A DNA stretch of 63,959 nt, the filler included, from Bonamia ostreae (taxonomy: Eukaryota): the NCBI GenBank assembly GCA_040357525.1. It is 38 parts of 38 records of this genome, joined end to end, with 100 filler letters (N's around TTAATTAATTAA, not from the genome) between each part and the next. Parts side by side here need not be neighbours in the genome. Positions count along the whole stretch, not along the records: positions 25,423 to 27,008 come from JBDODL010001586.1; 37 more parts are not named here. One strand, 5' to 3'. How positions within the stretch are numbered: the first letter of the stretch is position 1; every line of letters begins with the position of its first letter. The translations under genes and the position numbers were made by a program. Of the stretch, positions 1-63,959 are shown one piece after another. Below the pieces are notes generated by a model. The model was not told where the DNA came from and ran no database searches. It saw only the letters and a program-made list of their open reading frames with translations.

Positions 1-864
1 GAACGGTCTTTTTTGTTTCCCTGATATATTACTACATTTAGCGAAGTCCATTCTTGCAATTCTCTCTTCCAATTTCCTAGCGCTAATTTTTACAATATTT
101 GATCAATCCCCAAAATTTAATCGGGAAAATTAATTATTTGGCTGAAAATTTCCGAAGAGAAAACTCGAAAGAGGACAAACGACAAGAAAAGGGCCATTGC
201 CAAAACAAGTCGCGATGTAATCAATCAACGCGATCGCTTGGATGGTTTTGCCGAGGCCCATTTCGTCGGCCAAAATGCAGCCGGTTTTGTTGTGCCAATT
301 CCGGATGAGCCATTTTGCGCCGCTGATCTGCCAATCTCTCAGTCTGTTTTCGTGTCTGTATCTGTCAAATTTGCAATTTTAACGATTTATCGATTTTGCG
401 ATTTTCGTCAAACGAGCCCAAATCGGCATTTATCGCGTTTTCCAAAGTTGTCTTCCGCGATTGGTCGTTAATCTGTTTGAACCGGCGAAAAATTTCGGGA
501 TTCTGCGAATCGCGAAAAAAACATTGATGTCTTCTTCGTAGTCCCAAGTGCAAGAACTGAAAGGCTGTCCGACCCATTTGACAAAATATTCATATCTCTC
601 TTCGTTGAGGGAATGCCGACTGGGGCGTCCAGCCAAAATCCGTTCGGGCTCAATTTCTTCGCCGAAGAGCGGGTCCCCTTCAGACCAAAAATAATTGACC
701 TCTTCCTTGAACCGCGAAAACTTGTTTTTCGCATGGCTGCCCAAAGTCTTTAGGACATCTTCTTTTAACCACTCGGAATGGATTTTGGAGAGATCTTTGA
801 ATGTGCAAAAATATTCAAAAGTGCCGTTGAGTCGCCTTTGGTGCAAAATCTTATCGACGATCAA
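1..864 (-). CDS. CHD-family SNF2 chromatin remodeller (tandem chromodomains plus helicase N-terminus), partial, spliced
   Basis: Chromodomain YFVKWVGQPFSSCTWD; after removing introns 503-522, 362-383 and 83-164 it reads LRDWQISGAKWL..GCILADEMGLGKTIQ..GPFLVVCPLSTLGNWKREL. The start may lie upstream, near 1060. Confidence 0.9.
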
Positions 865-1126
865 CTTATTTTTATGTTTCCAGAAAAAAGGGGAAATGGA
901 TTAAAAAGATATTGGTCACTTTTGAGTGGCTTTTTCTGGAGTTTGGAGGGTAAACGGGGATCGCGATTGGTCCGCGCGGCAGCGATTTCTTTTTAGCGGT
1001 AAATTGGGTGCGTTTAGGTATTTGATTGTAAATCGAAAAATCGTTAAGTCTTCCATACATATTTTAAGCTTTAAAATTATAAAACGGGTTTAAAATATAT
1101 TGATTTGGATAAATTGAATTTACAAA

Positions 1127-1569
1127 TCAGGGCTCACTTCCTTTGCCTTCTTTGAGTCCGTATTGTCTTTTTAGCTCGTTAATGGCTTCTCTCTGTTTTT
1201 TGAGCGCTTCAGACTTCTCCAGTCGCTCTTTCTTAAAGTAAACCAGGACGAGATATCTTCCCTGAATGGAATATCCTTGCAGCGCCTCTAATGCGCTTTT
1301 GGCGTCAAACAAATCCTCGTAGACGACATAGGCCGTTCCTCTCGATTCGTTTGTGCTTCCCCTTTAAATTTAGGTGAGATTTCTAAGCCAAATTTTTCTT
1401 TTTGAGAATGGCGATGAAGCTCATTTATTGGATAGGTAAAAATGGGAAACATCCTAATTTGCCTAATGGCGCCATATTTTCCGAAAATCGAATAAAGTTC
1501 TTGTCCGGTAACTTTGAACGGAAGATTTTTAGCGTAAAGAATGCGATTTACTTCGGGCGGGATTTTCAT
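1127..1569 (-). CDS. SF3B6: U2 snRNP SF3b p14 subunit (RRM), one 89-nt intron 1362-1450
   Basis: [52 protein letters not shown] matches p14. Confidence 0.95.
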
Positions 1570-1603
1570 CTTTCGTTAATCTTAAAAACATTTGGTCTGT
1601 GGG

Positions 1604-1703
1604 NNNNNNNNNNNNNNNNNNNNNNNNNNNNNNNNNNNNNNNNNNNNTTAATTAATTAANNNNNNNNNNNNNNNNNNNNNNNNNNNNNNNNNNNNNNNNN
1701 NNN
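1604..1703. other. Artificial contig linker N44-TTAATTAATTAA-N44; first of 37 identical linkers, last at 62287-62386
   Basis: Identical 100-bp spacer about every 1.68-1.70 kb with stops in all six frames; contig lengths fall steadily from 1603 to 1573. Confidence 0.99.
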
Positions 1704-3404
1704 TACTTTAGACTTATAAATATTTGTTGTTTTAATTTGAATCTTTAAGTTTAGAAGCACAAGACTTAAAGTAATATAGACATAATACTTATAAGTATTA
1801 GGACAGTACTTTAGATTAGAAGCAATAAATACTGTAATCTATTATAAGTATTATACTAAAAAAGTTTAGATTAGAAGCACAACAAACAGTACTTAGAAGC
1901 ACAAGACGTTTTTTAACATAAAGCATGTCAATTTGAAGCTTTACATAGCAAAACGTCTTCTGCCAAATAGCTTTAATCTAGATTTATCTATTTGTTTGAA
2001 ATCGAACATCTTGTGCTGGCTGTTATCAATTTTATTGCATTCTTTGCATTCATGCGGAGAACGTTTTTCATGGAGTAACATTGTGGAGAACGTTTTAGAA
2101 GTTTACTAAACTACAAATTTTCACGAAGAATTTTTTTTACCAAAAGATATTAATCGATTGCTCGTTATTTATTACAAATTGACCTTATTTCGAATAAATT
2201 CGACGAATTTTTGTTTATGACTTGTAGCTTTATCCTTAGCTATTGTTATTTGTTTAGTATGTCTACTAAACATCAAAATATCTCATATCCAAGATGTTCA
2301 ACACGGTACCCATTCTAACAAGGCTAGGTTAGTCTTTAAGGAGAGCTTCCATTCTGATAACAGGGACTCGTTTATTCTTTTTCTTGTTGAGCTTCTTTTC
2401 AAATTTTTAATATTCATTTCTGAGAATTTGCTCGATGTTATTCTCCGCAAATAAAGCATTCTGTAATCTCGTTTCCGCAATCTCATAAAGCGTGGTTGTC
2501 CGACCATTTAGGTCTCTCGAACAGTTTAATTCAGAATGTTCAAATTGGATGCAATTCATACACATTCTGACTTCCTTCTCCACATTTAAAATAATTTAAA
2601 GTGATGCAATCCTATTTTAATTTTTCCTTTGGGATTTGCCGAAGCTATATGTTTCTAGTCCACAAAGTTAAGTTTGATGTTTTTTTTTGTTTTTAATATT
2701 TATGATCATTGATAAAACATTATTTCCTTTATAAATTTTATAAGATGTGACAGAAGGCTTATTTTTTGATTTGTTTTTAAACTAAATTGACACTGTATCT
2801 GTCAAATAAATATAATAGTTCTTCAGGCCTTGGGTCTATTCCAAATGTAATGGTATATCTTCTTTAACACATGTAGCTGCGTCTCCCAAATGTCGTTCGA
2901 TCTCTCTAGCAGTTTGCATTTTACTCTCATATCCGTGGTTCTTCTCTGCTATTTGGACTTTTCTTATATTTCGTTCATAGACCAGTTGTTAGGAGATACT
3001 GTGTTTTAGACTTATAGATATTTGTTTTATGTCTTAGTTGTTTTAAAAAGTTTTAATTTTTTTTTTAATTTATATATTTGCGAACATATTTTTACTCAAC
3101 TAATATTAAAAGTTAAAGTACAATTTGATATGGGATGCGGCGTTTTCATCAAAGTATGAACGATTACCACGATTATTAATGACAGATATAGAATTTGAAC
3201 TACGCTTATATTAAAGCTGCCGGAATATACGAAATCCATCCTTTTATGATAAAATTAGTTGGAAATCACATGATAAAGATTCATGGAATAAAGGACAAAT
3301 ATTANNNNNNNNNNNNNNNNNNNNNNNNNNNNNNNNNNNNNNNNNNNNTTAATTAATTAANNNNNNNNNNNNNNNNNNNNNNNNNNNNNNNNNNNNNNNN
3401 NNNN

Positions 3405-3579
3405 ATCCGATATTAAAAAATCCGATAAAAAGAAAAATAATCAAAAAAATGCAAATGCGAAAAACTTGAACAAAAACAAAAAATTAACGAAAGCGTTTAA
3501 AAAAGAAAGAATAAACTTCGGAGAAGTTGTTCAAAAACCTCCAAATTTAGACTTTTTTAAAAACAAAATCCGAAAATAA
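3405..3579 (+). CDS. 3' end of a Lys-rich protein, CCDC137-like
   Basis: FKKERINFGEVVQKPPNL motif. Confidence 0.45.
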
Positions 3580-3688
3580 AAAGCCGCAATATTTTCAAAA
3601 ATAAATTTTAGCAGTTTTTGCGACTTTACAAATCTAAAAATTTGACTAAACCAATTTTAACGCTTCCGATAAATTTTGATTATCGAAA

Positions 3689-4700
3689 ATGATAATTCTG
3701 TTTGCGCCATTTTTCTTCTTTCCACATTTTTCAAAACAAAATTTTGACAATCCGTTCACCGCCGATTATTTTGACGAGAAAGTCGTCGTTAGACCACTTT
3801 CTGATGGCCGTGTTATTACTCATTTCGATTTTTTTATATCGAGCGATCTCAAAAACGGCCAAAGTTCCAAAAACATAAAATTTCCAAAGTCGGAAATTTC
3901 CTATTTCCGAAAAGCATTCGCCAAATAATTGAAAAAACGGATGTGCGCCACCTCGAGCTCTCCTTCGCACAAGGAAGTTGGGATGGCTATTTTGGGGAGG
4001 AGTTCGCGCCATCTCAGAACGGCCTCGAACTGGAAGCCGATTTCGAAGACGGAGAAGAAGTGGAGAAAAGATGGAAAGAGCTTCTAGACGCGTTCTCGGG
4101 AAATTTTTGCGGCTCTTTCAAAGATTCGCATATAAAAAAATTTCGGACTTTTACGCCAATAAACGAAAAGTTTAAAAGAGTTGAAATCGTTCCAAACGAA
4201 CCGTTTTGTGTAGAAAATTTGAGCGCTTTTTTGGATTTGTTGCCTTGTCGCGCTCACGTTAAAATTTAGCTTTGGCTAAATTATTATTTTTATTTTTTAA
4301 GGCGGGAATGGCTTCTCTGTTGAATCAAGTGAGTTCGTTCGATTCAGATTATATTTCCGCAAAACTGATCGCGGACAAAAATTGCAGCGAAAGCGGCTGC
4401 AATGTTTTTATAAAAATGGAAAATTTTAATAAAAGTTGAAAATGGAAATTTTGATAACGATCGCAAAATTTTTTAAAAAGAAAATCGGAAAATCAAATTT
4501 GTTCAAAATGAGCGATTTGTTCGATCGAAATTACAAAAATTGCGTTTTATCGAAAAACAGAAAAATTGTGTTCGAAGCGCTTTCTTCCGTCGATTTTTTC
4601 GAATTCTTTGAAGACGACAATGTTTTTTTCGATTTTTTTTTAATTTGGTTTATTTGCTAAATTAAAATAAGATTATTTTTGATGTGAAAGAGATCGATAA
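3689..4700 (+). CDS. PIGT: GPI transamidase subunit PIG-T/Gpi16, 5' part, spliced; 3' limit approximate
   Basis: Signal peptide; FDEKVVVRPLSDGRVITHFDF; LFPKSIRQIIE..LELSFAQGSW; EPFCVENL..LLPCRAH|AGMASLL; introns 3864-3889 and 4258-4301. Confidence 0.9.
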
Positions 4701-4749
4701 CAAGACAAAAATGTTTTTTGAGATAATCCGAAAAAATTTAATAATAAAA

Positions 4750-5004
4750 ATTCGAAAAAAAACAAAATTTTAATAAAAACAAAAAAAATTATAAAAAATC
4801 GAAAAAAAAACAATATTTTAATAAAAATCGAACAAAAACAATATTTTAATAAAAACAAAAAAAATTATAAAAAATCGAAAAAAACAATATTTTAATAAAA
4901 ATCGAACAAAAACAATATTTTAATAAAAATCGAACAAAAACAATATTTAAATAAAAACAAAAAAAATTATAAAAAATCGAAAAAAAAACAATATTTTAAT
5001 AAAA
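4750..5004. repeat. AT-rich imperfect tandem repeat (AACAATATTTTAATAAAAA... units)
   Basis: Visible repeated units running to the contig end. Confidence 0.85.
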
Positions 5005-5104
5005 NNNNNNNNNNNNNNNNNNNNNNNNNNNNNNNNNNNNNNNNNNNNTTAATTAATTAANNNNNNNNNNNNNNNNNNNNNNNNNNNNNNNNNNNNNNNN
5101 NNNN

Positions 5105-5184
5105 TGGGGGCGACGAAAAAACAATTAGATTCTTGTGTGGCGATCCATCCAACAGCTGCTGAAGAGTTGGTAACAATGAGATAA
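5105..5184 (+). CDS. GSR: Glutathione reductase C-terminus
   Basis: GATKKQLDSCVAIHPTAAEELVTMR* carries the HPTxxEE motif. Confidence 0.85.
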
Positions 5185-5194
5185 ATAAAAATAT

Positions 5195-5998
5195 TTACTC
5201 TATATTAAATCGATTAATCCATTCCGTGTCTCTTTTTGTCTTGTAACTGACGCCGCAACTGTCCAAATAATCCAAAATCAACTTTTTATGAACATTTGCA
5301 CGTTTTTCCTTCATTTTCTTTACAAAATCGCTTATTTCGAACGTTTTAAATAATAAAATATCTTCAAACAACTGATCGTCTGATAAAATGTGCTTTTTCA
5401 GCATTTTAAAGTACTCGATTTTTTTAATTTCCGTTTTTTCCGTTTTATCGTTTTTGTTTTCTTATTGTAATAAGTGTTTTTGTTTTGGATTCAATGAATA
5501 CAAAATGTTAAAATATAAAAAACGTTTCAAGATTGATCTGTCAAAACTTGTCGAACAAAAATTCAATTTTTGTGGTTTGATGGGACTATTATGCGAAGGC
5601 ATTTCTCGTTTTTGAGCACTCGTGTTTAATAAATTTGGAGGTGGCAAACCCCATCGACTTGGTGTATATGATTTGTCAGGATGGTTGGCGTCCCATATTT
5701 TTATCAATAGATTGACCATCGCTTCTTTTGACGATATTTTCAAATTATTTTCCGCCATTTTTTCTTTGAGCTGCAACATAGAAAATGATCGAATTTCGGA
5801 AATTTGTTCGTTCCGGTAAATAGCAAAACTGACAGGCGAAAGTTCCGATTTCTTTTTGTTATTTTGGTTGCTCAAATTTTGCAGTTTGTTCAATTTTGTA
5901 ACAAAAATCGCCTTTTCTTTATTCAAATTTTCAATTTGAGAGTTCATTTTACGAATTTTTGCTTTTAAACAGTTGATTTCTGTTTTTTTATCCGCCAT
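5195..5998 (-). CDS. SLX4: SLX4-like structure-specific endonuclease scaffold (SAP plus SLX1-binding domain), one intron about 5461-5523
   Basis: SAP-like SMLQLKEKMAENNLKISSKEAMVNLLIKIW; C-terminal LFEDILLF..LILDYLDSCGVSY. Confidence 0.7.
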
Positions 5999-6055
5999 TT
6001 TTCAGAATATTTAAAGCTTACTTAAAAGCTTTAAAACTATAAAATATATTAAAAT

Positions 6056-6703
6056 ATGGAATCAAGAAACGCCGAACAAATTGAAAAAGACATTTCTGAA
6101 TTGGAATCGATTTTGCTAAAATGTCGATCCGATCACAACAAGAGCAAAATTCAAGAGATAATCTGCGAATACAAAATAGAACTGACACGAATTCCAAAGA
6201 ACCTCAAATACACAAAATCTGAAACCAAAATGGTGAAAACAAATTGGGTCAAATTTGAATCAATAAGTTTTATAATTGACGACGCGGATAATTTTATAAA
6301 AATTTTTGTGAAGAACAAAAACGGCGATTTTGGAAACGTTAAAAAAGAAGATGTTTTTTGTGACTTTACGAAGCGATCTTTTGATTTAAAATTGACTAAT
6401 TTGAAGTTTTTACTTTACAATTTTTATCATCGCCAATAAATTTTGAAAATCGAAAAAAATTAGCGGAAAAAACTACAGATATCTCGGGAAAAACCTTTCA
6501 AGAGACATTTCTCCAGAAAAAAGCTCTTTCGAGTTAAAGAAAAACAAAATAATTCTAAAATTGAAAAAATCAGATGACAAACTCTGGATCAGACTTTTTG
6601 GCAAATCCCAAGACGACACTAAAGATCCATCATCTGGAATTACCGATATGATAAAGCAGATGTACAATGAGGGAGATGACAAAACGAAGGAAATGATCGG
6701 GAA
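6056..6703 (+). CDS. CACYBP: Calcyclin-binding protein / Siah-interacting protein, 3'-truncated
   Basis: N-terminal helical hairpin, CS domain FTKRSFDLKLTNLN|GKNYRY, SGS domain DPSSGITDMIKQMYNEGDD. Confidence 0.85.
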
Positions 6704-6803
6704 NNNNNNNNNNNNNNNNNNNNNNNNNNNNNNNNNNNNNNNNNNNNTTAATTAATTAANNNNNNNNNNNNNNNNNNNNNNNNNNNNNNNNNNNNNNNNN
6801 NNN

Positions 6804-7025
6804 AACAAAATTTTTATATTTGACAACTTTTTTGTTCATTTTTAAATCAAAATTTTTATATTTGACAATTTTTTGTCTTTTTTAAATCAAAATTTTTATA
6901 TTTGACAATTTTTTGTCCATTTTTAAAATCAAAATTTTTATAATTGACAACTTTTTTTGTCTTTTTTAAAACAAAATTTTTATATTTGACAACTTTTTTG
7001 TTCATTTTTAAATCAAAATTTTTAA
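6804..7025. repeat. About 41-bp AT-rich minisatellite (AAATCAAAATTTTTATATTTGACAACTTTTTTG...)
   Basis: About five imperfect tandem copies. Confidence 0.85.
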
Positions 7026-8400
7026 AACTTTGGCGGAAAATTGTAATAAGAATCGTTTTGATTTTGCTGAACGTTTCCATTTTCTTCAATAATTTCGTCG
7101 TTTTCTTTATCGTTCTCATTTTCACAAACTGTTTTTTCGTTTTCCTTTTCATCATTTTCGCTATACATTTTTTCAACCTTTTCTCCGATCTTCTCTTCGT
7201 CCAAATTTAGATTTTTGTCTAATTTCTTCATCTTTTCATCTTTTTTGTCATTTTCTATTTTTTCTTTTTTGTTTATATGTTCTTGTCCATTTTCAGCAAA
7301 ATTTCCCTTTTCGTTTTTGGCAAAATTGCCATTATCTTGAAAATCATCGTTCTCCTCCATTTTGCCGTTCGAACGTGTCGCGTTGTTTGAATTCTCGATA
7401 TAAAATTTTTTGAGATGATCTTTTACGACGTAAATAAAAATCAAGTCGTTTTTTAAAATTGAATTTATCGATTGGTTATCTTTTTTGAATCGATATCCTC
7501 TTTTCTCGTAAATTTCTGTGATCACCTTTTTTGAACACAATTTTTTGTTTTGATCGATTTTTTTAATTTTGACAGATTTTTGACCATTTTTTAATTTTCG
7601 ATATATTTTTTAATTTTTGATCGATTTTTGACCATTTTTTAATTTTCGATCGATTTTTGACCATTTTTTTAATTTTCGATCGATTTTTTAATTTTTGACC
7701 ATTTTTTTTATATTTTGACAGATTTTTGACCATTTTTTTAATTTTTGATCGATTTTTGACTATTTTTTTTATTTTCGATCGATTTTATAAATTTTTGACC
7801 ATTTTTTTATACAAAATTTTCAATCAAAAACGATATCATTTTCATCACAATTCAACATTTTGCACACTTTCATTCTAACGTCTCTGATCGTCCCAAACCT
7901 ATGCAACTCCAAAACCATTCTGATGCACCTCTTTGACTTGCTCCCAGGCACCAGCGTCACCGGCAGCATCCTCGTTTCGCTCGAAAACATCGGCAAACTC
8001 AGCGCCAAAAACGGGTCGAACATCTCCGACACGAAATCGCACGACGGACAGACCAACGTCGACTTGATTTGGCCCTGGAAATGGTCCACGATGATCGACC
8101 GATTTCGCTTCAAATGAGTGTCCCAAGCTTCTCTCGCGACAACTTTGTCGCAACGGCCATTTTGTTCGATGTTTTCGGTGAACGGTTTTTGCTTGACGAG
8201 GTTGAGATCTTCGTGGAGGCCGTCGAGTAGGAAGAAGAGCAGTTCGGAAGAGTCTTGTTGGTTGTAGCCGGAGAAGCGAGGGGCGAATTGTCCGATGCAA
8301 AGTTTGAGGTCGGAAGGAGAGACAACGCCGGTTTCGCCGGACCACATTTTGCGCATAAGAGCGCCGTAGTTTTCGGCGATTTTGCCCTTTTTTTTAAGAA
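7022..8400 (-). CDS. Ubiquitin-specific protease (USP4/11/15-like), internal fragment
   Basis: FAPRFSGYNQQDSSELLFFLLDGLHEDLN..RNRSIIVDHFQGQIKSTLVCPSC..FDPFLALSLP; the downstream exon 7022-7540 is tentative. Confidence 0.9.
7545..7815. repeat. Intronic minisatellite (GATCGATTTTTGACCATTTTTTAATTTT units)
   Basis: Repeated units between the two USP coding blocks. Confidence 0.8.
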
Positions 8401-8500
8401 NNNNNNNNNNNNNNNNNNNNNNNNNNNNNNNNNNNNNNNNNNNNTTAATTAATTAANNNNNNNNNNNNNNNNNNNNNNNNNNNNNNNNNNNNNNNNNNNN

Positions 8501-8634
8501 CCAGTAGTGTTTTTTGCTACTGGAATAATGTTACCGCCTGCAACATCAAAAGGAATCACAACACCATCCAATTTGGTGATGAAAGTTAGGGGCTTAAGAT
8601 TATCAACAATCTTATCAATTATACTATCAATCAT
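8501..8634 (-). CDS. Phage-like protein, 5' part (MIDSIIDKIVDNLKPLTFITKL...), possibly tail completion
   Basis: Third gene of an intronless co-oriented cluster; function inferred from position only. Confidence 0.4.
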
Positions 8635-8710
8635 ATGTTTAATTTTTAGATTAAGATATCTTAAAAACAAATTAAGATATCTTAATTGTTCAATTACTAA
8701 TCTTAATATA

Positions 8711-9298
8711 CTATTTAAGATTGCGAGAAACAACATCCTCTAACCATTTTTGCATACTCTTTTCTGCAATCTCGATCTCTTTTTTTGATGCTTCAATTAT
8801 ACTTACCCCCTCTCTCGCACTATTTGCATCTATCTTCATTTGAGATGCTTCATTCGTACCACCCATTATAACAGTAGTGATATAATTGGAGGTGCTAACA
8901 GACAATATCCCGAACTTTCTCCACATCTCACCGGTAAGTTCAAAACTTTTATTCTTATTAGTGTGTCCTAGTAAGTTTCTATACTCCGCATATCCTCCCT
9001 TTAACTCAAATAATTTATGACCATTAATCGTAACCCAATCAAGATCCCTACGTTTCTTTTTAGAGCCTGCAACACTACTATATGCCCTAGAGGTAAGTGC
9101 TGTTCTATTTGTCAGCATAGGTTTAGTAGAATAACTTTTGAAAGGCTTCCCGGTGTAATCTTCTTGACTTCCGATAACCCTACGAGTAATGAGAGCAATA
9201 AGATCATTTGTAGCCACGTATTTGGCTATTTCGGGCAATCCCTTTTCCAACTCTTCTTCTAGTTTGGATAACGCTTTAATATGGTCCTCTAAATTCAT
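8711..9298 (-). CDS. Phage virion morphogenesis / neck-like protein, 195 aa
   Basis: Intronless; ATGA overlap with the upstream stop; RRV...G.PFKSYS and GGYAEYR..LG...FELTGEMWR resemble Bacteroidota-phage morphogenesis proteins (recall). Confidence 0.6.
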   Translation of the reverse strand: MNLEDHIKALSKLEEELEKGLPEIAKYVATNDLIALITRRVIGSQEDYTGKPFKSYSTKPMLTNRTALTSRAYSSVAGSKKKRRDLDWVTINGHKLFELKGGYAEYRNLLGHTNKNKSFELTGEMWRKFGILSVSTSNYITTVIMGGTNEASQMKIDANSAREGVSIIEASKKEIEIAEKSMQKWLEDVVSRNLK

Positions 9299-10097
9299 GA
9301 GTACATTGTTTGTGTTGAAATACTAAGAGTAGATCCGCTTTCCGTTTTAGTGTCCTCGCACAGACAATCATTTATTGTTATGTCTGCATTGGTTGTAAGA
9401 TACATTAACTTCTCTGCATACTTCTTTTGCAGCTCTTCAGTGATACTATTTATGTTTTCAGCATTGACTAGTATTTGCATGTTTATGTCCCTACTCTGTA
9501 GGATCCCATCAATACATAATTCAGCAGCTTTATATAATACTGCAAGAGCTACCGCCATAGACAAAGGATCGCTATCAAAATCGGTAGAATGATTCTCCAT
9601 GATAGAAGTAATACTACATGTAAATTTAACATCTAGTAATATACCATTCATGAAATTAGNNNNNNNNNNCTCCAACCATCGCATAATGAGCCCATTCATC
9701 GCTACCACACTCCTTGTTATAATAATAAGGTTTATTAATGTCGTAATCAGGCTTAACACGACCGCATTCGCAATTAATCTTATTCTGTTGCATGGTGCCT
9801 TTGCGATTAAACAAAATATAGAACTCTCTATTTGCACTCATATCAATATCGATAGGCTGAATAGTAGTGATCTGAGAAGAGGTGGAACTTACTGGGATAT
9901 CTAGCTTTTGAATCTCTTCGCCATATTCGTTTGAGATTATTACCTCTTCTTCTGCAGAAGATAAAATCCCTATTCCATTTATTTGAAATATACCACCATT
10001 GATAGGTCTGAATGTTATTCGAATCCCCTGGTATCCTTGAAATGATGTTTGGCCAATACTCCTAGATTGACCAATTTTACCGGAGAAAGATTTAAAA
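9295..10097 (-). CDS. Phage-like structural protein, 5'-truncated, spanning the N gap at 9660-9668
   Basis: Open intronless frames on both sides of the gap (FSGKIGQSR..KINCECG..WAHYAMVG / GILLDVKFTC..AVLYKAAEL..CLCED). Confidence 0.55.
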
Positions 10098-10197
10098 NNN
10101 NNNNNNNNNNNNNNNNNNNNNNNNNNNNNNNNNNNNNNNNNTTAATTAATTAANNNNNNNNNNNNNNNNNNNNNNNNNNNNNNNNNNNNNNNNNNNN

Positions 10198-10738
10198 TGT
10201 TGGTCGGATAGCATTGGCAGTCACAATAGGGCTCACATTTCCGATGATGCACTTATTTGCAAAACGGAATCTTTTGATAGTTCTATTAACACTTCTTTCG
10301 AAAATAACAAAACGAGAATACAACACTGAAAAGCCCCACGCAAAGTTCTACTACCCGGTGACAGCCGCGATGTGCAGTTTAGTGCTGATATTCGGCTTGT
10401 TCGTCGATAAAATTATTTTGGTCTATTCTCTAATGGGCGCTGTTTTGGCCGCGCCACTTATTTACGTTTTTTGTTTTTGAAGATCAGATTTACTTAACCC
10501 AATTTACAAAATAAAAAATGAAGATTTTCCCGCCGATAATTTTCATGATGGCGGAAGGGGGAATAAAGAGTCATTTTAAGAAGAATGTGGAGTTTTTTCT
10601 ATTAACCATTAAAATTAAAGTTCGTTCCGGCATATTTTTTTAAACTTAATCTTGCCTTGTTTCACTTTACTGTTTGGAATATTTGCCACTGTGGTCGGCA
10701 CGGTCATGAATGTGTTGTCTAAAATAAACGCAAAATGA
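10198..10738 (+). CDS. Amino-acid transporter (AAAP/SLC38-like), C-terminal part, spliced
   Basis: TM helices; LTFPMMHLFAKRNL; VYSLMGAVLAAPLIY|IFPPIIF. Confidence 0.7.
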
Positions 10739-10804
10739 GCTATCCATAAATATTTTACAAAACTAAAATGTAAATTAGACAAACACGTTATACGATCCTT
10801 AAAA

Positions 10805-11493
10805 ATGTTCAAAAAGCATATGCAGAAGGGGAAAAGACGCAACGTCTTAAGTCGCCTTATTCGACTCAACGACGCCGGTCTCGAAAGAGCCAACAACTGG
10901 CAAGAAGCCGCAAAAATATATCCGCCCGACGTCGTTCTCAAGTACCCGAAGCCCCCGAAAATCAAGCTAGAACGCGATCAATTCTACAGGGAAAACAAGT
11001 TGAGAATAGACAACATTCCTCAAATCTACAACAAAGAAGGTTATTTTTTATCAACATTCCTCAATTATATGGAACTTTTAAAACGAATGCTAAATTTCGC
11101 GAAAAAGATTTAGACGGATCGTCCTCGCCAGAATACCAAATAGCCAGAGCACAGTCTTACTTTTCGAAAAGAGGGTACAAAAGAAACAAAGCTTATTACT
11201 TGGCCAAATTGCTTTTGCGCAACCAACAAGCGATTTTGTTGCGGCAAAGCGAATTGTCGGAAAGAAAGAGAATCGACCCCGAGAACAAATTCGAAGGCGA
11301 AGACATTTTGAGTGCGTGGGAAAACAGACTTCGAGAAGAAATCGACGAAGGCGATAAGCGAACTCCGCCTAAAGAATTGTTGGCCAAAATCACTGCAAAA
11401 TTTCCGGAGAATTTTATAAGGAAAGACGACGACTTTCCGGAAAGAAAAATCGAAGACATTGAATTTGACGGAAGAGACGATTTTGATGATTAA
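10805..11493 (+). CDS. Probable mitochondrial ribosomal protein mS23-like, intron about 11041-11113
   Basis: NVLSRLIRLNDAG...WQEAAKIYPP...PPKIKLERD resembles the mS23 N-terminus. Confidence 0.5.
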
Positions 11494-11501
11494 AATGCAA
11501 T

Positions 11502-11641
11502 TTACTTTTTGCGCTGGTCGGCAAATTGGCAATAGCGATGCAGTCTTTTCTTCCATTCTCTGACTAGTCCATACCACCTCCTTTTGCTACATTCTAAATC
11601 GATTTCCGGAGTTTTCGGGTGATATGTTTTACGCTTTGTTC
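11502..11641 (-). CDS. SLBP: Histone mRNA stem-loop binding protein, last exon (RNA-binding domain); missed by the ORF track
   Basis: KRKTYHPKTPEIDLECSKRRWYGLVREWKKRLHRY matches the HPKTP...SRRxW...W...LH motif. Confidence 0.75.
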
Positions 11642-11893
11642 TAATTTTAAAGCTTTAAAAATTTGATTTTTTTTGTTTTTGGGGAAACGAAAAGCGCCAT
11701 TTTATCGAAATTTCATATAATGATTTAAGCTTAACTGGTTAGCCATTTTGAAATTTGATATTTAAAACATTATTTAGAACAGAAGAATTTTCCNNNNNNN
11801 NNNNNNNNNNNNNNNNNNNNNNNNNNNNNNNNNNNNNTTAATTAATTAANNNNNNNNNNNNNNNNNNNNNNNNNNNNNNNNNNNNNNNNNNNN

Positions 11894-12639
11894 AAGGGGA
11901 GAATTCCTGTTAACACGAGCGTTTTAGACACGTCTTGCAGAATCCCGGCGATCATTCTAATGCACGAATACTGGGGACCGGAGAACATTCTAAACCAGGC
12001 AACTGAATGGTTTTGCCCAAAGAAGTTTAAATTAGCAGATTTAAGTTACAACCTTTTGGTCCCCGATTTGTACCGCGGAAATCTGGTGGAAGACTTTAAA
12101 CGATCCCAAAATTACATTCTCACCACAAAACCGGACGTGATGGGCGCAATGGAAGATGTGAAATCTACCGTAAAATTCGCTAAAGATAAACTAAAAGCGA
12201 CTAAAGTCGGTATTGTTGGACTAAGCATGGGCGGCGTTTTAAAACATCATTTTTGCAAAAGGCTCTGGCGATGTGCGCTGGTTTGCACGTAGAGGGAATA
12301 GAGTGCGCAGTTTCATTTTACGGAATAATCCCGGATCGGTTGGCTCTGTTAAAAGATGTCAAAATTCCAATGCAATATCATTTTGGCGATAAAGACGCGT
12401 TGAGAGGGTTCACCACTCCAAAAGTTTAAATTTTACCATTTTCTGTTTTCCAAAAGGAGGTGAATTTGCTAAAAGAAAAATTGGAAAAGTGGAACAATTC
12501 GAATCACGAGATTTTCATGTACGAAAATGCAAGACATTCTTTTGCAAACGAGTCCACTTCGGAAAGTTACAACGACAAAGTAACACAAATTGCAAAATCC
12601 AACATGTTCCCTTTCCTGGAAAGACACCTCAAAACTTAA
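11894..12639 (+). CDS. Dienelactone hydrolase family protein, spliced (introns 12236-12261 and about 12424-12456)
   Basis: HEYWG, LVPDLYRG, GIVGLSMGG|ALA, VSFYG, HFGDKD, YENARHSFANE. Confidence 0.88.
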
Positions 12640-12870
12640 TAAATTCAAACTATTTTAATACTTTGCTAATTATACTGTTCCATTCAATACAACTTTTCTC
12701 TGCGCCATTATTCATTAAACATACACTAATATGAAGTACATAGACATTTAAACAAAAATTTCCAACTTTTATAAGTTTCAGATTACTATAAAAATAATTT
12801 CAACTTTTTTAAGCGATAAAATAACTAAAAATACACAAAAACCAATTTGAGAATTTTTTCAAAACATAAA

Positions 12871-13489
12871 ATGCACACCGTTTTTTACATTATAACTTTC
12901 GTCCTTATCATTCTTTCATTTGGAGGCGGAATGTCTCTAATGTTTATTCAAGAATGGGCTCTTGTTTATAAAGAATTAAACAATGGCCAAATTTTACGAC
13001 TAAATTGGGGAGTTGTTTTTGTGGAAACTCTAAACTTGAACACTCTCAGCGATAAATATTTTATAACTGTGAGAGAAATCGTATCTATTTGTGATACGAG
13101 TGAATGTCGATTGATTGTCCTTCGAAATTCATTCTTCTTTATTATGTTTCTCTCGATTATATCCGGATGCGTTCTTTCTACTTTTATTTTATCCGTTCTA
13201 CTGCCACTCAAAATTATCAGACGGATAAGCAGAAATAGCTCAAACATGGCCATACGCGTTTTTATAATTTTGTCGTTTTTTCTGAGCATTGGAACCATTT
13301 TATTTTTTAGATTAGTGATCATTTCTCATCTTTTTGATAACGCTTCCGTTGGTTTCACGTACAGTTTTGGGATTTGCTTTTATGCTTCAATAGCGATTCC
13401 TGTATTTTTGTTTGTTGCCATTATTTTGTTTGAGATCGGAATACATCTCGAAGAAAAATCATTCATTGATTCAATTTTTGAGCAGGAAA
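12871..13489 (+). CDS. Four-TM membrane protein (claudin/amastin-like topology)
   Basis: Four hydrophobic segments; W..WG..C..C in the first loop. Confidence 0.5.
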
Positions 13490-13589
13490 NNNNNNNNNNN
13501 NNNNNNNNNNNNNNNNNNNNNNNNNNNNNNNNNTTAATTAATTAANNNNNNNNNNNNNNNNNNNNNNNNNNNNNNNNNNNNNNNNNNNN

Positions 13590-15183
13590 CTTGCATGTAT
13601 TAGTTCAGTTCCCGGGGTGATAACTCCATGTACAGTCCAATTCTTTTAAATTTGATACAAAATATCTTTGAAACAAAAGGAACATAAAACGTAAATTCCA
13701 GGATCTTGTATACCCTTTTGGGGCGAGGTAAAACTGCGATATATTGATCAATATTGTTTAAGAAACTTCTTTATGACCGTACATCTGCAAGAAAAACACA
13801 TTACATGGCTATGTATACCTGGAAAGGGTTTACAACAATTGGTCCCTGGGGTACTGGTAAATGTTCTAACTCCAGGATGTGGCCAAACTCGGTGAATAAT
13901 GTGTATTTGTAAAATAATTGAATAACATATATAATTCTATTGAAACTGATTTGAAGCTAAACAGAACTTCAAAATTGTATATTTGATGGTAATAGGGTGA
14001 GGGATTTTTGCTCTAAAATTGATTATTGCCATCGTCATTTAAAGAACGTTTTAATTGTTCTGATTCTTATGCAAAGTATACTAAGCAGAAAACGATGTGT
14101 TAAATTGAGAATTTTGCAACCCCAGGGTTCTGACCTTAGGAAGCAATACCCTGTTATTGTAACATATATTATGTAAAGTATTATATCATTATAAATGCTG
14201 TTTGGGGATATCATTGTGTTTTAAGAATACAATTTCCATTATATTGTTGCTGAATATCAAATTTTAGCTTGGACATGCAAAACACAAAATATACATTTCA
14301 TATTCTTAGGGGCTAGTGATACCGTTAACAATAAATACTCAGGTGGCTGATGAGGCCTGTGGACTTCTTGTTACATGAATACATGTATATCATATTAAAC
14401 ACTTTCAAAGGATAAAGACATTTCGTCACTGTGACCATTTTGGTCGCACCTCTGTACCAAAATTCCTACTCCAGGGATATTTTAGTACTGGGTTATATGC
14501 TATTTTTGAATATCAATTTAGTTTCAATGTAGTATGAACAACACTGATGAAGAGCTTATCTAAATGATATACTCATAAACAGTATATGACAAATTTGTAA
14601 CCTCCCCGTGAGTTAAAATGCCTACCACGGTGATCGTGAAATTTACAATTTTGGACGTGACCTTCCTGACGTGCTTGACTATCTACATATAGTTATCCTA
14701 ACATATGTCTATTTGGATAAACGAATGAAAAGAATTGATGGTTAGTTATCAAGAAGTTAATAATGTTTCCATTCTGAACGGGCGACGCACTTCGGACGAT
14801 GTGGAACGTAAACCAATATCAACTGATCACCTGAGTGACTTATATGACCTAAAACATTTCCCGAAAGGTAGCAGGTATTGACTACGGTTTTACCTGAATA
14901 CAGGATTTTCTGTTATCTTTGATGCCATTTAACATCGCTTGGTTCTGTTTTTCACGCCGACGGACAAACGTCTTACTCAGAATTTTGGCATTGTTCACAA
15001 GTTCGTCCAAGTATCTAAATGTTGGAAAGAAAAACATCGTTATGTAAAACTGAACTGAATAACCGATTCTTCTATTGACTAAATTGAATTACCTCTAATA
15101 TTTTTTTTCAAACTGGGGTTTAAATTGCAATTTCTATACATAAAAGGTGAGAGAATCCATAGGTGCTTGAGAACAGGACACAG
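13590..15183. other. Gene-poor contig, probable metazoan (bivalve host) repeat DNA; similar contigs at 23736-25322, 27109-28694, 38894-43833, 47292-48870, 50650-52228, 55685-57261 and 62387-63959
   Basis: No protist-type ORFs; ACATGT-rich; motifs GATCACCTGAGTGAC..GACCTAAAA (about 14825) and TTTTAGCTCAC..(GTC)n (about 47783) recall oyster Helentron-type repeats. Confidence 0.7.
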
Positions 15184-15283
15184 NNNNNNNNNNNNNNNNN
15201 NNNNNNNNNNNNNNNNNNNNNNNNNNNTTAATTAATTAANNNNNNNNNNNNNNNNNNNNNNNNNNNNNNNNNNNNNNNNNNNN

Positions 15284-16402
15284 ACGTGCTGACGACCAAA
15301 ATCGCGCCTTTGTTGCAGAAAGTTAAAAATTTTATGTTGTGCGAGATGGAACAGAATTTCAGGTACAGTTTCCCGAGCCGCGACCTCATCTCGTCGATCT
15401 CGTTCACCTGCTCGTTCTCGATGTCGGCCGTCACCAGCATTATCGCGAACTTCATGTCGAACACGCTGACTAAACGTTGATGCAAAAACAGATCAGGAAT
15501 TCGGTCATCACGATGAACGTGAACGCGCTGAACATGCTCTCTGCGGTTACTGGTCAAAACGGTATGTGACGCCCACGAACACGTGCACCATTATGATGAA
15601 GGAGTCGTTCACGCCGAAGAACATGAACGTGTAGAAGCTTAGCTTCGAAGTGCGCGCGGTTGTGTTCGAATAGCCAATTTGTCGGAACAGAAGGTAGATC
15701 TGCGCAAAGTTGACGAGTATCGTCAGAACGATGTACTCGTTGGCCTGTCTGGAGAAGTCCTCGAAGCCCAGTATCGAGCCGCTGATGCTGAGCTGTTGGT
15801 TAGAGGTTGCAACGTTGGAAAAGTTCTCGGGGCACTTGTCGACTATGAAGCTGTTGCCCGTCACGACGACGTCGGTCCTCTTCGACAAAGAGCCGTTTTG
15901 CACTAGGTTCGGGAATTTTACCTCGGAAGAACAGTTCGAACCTGTAGTTGCAGAAGACGGCGGGGTAGTGAGTCGCCAGTCCAGAGCTCCCGAAGCCGTA
16001 AAAGTTTCTAAAATTACAGTCGGAAACAGCACTTCGAACCGGTTCGGCGGGCTGATGTTGTCCCAGACGAACTTCTTGTCCGTGAAAAGAAGCGCCTTGT
16101 CGCCGCTCAGCCAGCCGTAAGTGTCCAGACCGAGATTCTCGACGATCGACCCTCTCAGGATGACGGCGCGGCCCTGGCTTAGTTGCGGACAGAACCTTGA
16201 AGTAGCGCACTCCGGAAACTGCCTTCGAGTGGAAACTCAAAATTATCTTGCCCGTTTTCCCGGGGCGGTCCAAGTCTTCGAAGCGTCCGAAGTAATTCTT
16301 GTCGTGGTAATGGCCTTTGCTCGCCTTTACGTGAAAAACTCGAACCGCCGAGTTCACCGTTATTGCTAGCGCTATGAGCCAAATTGAAGCGATTCTTGCC
16401 AT
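15284..16402 (-). CDS. Tul1/FLY-type transmembrane RING E3 ligase, 5' part; introns 16174-16195, 15541-15560, 15470-15489
   Basis: Signal peptide; QIYLLFRQIGYSNTTARTSKLS..D; FLIF|SVFDMKF restored by splicing. Confidence 0.75.
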
Positions 16403-16978
16403 TAAGCTATTTGTTAATAGAGTCTGTTTTTATAGTGCAGATTTAATGTTTAATATATAAAAGCGCCATAACTCAGAATTAGGCAGCGAAATTTAAATTC
16501 TGTCTGCGAAATTTAAATTGCAATCATCATTTATTATTAGTGGACTACTCGTATTCTCGCCTGCTAGGATCAATCTATTGGCGCTCTTCCGCATCTTCAA
16601 AACGTTGCTGGATCTTTTTCCAAGATTGATCTAGCTAGTTCAGAATATTGGTTCGCAGACAGAACATTTTATTTGGCGAGAAGAAGAGGACTTTTATGTG
16701 CATCAAAAATTTATTATGTACATCGAAAATTTGCGATATTTGGCACAAGAGAGTGACTACAAAAATTTGACTTCAAAAAACTTATTTTTTATTTTTGGTG
16801 GCATTAAAAATAGCATTTTCTTCTCCGATTTTTCTGATTATTGAAAAACGGCAAAAAAATTCTATGTACTCCTTGGANNNNNNNNNNNNNNNNNNNNNNN
16901 NNNNNNNNNNNNNNNNNNNNNTTAATTAATTAANNNNNNNNNNNNNNNNNNNNNNNNNNNNNNNNNNNNNNNNNNNNT

Positions 16979-18532
16979 AAAAAACCTCTTTAAACGGTTT
17001 TTTGGTCCCTCCCGATTTCCCTGTTTTCAGAGAAGCCGTTGCTTTCGCCTTAAACATCTCTTCGAACTCATCTTTGTCCAGAACAACATTGTCGTCTTTT
17101 ATTCCATCCCAAACCGTCCCTTCGATCTTGTTCACCGGCAATATTCCCCAATGCAAATTCTTCATTTTTACGCTCGGAGATGGATTGCTTTTCTCGGGCA
17201 GATAAGCTTTCTGCGGCGCTGACGCACCTAACGGCGGTGGCGCTCCGATTCCTCCGAGTGGCGGCGGAGCTCCGATTCCCGCGATTGATGGCGCTACTGG
17301 GGCTCCTGTATCCAATGGCGGCGGTGGCAACGGCGTTTCTGCTCCGGCGAGAGGCGGTGGAAGCAGTTCCGCAGAGCTCTCTGCGGCAACCGGTAAAGCG
17401 GTTTCTCCGGTTTTTTCGGAGTCGGGTTTTGCGGTAAGAGCTGCGGACTTTTTGAGTTCGGCGATTTCGTTTTCTTTATCGATTTTGTATCGATTGAATT
17501 CTTTTCTTAGATTTTCGACTGCGTCGATTTCTTCGGGCGATTTAGACCTAGATTGGGCTACTTTCTTTTCCATTATTTTTTTTATTTCCGAATATTTGAG
17601 CAATCTCGCGTCTAATTTTTATTTAAAATTTAGCTTTTTAAATTTTATTTTTATAAAATTTTGTAATTTTTATAATTTTTCATTTAAATTTTGTTATTTT
17701 TCAATTTCAAATTTTATTAAATTTTGTTATTTTTCAGTTTTTAAATTTATCAAAATTTAATTTTTTATTCGTTTAATTTTTTTAGACGAAAAACCTTTTG
17801 TGAACGATTTTTGAATGATCGCATTAAAATCGACGTTTTCGTCAATTCTATCGATATTCTCTTCCATCTCGTCAATTTCTTTGTCGTTTATGATAAATGC
17901 TGTTGCCAGTTGGAGAGCGTTATGGCAATTTTGCCAAATAAAGTGTCTAAAATTATTAAAGTTTATTAAAAAGACCCCAATCTTCGAACGTTCGGAATAA
18001 TCAAAAAATATTTCATCAAATCGATCAAATATGCGCTGTGACCACTTTCTATTGAACTTTTCAACAAAAAATTCCAAACTGATTCGGGATCACTTTTTAT
18101 TAAAAATTTAGCTTTTTAGAAAACTTCATGTTAATATTTAGCAATTCTGATTCTTTTCTGTCATTTTCCATTTCCTTTTCAAAAATTTCGAATTGGTTTA
18201 ACAGCAAAGCCAAATCGTCTGCGTTCTTACAATTCGTTTGTTGGTCGTTTGTTGATTTCTTTTTGAAATTTTTTCAATTGGAATATTTTTTAAAATTAGT
18301 CATTTTTGAAAATAAAATTTAGTCAAACGGAAATAGCGTTGAGGATTCCGTCATCCAAAAGAAAACGTCTCTGATGGCATCTTTCTTCCAAATGATGAAT
18401 GGAGTTGACCATAACGTTGATTAAAGTGATTGCTGAAACCATTAACTGAATATCTTTCGCTTCAGAGATTTGTTTCACTAAAAGACTATAAGCAGTTTTT
18501 AGTTTTTGTTCTTTACTGCTTTTCTGAAGCAC
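16979..18532 (-). CDS. Formin fragment (FH3, coiled coil, proline-rich FH1, start of FH2), spliced
   Basis: SAITLINVMVNS..ERCHQR; PPPLGGIGAPPPL; PSVKMKNLHW..IEGTVW..EFEEMF. Confidence 0.92.
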
Positions 18533-18669
18533 TTTTCAATAATTTTATCGAAAAAAGAACAAAATTTTANNNNNNNNNNNNNNNNNNNNNNNNNNNNNNN
18601 NNNNNNNNNNNNNTTAATTAATTAANNNNNNNNNNNNNNNNNNNNNNNNNNNNNNNNNNNNNNNNNNNN

Positions 18670-18878
18670 AAAATTGATAACAAAAAATGGATTGAAAGTA
18701 CTCCAAAAATTGATAACAAAAAATGGATTGAAAGTACTCCAAAAATTGATAACAAAAAATGGATTGAAAGTACTCCAAAAATTGATAACAAAAAATGGAT
18801 TGAAAGTACTCCAAAAATTGATAACAAAAAATCGATTGAAAGTACTCCAAAAATTGGTAACAAAAAATCGATTGAGAG
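18670..18878. repeat. 36-bp tandem repeat, about six copies
   Basis: AAAATTGATAACAAAAAATGGATTGAAAGTACTCCA units. Confidence 0.95.
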
Positions 18879-19146
18879 TGCTTTGTCGGATAAAAGTAAA
18901 AAAGAATTGGAAGTAAAAAAGAAGATGAAAATGCCAAATTGGGCTTTGACGGTTGCGGGAGTGGCAAAAAAGAGAGATAAAGAATGGGAAGAAATAAAAG
19001 AATCGGTGAAAAAAGGAGAATTGAAAGGATTTGAAGAGAAGAAGTTTGACGAAAAAGTTTTGGAGAAAATGGATTTGGAAAATTTGGAAAATTTGGAAAA
19101 AGGTCTTGACAAAGAAAAGAAAAATTTGGAAAAACAATATAATTAA
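18670..19146 (+). CDS. Hypothetical protein C-terminus with in-frame 12-aa repeats (KIDNKKWIESTP)
   Basis: The repeat frame runs without a stop into SALSDKSKKELEVKK...KQYN*. Confidence 0.55.
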   Translation, partial: KIDNKKWIESTPKIDNKKWIESTPKIDNKKWIESTPKIDNKKWIESTPKIDNKKSIESTPKIGNKKSIESALSDKSKKELEVKKKMKMPNWALTVAGVAKKRDKEWEEIKESVKKGELKGFEEKKFDEKVLEKMDLENLENLEKGLDKEKKNLEKQYN

Positions 19147-19384
19147 ATTATTTTTAGAAAATTTTACTTTTTTTTAATGTTTTTTAAACGAATTTTCAAA
19201 ATTTAAGTAAAAAAATCGTCCAAAATTTTCAAAAATAAGATTTTTGTCCAAATTTCTTTTAAAAAATTTCTCCAAAAAGACCAACACCGAGCTTCGAACC
19301 CGCCACACAAAGCGCCCGTTCCTCAACAACAGAAACAAAAATTAAAATTTCGACAACTGAAACAAGTCTTTAACAACAGAACAT

Positions 19385-20012
19385 TTACTGATCGGGACTG
19401 ACCAACGTCGAGTACCGACTGTAAAGATCTTTGCTCTTAAAATGCCCGTTGAAACTCCCATGCACCGCCCGACACCGCTTCTCCGAATTGCCGCAGTCCA
19501 CACAAATCATTTCTTCGTCTGTGCCCAAAATCGCGCACACTTGTTCCGGCGTCAACTGGTCGTTTCTGAATTTGTCCCCGTCCACACCCGCGTTTTCGAA
19601 CCAACACAGTCTTTTCCAAAACAGCGGCGGCGCCCGTTCCGAGTCGTAGTTTTCTTTCTTCTGCATCACGCCGTCTTCGTAGTATTCCCAGCCGCCCCAG
19701 TTGTCGCCGCGCGAGTAGCAATAGTAACGCGCGCACTTGATTTTGACGGAATTGAGTTGGTCGACGACGCCGGAGGACTCGGAGAACTTGTTGTAGATGC
19801 GAATTTTGATGAGGTTGTTTTCGGAGAGTTCGACGATTTCGACTTGGTTGACGTCTTTGTAGGCGGAGCGCCAGGTTTCGAGCCAGTCGAGGAGAGGCTT
19901 GCGCTGCGACTCGCAGTTAATGAGGATGACCTCGAGGAAGTTGTAGAGGCGGCGAGTGTTGGTGGTGATGGCGTTGAAATCGGGTTCTTCGTTGGAGGAT
20001 AAGTCGCTTTCG
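19385..20012 (-). CDS. Unknown protein, terminal exon of about 205 aa, GC-rich with strong C3 codon bias
   Basis: The frame of ORF 19385-19669 stays open upstream: DLSSNEEPDFNAITTNTRRLYNFLEVILINC..WGGWEYYEDGV.. Confidence 0.7.
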
Positions 20013-20019
20013 CCCTTTT

Positions 20020-20258
20020 TTGTGACGATTTTTTTTTGTTTTTTTTTATAAATAACGATTTTTTTTATAAATAACGATTTTTTTTGTTTTTGTTAAATAA
20101 CGATTTTTTTTGTTTTTTTTCAAATAACGATTTTTTTTTGTTTTTGTTAAATAACGATTTTTTTTTGTTTTTGTTAAATAACGATTTTTTTTTGTTTTTT
20201 TTCAAATAACGATTTTTTTTTGTTTTTTTTCAAATAACGATTTTTTTTTGTTTTTTTT
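20020..20258. repeat. About 27-bp minisatellite (AAATAACGATTTTTTTTGTTTTT), probably intronic
   Basis: Eight or more imperfect copies. Confidence 0.9.
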
Positions 20259-20470
20259 NNNNNNNNNNNNNNNNNNNNNNNNNNNNNNNNNNNNNNNNNN
20301 NNTTAATTAATTAANNNNNNNNNNNNNNNNNNNNNNNNNNNNNNNNNNNNNNNNNNNNTAAAACGACATATCTTCGAAAACAAACGTCCCACAAAACACG
20401 AAAATTAAAGTGGTGACGAAAAATATTTTTACAAAAATAATCAAAATGATGAGCGACGACGATAAAACAC

Positions 20471-21230
20471 CAGTTCCGGGCGGGCCATAGAGCAAAACGC
20501 CCTTCGGAGGGTCGATCCCGAGATTGACGAAACGGTCGCTGTGCAATAGCGGCAATTCGACCACTTCTCTCAGTTTCTTGATTTGCTCTTTGCAACCGCC
20601 CACGTCGTCGTAGGTCACATCCGGCTTCTCTTCCACCGTCATCATTGTCACCTGCGGGTCGATTTTCATGGGAAGAGGAATTTGGATCTGCAATTTGGTT
20701 CGGTCCACTCTGCTCTTTTATCCGAAAATTACCCGACGCGCATTCCTTCTTCGATATCCGTCGGCGAAACGCGGTTCCCCAGTTCGACCACATATTTTCC
20801 GATGTGCGTCATGCTGACGACGTACTTCGCTTTGGGCGACTGCGAGTCGATGATTTTGGTGCAGCGCGCGACTTGCAACGGCTGCTCTTTCTGAAGCAGA
20901 TTTCTGTCGGATGTCAAGTCCCAGAGGTTTGGTTGGGACAGTCCGGTGTCGGATTCTTTGACTCCTTTTGTTTCGCTGATGTTTTGGGACAGTTCTTTGA
21001 GCTCTTTCTTTAATTTGGGAAATTGCAAATTTGTAAATTTTTTGTGTTTTGTTAAATTTTTGGTTTAGCACTTCCAGTTTTTTGATGCTTTCGGAGTACA
21101 TTCCTCTGTTGTAAAGTCGAAGAAGTTCGATGTCCCTTTCGTTTAAAAGGTTTTGAATTCCGTCTTCATCTTTTTCCGATTTTGTTTTTTCGTTTTCAGG
21201 TTTTTTGTTGTCTGTTTTGTTGTCAACCAT
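20471..21230 (-). CDS. PSMC2: 26S proteasome AAA-ATPase Rpt1, 5' part; introns about 21009-21071 and 20710-20732
   Basis: [64 protein letters not shown]. Confidence 0.97.
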
Positions 21231-22051
21231 TGAGCTTTGCTTATTAGGTTTTTAGTGTATAAGTGAATTTGTTTTTAGCTTTTGTTAAATTTGTAAATTT
21301 GCTTTTTTGTAATGTCGTTTCTCTGCGAAACATCAATTGTTTGATTAAAGAGCAGAGATTTTGCGTTTTCTTTTTGACTAATATTCGTCGTTAATGTCGT
21401 CTGTTTCGTATTGACAAAAATAATTAAGTTTAACTAGAATGTTGGGATGGTCACTTCATATTGTCTGATTTTCAATAAACTTTGTAGTAAATGTTATTTT
21501 AGAAATGGCTTCTCTCCATCATTAAGTTGATCGCTTTTTCTTTGACAAATCGAAATCCTTCGTTGTTCTAACATTTTCACAATTGCTAAAAATTTCGCGT
21601 TCTTTGTGGAATATGGATGAATAGTTTTACGAAAGCGTTTAAAACTGTGCATTTGTTTCCAAATTAGATTAAAATAAAAGGATATCAAAAGTTTTTTTAT
21701 AATGGCGAAGGTTGGTTAAAACAAGCCTTCTCTTATAAATCTTTCACAACTAAAAATTTGATCATTTATATTAAAAATTAAAAAAAATAATTCAAAACAC
21801 ACAAAAACTAAAAAATGAAAAACAAAAATGAACAAGATGATAACAGAGAAATCGAAGAATCTCTTACATTTATAAGAGAAGCAAACGAAAAGGAAAGGAG
21901 AAGAAGAAACGCAGAAACAACACAACTTTGCCGCAATAGACAAGCGANNNNNNNNNNNNNNNNNNNNNNNNNNNNNNNNNNNNNNNNNNNNTTAATTAAT
22001 TAANNNNNNNNNNNNNNNNNNNNNNNNNNNNNNNNNNNNNNNNNNNNAAAT

Positions 22052-22342
22052 TCATTTCTCTGTCGATAATTTGGACCCAAAAACTATCTTTTCATTTAAG
22101 ATATCTTTGCGGCATTTGTTCATTAGCAATTTTTTTTCTGCGTAAAGCGAGCGCAGTTTATTCATATTTTGTTTTCGCTTTTTATTTTCAAGACAGTTTT
22201 TGTTTTGTTTGACATTTTCAGTTTGTTTTTCTTTCTGGGATTTTCTGTCTTTCCACATTTTATCGATTTCTTTGCTTTTGTTAACATCGACTGCTTGTTG
22301 TAAACTGTTTTTTAGCAGTTTGAGTGATTTGCTCGACAGCAT
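22052..22342 (-). CDS. Small basic hypothetical protein (MLSSKSLKLL...)
   Basis: Open frame downstream of the tRNA; no recognisable motif. Confidence 0.4.
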   Translation of the reverse strand: MLSSKSLKLLKNSLQQAVDVNKSKEIDKMWKDRKSQKEKQTENVKQNKNCLENKKRKQNMNKLRSLYAEKKLLMNKCRKDILNEKIVFGSKLSTEK

Positions 22343-22404
22343 TTTCCTTTTATTAATTAACCAATAAATTTTATATTTAACCTCAAATTTGTTAAACCAG
22401 TTAA

Positions 22405-22476
22405 GCGTTGGTGATCTAGTGGTTATGATTTCAAGTTCCCATCTTGGCCACCCGGGTTCGAATCCCGGCCTTCGCA
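22405..22476 (+). tRNA. tRNA-Gly(CCC) with two U-U mismatches in the acceptor stem
   Basis: GCGTTGG..TCAAG TTCCCAT CTTGG..CCGGG TTCGAAT CCCGG CCTTCGCA, followed by a TTTTT Pol III terminator. Confidence 0.88.
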
Positions 22477-22611
22477 TTTTTATTCTGGCTTTTAAAGTGT
22501 TAAAATAAGAAATTTTTATTCTTCTCATTTTTTTGTTCGGAGACACATTACAGAAATTTTGTAATTCGGATTGAAGAGTCATTTTATAGAAAAATTTGTC
22601 ACTTCGATTAT

Positions 22612-23454
22612 TTATTCTGCACTGCAGATATTCGCCGCCATTCTTTCCGTCAGAACAATCGAATTCATTTTGAACTCCATTCTATCACATTTCACAATCG
22701 CCTTTTGCGTGCCAACCTTGCAATTAACCTCGATCTCATCACCCCCTAATATTTGTTCATTCTCCTCTCCGTCGTATGAAAGAATATTTGGCAATTGAGA
22801 CAAGCGACAAGAGCTTGAGACAGCTAATAATTTTTTGTAAATATAATAAAAACGTGATTTTATAAAAAATTAACAAATGTTGCAAATTAATAAAAAGAGA
22901 GAATTGTAAAAACAAAGACAAAAATCATTAAAAGTCTGTCCATCTTTCTGCAACAATACAATCCAATTCGGTCCATCACAAATCGCATCGACGTAAAAAG
23001 GCCTTCGACGCGAATCCATTTTGCACATAATTTCGATTGATTTCTGAATGTAATATTTCCTAACGCCCAGTTTCTCCCTCAATTCAAAATCGTGCTCCAG
23101 CAAATTTACCGCGCACCCATCTTGCGGTCTGTCGTCCACACAATCAAAAGTGGTTATTGGTTTGAACGGTTTGTTGATAAACATGATGAGAAACTGGCCA
23201 CCGTGGCAGGCGATGTTGAGATAAGGATATCTATAAGAGCTTCCTTGGACAACAAGACTTTTATTAGGTGCTGCACATTGCAGAATAAGCTCTTCTCCAT
23301 GTTCTACGACTCTGCTATCGAGCGGAGTCAAGTCATCGCCCGTTATTCTGACGTGCGATGGGAAAAGGCTCCCGGAGCAAGTCGGAAGTGGGTCAGCTGT
23401 GATTTGGCTAAAGAACAACAGAGCGACAGCATTGAGGACCATTTTAGTGTACAT
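22612..23454 (-). CDS. Secreted protein with three tandem four-Cys Sushi/CCP-like modules; intron 22824-22913
   Basis: Signal peptide; C..HGEELILQC..NIACHGGQF..C; C..IEIMC..ICDGPNW..C; C..GDEIEVNC..VKC..C. Confidence 0.6.
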
Positions 23455-23805
23455 AACAATTTGTTTCGATTAGTTTATTTTGTTTTCGAAACAAATGTCT
23501 TGTTTTGATTTGTTTTTATCGAAAATTGCTATTTTTAGTCTATGAAGATTTACCAAATCTCTACACTTTTTATTTCGTCTTTTGTGGGTATGGCGACGCT
23601 TCGTTTTCGATGATATGTCGTTTTAGCATTTAACCNNNNNNNNNNNNNNNNNNNNNNNNNNNNNNNNNNNNNNNNNNNNTTAATTAATTAANNNNNNNNN
23701 NNNNNNNNNNNNNNNNNNNNNNNNNNNNNNNNNNNTGTATACCAGTAGATTATTTAGATAAAACATTACACATCTACTAGTATCTTGAATTCAAAAAATG
23801 TTTAT

Positions 23806-23963
23806 AGTATAACTAATCAAAGATTTTGATTATTGAAAAATAATCACCGAGTAGCCGAATAACACAATATCTCACGAATGCCCGTAGCGCATGAGTGAGA
23901 TATAGTGTTATTCGACTACGAGATGATTATTTTTAATAATCAAAATCTTGTATTAGTTATACT
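23806..23963. mobile_element. About 158-bp imperfect palindrome, probable non-autonomous host DNA element
   Basis: AGTATAACTAATCAAAGATTTTGATTATT...AATAATCAAAATCTTGTATTAGTTATACT arms; inner AATAACACAATATCTCAC / GTGAGATATAGTGTTATT. Confidence 0.7.
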
Positions 23964-26466
23964 TTTTATTATATAGATATCCTACAATGCACCTATACTT
24001 TTCGATTAAATAATATAGAAACTACATTTTCAGTTGAACACAGTGCATTGATTTTTGTCATTGTGACGTCACGTCTTGCGAGTGAAATATGAATTATATT
24101 TCACTAGTGAAATATCAAATATATTTAACTGATATATTTCATCGTCATCTATATAATAAATTGTAATATTTATAAGCAAACCAGGTATTTCTTACTAATA
24201 TTGGGCAATCTATATACATGCAGAGAAAATCGAACTTTCAATGTCAAACACTGTTTATTCATTACCATACATGTGTTTATAACTAAACAGTGATTTATAA
24301 ATGGCCATTTACAACCAATTATCGATTCAACTGTAAACTTGCGTTTGTTGTATTGTAATTACATGTACATGTATATTATAAGATGTATGGCACCTCATAT
24401 TAAAATAGTAATTACGGATCACTGCATTTCATACTAATTATTCGTGCACATTTTTTACAAATCTTCAAAATTTAAGTTATTTCAACAGAAAAAATCTTCA
24501 AAATTTATGTCTTCTGATTTTCTGGATTCTCTTCTGTAAAAGTTTATACTCTTCCCACTTAACTAAAAGTGGATCTGTTGCATGAAGTTGTTCCCAAGAA
24601 ACTGATTTAGATGACTTCACAGAGAAATTGCTTGCAGATGATTGTTCATTTGAAACATGAAATGGTGATTCAATTGTTGTTTGACTCCCAGCATCACTAA
24701 ATGTTAAACTACTGCTTTGGTCTGATAAAGTGTTTTCATGTATTTCTGGTTTCTTGTCATTATTTAAATGTTTATCAACAGAAAGACTTGATTTATCTTG
24801 TTTTGCTTCTCTTTTTTTCATTTTTTGGGCTGCTCTTCTTCTTTTTTCATATTCTCTTCTTTTAGTTATCTTGTGCTTGCCCATGATACTGAAAATACAT
24901 GTACATGTTGCGTATCTTCTAGATTAACTATATTATTCCATTTATATGTCAAGTTGTCTAAAAAAAATTGTGTGTGTTGAGATGTTCTATTATATTATTG
25001 ATTATAAATGTCAAACCGTTTAATGTACTAAATGTGTCTGAACAAATTTGGTTGTATTTAATATGTCATATATACAATGTACATGTCTATGTACATACAT
25101 GTTTAATAGTCCGCCTCTGTTTGTGTAGTCTTTAAAAAAATTGTAGAGAACTTGGTATAATTTGTTTATAAGCATGGGTGTTCCTTTTAGTTCTATTCAC
25201 AGCTGTTAACTGGCCACCCAAAATTTTAAATAATGCAGTTAGTAAGAGACCCGTGTGAATTAACTTGCAAAGCAAGTCTTGCTTAAAGGCATAGGCATTT
25301 GTTTCTCCCTATCGTCTGCTTANNNNNNNNNNNNNNNNNNNNNNNNNNNNNNNNNNNNNNNNNNNNTTAATTAATTAANNNNNNNNNNNNNNNNNNNNNN
25401 NNNNNNNNNNNNNNNNNNNNNNAACGAGATGGTTTAAGCGAACGTTCACAAACCTTAAAGATCATCAAATTTACTAATTCTTTATAATTTTGTTCATTGA
25501 TATAGTCAAAAAAAATATGTGCTAAAATGAGGGTTATTTTTTAATACTTTAAAGGTAACATTGGAAAATCTAACATTCCAATTTTCAAAGTGACACATAA
25601 AGTCATCTTTTGTGATATATTTAGGCACGGGTGGATCACAAATATTCTTAACAAAAGCCTTTTCAAATCAACTCTAGTATTTTTGCTTTTAAGCATGTCA
25701 TCCATAGAGTTGAATTGCACGCGAATATCCCCGTAGGGGGGAGTAATTCGTCATTAACAGCTAATTTGATATAACATTTTATAAATTAAAAAAAGAATTT
25801 AATATTTTATTATTTTTTGTGTTTTTAATTTTATGATCACTAATATTTGAAACTTTATGCATGGGATCAGTGTTCGATATTTCGGGAATGACCTCGGAAG
25901 AAGTTTTTTCTTAATATTTCCTTTTGTTATGATTTTTTTTGCAATCATAACCTTTTTTGAAGGATTTTAATATATCGATCAATCTTTAGTTTTAGATCAC
26001 AATTTTTTAATACATCCGGCAGAGGAGGGAATGGCGGATGGCTTTCCGTTTCAAATCGGTTAATGATTTTTTTAAAGAATTGTCCATGTTTCAATTAATA
26101 TATTATTTTAAATAATTTCCAAAGTCAAATTTATCTCAAAAATCAGAAATACTCGCGAAGGATAAATTTACATTATTTACCTGTGAAGAAGTATTTAAAA
26201 ACGAAAATAGATGGCCTAAAATAATCTAAATATAAACAAATATTAATTTATCGTTATCGAAAATAAGAATTTGAAATCAAGGATACAAATAAAGCGAGCG
26301 GATATTCTCCAAAAATGCTTCTGGTCTTGGATTCTGAAAATAAAAATGCTACACTGCTAAAATGACTATGGCTTAGATGAAAATATTCTTTTAGTATTGA
26401 AATCTTCTTTTGGCATTTCCTGAGATTCAATTTCCAATTTAGACAGCATTTTTACAACGCATTTTA

Positions 26467-27008
26467 TTAGCCGTAACATTTAATGCAAGTATCTTCACCT
26501 TTCTTCGCGGATTGTCCTTTCTTTTCCAGATATTTCTGATGATAATCTTCTGCCAACCAAAATTTATTCATTTTTTTTACTTCTGTAACAACTGGTTTCC
26601 TATAGCTTTTGCTGATTTTCTCGATAATGCCTTTAATTTCTGTTTTCTGCTCTTTATTCCTGTAAAATGCGATGCTTCGATATTGACTTCCGATATCGTT
26701 TTTTTGGCGGTTTAGAGTAGTTGGATCATGTAACTCGAAAAACAACTCGCAAAGCTCTGCAAAGCTAACTACTTCCGAATCAAAAACTACCTTTTGGTTA
26801 GTTATTGAACGTTGACGCATTCCGAATGACCGCTATTCCCCGAACAAACCTCTTCGTAGGTCGGATTCGTCGTTTCTCCACCGGAATCTGGATATTTTAA
26901 GTAAACATCCTACTTCAGTACTCAAAACTCCAGGAATTCGTTGAAACTGAAGTTCTAGTCCCCAAAAGCACTTTAATAATAAATTAAATAACTCCTCCAG
27001 CGAAAGTA
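26467..27008 (-). CDS. msrA: Peptide methionine sulfoxide reductase A; introns 26971-26992, 26888-26906, 26791-26810
   Basis: Spliced: TFAGG|CFWGLE..TEVGY|SGG..NPTYEEVCSGNSGHSECVN|VVFD..HDPTTLNRQ..QYRS..AEDYHQKY. Confidence 0.97.
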
Positions 27009-28822
27009 NNNNNNNNNNNNNNNNNNNNNNNNNNNNNNNNNNNNNNNNNNNNTTAATTAATTAANNNNNNNNNNNNNNNNNNNNNNNNNNNNNNNNNNNN
27101 NNNNNNNNCAAATACTGCTAGAATCTTCTGTTAATATATCACCAGTTAAATCAATGTTTAAAGTCTGGGGTAGCATTAAACTTTTTTCCTTCTCTATTGT
27201 GGTGCATTCGTAATATATTTTTATCAGTCACGTAAGATCTTGATACCGAACAAAATATTTGTCACGTTTCTAAGATACAAAATATCCTTTTGTAAACACC
27301 CAAACTGGTTTGGAAAGGTTGGTAGTTCCATTGCTTTATGCAAGATTTTAAAGATTGTGTAATGTTTATTCAAAATACATAACTAGAGTGTGACTTGCCA
27401 TAATATACACGCGTTGTAATAAGGGGCAATGCAAAGTAACATTACATATTCCTCATGTAATAAATGTAATTCTTTCACCTTATCTGGTTTACTAAACACA
27501 AAGGGATAGAGGATATACATTTCTGTCTTAATGTGTGTGATGCGTGACGTCAATTTTAGATGGTATTCAAAGATCATCTTTAGAAACTTCAACACAACTA
27601 ACCAAAATAAATTCTGAACTTCATCAGTAATTTGTAATGATAATGTAACGTACGAAATATGAAAGGAATATCTGAAAGCATGACCAAGACATTCGGAAAA
27701 TTCAGTATTTGCATTAAATTTCGAAGTCTAATGGTTATAACCCACGAATAAATCAATGGAACAGAGCGAATTTCGAACAGGATNNNNNNNNNNAATGAAT
27801 ATTTGCAAGCGTGATGAAAAACAAATGATTAGCCAGACTGACTGAAAGACAGAAGAGTACAAAACTAACGTCCATTTTGGCTGTGCAGTTAGATGACTAG
27901 AATATCAAATTGAAACCCTCTAAATGCTATTAGCAAAGCATGATATTCATATTCTTTATGAGATTCATCACTATTAGTTATCTTCACTTAATCGTTCTTT
28001 CAAAGTTAAACGAAAGTTTAGTGTTAAAGGCGAATTTTAATGTTTTTCTGGTAAGATGAAGATTTACTGCTAATACATATGCACATCTTGTATAGATCAA
28101 GGACATATGGATAGAGAAATAAAATAACCCATACAAGAGTGTTTAGCCAATAGTGTAAATAATTGATTTAACAATACATATGTATATAATACTCTAGACA
28201 ATGTGACAAGATCATAACGATTGCTAATTCTTAATAAGAGATGAAAATTAGACCAACAAATCTCCCAATCCTACCTGTCGCCATATTGAGGACTTTACCC
28301 AACAAATGAATAACGGTCGAGTTACATCATGATAATGAATTAGATCTAAACCTGCATAGCAACGGTAGAAACATTATGATGTGGGTGAAATTGGCCTTTG
28401 AATACTAGCTTAAGTGGGATACACACCATGGCAAAAGAAGGCAATATCCCCGTATTAGTAATTTCATTTCGTGTTTATCTGTTCAATAAATAAATATGAT
28501 AAATAGAAATGATAGATATCTTAAATTTAACTTATGATAAGCAGACTAATATATATGACAGTAACAGTGGTTTATAGAGATCACTTTGTAAAGTATCTAA
28601 AATATATGCCTCTTATTTAGGTGTAAACATGAAACTTTGCTAAATTTATAAGACTTTTCCTCTTGCAATGCACTTTTCTCCTTTACTAATTCATNNNNNN
28701 NNNNNNNNNNNNNNNNNNNNNNNNNNNNNNNNNNNNNNTTAATTAATTAANNNNNNNNNNNNNNNNNNNNNNNNNNNNNNNNNNNNNNNNNNNNTTGTAA
28801 ATTTTGTCGATTTTTTTATAAC

Positions 28823-30379
28823 CAATTAAAAAAGCGAAAACGAAGAATTTGTCGTCGTAATTTGGTCCAGAAACGAAAGCAATTTTTCGAAAATTCCAAA
28901 ATCTGTTTTGGCCCAAATGCATGTCGCGAAAATATTGGCCAATCTTCTCAGTTTTGTCGGCCCCGAAATCGACAATTTTGATTCATCCGTTTTCAATCTC
29001 CAAACTTTTGGCAACAACGAAAAAGACAATATTATCGGTAAAAACATCAAACAGAACTTTATTGGCAACAATGAAAAAATTTTCAAATATTTTGATCATT
29101 TGTTGCCAAAATGTCCTCTATTTGCGGATAAAACAGTTTACGAAAAAACGAAGAAAAATTTGTTAAAAATGGCATTTAGTTATTGCCAACTGCACAAAAA
29201 TTTTAACACAATAAGAAAGTACTTTAAAGAGAACAACAAAAAATTGGAAAATTACTTCAAAGATGACGATAAAAACGGTCCAAAAAACGACAATAAAGAA
29301 AATTTGAAAATTTTTGAAAACAAAAAATTGCTTTTTTCGGCGATAAAACCAATTTCGAAATTGCTCTCGAAAATTCTGTCGTTTGAATACTATTTTCGGA
29401 GCACGTTCGCCGAGTTTACCCAGAAAATAGGCGTCGAAGAATGTCGATCATTTCTTAACCAAAATTTTGGAAACGAAGATAATGAAATTAGAGAGCAACT
29501 TTTGGCGCAGTACAAAATTTTAAGTGTTGATTTTAACAGCGAGAATTTTGAGAATATAAATTTTGCAGATGCCAAAAATGGCATTCTTTTTCATTTTTGC
29601 CAAAATCTGGAGAGGTTCCAGAAACGTTTTGAAAGTGCTCCTTTTTCGTTTAATTTTATGAAAATGAATAAAAATGGCGAAAAATTGGAGAAAAATGGCG
29701 AAAAAATGAATTTGGAAAAAGAAGAAATGGCAGAAAAAAAAGATTTGTCAAGAAGATTGATAGAATTTGTGGAAAAGAATTGGCGTTTGCCTCAAGATGA
29801 TATCGATTTTATGATTGAAGATCACATTGAAATGATTGAATTTCATTCCGAAGTTTATGATTGTCTTGGTTTCTTATTTTGTGAAATTTATTTTTTGTCA
29901 AACTTAATTTTGCAAATTTATTATTTTGTGATTATCGATAATTTCCAATTTTTTGTAATTTGACAAAAACAATTTTGGAATTTTATTGTAATTTCAAACT
30001 TTGTTCTCTCCAAAAATTTCAACGTTTTAATCAATTTATAATTTTTATCAACGTATTTCAGAAAAATGCCTTTCGTTTCCAGAATGGAACCCTTTTTTCT
30101 GTGAAATATTATTGAACAATTGGAAAAAGTCGAACAATGGCTTCGAAGAATGGGCTTTCAAAGAATCAGAGAGCAATATTTGGCGACAATCGCACAAAGG
30201 GCGCTCCAAATTTGTTTCAAAACTTTTTTTCGTAGCGGAAAGTCTGTTTCTAGACAAATCGGTTGTCGTCCGCCATTCCAATTTTTTCTATCAGTTGTTG
30301 TCGTTGATGTCTGTCGTTCCAGAGATTTTCGGTGAAAGGGAATTTGCTATTTGTCTTGATTGGGTTGATGCAATTGACC
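28823..30379 (+). CDS. Hypothetical helical protein, internal fragment
   Basis: 351-aa open frame followed by a further probable exon; no motif recognised. Confidence 0.5.
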
Positions 30380-30479
30380 NNNNNNNNNNNNNNNNNNNNN
30401 NNNNNNNNNNNNNNNNNNNNNNNTTAATTAATTAANNNNNNNNNNNNNNNNNNNNNNNNNNNNNNNNNNNNNNNNNNNN

Positions 30480-30897
30480 TTCTTAATCGTCGCCGTTTTC
30501 TTCTTTCTACCCCTTCCCCATCCAATAGTTGAACAATCTCTCTTGAAAATGATATGAAAAAGAACAATTTAACAAAAAACAATTTATTAGTAAAAAACCA
30601 AATTTTTAATAAACCTGGAAACTGTTTAACAGCGCCAATATACAAAGTCAAGAAATCATTAATGCAATTCCTGACCGCCATTTTGTCGCCAGAAATTTCA
30701 ACGACTGATTTTGGCAATTTGTTGCCCTAAAATTTCTAGATAAAAAAAACAATGATATCAATATCAGTTGAATATTTAGCACTCATTGAATCCAATATAT
30801 GTCTTTTTTGAGCTGTTAAAAATCCGCAATATTCACTATCCAAAAATAGTCGGAACATGCAAAAACCGTTTTGATCATCTGAATCGAGATCAGCCAT
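30480..30897 (-). CDS. KH-domain-like protein, 5' part, spliced
   Basis: FRLFLDSEYCGFLTAQKRHILDSM..KSVVEISGDKMAVRNC follows the KH pattern with a degenerate GxxG. Confidence 0.5.
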
Positions 30898-31107
30898 TCT
30901 ACGACTAAATTTTGATTATTTTATTGTAAATCGCAATTTCTGAATTGTTTCGAGGCAATTGATTCAAATGAGAAAAATAACAAAAAATGTTGTGCAAAAA
31001 AAACACAAAAATTTTAAGCAATGATTTTATAAACAAAATTAATATAATAATATTTTAAAGCTTTAAGAATAAAAAAGCTTATTTAATATATAATAAAACT
31101 TAAAAAA

Positions 31108-31828
31108 ATGAGCTATTCAAATTTGTCGACAAAGTTATATAAACATATTTAAGAGATAAAGACGACGCAATAACATCCACAAAAAACGACGAAAAGAAAG
31201 ACGAAAAAAACGACGAAAATGACAAAATTGCCCAAAACCTCAAAAACAGCGAAAAAACGAAAAATGAAAAAAATGAAAACGACAAATCAAAAACTGAACC
31301 AGAAAAAATAGCCCTCATCCAGAAAAACGAAAACGATTCTTCCCAAAACAAACGTTCACATTTTTTAAATTCAACGTTGCCCTTTCGACTATTTTTTTCA
31401 AATAAATTCGTCATTTTGCGTCAAAATTCATTTCATCTCCAATTAAATTTTTCCGGAGTTTTCGCTGTTGCAGCCAAAATATATGCAAATGACAAATCAT
31501 AAAGAACCGACTAAAATTGCAAACGACAAAATAACGATAAACGCGATAATGGTCGGCCAAAAATTCGAATCGATTTCGATTAGCCCAAAAAGTTCTGTTT
31601 TAGACCTGAAAAATGAATTCGCGAAAGAAAAGAAGGAAGACTTAAAAAGTCTTTCAGTGATTTATATGGGACGCTTTCTCAAAGACGAAGATTCGCTCGT
31701 CGAATCAAATATTGTAAACGGAGCCAGTGTCCATATAATGAAAGCCAGAAAAACCGCAAATCAGACGAACGAAGAAGAAAATAATAATACGGAAAGTGCC
31801 GATATTGAAAACGCTATTAACTCGATTG
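31108..31828 (+). CDS. Ubiquitin-like domain protein with charged N-terminus, partial; first intron 31134-31153
   Basis: SVLDLKNEF..LSVIYMGRFLKDEDSLVESNIVNGASVHIM. Confidence 0.8.
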
Positions 31829-32163
31829 GTTTTAAAAATTTTTTATTAAAATAAATTTTATGTAAAATAAAATGTATGATTCTAATAAAAATTTTTTTTA
31901 TTTAAATATTTTCTTGTTTGTTAAAAAGTAGATTTTTTATTATATTGTATATATTTTGATTAAGGTTTTTATATGTTAATTTTAAAATGTAATTTATTTT
32001 TTATTAATTAAATGCGTAAATTGTTTTTTTTTCAAATTTTTGATATTTTATAATTTTATATCCNNNNNNNNNNNNNNNNNNNNNNNNNNNNNNNNNNNNN
32101 NNNNNNNTTAATTAATTAANNNNNNNNNNNNNNNNNNNNNNNNNNNNNNNNNNNNNNNNNNNN

Positions 32164-33745
32164 CAATAATATAATAAATGTATATGAAAAAGCATATGAT
32201 ACTTTTAAATCTAAAAGTAATATGATCATAGTTTTTTTTGACTTGGAAAAAGCTTATGATACTGTGGATCGTAAATTGTTATATAAAATACTTAAAAACA
32301 TAGGAATTAATAACCAATTATTAATATATTTCAAAAATTTTCTCAATTCCAGATACGCAATTGTTAATTATAATAATTCTTTCTCAGATAAAAAGTGTTT
32401 TAATTATGGACTACCGCAAGGTAGTCCTTTGTCGCCAATTCTATTTAATATATATATTAACAGCGTAATAAATAAAATTGAAAATGTCAATGTAAGGGCT
32501 TTTGCTGATGATATATATGTATATTCTAAGAATAAAAACATTGATGTCTTACACTCTGATATGACTAAAGCTATAAAAATATTAGTAAACAGAACCAATA
32601 CCTTAAATTTAAAATTTTCAAATTTAAAAACAAAGGCAATGTTATTCACAAATAAAAATAAATCTGTTAAAAAATTAAAATTGTATGATAAATCTATTGA
32701 ATACGTAGATAATATGAAATATTTGGGTATACAATTTGACAATAGACTTAAATTCGATACTCATTTAAATTTCATACTAAAAAAAGCAAGAAAACGTTTA
32801 TATATTTTAAAATATTTAGCAAATGGAATTCATGGTTCAAAAAAAAGTATTTTAATAAACTGTTATAAATCATTTGTTAGATCTGTGATTGATTATTCAT
32901 TTCCAATTTTTTTATCATTAACAAAATCACGCCTTAAGAAACTTGAAAGTTTTCAGCATACAGCATTATGCTACTTATTGTCAATAAATAAAAGATCTAG
33001 TTATTTATGTTTACTACATTCAATTAATTTACTATCTATTGAAAAAAGAAATATTAAATTACTGTATAAATATGAAATAATGTATAAATTAGAGAAACCA
33101 AAATATAAACAGTCTGAAACATTTTATAGTAAAATTTCGCCCTTAACAACGATGGCAAATAAAATAAATCTATTCAAAAACAAACTCAATAAAATACAAA
33201 ACAATAAAACAAAAAATGAATTAATTAAAATTCAATTTGAAGAGTTGAAAAATAAATATATACAATGCAATGAAAACATTAAATTTTCAATAAATATATT
33301 TAATTATTTTGAAAATAAAAATACTAAAATCTATAACAAAATTAAATGTCTCGGCAACAGGGCATTTACAAATATATTAAAAATATATTGTGGATGTTTA
33401 GAATTAAACTATTTTCTATTTAAAATGAAAATTAGTAAAATAGATACATGTGATACATGTAAAACTAAGGAAACAGTAAAACATTGCCTATTTTACTGTA
33501 GGAAGCATAAAAATATTCGAAAAAATATTTTAAATTCAATTAAAGTAAAAAATATAAACTCACAAAAAAAGTTGTTATTTGACACAAAAAACCTTATACT
33601 TCTGAGCAAATTTGCAGAGTGCGCAATAATAAGGAAATAAAATAATCTAAAATTAAAAAAAATAAATATATATAAAAAAAAATATATATAATAAAAAAAA
33701 TTTTTTTTTACAACGAAAAAAAAAAATTATATATAAAAATAATTT
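32164..33745 (+). mobile_element. Non-LTR retrotransposon (LINE) ORF2 3' half: RT plus C-terminal CCHC finger and A-rich tail
   Basis: FFDLEKAYDTV, GLPQGSPLSPILF, AFADD, KYLGIQFD, CDTCKTKETVKHCLFYC; ORF uninterrupted to the stop at 33640. Confidence 0.95.
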
Positions 33746-33935
33746 ANNNNNNNNNNNNNNNNNNNNNNNNNNNNNNNNNNNNNNNNNNNNTTAATTAATT
33801 AANNNNNNNNNNNNNNNNNNNNNNNNNNNNNNNNNNNNNNNNNNNNAATTTTTCAATATTGTCAACTTTTATTTTTTTTTAATTTTTTTTTAAATTGATG
33901 CAATCACGTAATCTCAAATAATATTAAATTAGAGT

Positions 33936-34397
33936 TCAAACATTGAAAGCGCATTCGTCAAATCGCTTTTCAATGACGGTGTAAATATCGTACATGGCCA
34001 AAACGATGATTCCTGGCCCACCTCGGCTATTCCCGATCATCGTGTGGGTCTTGCCCGATCCAGTCGCCCCATAAGCGAAAATGGTCGCATTATAGCCATT
34101 CAAAGCGTCGATTACAGCCGATTTGGCCATTTTGTCGTAGACCGTTTTAGTCGAATCTTCGGGCGAGAAAACACAGTCGAAGGCGTAGTGCTGGTTTTTC
34201 TTGCGTCGCTTTCCGATCGATCCTAAAGGACGGGAAGTGTCTCCAATGTCGAAATTGACTATTTGTTTGTGTGCTATGTCGACGGTCGATTTTGTCTCTT
34301 TGGAACCGCTTAAAAATGGCTTCACTCTGATTTTGTTGAAAGTAAGCAATTATTGTAAGAACCTCACAGCAACTGAAATGGAATATTTATTAGACAT
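33936..34397 (-). CDS. Kinesin-8 (KIF18/19-like) motor N-terminus; intron about 34327-34362
   Basis: ISVAVR|VKP, YAFDCVF, GYNATIFAYGATGSGKTHTM. Confidence 0.9.
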
Positions 34398-34618
34398 TTT
34401 GATAATATCGAATATAATTATACGTGTTTCGACTATAAAATTAAAGCTGCTTTGGCTAAAATTGTTATATGGAATTTTTATAATCATTGCACAATCGTTT
34501 GTTGCAAATATGGTCGATTCGGAGCAACAAACAGTAAAACGAACCATTCTTTTTAAAATTATAAGCTCGTCATGACTAAACTTTTTTATAGAATTTCAAT
34601 AAAAAACATTTCTAAATT

Positions 34619-35116
34619 ATGTTCTTTCTGCTCCGCCATTCTCCAAAAACTTTAGATTGCCACCATATCTTCTTTAAAACCTTTTCCGTCGTTGCACACC
34701 GTCCAAAACGTTACAGAGTAAAGAGACACCACAACACTCCCGCCAGTCTCAGCACAACTCTGCGAAACGCTTACAAAAGAAAATTGGCATTGGCTTATTT
34801 CCCCAATTCCAACTTGGCTTGCGGCATCCTCGACGTCCTGATCAACGAAGGGTACATTAACGGCTTCCGGCTACAACCCGAATTAAAAAGACTGACCATT
34901 TATCTTAAATACAGTGGTCATTCCGGGTTGGCCGCGGTACAGGAAATCACCACTGTATCGAAACCAAGCAATCGTGTTTTCAAGAAAGCACATCAAATTC
35001 GACCGTTTATGAACGGTCTCGGAATATATGTCGTAAAGACGATTAGAGGCGTCAAATCCTGCAAAGAATGTTGGGAGAAAAATATTGGCGGAGAAGTGAT
35101 GTTCTCTGTCTTTTAG
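34619..35116 (+). CDS. rps8: Nucleus-encoded mitochondrial ribosomal protein uS8m with basic N-terminal extension
   Basis: STTLRNAY..ILDVLINEGYINGF..IYLKY..VSKPSNRVF..GLGIYVVKTIRGV..NIGGEVMFSVF is bacterial-type S8. Confidence 0.92.
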   Translation: MFFLLRHSPKTLDCHHIFFKTFSVVAHRPKRYRVKRHHNTPASLSTTLRNAYKRKLALAYFPNSNLACGILDVLINEGYINGFRLQPELKRLTIYLKYSGHSGLAAVQEITTVSKPSNRVFKKAHQIRPFMNGLGIYVVKTIRGVKSCKECWEKNIGGEVMFSVF

Positions 35117-35174
35117 ATTTTTTGAGTAAATTTTGATTACATGCAATTTTGAATAGATCTACTGCAAAAATTAA

Positions 35175-35429
35175 ATGGCTGTTTTGGTGTTGTTGTTTTG
35201 GTTTATAGATTCGTTGTTTTGTGTAAAATTATCGGAAAATGACTGTTTTGTAGAAAAATCGAGAATTTTTAAGATTGTTGATATTGATAACGAGGAAAAA
35301 ATGTTTTTGGAGAACTTTGGAGTTGGTTATTTGGTTTGTCGCAGACGTGGATATTTCCCGAAATTTAAAAGGGGGTGGACTGATTATAAAGAAAATGTTT
35401 TGAATTTGGTGTGTCGAAATGGACGGATT
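35175..35429 (+). CDS. Secreted Cys-module protein, 5' part, possibly related to 22612-23454
   Basis: Signal peptide; DC..YLVCRRRGY..LNLVCRNGRI. Confidence 0.5.
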
Positions 35430-35689
35430 NNNNNNNNNNNNNNNNNNNNNNNNNNNNNNNNNNNNNNNNNNNNTTAATTAATTAANNNNNNNNNNNNNNN
35501 NNNNNNNNNNNNNNNNNNNNNNNNNNNNNAAATATAGTCGAAAATCAAAATTGAAAAATTGTAATTTATTTTATTCCGTTGAAAAGAACAAAAAAAATTA
35601 AGTCGAAAATAAAATTTTTAAAATTGAAAATTATTTTTTTTCCGTTGAAAAGAACAAAAAAATTTAGTCGAAAATCAAATTTTAAAAAT

Positions 35690-36984
35690 TGAACCTTCTT
35701 TTCCAGTGATTTCTTTGACGGTAATGTTGCACCATTTTTGCATATTTTTGGGCAATTTTATTTTTTTGTCTTTTTTGACATTATTTTTGTTTTTAGATAT
35801 TTCGTTATTCGGAAAATTTTCTTGTTGCAACGACGCGTAAAATGTTGAATATCCCATTGGATCATTAATATTTTGTTGATAATTTTCCATATTCTGCATT
35901 GTTTGAAAATTTTGTTGATAATTTTGTTGATTTTGCGCATTCTGCAGTGTTCTCAGATTTTGTTGATTTTCCGTGTAAATTTTAGCGATTTCAGAATTGA
36001 TATAAAAATTTGGCGACAATAAATAATTTTGATCGTTGTGATAACCTTCCGCAGTGTTTTTAGAATCCAAATTGTTTTTGTTTTCCAAATTTAACTTTTC
36101 ATAATTTTCGTTCAAATTTTCCGTTTTTTGATCCAAATTTTCGTTTTCAACTTTATTCGTTTCTTCTTTATTGGCGAATTCTTGTCTTCCATCGATGTTT
36201 TCTTCGAAAACTGTTCTTTTTTCATCCGTTTCGGACTTTTCGTTTTTGTCGATCGAATTTATTGAAATGTCGGAAATCTCTTCCGTTTCGATCGAAATTT
36301 CGGGCGATTTTTGTGTTTTGGCCAAATTTTCAAATTTGTTAAAATTTTCCGTTTCGACGGATTTTTCCTTCGGATTTTTGAATTTTCGATATTTTTTAAA
36401 GTTTTTGTCGTGTTCGTTCAAATCTTTCAACGTTATCTGTTGCCCCAAAAAAGCTAAATTTTAATTTTCTAAAACTCGACCATTTGTTTTCGACCATTTT
36501 TCTTAGTTCGACAAAATACATTTTGCTGTAATTTTTGACTTTAACGGAGGAATCGAAAACGAGTTGTTTGTACAAGAGCTTCATTGCTTCGCTGCTGTGC
36601 GGCCCTTCTTCTTTCCCGTCGCTGTCGACGTACCACCATTTTCGAATTTGATAATGCTTGAGTCGCCCGGAACGCCTTTCATATCGACTTTGACCTCGGA
36701 AATGTTTTTTGATGCGAAAAGGAATTACGAAAAGCTCTTTTTCAAACTTTTTCGTTCGCAATTTTTTTAATTTTTTGTTGAAAATGGCAAAAGTTTACCG
36801 GTTTGTTTAGATTTTCAAAGTACAAATGAATTGGTTCGTTGATGTGGTCGGTCAAGATTTCGCATTCGGAAGTGATTTTAAAATCGTTTTCTGACGTTCG
36901 GCTTTTAAAAAGCTGCAGCAATTCTTTTGAAGAGTAAAAATGGCGTTTGATTTGTTCTTGGTTTGTGTTTTCGCTGTCGTCCAT
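35690..36984 (-). CDS. GYF-domain protein (GIGYF-like), spliced, partial
   Basis: N-terminal FYSSKELLQL (4EHP-binding-like motif); WWYVDSDGKEEGPHSSEAMKLLYKQLVF. Confidence 0.75.
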
Positions 36985-37304
36985 TTTTGAAATCTGTCAA
37001 TAGTTTATTTTGGTGTATTTTAAAAACTTTATTTAGACAAAATTTTGTTTGATTTATAGATTCGGTAAACGCTTTTTTATGTTTTCGATAAAAATCGATC
37101 CTTTTTTTTTCNNNNNNNNNNNNNNNNNNNNNNNNNNNNNNNNNNNNNNNNNNNNTTAATTAATTAANNNNNNNNNNNNNNNNNNNNNNNNNNNNNNNNN
37201 NNNNNNNNNNNTGGACATTTTTGTATTTGATTTGGAAAAGCGTTTTTGATTTTTGTGTAATTAAAAAATATTTTTTGTTATTGCTGAATTTTAAATGCTT
37301 TTGA

Positions 37305-37726
37305 AACCTAGTCCATTTTCATAAGCACAAGATACCAAAAAATGAGAATACAACCCCGTTTTATCGATCCAGAAAACGCCATTTTCTTGAATTCCTTTAT
37401 CGCTCACGGGAAATTCTTTTACAAAGACGCTGGTTCTGTTTTCTTTGGTTAAAATTGCATCCGAACAAGAAATGTTTTCATTTATCTAAAGGTTTATTCA
37501 AAACGTCTTCTTTTAGTCCAGCGACAAAATAAATTGGATAATCTTCTACTGTTGAAACAGAAATGTAATAACTAAAAGCAGCCCGCGTTTTTCCATTGCT
37601 GTCATCGTTGCTATAGACAGTTTCATATTCAAATGCCCTTGGCAATCCTGTAACTATTTCATTCAATTTGTATTTCAGAGAGTTTATTGCTTTTAAGCTC
37701 AATAGAATTATGAGAAGCTTAAACAT
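37305..37726 (-). CDS. Signal-peptide protein, possibly a GOST/TMEM87-like lumenal domain; 19-nt intron 37486-37504
   Basis: MFKLLIILLSLKAINS..LKED|INENISC..FWIDKTGLYSHFLVSC. Confidence 0.5.
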
Positions 37727-38119
37727 TATAGACAAGTAACGTATATTTTTATTGCAGTCTGATAATTTTATTTTATCATTTTTTATTAAATCCCACGCCA
37801 AAATAAAATTAAAAATATTCATCAATATTTTTTATTTGGAATTTGGGCTCACGGCATTCAAGGTCCCGGATGACCGTCTTGCCCGAGGTACTGTAACTCT
37901 AGAAAGTTTCTTAACGGACAGATGTACAGACCATCGAAAATTCAAATCGCTAAATTCATTAAAATTCAGATCCCAAAACTTTTCTGGTAAAAATTCTAGC
38001 TTTATTTGGCCCATTTGTGTAATAATGTTAATCTCTGTTCAATCTTTTAGCAGTTTCTTCTGTTATCTCATTTTCCCAAATCATTAAATCATCAATAAAC
38101 AATATTTTTCTTAAATCTT

Positions 38120-38793
38120 TGAGCGTCCCTCAGGCCACAACGGGTCGCTCGCCGTTACTGAGGGAATCCTTGTTAGTATCTTCTCCTCCGCTTAGTTATA
38201 TGCTTAAATTCAGCGGGTCACCTTACTTCACTTGAGACTTTTGTCGATCTGCGAGACTACTTGGCTGGGCGCCGCACGGACACGTTCGTACTTTCATAAA
38301 TGGATTCAAAAAAATATATGCGTTCTTCATTGTTGCGAGAGCCTAGTCATCCATTGCAAAGACGGTTGTCGGGAGTTTTGCAGCGCTGTCACTGTCGCTG
38401 CATTTGTGTTGCCAAGCTGTAACCAGAGTATGTACAAAACGTTGGTTCGCGGTTGAATTTATTTGTGCAATAAAATGTGGTAATGATCCTTCCACAGGTT
38501 CACTAACGGAAACATTGTTACGATTTTTCCTTCCTCTAAACAACAAGGTTCACGAAGCTTCTAAGAACGCGGAGCGCTCTTATCCACCTAATTCACCTCA
38601 TTATTCAATCGGTTGAAGCGACGGGCGGTGGGTACACTGGGCAGGGACGTAAGCAATGCAAGTTGTGGTCGTGCGGTTACTAGATATTCCTTGGTCACGA
38701 GGAACACTTGCCCTCCTCTATCCCCACTTGGGTGCGCGGTGAAGATTACCCGGCCTTGTCAAGCCGGGTCAAACTCGTTGAACGCACCATTGT
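38120..38793 (-). pseudogene. rDNA pseudogene: 18S 3' end (38481-38793), ITS1, truncated 5.8S (about 38319-38369), ITS2 remnant, 28S 5' fragment (about 38120-38238)
   Basis: GAACCTGTGGAAGGATCATTA, GGATGACTAGGCTC..ATGAAGAACGCA and ACCCGCTGAATTTAAGCATAT are present, but universally conserved sites are mutated and segments are missing. Confidence 0.88.
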
Positions 38794-41700
38794 NNNNNNN
38801 NNNNNNNNNNNNNNNNNNNNNNNNNNNNNNNNNNNNNTTAATTAATTAANNNNNNNNNNNNNNNNNNNNNNNNNNNNNNNNNNNNNNNNNNNNAGATTAG
38901 TCACTGTTCGTTATATTCACCATTCATGGCCACATTTTACGAACAAAGAGAGAACAAACTGAGACGCAGCAACAGGATCTCTGTGAAATAATTTGAATGG
39001 AACAGGTTACATATTTCTTTTTTCTATGTAGGCATGTTGTTCGATGATGGTCGTCGTGATTACCATTGGGTATGAGAGTAAGACGGATTTTATTTGATAA
39101 AAATTAAGAAATGATAAGGAACAAAACTTTTCGTAATCGATAGGTGGCGTGATCCAAGCTACATGTAATAAATCCGTCATAGGTAAGTAGAGAAAAACCG
39201 TGTGTCGTCACTGTAGGCTAATAAATATACCTTGAATCGTGACTGCGTTTTGAAAGGTTTTAAAAGAATCTCTCTATATCAAATAATGCAGCACAATGGT
39301 TAAAAATAAATACCACGTTTTCACTTTTCAGTTCCACTTCAGTATATGGGAATTGGATAAAAAAGAATTCAAAGCATTTCTTCGCAGGACATCTTGATAT
39401 CCCGATGTCTTTGCTTATCCCTTGAGGTGTTCCGCAACACTGATTGCAAATGACGTGTCCACATCTTCTAATCCGCTTCTTCCATTTACTCTATTGAGTG
39501 TGATATTGAATCATTATGCGATTATCAATTCATTTTCTGCTTTTGCATTGCCACACTAGTAGTACTTATTTTGAATACGCATGTACACATATCAGTCATT
39601 TCAATGCACCTCTTTAGGACACTGTTATAGAAGCAAAGTCTATAATTCAAATTACATTCAGAGAAACTATATTCAAACTTTTAGCGCATTTATGTAATTG
39701 ATTTGATAATGAATATGGAAAAAAAATGTGTCTGTCGTTTCTTTTCAAGAAAAAATAATTCTCATTTTTACCCTAATGATTATTCGTAATATTCATGTAT
39801 AGAAGTTAAGGAAGCCCAAAATCATACCTTCTCACATGGAATATTGTGGTCGCCACTGCATGCGGGATAACCATTCTTAGATTTTTTTATGTCAAAGAGG
39901 AACAACATTTCCTAAAGAAAAATAAGAGATCCATGAACCTTCATGGTCACCTGAGTATTTTAAATCTTCATTTAGGTTAAGTAGTAAGGAAGACAGGGTC
40001 CATGCGATAATTAATGAAAAGTATTGCTTGGAAATGATTTTAGTTCTATCATGCATTCAGCTGCAATGTGAAAAGATGAAGACAACAAGCAGAGATCAAA
40101 CTCATGACCCCTGTATAGAATAGAAAAGTAAGAGAAAGGCAAATACCAGAGGTTGGNNNNNNNNNNCTGTGAGCCCTATACATTGATCAGGAACACGGAG
40201 TAGTATGTAGTCAAAACCATTGTGGAAAGAACAGCCTTAGAATTTGTACGAAACATGCCAAACAATATGTACTACAATGGCAAGTTTTAATTGTAAATTA
40301 AATCGTAATAACGGCCACAAACTTTGCAAAATACAGACTTTAAACGAAACTGTTGATACCCGTGTAATAAAAACTTATTTGTCAGTAGATTGCCTTGATT
40401 TAAAAGCTCCCCATACGTAGAACTTGCGCTTGCGTATCGAATCTGCTAAGATACGTACAAACCATATACAGGTNNNNNNNNNNNNNNNNNNNNNNNNNNN
40501 NNNNNNNNNNNNNNNNNTTAATTAATTAANNNNNNNNNNNNNNNNNNNNNNNNNNNNNNNNNNNNNNNNNNNNAAATCAGTGTGCCAAGAACGGTTTGAA
40601 AGTTATAGATCATGTTTTTAATTGTAGTACCGAAGAATTGTCAAAGTCTATAATCTTTAATATTTCAAAGTATACTTGAACATGTACACGTTGCTACATG
40701 TAAATTCTACATTTCCTGAAAACAATGCCAACATTTCTCTCACGATTTTAGTGTTAACGATCAGAGAGGAAACTTCGATGTCATTCTCAAACATTTAATA
40801 ACAGCAAGAAGTAGTGTTTGTGCATGCTTGTGTTCGATTTGTCAAAATGAAATAAATGAAAAAATACTGGGGGTTTTTTCTCGAAAGCCTCATATCAAGT
40901 TATGTCACTTTCTGTCGTTAAGTTAAAATTATAGAATTATAGTTCAACCCGTTTCATTTATTATCTGGCAAATTTTCATCTCAAATATAGCTACCTTGCA
41001 AATGTACAATTAGGATAATTAAAGATTGCAATCTTCAACTGAAATTGAGGATATAGGACATGTTTTGTTGCATGTAACTCTTAATTATTCAGTTTCCAAT
41101 TCTTAAGTATCATCGAGGAAAAGTGTACCTTATATTTTGACGGCCAGGCTTCGTTATATCTCTCTTCAGTTGATGCCATAATTTCTCTGGTTTAGAAAGC
41201 CTTTGATCTGTATCTGTGAGATTACCTATCTTGCCAACTCCGTCATATTAAGATTTCACCGCTTGTTTGATTTTCAATCCTGTAACAGAACAGGATGCTA
41301 TTGTTTGGTTTTTTTTTCAGGAGTACATATGAATTATTTCTACGATGTAATTGTATATTGTTTAACGTCCCGATCTAGTTTTTTATTTTATATGGATATG
41401 TCATCATTGCCGGTGAAGGGTTGAAAATTTTCGTTATCTTCACTTTCAACTATTGGTGTCAAAGAGAGTGTGAACTTGCTTTTCATACCAACATCTACCC
41501 TCTAAAATAAACTATGTTTCGACAAGCATTAATTAGTTTATGTTGATATTGAATTAAATTGTCTTCGTCATTTCGCACATAAACATGGCATTTCTGATAG
41601 TCATTTTCATGTATGAACACATCAATCAAGCTGCCTTTTTGTTTTAGTTTAAACAAGTTTTTTAAGAGACGTAAAGTTGGATTTAAACATTAATAATCAG

Positions 41701-44043
41701 CTTGCACGAACATGCAGTTACATATAAAACATGCAATCGGGAAAAATCAGATTGAATACGATTAAACTGAATATCAAAACTTACCTCGCAAACATTTCGT
41801 AACGAGTTTTCCTCAATCTATCGTTACAATAATGTCTCTACAGTCCCTTTAACAGATTTTTAAAACATTTTATCAAATACTTGTATCGATACACGTCTTG
41901 CATATAACTTTAAAAGGACGTAGCGCGCTCTATAATTGGTACATTATCACACAGGTATTATACTACAAGTTGGCAATAAAGCAATGTGAAAAGAGAATCT
42001 CGAAGACGAAGGATTCATCGATTGCACGCATATTGCGGTTGCCACTAAATAAGAACGGTGATTTGTTTTAATTTAAAAGCATTACAGTAATAATGACGTG
42101 TGGAAAGGTATGAATGATTAGTCGCATGTCTCTTAAGGAAAGATTAGTTGATTNNNNNNNNNNNNNNNNNNNNNNNNNNNNNNNNNNNNNNNNNNNNTTA
42201 ATTAATTAANNNNNNNNNNNNNNNNNNNNNNNNNNNNNNNNNNNNNNNNNNNNATTGATTAAATCAATCTATATTAGACGGAAATTGATACAGGTTTTCT
42301 ACTTTGAAGCATTGATAATGATAAGCAACATGAGGATGGTACTTCTTTCAATCATTTTGTTGCAATTCAAAAACAAGAACTTGTTTTTGTACTACTCCCG
42401 ATGGTATTGACGTAGTTGTTGTTATAGATAGAAAATAGATCATCTCATGCCAACGTTGAAGCCTATTCTCTATACTAGAAACACTGGAAATATTATAGAT
42501 GTACATGAGGTTATAACCCTATTGTATCGTCTTTAGTTTCCATCTTTTCTCTGTATGAGTAATGACTCTTTTCTGCATTTAAACTAGCCATGAGACATAT
42601 TTCCAACACTTAATACGTAATGTAATACAGTAATTGATAATGGAAAAAGTTACTAATTTTCTTAACATTTGGCGGTCATCTTTTAAAAATATATGATCCA
42701 ATCATATCGTTCCTTTACAGATGATTAAAAGATGGCCCCCGGTTGAAAACTGCAGTTGTAAAAAAAAAAAAAAAAAAAAGGATATATTTTTTTTGAAGTA
42801 CTTGACAAAAGTATTTTCGAAATAAGGTGAGTTTTTCCGACTTCAAAATGTTATTAGTAGAATATTATAGGATCCATTTCTCAATTTCATAGAATATACC
42901 GTCTGTTTTCACGTTAAATAACTCACCCGGCCCAGCAGTCGACTAAAATAAAGATGTCAATTTTTTAAAAGGACTTGTTTTCGGCAAAATTTGGTGACAA
43001 TTTAGAGGAGTTATTTGGAAGGCAAATGCTACAGAATGTAGTAAATTCATACCTTTATTTAATTATCTTTATAATCACCGAAATTGGATATTACCCTTCA
43101 ATAATAGAAGCATTTTTGTATTATATCAAGACGGGGGCTTGTAACTGTTTCATTATTGTTCTGAGAGGTAGAGAGTTGGGTAGTGATGTTTAAAATGTTA
43201 TTGTATTAAGGAGTTACAGTGATCGAAAAAATGTTGAAAGATTAGAAAACCATTATGAGAAGTTTTATTCATTGAAATTCAAAGTTCAAAGGATTGTAAT
43301 TCTAAGGATAAATGGGTTGGGTGTCGTTTCGACATATTAGTAGACGCATACTAATATCTCTCTAACATATACATTCTACTTATGGTCTATAGTGATCAAT
43401 CATTCTCAGTTCAATGTTATCGCCAGTTGTATGAAATCATATTTAATGAATTGTGTTCTTTCACATGTTTTCTATGGTTTGCAATTTATATCAGATACTG
43501 AACAGACCCTGTAATTGACTAGTAGTTTTTTCTATTTTGAGGAAATGCCACAGATGTTTTACAATTGGTTGTATTCACTAGCAAAAGAAACTTTTTCATG
43601 AATTCACAAATGGAGGTCATTGATTACAAATGCTAACAGGGATAGAGTTCTATGCTTACCTTCTGCGACACAGAATGCAATCATAACGATGAACAGGAAT
43701 AATATCATACGATGCATGCCTGGAAATAAATATCAGAGATTGATTAAAGTATGCATGACTGTAAAGTCAAATTCATTTGATATGCACTTCCTGTTTGTAA
43801 ATGATTTACAGCTAGTTCTTTCTAATATACTTCNNNNNNNNNNNNNNNNNNNNNNNNNNNNNNNNNNNNNNNNNNNNTTAATTAATTAANNNNNNNNNNN
43901 NNNNNNNNNNNNNNNNNNNNNNNNNNNNNNNNNTTCTCGAAATTTATTTTTTTGAAAATTTATTTACTCAATTTTTTGAAGATTTATTTAAAGACATTAA
44001 CTGTGGGAACTTAAGTTGTCTTTAGAGCCCAAGATAAAATATT

Positions 44044-45140
44044 TTATTTACATTTTTCCACAAAACGAACCAAATCTCTAAACGGATAATCTCGATGTCG
44101 ATTCCAAAAAAAAGATTTTTTCCATTTTATCGCTGGTTGACTAATTTTATTGCAAAATAAGGAAATTTTGAAAATTGTTATTAAAATTTGGGCGAGAACC
44201 AAATTGTCGATAGTCCGTGTAGAACTTTTGCGATGGAATTGGCGCTTGGTTTGAATGTGTCCATGATTCTTTTAATCTCTTTTACAGATCTTTCGATGTC
44301 CTTTTCTATTTGTCGACTAAATTTTGAAAAATTTGAACATTCCGATTGGCGACAGAGCATTGATTTTGTCTTTGTCGTTCAATTTTGAGTCAATTTGTTG
44401 ACACAAAATTTTATCATTTTCGCTGGAAAAATAGTTTTCCGTCAAATCGAACAATTTGTTCGTTTGTTCTTTTTTGGAGCAATAAAAAATCAATTTTTTT
44501 AATAACGAAAATCCAAATTTGTAATGAAGAAAAAACAAAATTTTGTAACAATAAAAAATAATAAAAAACGATGATCTTCGTTGTTAGAAAAATTGCGCAA
44601 AGCGATCAATTTCAAAGATTGCCCAAAAATGATTTTCTTCATTAATTGACGATTCTCAAAATCGTCCAATTTTCTTTTTATCAATTTGGCCATTTGGCCA
44701 ATTTTTATTTTGAGGCCAAAATCAAATTTGATAAACATCGTTTTCCTTTCCCATTTCAAGTTTATTTTGTGATTCGCTTTTAAAGACAACAAAAATCGCT
44801 GGAAACTCAAAAGATCGATGCGCAGTGTATTTAGAATTCTCGTTATTTTGGATTTGTAACGACCGTTTGTCTTTCTCCCGTTTTCTAAAATGAATTTTAA
44901 AATTCCGCAATCGTCTTCTATTTCTGTTTATAAAATTTGGTCAAAATTAACATTTTTATAAAATTGGCCAAAACCGTCAATATTTTTTAGCAATCCGATA
45001 GAAACGACGGAATGAATTTGGCCGTAGCAATGAAAGCAGCTTTGTTCCGTTGATTTTTCATCGATTAAAATTTTCAGTTCTGTTATTATCGTTTCCACTG
45101 TCGATCCAGAAATATCCAAATCTTCGCCCAAATTATCAGT
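44044..45140 (-). CDS. RECQL4: RECQL4-like helicase C-terminal region, spliced
   Basis: LDISGSTVETIITEL; ANSIAKVLHGLST..FWNRHRDYPFRDL. Confidence 0.7.
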
Positions 45141-45179
45141 GTCCACTGAAATGTACAAATTTTTATTAATATTTAGCTT

Positions 45180-45512
45180 TTTGGAATTTTCGTCATTTTC
45201 ATTTAAATTTTTGTCAATTTTTTTATTTTGGCCATTTTCACCATTTTTGTTAAAATTTTCATCATTTTCATTTAAATTTTTGTCATTTTTTTTATTTTGG
45301 CCATTTTTGTTAAAATTTTCGACATTTTCATTTAAATTTTTGTCAATTTTTTTATTTTGACCATTTTCGCCATTTTTGTTAAAATTTTCGTAATTTCCAT
45401 TTAAATTTTTGTCAATTTTTTTATTTTGGCCATTTTTGTTAAAATTCTCGTCATTTTCATTTAAATTTTTGTCAATTTTTTTATTTTGGCCATTTTTGTT
45501 AAAATTCTCGTC
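45180..45512. repeat. About 60-69-bp intronic minisatellite (CATTTAAATTTTTGTCAATTTTTTTATTTTGGCCATTTTTGTTAAAATT)
   Basis: About five copies, running to the contig end. Confidence 0.9.
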
Positions 45513-45612
45513 NNNNNNNNNNNNNNNNNNNNNNNNNNNNNNNNNNNNNNNNNNNNTTAATTAATTAANNNNNNNNNNNNNNNNNNNNNNNNNNNNNNNN
45601 NNNNNNNNNNNN

Positions 45613-46774
45613 ATTTTGATAAATTCATCATTATAATTTGCCATTTTGCCCGAAAACTTTGAATTGCCATTTAAACTAATTTGACTCAATGAATTGTATT
45701 CTTTGGCCAAAATTTTTTTGATTTTTTCAAAATGCTGCGTATTCGTCAATTTTTTCCTTTGGCTAAGATTTGTAAAATATTAGCTTAAAATGTTTCCTAT
45801 TGAAAGAGCAAATTTTGTAATTTTGCAATTTTGCAAAAAAAAACGTAAATCGGTTTGGAAAATGGCTGTTTTTGAGAGTTTCTACGAGTAATTGATCGCT
45901 GTTTATAACATTTGAAAATTCTTTGCAGTCGAAGCTTTTTCGTTTTAGCAAATTTGCGTCGGTATCTATTTCCAGTTCACAAAAAGTAGTTTTTTTGAGG
46001 CCGTTTTTTCTTTCAACAGCTTTTATGTTTCCTTCGTCCCATTTTTTAGTAGAAGGACTAAATTTGATTGCAAAAATTTTTTCAAAAATTTATTCGAAAA
46101 CTTTTTAGATTTTGGAAGCGGACAACGAAAAGAAAAGTTATTCAAACTGATATTCGAAAACCCTGAAAGTCCGAAATCAATTAAAAATTTTAGCTCAAAA
46201 TCTATATGGCTTTCGAACAAAGTCCAATTTTCTTGAATGTTATTGTTTTCGTAAAGATGTTCTATCTTCTTGGTTATTTTTGTGTTCACAAATTCGATCT
46301 ATTTTATAATTTGCAAAACTTTTAAAAAGTCGCTTTTTTTATTGAATCCGTAAATTGATTTTGCTCTAAATATCGTCAATTTGTTTATAAAATTTTTACC
46401 TTTTTATTAAAATTTTTATTAAAATTTTGCAAATTTAATATTTCTAAACAGATATTTAGCTCTTTATCAGCAGAAAAAGAGGTTTTTAGAGCTTTGTTTA
46501 AATTTCTGGCAAAATCGTTTGCAGTTTCATCGTTAATCATTTCCCCGTTATTTTGAAAAACGACATAAGGAAAATAATTGTGTACATTTATACAAGCCTT
46601 TTAAAAACGATATTTAGTCTTCAAAACATTCTGAAGACTTTCTGTCGCCCCAAAAAGTTGGATCAATGGCGTTTTAAAAAGTTTTGTGTTTTTATACTTT
46701 GTTTGTTCACAATCAAACAATCTGTTCAGAGGCGCCATTACGCTTTGGACTGAAAATATTTTCATCGAAAACAT
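45613..46774 (-). CDS. REV3: DNA polymerase zeta catalytic subunit, N-terminus, spliced
   Basis: MFSMKIFSVQSVMAP..PLIQLFGATESLQN|ACINVHNYFPY; LFESHIDFELKFLIDFGLSG. Confidence 0.85.
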
Positions 46775-48970
46775 TAGAGAGATCATATATATTGTTGTTT
46801 ACGATTTTATTAGCAATTTGCATATAGTTTTTAATTTTGTTGATGTTGTTGAGCTTAAATATTTGGAAAAATAAAAAATTTATGTAGTACTAAACCACAA
46901 CAAAACACTTAATCCCACTAAATCTATTATCGCATTGACTGTTTTAATGATCACGCCGTAATCTTTATTGAGATTATTCAATTTTTTGAAGCCCAACGTG
47001 AACCAAACCGCCTTTTATTTTATTGTTACAAATATTTGGGAATAAATGGGTTTGTTGTTGCTGTAAATAAATATAAACGATAATGGTGGAAATGGAGATG
47101 ACCATTGACACAAACATCAATAATATCATAATTAAGACAAATCGTTTGAAGCGCAATAACGGATCCTTTTTGATATTCGTCATTAATTTTCNNNNNNNNN
47201 NNNNNNNNNNNNNNNNNNNNNNNNNNNNNNNNNNNTTAATTAATTAANNNNNNNNNNNNNNNNNNNNNNNNNNNNNNNNNNNNNNNNNNNNCTAACCCGG
47301 GTCCCAACGGGAAAAAAGAGATTGAAATAAAACTATGTTAAAAAAAAATCATGAAATGCATAACATACATGCTTCCGCTTGTGATATGTCATGGTAAATC
47401 TTTTGTATCATCTGCAGATTTTCTTCCTGCGGCCGCTGTGGTGTGTTACCTAAGCATATATTACAATATTTGATTTGAAATTTTTCTCTTACAATACAGT
47501 ATGCAATGCACAATTGGTTAACAAATAAGACATGTATCATGATTCATAGAAGTGCTGAAAATGAAATCAAAGTTTGTACGAAATGTACCTTGAAAACCGG
47601 CTTCAAGTTGTTTCAAATCATTGGCAATGACTTTTAATTTGTCAGAAAGCGCTGATTCTGGAATTAAAGTATTTGCTTGGTTAAATGCATGACAGAAAAG
47701 GTTGTGTAAAATGACGATAAATGCGGCAAAATGATGAAAACAAGCTTATAAAGAAAAAATCACATTTTGCACTCCTCCTCACTTTTAGCTCACTTTAGTC
47801 ATGGACTCTAGTGAACTTTTTCAAACTGAAATGCATATGTCGTCTGAGATTGTAGTTGATGCATCTTGCATTTGTCGTCGTCGTCGTCGTATCTTATTGT
47901 ACACACATTTTCTCCTGTCATCATATCATGCACGCATTTGGAGGTGTGACAATTGGAGAGAGAGAAAGAGAGATAGGGAGAGAAGATTGTGATGCCGATA
48001 TGTGTTAATTGAAGCAGAGAACCCAGTGGGGATACCTGGCCAGTGGAGCGGCGAAGTTGGAACTTTAATGTTCCTATTGGGACGCTACAATCAATACTTT
48101 TACAGTAGTGCTTAAATAAATGATCTATCAAGTCAAAATATATCAATGTTTAGTATATTTACAATTTCATGATATGTAAATCAAAACGCATAGACCAAAC
48201 TTTGTTTTATTTTATATTGTTTATATATATATAGATATGCACATGGAGGTTCGATTCTTCTCCGTCCCGATCCTCCCTAATTCTAATGCCAAAGCCCCTA
48301 GGGGTATAGCTATTTGCCAGAGGTTAATTCACGATTGCACGACCAACGGGATGTCAAAGTTGAATAACACAACAAGTTTGTAGTTTCGCGCACTTTATTT
48401 TGAATTTTTTTGGTTCTAACATAGACAATGACAATTTCTACAATATGTAAATTTTCACAACAATTTACCCGCTACCCCACTCCGGTCGTCTGCTGCTATC
48501 ATATTGAGAAACAGTTCCGTTACACCTTTTTTATTTTCTTCCGCTTAGAATTATCTTATAAGAGACCAGAAACATTTAAAGAGCTGACAAATTGTAATGG
48601 GTAATTAGTACAGTCTCAAACCAGGGTTCTCCTTCTGCCCAATCTCAGTTAAATATCTTGGCTCTACAGTTGAATAAAACTCTCACCACAATATGATTTC
48701 AGCGCCACAATTATATCCGTCAAAGCGTAAGTAAGCAAAGGCGATGAATAGGAAAAGAGAGTTCTGCATCAGCCATTCTTCATGTAAGAAAACAGTAAGC
48801 ATTCCTTACCGCCCATCCTCACATTTAATTATACAGAAGATATCCCTCATTATATATAGATTATTGGGGGNNNNNNNNNNNNNNNNNNNNNNNNNNNNNN
48901 NNNNNNNNNNNNNNTTAATTAATTAANNNNNNNNNNNNNNNNNNNNNNNNNNNNNNNNNNNNNNNNNNNN

Positions 48971-50146
48971 TAGTTTCCAAAACTCTGGGATTGTCCAGTT
49001 TACCCCAGCACAAATTCGGAAACCCCCTTTTAACAGGATTTTCTCCCTCTCTAAAATAATCCTTTTGGCTATTCGCAGTGTCGAAGATAAAGTAGCCAAG
49101 AATATTTAACAAGAAAATCACAAAAAGGTACAACTTGCTTTGCCCTTCAATCCCGGCACTGTAGATATACAAAGTCTGTAGCGGGAACACAAAAGGCACC
49201 ATGACGATATCTAACATCAATAGCATCCAGCCAAACTTTTCCTCGATAATATCAAACGAGTTAATGACGCACTGCTCTCCCTTGAAGCAAGCATTAACAA
49301 AGCAGAGATGGAAAAAACAGATCAAAACGATTTCGGTTGTAACAGTTCCCCGTTCCTCAAGCATTTTTAAGGCTATTCCAATGTCGGTAAACCACCACAT
49401 CATTATCCCCGGGCGCAGTTCGAAAAAGAACTTTATGTCAAAGCCGGAACTCGCTCCGGGGTTCAAAGCCTTCCCCTTTTAAAGAAATAATTTTATAAAT
49501 CAAAATATTTGATAATAGCGACAACAATTAAGACGATAATAACCATGAAGAGATTTTGAACAAAATTGGAATTGTCGTTATTGTTAAAATTCACATTAAC
49601 AAGGATTATCACGATAAAAGAAACAAAGTTAGCTGTTGTAAGATATTGCCCAAATCTATCGCAAAGTTCTGTAAGTTTGAAAATCTAAGCAATATTGAAA
49701 ATGACTTTTGTAAAAAATCGGGATAACTAAGAAACTTGCAAATAATGAAAAATAACGGCGAAGATATTTGTAACAACAAAAGCTCTTTGTCCATTGAAGC
49801 AATATTTAATTTGTTTTCCGTCTTTAAGAGGCTTTCCTAATTGTTCTTCGCCCGGCAATGATTTGAACAAAATGGCTTGGAACAAAATCCAAGTCAAATA
49901 AGTTTGAACGGTCCTTAGAGAAGGCAAAGTTCCAATAATAATTTTTGTCAAGTTACTTAACCAAAATAAAATTGATTTTACTGAAAGTGGGTTCGGTAGC
50001 AATAGTTGGCCTTTGTAAATTTGCAAATGCAAAAATTTACCTTTGTTGAAAGCAACGCATATCCAACTCCAATAAATAAAGAAGGGGATAACAAAAAAAG
50101 CGAAGCACATTAAAGTGGTGTTGCTCTTTTTTATAAATATCGACAT
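48971..50146 (-). CDS. ERG4/ERG24-family sterol reductase, closest in motif to ERG4; spliced and 3'-truncated
   Basis: LFM|GKALNP, FDIKFFFELRPG, NACFKGEQCV..DIIEEKFGWML, FDTANSQK. Confidence 0.9.
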
Positions 50147-50330
50147 TTCAAATATTTCTGGGAATTATCTTAGCGATTGGATATATTTTATTTTTGATTT
50201 TAATGCTTTATGTGAAAGCAATTGATTTCCCAGTTATCAATATTCAATTATAATATTCAATATTGTAACAGAATTGTCAAAATGACTGAATTTCCAATTG
50301 ATTTTTTGGTTTCAAATAAAATTGGTTTCA

Positions 50331-50393
50331 GTCGATTGGTTGGGACAAGACTGCGCGATCGCGTGGTCATGGGTTCAAATCCCGAAGTTGGCA
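50331..50393 (+). ncRNA. tRNA-like element lacking a canonical anticodon arm (pseudo-tRNA or Pol III ncRNA)
   Basis: B box GGTTCAAATCC; GTCGATT/AGTTGGC stem plus discriminator A; internal hairpin GACTGCGC-GATC-GCGTGGTC. Confidence 0.5.
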
Positions 50394-51430
50394 TTTCCAC
50401 AAACGTGAACAAATTTAAAAATTTCAATCTAATTGACATATCCGAAGCTGATGGTTGAGGTTAACTCTGCCATTCGCAATGTCGATATCTTAAAAAGTTT
50501 ACAAATTTTGCTGATGGTTAACTGTACGCAAATTGTGCTAATCGAACATNNNNNNNNNNNNNNNNNNNNNNNNNNNNNNNNNNNNNNNNNNNNTTAATTA
50601 ATTAANNNNNNNNNNNNNNNNNNNNNNNNNNNNNNNNNNNNNNNNNNNNACTAAATTTGTAAAAGTGCAACTTCCGCTGATGATCTCTAAATATTAGTAG
50701 AAAAATTGTCAAAAGGACATAAAACAAACAAACAAGTAAACAATAAACTAATACAGTATATATTGGTAGATGCATACATAGTGCAGACGTAGATTGATTT
50801 AGTTCACATGTATTAGTGAATCAGTTAATAAACTAAATGACAGTTTGATGTAAATACCTAAAAATGTAGATTGGAAAATCATTCCCTAGTCTGATCTTAT
50901 TTAGGAGAAGAGATTATTCGACAAAATCGCACTTATTACATTATCAGTTTTGGAATGAATCAGATTCTAGTCATTTTTGGAATTGGAAACATGCTTTGAC
51001 TTTATTCACCTGACATCAATTATAAATTATAAACACCATTCATTTAATCAGCTACCATCCAGGATTTTCCATAATGACATTTTGTTGTTGTAAATACGAG
51101 AAACGAAAAGGACAATAAAGTTTAAGGGATTGTCATTATACAATCACAAATATGCTTATCAAAACTTTTATGAAAGGATACTGCCTTGTTATCATGTTAA
51201 GCATACATCGTGTGTCATTTCTTTTCGTTAATTGCATGCATAATTAGTATTACACTTGTTTTCTTTTACTATAATATGTTCCAAATACAAAAGCACAAGC
51301 ATCATAGATATTCATGTTTGATATTAACATTTTGTTGCATCTAATACCAAACTGACCTGTTTCATTTAGTTTATTTTAGTTTATCAACAGGCACAACACA
51401 TTTGATATCTTCAATTGTATTCCACATCAG

Positions 51431-51842
51431 GTGACGCTGGAAGTAAAGATTCCACTGCGGATACTACAGATAAAGATGAACCTCAGGTGCCTGGACTACA
51501 AGGAACCATTGAGGAAAGGATAATTAGAAATATGCATCCCTCCATGTCAAAGTATATTTTAGAATCTTTAGGGAAAGACATAAATGGTTTACCGAATTCA
51601 GAAAACAGCGATGTAGAATCTCGTCCAAGATCGTGTAGTATATCCAATCCAGAAAGAGAGGAACAACGCATAACGTTATACAGACGGTAGGTAGTAAAGA
51701 TTATCCTTTCATTAAGAGCATTCAATCTGTTAAATTTGAAGGTTATATTGTATTTTATATTCATACACAGGGATGTAGATTCTCGTCGAAGAAGTGTATA
51801 AAATCCAGAAAAGCAGGAACGAAGTACCACGTTATACAGAAG
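51431..51842 (+). CDS. Probable host gene exons with a partial tandem exon duplication
   Basis: GATGTAGA.TCTCGTC...ACGTTATACAGA.G|GTAGG occurs at about 51610-51690 and 51772-51846, with conventional GTAGG donors. Confidence 0.5.
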
Positions 51843-54304
51843 GTAGGCAGTAAATATCATGATTTGATGATATATATTCATATATTACCAGAAAGATATA
51901 GGCAAAACGTCAACGAAACGGGCTGGGGGGAAATGGAAATGACTAATCCTTTTTATTTCTTTATATAAAAGACAAGTATACTATGTTGCGGTTGTTCAAA
52001 ACTAAAATCAATAAAACTGAATTATAATAAAGAAAATTAAGGTCCAAGCATGCGTTATGAAGGCGCCTTGTGATACAACGTAACAGATGCAAGCTCAAAT
52101 TGAAATTCAGAAAAATGACGTCAACTTTACAAAGTACATATGTAGCTTATCTTTGTTAGCATGTACATGTACGAAGTTTGATTGTCATTTCTGCTCTAGT
52201 CCAAAGGGCAGAAAGACACGAGACACAANNNNNNNNNNNNNNNNNNNNNNNNNNNNNNNNNNNNNNNNNNNNTTAATTAATTAANNNNNNNNNNNNNNNN
52301 NNNNNNNNNNNNNNNNNNNNNNNNNNNNAATCAAATATCAGGAAAAGAGATAAAATGATTTGTCCATTGCATCAAGGTGAAGACTGTCATGTCATCAACA
52401 CGAACAAAATGACAAAATACTGGAAAGTACAGGGTAAATAGCTTTTGATGTTGATTTGACGTCATGGAATGTGTGGTGAGTTTACATGACATTGTCATGC
52501 AGTATTGCTGACATTGAAACCAACATCCCGTTCATAGAACAACATAGTTCCAGGTTTTTAACAGTGGTTGTGTTACATTGGTCTTATAACTATCAGTTTA
52601 TAGTTTTCTGGTGAAAACGCACAAGTTTGGCACAAATTTCTACGTATGATCTTAGATAACTAATCTTAGATAACTAATATATTTGTCTCAACATAATGAT
52701 GGCAATGTATATAAATATGGAAAGCAAAGTTGTGTGGTATGCATCAACGTGCTTCATTCGGATATGTTAGCAGTAATTTATTATACATGTACACGTGTTT
52801 ACTCCTTTATGCCAACGTATGCCCTTTAGATGGGTGGTTATAGGTAGTTATAATTATGCAACTCCTGTCACAAAGATTGAAACAAGCATTGTACCCATTC
52901 CCCCAAAATGTATATAACGTAAATTAAATTGAAACAATTTAAGATGAAGTATGATCAATTATGATATTGAGGCAAGAGGAAAAGTCAAAAGTTTTTAAAA
53001 ACACAAAATAATTCACATGTTTGATTTCATTTCCATGTTTTCTTTCAATCAATAATTCTAGGATTTGCAAGTCACTAATAAATATATAATCATTCATTAT
53101 GACAATTATTTGATGGTGCCTGTGATTTGGTTGTCGAGGTTTAGGTGTTGATTTTATGATGACACAAAGAATTACTGGAGAAAGACAATGTCGCCATTGA
53201 GGATGACATATCAATATATCCACGGTGTCTACTTCCTCATAAAGACGAGATTTTGTGATTTATGAACAGAGTGGGACTAGTAGTCGATTGTGAGGAGTCT
53301 CACTACGTTCCATGCATGAACCGGAAAAAAATTGATAAAAATATTAGTTTCGATCAGAGGTCAGAGAAAAAAACCTTCCGTTCTTTTTCGGTTCGATTTG
53401 CCTTATTTCGTATTCTTTCGCCTTTTTGTTTCATGTATGCAGCCAGACAGTTGGGAAGGATTTCAAAGTTACGAAAAGTCATGTCTCTACGGAAATATTG
53501 CATTATTTACCTTCTCTGACCATACTATTGTAATCGCTGTTACAGAAACGGCAATCCAGCTTCAGATTTATCAGCTAGAAAGATCCAGTGATTTGGAACC
53601 AGAGAAAACCTGGAGTATTCAACGAACACTAGAACACAAACTGAAAGAAATTGTACCTACATTTTGTAGAAAAATGACGAGTGTTATGGTGGGTTTTTTT
53701 TTTTTATTGTAGTATTGTCTAATGTAAAGTTTATCGTTTTTTTCAGTAAGTTTTTATTATATTTTTTTTTTTTTTATTTTTTATTTTTTTATTTTGATTT
53801 TTTTTTGATTTGTTAAATATGTATAAATTTTTGTTTAATTTTTTATTGTAAAGTTTTTGTATTTCATATTTATTTTTCTTTTGAGTTTGTACAATTTAGT
53901 ATGATGNNNNNNNNNNNNNNNNNNNNNNNNNNNNNNNNNNNNNNNNNNNNTTAATTAATTAANNNNNNNNNNNNNNNNNNNNNNNNNNNNNNNNNNNNNN
54001 NNNNNNACCATTTTTTAAATATTTTTGTCATTTTTTTAAAATATTTTTACCAATTTTAATAATTTGTCATTTTTTTTTAATATTTTTGCCATTTTTTTAA
54101 TATTTTTACCATTTTTTAAATATTTTTGTCATTTTTTTTTAAATATTTTTGCGAATTTTTTTAAATATTTTTGTCATTTTTTTATTAATTTTTGTTGTTA
54201 ATCTCAAAATTTAGGAAATAAGATTATTTTTTGAATCAGAGAAAAGCAACAAACCGGAAAGTATAGAAAAAGAAAGTCTTCCTTATTTTATGTAAATCCT
54301 AATT

Positions 54305-55328
54305 TTAAAAATCCAGTTTATCCAATTCAGATACCAAACTTTCGTCTAAGAACAAGCTCTTGTTTTTGACTGATTTCTCCAAATCGACAAAATCATCAAT
54401 GCTTTCGTCAACACGATTTTTGTCATCCAAAAAATATTCTTTTCCACTCAATTCGCTTTTCTTCTCGTTTTCAAGTTTTTTCCTGCGCGACGTCAAATCC
54501 GATTTTGCGTTGTCTTTCTGCCATTCCAACAAAACCGATAACGTTATTTTCGTTGGTTCGACCATTGTTTCAAGAAGTTCGTTGCGCTATTATTTTTTTG
54601 GTTACGCTTCAATTATTTTTTTTTGGTTACGGATGCCGTCTCATATAGTTTGTGACAACACAAAAAGTCCGAAAAACCTGCATATCAACAATATCTTCGA
54701 TTGTCTCGCGATCGCCGCCGTCGTCCATCGAGGCCTTTTTGTCGCTCGGCAACATGTAACCGCGCGGCAGAAAATGTTTGTATTGGCACTTTTGGCCCTT
54801 GTTCGGACAAACCCAAAAAAAGCCGTATTTTTTCTGTTTTAGAGATTCCAGGAAATGTCTGCACATCATTGCTTTGTCGGAGGGATAGAATTGTGTGTCT
54901 ATTCTGGGATCGGTGTAAGGATCGATTTTTTCTGTTTTGTCGATTTTGGACCAATCGTGCAAATAGTCGCATTCCGCGCCGGAACGGCAATCGCCTTTTA
55001 CAAAAAGTGAACACAAAATTTTTTTCTTGGCTTCTTTTTCGATAAGTTCTTGGGCGGCTTTTTGTTCTGCTTCTTTCTTTTCCAGTTCGATTTTCTTGAG
55101 ACGCTCTTGTTCTCTGGATTTTTGTCTGTCGATTTCTCGTTTGCGTTCTTGTTCTTCTTTGTATTGTTGGCTGTTGTTTTGGGATCCTTTGATGTTTTTG
55201 ATGAACGTGGCCGCTTTCTTTCCTTTTTTGTTTTTCATTCCGAATGTTTTGTCTATTTTGGGCTTTTCAGGCATTTTTGGGGTTTTTTCTTTTCCCTTTT
55301 TCTGAGCGTTTTTCTTTTTTTTCGGCAT
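54305..55328 (-). CDS. ZC3H15: ZC3H15/Tma46 (DFRP1) CCCH zinc-finger protein, intron about 54588-54677
   Basis: DKTFGMKNKKG, CSLFVKGDCRSGAECDYLHD, CRHFLESL..KYGFFWVCPN..CQYKHFLPRGY, TKITL..LEW, LSGKEYF. Confidence 0.95.
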
Positions 55329-58284
55329 TTTTAGGATTGCTAATTTTCTGAAATAAATGGTTATTATATGGATATTTTATAGTTTCGAAAGAGATAGATT
55401 TAATTTAAATGGAAAATTTTTTCTAGGAAAAATTTAGTTTCTGGCCTTTTTGTGATTTTTTTTCCGAAATTATCTCCATTTGTGATTTTTATTTTGCTCA
55501 TAGAAATGATGATTTAGATTTTATTGGATTTTTATATTAGGTTAAATGACGCTTAGTTTTCGAAGATATTTCGTCATTTTAACCNNNNNNNNNNNNNNNN
55601 NNNNNNNNNNNNNNNNNNNNNNNNNNNNTTAATTAATTAANNNNNNNNNNNNNNNNNNNNNNNNNNNNNNNNNNNNNNNNNNNNATGTCTAACATGCATA
55701 CACTATATGTAAAAGCAACATTATAAAATGATGTCAAATATTTCATCCTTGATACCATTTCATATTAATATTGATAGAATTTGAACTCTGTTAGTATGGA
55801 TAACTATGTTTCAATTTTCTGAAATTCTTATGTATTTTTGGAAGTAAATGATACTTCATATGTTTGTGTAGCGATTGTGTAATTAGATAGACAAAAGTTT
55901 TACTTGAAGTCGCTGCTGCACATGACATCGTCGAGTTCTCTTTCAGTTTCTGTATCACACTGTGCTATTTCCTCCATCTTCTTTGTTGTATTCTGCAAAT
56001 GTAAATGATCAGCTTGTTTAATACGAAGTCAAATCAAGAAGATAATTCATAACAAAAAACCATATACCAATAGTTTTTCCGTCCATATCAACTTGGTAAA
56101 ATGATATAGAATTATTTGAAGTTTAACAGTTTGTTTTGACCTCTAGAGAGTCATTCAATGGTGCTTCTTTTGAAGACAGTTGAATGTTATCAATATTTCG
56201 TCCTTCTTATTGTGACATCATGGTTTCAAAATATATTTATGTACCATCATTTACATCAAGGAATTGAAAATCAAAATAAATAGATCTTTGATACACCTTC
56301 ACATATGTGGGTTTTTTTATTTGACCGGTGACTGCTTAGAAACGGTGCACACTGCTACGACTAATAACCTCACATAACTGCATTTGGAATTTAAGTTAAA
56401 CATAATAGGTTTGGTATGGTTATCTAAACACAAGATAAACACAAAGGTATATATTTTTCCATATCTGTCAATTTATTTACATAGTATAACCCCCTCCCCG
56501 TACTCAAGATCCCCAATAGTTTCTTTCATTTGCTGACAAAATCAAATTTGAGACTGGAATCAACTTAGTTTGATATTTCTGATGTATTGTAACCACCGAT
56601 TTTCGATAGGAACAACACTGCGGCAAAAGTTACTTACACTGCATAGTAGCGAGAACAAAGCGCTTTAAAGACTAAGATCCAGAGGATTTGACCTCACATT
56701 CACATCCAATGAATTTTCGACGCTTAGAAACAAACCTCCCATCGACCCATTTTCTCACCAGAGGGTTTTATATCCAATCTTCACTTGAACCTCTAATAAC
56801 TCTTGAAAAATAGTTCCTGTTGTTCCTACACCATGTGATAGGAACACGAGCGATGGTGGAAACCATAAAATATGACAAGGAAGACAAGAAAAACAAATAC
56901 CTTTTTTGTTTTGTGTGGAAAATGTGAAGCAAGCGATTTTTAAACTGAATTAGTAAGGGGTTCAGTCAAACTCTAGTGGTCACGTGCAAATACTGCCCCC
57001 GTTTGATCTGTCTAAATCAATTGTATGATGAACGTTATATATAGCACTTTACTGAATGGAGTAGAGTTTGAGTCAGTCCAAGTACTTCGTTATTCCACAG
57101 TCATTCTTTCCTTATCTGGTAAAATTCAATTTGGGGCATTTAGCTGTTTCTTTCAATGTTTTCTCAACACATAAGTGTGTTTGCTTTAAAATCGAAATTC
57201 GTGGGGTTTTTCACGGTATATAGTACATATTTTCAGGAAATAATAGGAAAACATTACTGTTNNNNNNNNNNNNNNNNNNNNNNNNNNNNNNNNNNNNNNN
57301 NNNNNTTAATTAATTAANNNNNNNNNNNNNNNNNNNNNNNNNNNNNNNNNNNNNNNNNNNNAATCTTTAATAAGCCATTTTGTCTAAAGATGTCAATAAT
57401 AATTTGTTTTAAAATAATATTTTTGTCGCCCCGAAAATTTCTTATTGTTTTTGATTTAATTGACTAAAAATTTATTTATTAAACTTTAGCAATTTGACCA
57501 AAATTATTATAGATTTGTATAAATTTTTCAATATAATCATTTCTAAATTTTTTTATCTGGATGTTTTTTCTAAAATTTAGCAATTTTATAATTCATCTAA
57601 TTTAAACTTTAATTTTCCGTTAATATGGATAATCTTCGTAACGTTCTTTTATGATCAAAAATAAGACATTAAAAATAGAAAGTTATTTTTTCCAAAATAA
57701 TAAAAATTAACTTTGTTGCCATTTAAATACGATATAACAGTAAATTTCTTTTTAATTATCACAAATAACAAACTTTTATTTCTCCGTTATTCCTAAATGT
57801 CTTATTGATGAATTCTAAACGATCTCCAAAATTAATCAAAATTTTCTCAAATGTTGAATTTTCATCAAACTTTTTTTCGTAAAAAAACTAATTTTTAAAA
57901 ATTTTTAATTTTAAAAACTTTGTGACCATTTTTGTATTTTATAAAAGTTTTTTCCTAAATTTTATGTAAAAACGATATCAAAGTTATTTAATTTTCTGTA
58001 ACCGACATTTTTATTTTCAATTTCAGGGCTATTTCCACCAATACGCAAATTTTTGTCATAAAACGAAGTTGGCAGAGACTCGATAAAGACTGCGAAAACA
58101 AAAAGAAATAACATTTTCGGTAATTTTTTCTAATTTTAAGTGCTCAAAAGTATATTTTACAATAAATTGTTTTGTTAATAAAAACGAATAGCATCATCAC
58201 CTTTGATGTCTACCCGATCGACATGACAGTTTCAACACAAACAAATTATTTAAAGGATTAACAATCGACATATAAAACGCAAAA

Positions 58285-58740
58285 ATGGTTCACAAATTTT
58301 TTAATTTGGCAGTAGCTCTAACCACTTATTTGTTTTTATGGCTTTTTAAGCTTTTTCGTGTTTTCGTTTTGCTTGTAGTGCTTGGTCTTCTAGTTCTGTA
58401 TATCTATCAACGGCGCTTTATTTATATCCCTGAAAATTCTGGTTATTATTTTGTATTTAAAAGCTTTAGAAGGACGTCAAATAAATTTCAACGAAAAATT
58501 GTTTCAAAAACCGGAATTGTGGGGGTTTTCGCAGTATGAAGATATTTATTTAAAATCTTTTGATGGCGCCCTGCTGCATTGCTGGCATATGAAGTTTGTT
58601 CGAAGAACATTATTTTAAATTGATTTTTTTCTAGCAAAACTGAATTTAAATAAAGATATCCCAGAGAAAACGCGAAAACTATTTTGTTTTTTCACGGAAA
58701 TACCGGTAACATCGGCCATCGCTTAGATAATTATCACAGT
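58285..58740 (+). CDS. ABHD13/Bem46-like alpha/beta hydrolase, 5' part, spliced
   Basis: TM segment, YQRRFIYIP, YEDIYLKSFDGALLHCW, TILFFHGNTGNIGHRL. Confidence 0.88.
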
Positions 58741-59036
58741 TAATATTTTAAATTTCTTTTTTGTTATTACAAAAACGAGTTTACGACATTATTTTAACGA
58801 TTTATGAATAACAAAAAAGAAATTAAAAAAAATAAAAGTGATAATTATATAATCTATTGACTATGGTAACGATATTTCCGTTAAAAAACAAAATAGATTT
58901 AGCTTTTTATCTGGTATATCTTTATTAAAAATCAGTNNNNNNNNNNNNNNNNNNNNNNNNNNNNNNNNNNNNNNNNNNNNTTAATTAATTAANNNNNNNN
59001 NNNNNNNNNNNNNNNNNNNNNNNNNNNNNNNNNNNN

Positions 59037-60179
59037 GGAAATAGTCTCAAACGAGACGAACGGATTGGACGTTGACAAATTTGACTATATTCTGCGCGAT
59101 TGCTATTATTGCGGGGTCAAATCTTCGTTTGATCCAATGCGCTTAATGAAACTTAGTCGACTAATCGACGGCCATATTTGTTTTCACAAAAAAGCTCAAT
59201 TCGACATTATTGAACTTTTTTATACTCGATTCCATTTATACAGAAAAGCTTATCTCCATAAAACTACTGTAGCAATAGAGCTTATGCTTGCGGACATTTT
59301 TTTTCATGCGGACGATGTTTATGGATTTAAAAATATAATGAACAATCGTGATATTGACGTTTTTAGTTGATATGTTTATATTTTGATTCTCCATTAATTC
59401 GGATTTTGAAATTTTTTTACAAAATTTTTGCAAAATTGTCTTTTTTTTTCGTTATCAAAATCGTCTACAATTTGTTGTTGCTCTGCAAACATCATTTTTA
59501 AACAAATTTTTCTAGATTAAGCTTTTCGGATTTTCAATATCCAAAATTTTCTTAAATAAATATTGCAAAAAATTTTCATTTAAAATATTTTTATAATTTA
59601 AAATATTTCCATCTAAAAATAGAAATTCTTAACATTAAACGAATCTTTAATCGGATCAATAAAATTATCTAAAAACCCGAAGCTTAAAAATTCTCAAGAA
59701 ATAATTAAAAAATTGGATAATAGAGATTTATATAAAATGGCTGCAGAAGAATCGATAACAACAAAACTTAATATCGAAAGAAATGTTCTTTTGATTTTAA
59801 TAAAATTTTAAATTCGACTAAAATTTTGATCAAATTTAGTCGATTTCGACAGAAAAACTATTAGAATACTCTCCAAATATAAAAAAAGATCAAATTTTTA
59901 TAATCGCGGGCGAATTAGGACCGAACGAAAAAGCCTCCGAAGCGATCAAAAAGACCAAATTTTTTAATTCTGAAAATCCATTTAATGTCAAATTTTCCAA
60001 TTTAAAAAAAAAATTAATTGTTATTTTAGACATTTGAATTAGAAACCAACAGTTTTTTGAATGGAAAAGACAAAATGACGTTGAGATGTTTTGTGACGAA
60101 CAGTGATTTGGTAGATGAAGCCAAAAATGGGTTTCATAAATTTTGCAAAGAAAGAAATTGGATTAAATTAAATTTGTAA
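59037..60179 (+). CDS. SAMHD1-like HD-domain dNTP triphosphohydrolase, 3' part, spliced
   Basis: IVSNETNGLDVDKFDYILRD, LFYTRFHLYRKAYLHKT..IELML, LDNRDLYK. Confidence 0.9.
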
Positions 60180-60730
60180 AAATTGAATTTATATCGGTTC
60201 GTATTCTGAATTTTCAGAGGTTATCCAAAGATAGAAAATTCCACCGATCGACCAGATTACAAAACACATTATTGAGAAGACAAATGCCATTTTTGTAGTC
60301 TGATTGTAACAAATTTTAGTTTTGTTTTGAAAATTTGGTTAAATGTAAAAAGATAAAATATTTGTGTTGATATAAAACTCTTTCTAGCTCGTAGTGAACA
60401 ATAGGAATGGCTAGATTTTAATTATTAAAAACCACCAACGCTGATATAAAGAAAGCCAACAAAAAAATCGGCAAAATTTTTTAATGGGTCGTTAAAAGTT
60501 CTTTTTAAAATCATCGATAAGACTAACGACAATATTATAAAATTACCAAATCTTAACAACAACAAAAGACAACTTTTTTGCAAATTTGTAAATTTTAACA
60601 GCGAAAAAAGANNNNNNNNNNNNNNNNNNNNNNNNNNNNNNNNNNNNNNNNNNNNTTAATTAATTAANNNNNNNNNNNNNNNNNNNNNNNNNNNNNNNNN
60701 NNNNNNNNNNNAAATTTAGTAAAAAAATAC

Positions 60731-60985
60731 AGTTTGTCCATATGCAAATACAGTACAATTATATCCTTCCAAAAAAGCATTTTCCAGTGACAATACAGAT
60801 TTGTCATAAATTTCAGAAGTTAAGATATTTTCTGAGAAGACATAATCAAAAGTAAAGCTTTTTGAATTTAGGAGCACTTGGTTTTCATGAGGATATTCAA
60901 TAAAATTTTTCTCCTCTTTTTCGTTTGGAAGAAAAGGTCGTATTCGCAGAGCCACTTTAACTGTATCCGATCTCTCTAAAGCCAT
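60731..60985 (-). CDS. Kinesin (kinesin-4-like) first exon
   Basis: TVKVALRIRP, KSFTFDYVF, EGYNCTVFAYGQT. Confidence 0.88.
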
Positions 60986-61299
60986 TTCGATTTTATTAAA
61001 TTTCTTCGAAATGTTAATGTTTATCAATATATAAAATACGAAACTATCAAATTTGTATGTGTTTTAAGCCATTATCAGATTGATCCTTAATTAAAGCTTA
61101 TTAGGAGTTTTGTATACATATAATTATGAAACGGAAACTAAATTATTTCTTATTCAAAAAGAAACATTTTGTTTTATCGCAAAAATTTTGTTGTGCTTTT
61201 TCTTGCAACCTTTTTGTTGCTCGAAACTGATTCTCTATAAAACAACTGTTTTTTGCTGTTATCATGTTTTTGTTAAAAAACTTTGGCGATAATTTACAA

Positions 61300-62286
61300 T
61301 TTTTGTAAAAATTATTCCGTTCGATAAATCGAGCTCATTTGTTTCTTCGTCAGAAAAGATTTTTACTTTATAAAGAAAATGAAAAAATGATTGTAGAATT
61401 TGCGAAAAAAAAGAAACATAAACACATTTTAAAACGAAACAACAAATAAAGAACGCCATTATTTTAACACGAACATTTAAAAAAAGAAAAGAAAAATGAA
61501 GAAATCTTCAAAAACGAAGAAACGCCGACGAGATAATTTAAAAACAATTAAAAAAAAGACGATTTTACCAAAAACGAAAAAACAATTTTGCCATTTAAAA
61601 TTTCCACGGAACTTTTTTGTGTTCTTTTTTATTCCCCTTTTTCCCAATTTTGACATTTTTTCCAAACCTCCATTTCCTCTCCGAAAACAACAATTTGTTT
61701 TTCAGGTCCAAAATGGCGTCTTTAGACGCTTCGTACAAAATGCTCATTTCAAAAATGTAATTTTTTAGATCAGTCGATTCATCGTCCATTTTCCCAAATT
61801 TGTCCATTTTTTCTTCAAAAATGTCGATTTGATCGATCGCGGCGTCGAGGGCTTTTTTGAGATGCGTCGAATGATTAATTTCAGTCGCGTTGTTCATTTT
61901 CAATAATTTGATTTTTTCGTTCAAATGTTTATTTGTGTTTTGCAAATGTTCTTTTTCCTCAAAATCGATTTTTGATAATTTCTTTTGAAATTTTTTTTCG
62001 AAAAAAAACTTGTAAAAGTTGGTTGATTTGTTTTGTTTTGTTCGCCAATTCTTTTTCCAGAGCGATTTTCTCTGAAAAAATCGTTTGAAACTTTTGTTTC
62101 CAAAAAGTCGAATTTTCTTTTTTAATTTTTTTAGAAAAATTTTCTTTGTCGTCTTCGTTAATGTTGGTAAATTTTAGTCCATAATCTGTTTTGATGAGAT
62201 CGTTCTTGTTTTTGTAAACCTTTTTCTGATTTTCGTTGTCTTTCTGTTTTTTGACAAATGTTATGTTCTTTTCTGAGGGCATTTTG
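61300..62286 (-). CDS. Coiled-coil hypothetical protein, spliced fragment; limits approximate
   Basis: Consecutive heptad-rich minus-strand ORFs 61959-62282 and 61595-61945. Confidence 0.45.
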
Positions 62287-63959
62287 NNNNNNNNNNNNNN
62301 NNNNNNNNNNNNNNNNNNNNNNNNNNNNNNTTAATTAATTAANNNNNNNNNNNNNNNNNNNNNNNNNNNNNNNNNNNNNNNNNNNNGAGGTGTGACAATG
62401 ATTCTTTGCATATACATGGTTGCAGATAGGAAAATAAGACACCTGGTCAGTTGCTAAAGATATTATTTGATAAGTATTTCAAACACAACATAAAGCATGG
62501 AGGAAAGGGGAATAAAATGGTCCGGCAAAGAAATTACCTTGCAACCGGTCCTTTCTTTTTAAGAAACGTGTTTAACTATGTCCAGTTTATTCTAGTTTCT
62601 TAAATTTTAAATTACAACTAATGATTTATCATAATTTGTCTTTGAAATACAGTTTAAAAAACCGGCAAATCGTACTCGCTCATGGAATCAGTTGAAGTGT
62701 TAATTGATTGCGCGCCATTATTTGAAGCAGACGAGAGATAAAGGACAGAGATGATGAGCTGTCGTGCAATAAAGTTGGAATTCAACTTGGAAGTAATAAA
62801 AAGTACATATGTACCTCGATTTTCAATGAATTCATTTTCTGAATTAATTGACGGTAAGGTAAGTGTTTTTGAAAATGGGTAGATAAACAATCGTCGATCT
62901 GTCTCTTCTATCATAGCTTCTGTAACCAGGCATATATTATAAGTTTTTTGATGTTTGGGGTGACATTGCATGTATATATTAAATTCTAATGTACTAGCCA
63001 GGTCATTGGAGCAATGAATCCTCAACATGTCAAGTTAAGAAGAGAGTGGTACCAAACTTGACGAAGAAGCCAGGTAATCAGTTAATTAGTAAATTATAGA
63101 CACTTCGCGGCGAGTTAAGTCCCTTTGCAGAGTCAGACAATGGCCAATCAGTGTAAATCTCTTAGACTACCATACCAATTAATTGATGAAAAAGAGTATT
63201 CCTGTCTGATTTAACTAAAAATTCAATAAGTTATGGGTTCCCAGGGACCCATCTATGAACATTTTTAAAAATGATCTGAAAATTATAAAAGCTAACATTT
63301 TTTATCCATAGGATGGCAGCCATCGGATGTAACTTGTTCGAAGTGTTGATATGCATATATATGTATGTTACGATATGTGACAGTGAAGATGTTTTAGTGT
63401 TCCTGTGATATGTTAAGATATTATAAAATTTTGTGAATCAAATTATTTCTATAATTATAGTCTCTATGATACATGTGGTATATATCCAACCATAAATAAA
63501 ATAATGAATTAATTCCTTAATTCGTCTATTTATTTAACGCGGGATATGTAACACACATGATTCGCCAAATTATACAACGCGGGAAATATCACGCCAGCGA
63601 CCTAACCAGTGCACTGCGACCTCATATTTAGGTTTACTGTTCTTTTTAAATTATAAACAACCACGTATCCTGTGTTTTTTTTAAAACACCGCTGAAAATA
63701 AACAAATATAACACCGCTGAAAATAAAGAAATATAACCAGCAAATTAAACTTAGTTAAAAGCTAAGCGTATATTTATCGTATGTTTGTTTGGTTTGTTAG
63801 TTTTTTTTTATTGTTATTGTATATAAACTTATAAATCCATTCTTCTATTTAGTCGTAGTACTGTTTTTCTATTTAGCAATTTCTAAAAACTGTTAAGATA
63901 ATTATCATACCATTCATTTTGAAAAAATTCGGTGTTTTAATTACGAATTGTACTCTAGA

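Follow-up and report, generated by a model that had tools for sequence, protein, structure and literature searches.

In Bonamia ostreae, a haplosporidian (Rhizaria) that parasitizes oysters, spliceosomal introns have GT...AG ends and a donor consensus of G-T-T-(T)-(T) rather than GTRAGT. Position +3 is T in 23 of 27 curated introns (85%) and 18 of the 27 begin with GTTT, including two introns whose removal is proven by RNA. Spliceosomal introns have few features as constant as a purine at +3; here a purine occurs in 3/27, with A in only one of them, and the departure from the canonical donor consensus extends to G at +5 (1/27) and G at −1 (4/27). These counts bear out a preliminary description of the same DNA, which had proposed GTT(T/A/C) donors in place of GTR, with only a few GTA or GTG donors (Rpt1 being among them) and a +3 pyrimidine that is not accompanied by G at +5. 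Our literature searches turned up no account of GTT donors in Bonamia or elsewhere in Rhizaria, and the published genome paper terms the Bonamia introns canonical.

The window, by which we mean the whole stretch of DNA analysed, is a 64-kb sample of 38 small contigs of about 1.6 kb each, separated by N/TTAATTAATTAA linkers. Public sources assign the proteins of four of these contigs to Bonamia ostreae. A dicyemid source, suggested by the tiny introns and by an RNA run labelled 'mollusc metagenome', was rejected on account of these names and of the 'GTa' donors reported for Dicyema. The 27 introns were re-derived without use of position +3, while the GT and AG ends present in all 27 were a condition of the search and the choice of acceptor was biased towards the first in-frame AG. 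RNA, homology or public annotation supports 22 of them, with T at +3 in 18, and the stricter tier of RNA or tool-based homology collinearity contains 12, with T at +3 in 10. An automatic linking of all ORF pairs gave 785 pairs with 593 distinct donors, mostly noise, and was used as a procedure-matched null only. A dynamic-programming gene finder lacking a donor model fused SF3B6 with CHD and produced false introns, and was set aside. A ciliate-type code with TAA and TAG read as a residue was likewise set aside: ORFs do become longer under such a code, as AT-rich DNA would lead one to expect, the standard code reads the genes well, and the stop codon of SF3B6 is TGA.

The two RNA-supported introns lie on contig 1, to which the comparison with the RNA and DNA runs X1, X2, X3 and X7 applies. 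The SF3B6 gene (1104..1569, minus strand) runs from an ATG at 1569 to a stop at 1129..1127, with poly(A) added after 1104. Its intron (1362..1450, minus strand; 89 nt, GTTTCC...AAAG) is skipped by an RNA contig of X7, which joins 1360|1450 (CT..AC on the plus strand) and carries the poly(A) tail at 1104; Pfam RRM_1 is matched over positions 1-32 upstream of the junction and over 34-69 downstream of it. CHD intron 4 (83..164, minus strand; 82 nt, GTTTTC...TTAG) is skipped by an RNA contig of X3 joining 82|165, with Pfam SNF2 continuous over the junction (61|62|63). Both introns are thus precisely removed from mRNA, and the SF3B6 contig is polyadenylated. The limits 83 and 1450 given for the motif in the preliminary description are indeed ends of minus-strand introns, 1450 being the donor G of SF3B6 and 83 the last base of the CHD intron. 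Public model P0001 misses CHD intron 4 and terminates within it, so that this model is partly wrong. Two shorter CHD introns restore the reading frame and are spliced in the same way in P0001, namely intron 2 (503..522, minus strand; 20 nt, GTTTTT...GCAG) and intron 3 (362..383, minus strand; 22 nt, GTTAAA...ACAG). CHD intron 1 (865..919, minus strand; 55 nt), counted among the exceptions for its GTGACC donor, is a candidate taken from P0001 only; an alternative donor at 955 reads GTTTAC.

It might be argued that frameshifts in the assembly, or errors in the gene models, of low-quality 1.6-kb contigs mimic very short introns, and that GTT results from the way in which donors were picked. We consider this very improbable. 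The RNA contigs of X3 and X7 do not extend over 271..1080, where CHD introns 1-3 lie. The RNA-proven introns amount to 2/27 and, within the contig 1 comparison, no RNA contig spans an intron of 33 nt or less. The GTTT donors of the two longer, RNA-proven introns speak against an artefact, as do the DNA contigs of X1 and X2, which are collinear with contig 1 and differ by 2-3 letters with no indel. In addition, the same picking rule applied to decoys yields only 45% T, and several short introns, such as those of MsrA, dienelactone hydrolase and Rpt1 described below, are collinear with Pfam or PDB entries.

The MsrA gene contains the shortest intron of the set, intron 1 (26888..26906, minus strand; 19 nt, GTTTAC), at Pfam PMSR 28|29|30, followed by intron 2 (26791..26810, minus strand; 20 nt, GTTCAA) at 54|55. 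A further MsrA intron found later (intron 0, 26971..26992, minus strand; 22 nt, GTTATT) joins TFAGG to CFWG at what we take to be the GGCFWG motif; this 28th intron is outside all counts. In the dienelactone hydrolase gene, intron 1 (12236..12261, plus strand; 26 nt, GTTTTA) is collinear with Pfam DLH 108|109, and the donor of intron 2 (12424..12456, plus strand; 33 nt, GTTTAA) is the sole GT that keeps a conserved DLH segment, the Pfam match extending to 156 upstream and resuming from 157 downstream. Rpt1 contributes two exceptions. Intron b (20710..20732, minus strand; 23 nt, GTAATT) is collinear with PDB 8amz_H at 134|135. Intron a (21008..21071, minus strand; 64 nt, GTGCTA) uses the only GT in range and falls at 8amz_H 42|43, where the right side was placed by search and the left side by eye. 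The initial piece of Rpt1 had no hit in PDB. Homology likewise places the CacyBP intron (6406..6463, plus strand; 58 nt, GTTTTT), whose donor is unique among short candidates, at PDB 1x5m_A 65|66|67, and REV3 intron a (46400..46449, minus strand; 50 nt, GTTTAG), also with a unique donor, within one residue of Pfam POL3_N 44|45. REV3 intron b (46299..46319, minus strand; 21 nt, acceptor uncertain, GTTTTG) has a unique donor by ORF logic. For ERG24 A-B (49685..49735, minus strand; 51 nt, GTTTCT) all four candidate donors are GTT, and with the last of them the match to Pfam ERG4_ERG24 extends to position 129.

Public annotation provides the three introns of PIG-T, all in model P0002: intron 1 (3864..3889, plus strand; 26 nt, GTTCCA), for which an alternative GTCGGA at 3889 fits worse with the presumed FPK motif; intron 2 (4258..4301, plus strand; 44 nt, GTTAAA), which is also collinear with Pfam Gpi16 188|189; and intron 3 (4404..4435, plus strand; 32 nt, GTTTTT). 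Model P0004 and ORF logic agree on Formin intron 1 (18259..18328, minus strand; 70 nt, GTTTGA), intron 2 (18093..18124, minus strand; 32 nt, GTTTTC) and intron 3 (17947..17975, minus strand; 29 nt), the last an exception with GTCTTT; intron 4 (17612..17794, minus strand; 183 nt, GTTTTT) is from P0004. In the Tul1-like gene, intron 1 (16174..16195, minus strand; 22 nt, GTTCTG) follows from P0003 and the ORF structure, while intron 2 (15541..15560, minus strand; 20 nt, GTTTTG) and intron 3 (15470..15489, minus strand; 20 nt, GTTTTT) were placed by ORF logic, as were the SLX4 intron (5461..5523, minus strand; 63 nt, GTTTTT) and that of a GYF protein (36454..36475, minus strand; 22 nt, GTTTTA). 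Alternatives to Tul1-like intron 3 (15475..15450, GTTTAG) and to the SLX4 donor (5547, GTTTTG) also begin with GTT; the Pfam Slx4 domain lies in the downstream exon.

The 3′ half of P0003 is wrong, since it exits the Pfam-supported frame, and all four of its introns start with GTT. Three of these (16345..16325, 16027..16008 and 15813..15793) lie outside that frame and were dropped as unreliable. This is a point in favour of the artefact explanation considered above, as it indicates that a predictor trained on GTT can invent such introns. Of the four public models considered, two (P0001 and P0003) are therefore partly wrong, and default minimum intron sizes together with GTR-weighted donors will lead gene finders and read mappers to mis-model B. 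ostreae genes.

All the donors listed in the preliminary description were recovered apart from two. Kinesin-8 (33941, GTTTGA) has no acceptor within its contig, and ZC3H15 is ambiguous between 54656 (GTC) and 54659, 54677 and 54689 (all GTT). Other ambiguous cases were left uncounted in the same way: ERG24 B-C with seven candidates (GTC at 49522 and 49534, GTG at 49594, GTT at 49525, 49543, 49561 and 49600), GYF a (36798 GTA versus 36747 GTT) and USP (7848 GTG), where the downstream exon is doubtful. Also uncounted, with the acceptor beyond the contig as for kinesin-8, are a third Rpt1 donor (GTG or GTT) and a kinesin on contig 37.

The frequency of T at +3 exceeds every background tried. T makes up 0.36 of intron interiors, 42% of the third positions of all GTN in the window (2335/5553), 45% among the procedure-matched decoy donors (267/593) and 49% at unused GTs in the flanking exons (74/152); the binomial probability of 23/27 is 1.9e-7 against 0.36, 2.0e-5 against 0.45 and 9.3e-5 against 0.487. 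In the 26-intron set, GTTT is used in 17/26 introns compared with 23/149 exonic decoys (Fisher P 4e-7). Downstream of +3, T is found at +4 in 19/27 (70%) and at +5 in 16/27 (59%), while +6 is unconstrained (T 9, A 9, C 5, G 4), so that conservation falls smoothly from +3 to +6. This smooth decay would also suit a donor that has simply decayed to GT and has no dedicated reader of +3, the T excess reflecting local composition or mutation bias in a T-rich genome. GTT is indeed the commonest GTN, both in the window and at unused exonic GTs, and reduced splice motifs have been reported in other tiny-intron parasites (PMC13644364). However, the difference between 85% and backgrounds of 36 to 49%, as well as the GTTT enrichment over decoys, makes such a decay improbable. 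Moreover, intron interiors are rich in A (~41%) and not in T, so that on composition alone A should be no less frequent than T.

The introns range from 19 to 183 nt, 16 of the 27 measuring 19-33 nt. Rather than a pyrimidine tract and a YAG acceptor, their 3′ ends have A at −9 and −8 in 15/26 and 17/26, respectively, and A 13, T 8 and C 6 at acceptor position −3 among the 27, about half ending in AAG. The introns are probably defined in part by a TAAY-like branch signal, located about 7-8 nt ahead of the AG. Minor (U12-type) introns are characterized by the long conserved donor /RTATCCTT and the branch site TCCTTAAC; no such donor is present among the 27.

How could a donor of this kind be read? 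Rfam scans, at the gathering threshold and at E<=1, detected no snRNA in the 64-kb window. With a canonical U1 5′ end (ACUUACCU) there would be scarcely any pairing beyond G+1 and U+2. Consecutive U residues at +2 to +5, less conserved with distance, are the pattern expected from an A-rich pairing strand. Because the U run shows this decaying conservation, we regard an Entamoeba-like change, i.e. a modified U1 5′ end with A opposite +3 and +4 and perhaps +5, as the most likely mechanism, tentatively and at somewhat less than an even chance. G at +5 in a single intron makes it less likely that pairing with U6 C48 has driven the U run, and favours an A-rich partner. After hand-over from U1, U+2 to U+4 could pair with an unchanged U6 ACAGA (U-A, U.G, U-A). 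Counting against a U1 of this kind, the four donors with GTG, GTA or GTC, e.g. those of Rpt1 (GTG and GTA), suggest that whatever reads the donor accepts mismatches. The donor alone is too poor to define introns, as GTT is likewise found at 49% of unused exonic GTs; the remaining information probably comes from definition of the very short intron as a whole and from the branch signal.

A second mechanism would dispense with most or all of U1. The donor would be chosen mainly at the U6/U5 stage, with U+2 to U+4 recognized by an unchanged U6 ACAGA and/or by a protein that binds U runs, and an intron-definition complex would span the tiny intron, U1 having been lost or no longer pairing with the donor. 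The near absence of canonical U1 pairing potential at −1, +3 and +5 fits such a scheme, and introns of 19-23 nt would presumably leave scant room for adjacent U1 and U2 particles. According to the preprint on Entamoeba, moreover, a GUUUGU donor pairs better with U6 ACAGA (10.1101/2022.06.08.495308). Finally, for the mikrocytids, which have 16-17 nt introns, the sections concerned report 17-19 spliceosomal proteins, with U2, U4 and U6 as the sole snRNAs detected (PMC10245619), which favours this second mechanism. It should be noted, however, that Rfam models missing a divergent U1 in relatives are weak evidence of absence, and that other tiny-intron lineages are reported to have working spliceosomes in the part of the source devoted to them (PMC13644364). 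The Ascetosporea paper, in its passages on splicing-gene loss, places this loss on the branch of paramyxids and mikrocytids and names none for Bonamia. U at +5 (16/27) would in addition be left unexplained by U6 C48. We consider reading with little or no U1 unlikely, if somewhat less so than a decayed donor.

The modified U1 has a published precedent. According to the pertinent part of the preprint, Entamoeba has GUUUGU(U) donors and a co-evolved U1 5′ end of ACAAAC instead of ACUUAC, and Mastigamoeba has GUGCGC donors with a U1 of ACGUAC (bioRxiv 10.1101/2022.06.08.495308). The logic of U1/U6 rewiring put forward in the preliminary description is sound and partly supported, while its proposal of an undescribed system was too strong as to the kind of system, since +3U/+4U donors are known in Entamoeba, and may hold for the Bonamia lineage. 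Bonamia resembles Entamoeba in that most introns have U at +3 (23/27) and at +4 (19/27), with canonical U1 pairing lost, and in being a parasite with an AT-rich genome and a branch signal close to the 3′ splice site. In contrast, Entamoeba keeps +5 G and +6 U, 88-90% of its donors being GUUUGU, whereas Bonamia has U, A or C at +5, a free +6, GTTT in 18/27 and another base at +3 in 4/27. Bonamia also has introns down to 19 nt and belongs to Rhizaria, not to Amoebozoa. The same preprint, in the portion that covers them, describes atypical +4 donors with an unchanged U1 in Thecamonas, Mamiellales and 69 Saccharomycotina (10.1101/2022.06.08.495308). A shifted donor consensus need not bring a changed U1, an observation that goes against a U1 change; unlike Bonamia, these groups have shifted at +4 (to C or U) and have kept the +3 purine.

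With the mikrocytids Mikrocytos mackini and Paramikrocytos canceri, whose conserved 16-17 nt introns and reduced spliceosome are described in the relevant sections of PMC10245619, Bonamia shares membership of the Ascetosporea and ultrashort introns near the known lower size limit, but its lengths vary from 19 to 183 nt and are not fixed. Myxobolid myxozoans and Dicyema japonicum similarly have ultrashort introns, with a 5′ signal reported as reduced to 'GTa' (PMC13644364). They are like Bonamia in introns below 30 nt, weak 5′ and 3′ motifs, the lack of a pyrimidine tract and A before the AG, and differ in keeping the +3 A that Bonamia has almost entirely given up (1/27). Canonical U2-type GT-AG introns (GTRAGT...YAG) share with those of Bonamia the GT and AG termini and removal from polyadenylated mRNA, and differ at +3, +5 and −1 of the donor, at −3 of the acceptor (A in 13/27) and in their pyrimidine tract. 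The Bonamia donor is best seen as a more degenerate form of a transformed 5′ splice site; what reads it is probably a U1 with an A-rich 5′ end, or else a path with little or no U1.

Entamoeba is the only lineage with +3 U that we found described, and it provides the most direct evidence of co-evolution between introns and snRNAs. With a second, unrelated lineage of +3U/+4U donors, one could test directly whether the change in U1 is a rule or an accident. The Bonamia lineage has a looser consensus, introns close to the physical limit of size and no preference for G at +5, and would show how so information-poor a donor is found. It is possible, if on balance doubtful, that haplosporidians have independently rebuilt 5′ splice-site recognition, with GUUU(U) read by a U1 carrying an A run or without U1 pairing, in genes with about two introns each and introns down to 19 nt. 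If this is true, it would represent a second, independent origin of +3U donors, and an intermediate toward the 16-17 nt introns of the mikrocytids and their spliceosome without a detected U1.

The minus strand of contig 1 carries a complete SF3B6 gene (ATG at 1569, stop codon at 1129..1127) and the 3′ portion of a CHD helicase gene that runs on beyond the contig end. Contigs from four public runs were placed on this sequence, which the two DNA runs, X1 and X2, covered without a gap. A 383-base contig from the RNA run X7 joins 1360 to 1450 with 89 bases absent and CT..AC on the plus strand, confirming the minus-strand SF3B6 intron that homology places after ...IRQIR (1450..1362, 89 nt, GTTTCC...AAAG). 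The same contig ends with 19 T before 1104, corresponding to a minus-strand poly(A) tail; polyadenylation thus occurs 23 nt past the stop codon, leaving a very short 3′ UTR (region 1104-1129, minus strand). A contig from X3, a run whose RNA label is a guess, joins 82 to 165 and lacks 82 bases, in agreement with the minus-strand CHD intron placed by homology between ...VVCPLS and LGNWKREL (164..83, 82 nt, GTTTTC...TTAG); spliced and unspliced forms occur side by side in X3. The public CHD model P0001 (130-378, minus strand) reads through into this intron, which gives it the C-terminal ...SSFLFGNFQPNN, while the RNA shows this intron to be spliced. Both RNA-proven donors are thus GTTT. RNA cover is absent over 271..1080, a stretch containing CHD introns of 20, 22 and 55 nt.

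Further introns were derived from reading frames and homology. For each exon pair all frame-restoring GT...AG combinations were listed and the choice was made by criteria blind to the third intron base (+3). One criterion was unbroken numbering over the junction, as Pfam profile positions show for MsrA (28/29/30 and 54/55), dienelactone hydrolase (108/109), PIG-T (188/189), SNF2 (61/62/63) and, to within one residue, REV3 (44/45), and as PDB chain positions show for Rpt1 on 8amz_H (134/135 and 42/43) and CacyBP on 1x5m_A (65/66/67). Further criteria were a match to the public models P0001, P0002 (PIG-T) or P0004 (formin) or, as a fallback, a sole possible donor or the shortest intron. Public protein records name Bonamia ostreae, a haplosporidian oyster parasite (Ascetosporea, Rhizaria), and three window ORFs each have one near-identical protein from it, with 87-98% identity over the aligned part rather than full identity because the query ORFs are unspliced; P0004 matches contig 11 at 100%. 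The DNA of the window thus belongs to this parasite, in keeping with the presence of part of it in an RNA-seq run labelled 'mollusc metagenome'. The public gene models were produced, according to the genome paper (PMC11069148), with funannotate trained on transcriptome reads, which ties them to the donor signal. The 'hypothetical protein' P0003 (15285-16429, minus strand, contig 10) illustrates the danger. Its 3′ half is in a wrong frame, departing from the one that Pfam DUF2921 supports and that specifies a membrane E3 ligase of the Tul1/DUF2921 type. Even so, GTT opens each of the four introns of this model; we retained its first plausible junction and discarded the other three. With two GTTT junctions seen in RNA, an artefact ranks last among the explanations and is very improbable.

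Twenty-three of the 27 curated introns have T at +3, two have G, and A and C occur once each, although with a 64 kb sample and two RNA-proven cases the exact percentages may move. T is found in 18/22 introns with RNA, homology or annotation support and in 10/12 of those with RNA or tool-based homology. T also leads at +4, with 19 introns against four each with A and C, and at +5, with 16 against six A, four C and one G; no preference is seen at +6, and the last exon base is A in 10, C in 7, T in 6 and G in 4. Eighteen introns start with GTTT. A 28th intron, in MsrA (26992..26971, minus strand, GTTATT), joins TFAGG to CFWG and stands outside these counts. The four exceptions, all on the minus strand, are two homology-collinear Rpt1 donors (21071, GTGCTA; 20732, GTAATT), a formin donor supported by annotation and frame (17975, GTCTTT) and a CHD donor known from annotation only (919, GTGACC), for which 955 (GTTTAC) is an alternative. 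The preliminary description had proposed GTT instead of GTR donors, a few GTA or GTG cases such as Rpt1, and a scarcity of G at +5, and all three points are borne out.

Could base composition account for this? T makes up 36% of the interior of the curated introns (+7 to −7), 42% of the third bases of every GTN in the window on both strands (2335/5553), 45% when the same shortest-link rule is applied to all, mostly spurious, ORF pairs (267/593) and 49% at unused exonic GTs within 90 nt either side of curated introns (74/152). The probability of at least 23 T in 27 is 1.9 × 10−7 against 0.36, 2.0 × 10−5 against 0.45 and 9.3 × 10−5 against 0.487; restricting the test to the 12 best-supported introns gives 0.002 to 0.015. 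In a 26-intron set, GTTT marks 17/26 used donors versus 23/149 exonic decoys (P = 4 × 10−7). T at +3 thus exceeds intron T content, the level at which the earlier proposal would have fallen, and the observation stands: the GTT-type donor pattern of B. ostreae is real. Simple donor decay combined with composition, for which the T-rich backgrounds might speak, is rather unlikely in view of these excesses and ranks third.

Sixteen of the 27 introns measure 19-33 nt (e.g. 26888-26906, 503-522 and 26791-26810; all sixteen lie outside RNA contig cover), the others 44-89 nt apart from a single one of 183 nt. Acceptors are AAG in 13, TAG in 8 and CAG in 6 of the 27, a count in which the choice leaned to the first in-frame AG, and no pyrimidine tract precedes the acceptors of the curated introns. 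An A occupies −9 in 15/26 and −8 in 17/26 introns, several have a TAAY-like CTAAC, GTAAC, CTAAG or TTAAT about 6-10 nt upstream of the AG, and three terminate in TTTTAATAAAAG or TTTTAATAAAAAG. A putative branch point would lie 7-8 nt from the 3′ site, resembling that of Entamoeba invadens.

Two Rfam scans of the window found no U1, U6 or other snRNA, matching only a tRNA gene on contig 14 (22405-22476, plus strand, 46.6 bits) and a degenerate rDNA piece (38115-38801, minus strand). The latter has an SSU 3′ end (97 bits), very short spacers, a weak 5.8S (29.7 bits versus a 42-bit cut-off) and, by eye, an LSU-like 5′ end, and appears to be a copy that has decayed or diverged strongly. The window consists of 38 unplaced contigs ordered by size (1603 down to 1573 bases) and joined by linkers of 44 N, TTAATTAATTAA and 44 N (e.g. 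1604-1703), so that genes on adjoining contigs are not genome neighbours. Contig 20, the most AT-rich (GC 20%), holds a retroelement with a 491-aa open frame (32165-33637, plus strand) and a reverse transcriptase domain (RVT_1, E = 7 × 10−27). On contig 12 a 12-residue unit, KIDNKKWIESTP, is repeated in tandem in an open frame (18670-18900, plus strand), and open frames overlap on both strands.

How might such donors be read? Canonical U1 could pair with just G+1, U+2 and sometimes A−2, so little that either U1 would be changed or U1 would not be the reader. G at +5 would be favoured by U6 C48. The U preference spans +3 to +5, weakening with distance, and this fading run together with the near-absence of G at +5 is more in line with an A-rich pairing strand than with U6 alone. 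For this reason we rank first, tentatively, a rewired U1 as the reader of the donor. Recognition through U6 or a protein, in which U1 takes little or no part, would also suit the poor canonical pairing; it ranks second and seems somewhat less probable.

The available text of the Ascetosporea genome paper (PMC11069148) mentions 'canonical introns', on average two per mRNA, in B. ostreae, and we found no donor logo or intron sizes there; a literature search for Bonamia and splice sites returned nothing relevant. Related mikrocytids have introns all of 16-17 nt, close to the 19-33 nt class here, and the snRNAs detected in them are limited to U2, U4 and U6 (PMC10245619); myxobolids and Dicyema have introns below 30 nt with a donor reduced to 'GTa' (PMC13644364). 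The closest described system is Entamoeba, for which the consulted sections of a preprint (10.1101/2022.06.08.495308) give GUUUGU in 88-90% of introns, ACAAAC replacing ACUUAC in U1, and an unchanged U6 ACAGA with which GUUUGU could pair better. The same sections describe a separate matched donor/U1 pair in Mastigamoeba, and an atypical +4 base with standard U1 in Thecamonas, Mamiellales and 69 Saccharomycotina. The B. ostreae donor agrees with that of Entamoeba at +3 and +4 but is looser, with neither the +5 G nor the +6 U; moreover, the introns go down to 19 nt, AAG acceptors are frequent and the lineage is unrelated. Rewired donor recognition in B. ostreae would be a reasonable interpretation, and one with precedent.

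Follow-up and report, generated by a model that had tools for sequence, protein, structure and literature searches.

We conclude with high confidence that the haplosporidian Bonamia ostreae carries genuine GT..AG spliceosomal introns whose lengths peak at approximately 19–23 nt, with a tiny class of 19–26 nt and a tail of 33–89 nt and longer within the same genes. The reading as spliceosomal mini-introns is well supported, and two of their features are worth following, namely the broad range of lengths found in single genes and an unusual GTT 5′ splice site. The spliceosomal reading follows from the GT..AG ends of the segments, from their placement between residues that are adjacent in homologous proteins, and from the absence of two tiny segments and one 87-nt segment from the contigs of a public sequencing run, here called X1. 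In the manner of U2-type introns, the segments interrupt coding sequence without a counterpart in homologues, and their removal restores the reading frame in msrA, Rpt1, Tul1 and SF3B6.

The window analysed is a stretch of 63,959 nucleotides, filler included, from assembly GCA_040357525.1, with a G+C content of about 32%. It consists of 38 contigs of 1573–1603 bases placed in order of descending length and separated by spacers of the form N44-TTAATTAATTAA-N44 (for example at 1604–1703). Because the window is built of such short contigs, genes are cut at contig ends. Three extra runs of 10 N also lie inside contigs (9660, 27784 and 40157). Pfam searches were run on stop-to-stop translated pieces of the window contigs, and no match was obtained for any of the 150 open reading frames of 40–49 residues that were scanned (from a total of 217 such frames).

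The msrA gene fragment occupies 26467–27008 on the minus strand of the contig at 25423–27008, its 5′ end being lost at the contig end. Its exons (26993–27008, 26907–26970, 26811–26887 and 26470–26790, followed by a stop codon at 26467–26469) are separated by three tiny introns on the same strand. Intron 1 (26971–26992; 22 nt, GTT..AAG) falls at the AGG/CFWG boundary, and a match to positions 7–28 of the Pfam PMSR profile starts just after it. Intron 2 (26888–26906; 19 nt, GTT..CAG) interrupts the VGY/SGG motif within its Tyr codon, and intron 3 (26791–26810; 20 nt, GTT..AAG), which holds the sequence CTAAC, lies at the ECVN/VVFD boundary. When the exons are joined in silico, they form a single open frame that terminates in TAA TAA, from which it follows that TAA is a stop codon in this organism. 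The joined product aligns without gaps at all three joints with nine MsrA homologues, and the PMSR matches on the separate pieces are consecutive (7–28, 30–56 and 54–150) even though they lie in three different reading frames. The closest named homologues are oomycete MsrA proteins (50–57% identity). At 100% identity the protein collection contains just one product, a single-exon piece of 117 residues without the catalytic GCFWG part. The original prediction had proposed GT..AG introns of 22, 19 and 20 nt in this gene; all three are present, and the range it gave (26791–26992) is exactly the span that they occupy.

Among the public runs listed for the region, none is on record as RNA. The one that contains it, X1, consists of contigs, and its label, ‘RNA?’, is a guess; contigs of this kind cannot show levels of intron retention. 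The comparison covers the msrA contig (25423–27008) alone, and the direct evidence that it provides concerns 2 of the 15 tiny introns described here. Record 8 of X1 (399 letters) aligns to 26538..26970 with no mismatches and with two deletions, one of 20 letters at 26789 and one of 19 letters at 26888, which after left-alignment are the segments 26791–26810 and 26888–26906. The same record ends at 26970, the first exon base past the 22-nt msrA segment. A second X1 contig (depth 96.5, with 30 letters on the shorter side of the joint) skips 25903–25989, an 87-nt GT..AG intron on the plus strand of an unnamed gene, and so joins 25902 to 25990. GT..AG ends were not imposed on these deletions and are nevertheless found on all three, one of which is ambiguous by 2 nt. 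X1 covers the coding part of msrA and has no coverage of 26112–26535 between the genes. We read X1 as probably derived from cDNA.

Protein homology also confirms introns in Rpt1 (26S proteasome subunit 7), which is encoded on the minus strand. The exon pieces around a 23-nt intron (20710–20732, GTA..CAG) match residues 43–133 and 135–211 of the solved structure 8amz_H, and the split codon between them is residue 134. A longer intron of 64 nt (21008–21071, GTG..AAG) precedes the exon 2 piece that begins at residue 43 of the same structure. With both introns removed, the Rpt1 product is gapless at its joints relative to nine homologues. A third Rpt1 intron begins at 20470 and leaves the contig, and is thus at least 112 nt long. 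The spliced product was not found at 100% identity in a protein search, the nearest entry being P0133, with 94% identity across the 77-residue query and 77% across a longer stretch of 217 residues.

For the Tul1-like E3 ligase on the minus strand, an exhaustive HMMER search identified P0245 and P0246 as full-length relatives. Against both of them the joined product shows no gaps across introns of 22 nt (16174–16195, GTT..CAG), 20 nt (15541–15560, GTT..CAG, in a conserved membrane region), 20 nt (15470–15489, GTT..TAG) and 45 nt (15308–15352, GTT..AAG). The alignment with P0245 runs across the last of these, which was not among the introns predicted originally. Two further introns are probable on the basis of local homology, one of 20 nt (16008–16027, GTT..TAG) and one of 19 nt (15903–15921, GTA..TAG). 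Excising both eliminates an insertion of about 13 residues relative to P0245 and matches a local motif, while overall identity is unchanged. None of the small Tul1 exons matches a Pfam profile. P0246 and P0137, a relative of Rpt1, are UniRef entries filed under the amphipod Hirondellea gigas. Animals would not be expected to possess a Tul1/DSC-type ligase, and these two sequences may come from a protist in the Hirondellea gigas sample.

Pfam profile coordinates support additional introns of both size ranges. In PIG-T (Gpi16) on the plus strand, a 26-nt intron (3864–3889, GTT..AAG) lies between matches to Gpi16 positions 14–57 and 46–188, whose coordinates agree within about eight positions across the joint, and its removal restores the frame. 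A 44-nt intron in the same gene (4258–4301, GTT..AAG) separates positions 46–188 from 179–228. The dienelactone hydrolase (DLH) gene, also on the plus strand, has a 26-nt intron (12236–12261, GTT..AAG) between DLH positions 10–113 and 110–156, which are contiguous across a joint where the frame is again restored, and a 33-nt intron (12424–12456, GTT..AAG) between positions 110–156 and 157–216. The latter is a multiple of three with an in-frame stop inside it, and its flanks are in the same frame. In a CHD gene on the minus strand, an 82-nt intron (83–164, GTT..TAG) separates positions 2–61 and 62–91 of the SNF2-rel_dom profile. The longest complete intron that could be defined (1362–1450; 89 nt, GTT..AAG) interrupts the SF3B6/p14 gene (1130–1575, minus strand), whose exon pieces match residues 11–49 and 51–120 of structure 2f9d_A across it. 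The original prediction had listed the 23-nt Rpt1 segment, the 22-, 20- and 20-nt Tul1 segments, and the 26-nt segments of PIG-T and DLH as introns, and all of these are upheld by, respectively, contiguous residue numbering on 8amz_H, the P0245 and P0246 alignments, and Pfam coordinates.

Longer candidate introns include a 36-nt segment in a kinesin gene (34327–34362, minus strand; GTT..CAG), directly after which the kinesin profile begins, and two in an ERG24-family gene on the minus strand (49476–49543, 68 nt; 49685–49735, 51 nt). The exons that flank this pair match positions 32–129 and 189–335 of ERG4_ERG24, and the middle exon has no Pfam match. A further four tiny candidates are identified by open frames only. 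Two are in CHD on the minus strand, where a 20-nt segment (503–522, GTT..CAG) leads from the chromodomain exon to a linker exon and a 22-nt segment (362–383, GTT..CAG) leads on into the SNF2 exon. The third (31134–31153, plus strand; 20 nt, GTT..AAG) follows a frame of just 15 codons. The fourth (37486–37504, minus strand; 19 nt, GTT..TAG) links open frames of 109 and 64 codons, neither of which yields a Pfam match.

Rather little can be concluded from open frames by themselves. We scanned the window for short segments of 17–30 nt that link two open frames, taking each of the 256 possible end-dinucleotide pairs in turn, with frame-length thresholds of 25, 40 and 60 codons; a broader scan of 15–60 nt at a threshold of 40 codons did not single out GT..AG either. 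GT..AG segments were not enriched (151 of 3402, or 4.4%, versus 3.3% overall), and among the 256 pairs GT..AG ranked 7th at 25 codons, 33rd at 40 and 19th at 60. Since GT..AG does not stand out in DNA this rich in AT, continuity of an open frame is by itself a weak argument, and we have ranked the four candidates of this kind lowest. The scan is uninformative and is not evidence against introns.

It is therefore appropriate to ask whether the introns are real but narrower in distribution than originally predicted, which was that they occur throughout the genes, with chance accounting for some or all of the candidates that have open frames only. Short segments that bridge two frames are common in AT-rich DNA whatever their end dinucleotides, and the frame upstream of 31134 has only 15 codons. 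The CHD linker exon gave no meaningful match to solved structures, and no homology spans the CHD joint at 362–383, although the open frames do continue across the candidates. Moreover, tiny introns backed by homology or Pfam were found in 5 of the approximately 19 Pfam-anchored genes. However, all four candidates share with the confirmed set a length of 19–22 nt and a GTT start, and the chromodomain and SNF2 exons of CHD need to be joined across stops somehow. We consider chance fits among these four unlikely, though by no means negligible.

Explanations that would do away with splicing altogether fare much worse. X1 might be DNA, since its label is a guess, and the joined form of msrA would then exist as DNA. 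The X1 contig would come from a variant strain or from a gene copy free of introns, and what we read as introns would be small insertions that the assembled copy carries. This is very improbable, given that X1 covers the msrA coding part and leaves the 26112–26535 interval uncovered, and that the 87-nt GT..AG joint is also present in X1. Furthermore, there would have to be seven tiny insertions in three unrelated genes, all of them GT..AG and each falling precisely at the junction of two residues that are neighbours in homologues, and the assembled copies of all those genes would be broken. Even more improbable is that the segments reflect assembly or sequencing errors, or frameshifting insertions in decaying pseudogenes. 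The assembly is indeed in many small fragments, its contigs measuring about 1.6 kb, but errors would not yield AT-rich GT..AG inserts of 19–26 nt at exact codon-level joints. Likewise, the exons are otherwise undamaged, and no stop interrupts the joined frames of msrA, Rpt1 and Tul1. Spliceosomal removal of these segments thus remains the reading that we adopt.

The curated set comprises 25 introns, 15 of them tiny (19–26 nt) and 10 longer (33–89 nt), and is a small sample gathered from frame breaks. Nine of the tiny introns are supported by X1 (putative RNA), homology or Pfam, two by weak local homology, and four by open frames only. Nine of the 15 are 19 or 20 nt long. The longer members measure 33, 36, 44, 45, 51, 64, 68, 82, 87 and 89 nt, in addition to the one of at least 112 nt. 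With 15 of the 25 introns at 30 nt or below, the set belongs with ultra-short systems. It is not a fixed-length system, in which all introns would fall within a span of 1–4 nt, and here the original prediction proved correct. Longer introns are present in the same genes as tiny ones, which means that length is not fixed: Rpt1 combines introns of 64, 23 and at least 112 nt, Tul1 has 22, 20, 20 and 45 nt, and CHD has 20, 22 and 82 nt. The original prediction had put the longer introns at 60–300 nt. Their presence beside tiny introns is confirmed for complete introns of up to 89 nt and the one of at least 112 nt, and the upper figure of 300 nt was not reached. The distribution looks like a peak at 19–23 nt with a tail rather than two separate classes.

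In nearly all eukaryotes, position +3 of the 5′ splice site is a purine. Among the curated introns, 22 of 25 start with GTT. When the count is restricted to the tiers backed by X1, homology or Pfam, the proportion is 14 of 16, to be compared with a base rate of 0.42 for GTT among all GT in the window (binomial P = 2.4e-4). All 25 introns have GT..AG ends, but beyond the three defined by X1 this was the selection rule, and the figure is true by construction for the other 22. No base is preferred at the last exon position, and the 3′ AG is preceded by A, C or T. A short motif, AA[C/G/T] with its second A at −6 to −10, is present in 11 of the 15 tiny introns versus 657 of 1962 GT..AG segments of the same length (33.5%; P = 0.002), although it was defined after seeing the data and so provides only a lead to the branch site. 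Lengths that are multiples of three do not occur among the 15 tiny introns, but the search relied on frame breaks and would therefore miss introns that are stopless multiples of three.

A single spliceosome probably removes both tiny and longer introns and defines the intron as the unit of recognition. The signals that it would need are minimal, comprising GUU at the 5′ end, an A-rich, branch-like element about 6–10 nt before the 3′ end, and the 3′ AG, and on the exon side no consensus would be used. Such a spliceosome may be adapted to tiny introns, as the original prediction held. A wider proposal, which we put forward tentatively and to which we would give slightly less than an even chance, is that one spliceosome operates over a continuous range from 19 to more than 100 nt, that U at position +3 of the GUU signal entails altered U1 or U6 pairing, that the Haplosporida are intermediate on the way to the fixed 16–17-nt introns of mikrocytids, and that published gene counts and ‘missing’ conserved genes for this species are in part artefacts of mis-spliced models. 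At about 20 nt, introns are among the shortest known and are hard to reconcile with the accepted geometry of the spliceosome, and most known cases are near-fixed in length. The existence in one lineage of introns of 19 and 89 nt, with little signal beyond GTT...AG, offers a useful natural test of how short introns are recognized.

The most closely related precedent is that of the mikrocytids Mikrocytos mackini and Paramikrocytos canceri (Ascetosporea), whose introns are all 16 or 17 nt (217 and 7, respectively, of 224), few in number and highly conserved in sequence, and are served by a spliceosome of 17–19 proteins (PMC10245619). B. ostreae resembles them in being a rhizarian parasite of the same class whose spliceosomal introns lie at the extreme short end (PMC10245619). 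Unlike the mikrocytid introns, those of Bonamia measure 19–26 nt as well as 33–89 nt and longer, and are variable beyond GTT. Bonamia also retains the gene for SF3B6/p14, a spliceosomal branch-site protein, which suggests that its spliceosome is less reduced than that reported for mikrocytids.

Similar comparisons can be made with more distant systems. Nucleomorph introns of Bigelowiella natans are 18–21 nt long and have GT..AG ends. In Paramecium, introns begin with GTA, and stopless introns whose length is a multiple of three are depleted. The ciliates Paramecium and Nyctotherus carry many introns in each gene, and their lengths form a narrow peak with a mean of about 25 nt (10.1101/2021.08.05.455221, PMC5014332); the introns of Stentor coeruleus are 15–16 nt (PMC13644364). 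Bonamia shares tiny introns with Paramecium and Nyctotherus, but those ciliates have only ultra-short introns and a variant code, whereas Bonamia has longer introns and uses TAA as a stop. Likewise, it shares ultra-short GT..AG introns with the Bigelowiella nucleomorph and with Stentor, but intron lengths in those systems are near-fixed and in Bonamia they are not. Internal eliminated sequences of the ciliate type do not fit, since the segments end in GT..AG and not in TA, TAA is a stop codon, and the host is a haplosporidian.

Myxobolid myxozoans and the dicyemid Dicyema japonicum provide a further parallel. These animals are described as having introns with a median of 22–27 nt, longer introns alongside, and a 5′ signal of ‘GTa’ (PMC13644364). 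Bonamia is like them in its reduced splice signals and in the A residues of weak conservation that lie upstream of the 3′ AG (PMC13644364), and unlike them in being a protist and in having GTT in 22 of 25 introns. The original prediction named chlorarachniophyte nucleomorphs, ciliates, microsporidia and Mikrocytos as tiny-intron lineages, a list that omits the myxobolids and dicyemids (PMC13644364). We weighed an origin of the window in a myxozoan or dicyemid and set it aside, given the different 5′ signal (PMC13644364), the gene for a mitochondrial-type ribosomal protein S8 in the window, and the species name attached to a protein from one of its contigs.

Published data for B. ostreae itself are sparse on this subject. 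The species and the paramyxids are stated to ‘carry canonical introns’, with a mean of two introns per mRNA in B. ostreae (PMC11069148), and the papers that we found give no intron lengths for it. Four text files among its supplements do not use the word ‘intron’ at all, and other supplements to that paper might hold intron statistics. A 2026 paper describes Ascetosporea, in general terms, as having drastically reduced numbers and sizes of introns (PMC13746701), and neither ‘intron’ nor ‘splic’ occurs in the B. ostreae transcriptome paper. A comparison with published Ascetosporea intron data had been proposed originally as the way to judge novelty, and the guess of Ascetosporea agrees with the species name. 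In the literature that we found, there is no description of 19–26-nt introns or of a GTT 5′ signal in Bonamia, although subscription journals or supplements could hold one. Our findings add a haplosporidian to a class in which the literature found documents only mikrocytids.

The practical consequences are illustrated by P0244, an NCBI hypothetical protein of Bonamia ostreae that was built from the Tul1 contig (15284–16877, minus strand). When mapped back, this model contains predicted gaps of 21, 22, 20 and 24 nt. It uses the true 22-nt intron (16174–16195), and its 20-nt gap is the joint at 16008–16027 that we consider probable. After that gap, P0244 continues in a frame without homology. 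Beyond residue 111 it has departed from the conserved frame, and it recognizes neither of the 20-nt introns that fall in the conserved membrane region (15541–15560 and 15470–15489). The model also predicts a 21-nt stopless candidate intron at 16325–16345 (minus strand). Existing Bonamia gene models therefore mishandle tiny introns in part. Views on which genes this commercially important oyster pathogen has lost are based on models of this kind, and they could change if the genome were annotated anew with tiny introns permitted.

Several other elements were encountered in the window. The only tRNA is a tRNA-Gly (anticodon CCC) at 22405–22476 on the plus strand, and no snRNA scored above Rfam thresholds within the window. 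A truncated rDNA unit on the minus strand (38138–38793) contains the 3′ end of the SSU rRNA (38481–38793), a weak 5.8S match (38288–38365) and large-subunit positions 24–103 only (38138–38217), and the sequence becomes AT-rich from about 38120. Past this unit is the open frame with the 19-nt candidate intron, and a further large-subunit match is absent; a conserved large-subunit rRNA primer motif was likewise not found in the window. The contig could be chimeric, or could carry a broken rDNA copy or an insertion. A gene for a bacterial-type ribosomal protein S8 (34616–35113, plus strand) matches Pfam positions 6–126 of 126 and has a basic N-terminal extension of 44 residues, and is probably a nuclear gene whose product serves in the mitochondrial ribosome. 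Near msrA, X1 contigs match 25529–26111 at only 90–99% identity, with loose ends and on both strands, which suggests that a repeated or multi-copy element adjoins the gene. Close to the PIG-T and UCH genes, 4722–5003 and 6804–7784 contain long Lys- and Asn-rich repetitive frames, several of them overlapping, that look like low-complexity, AT-rich repeat DNA. Finally, the most AT-rich contig (20% G+C) carries an open frame of 491 residues in which a reverse transcriptase domain is recognized (32165–33637, plus strand), which is probably a retroelement.
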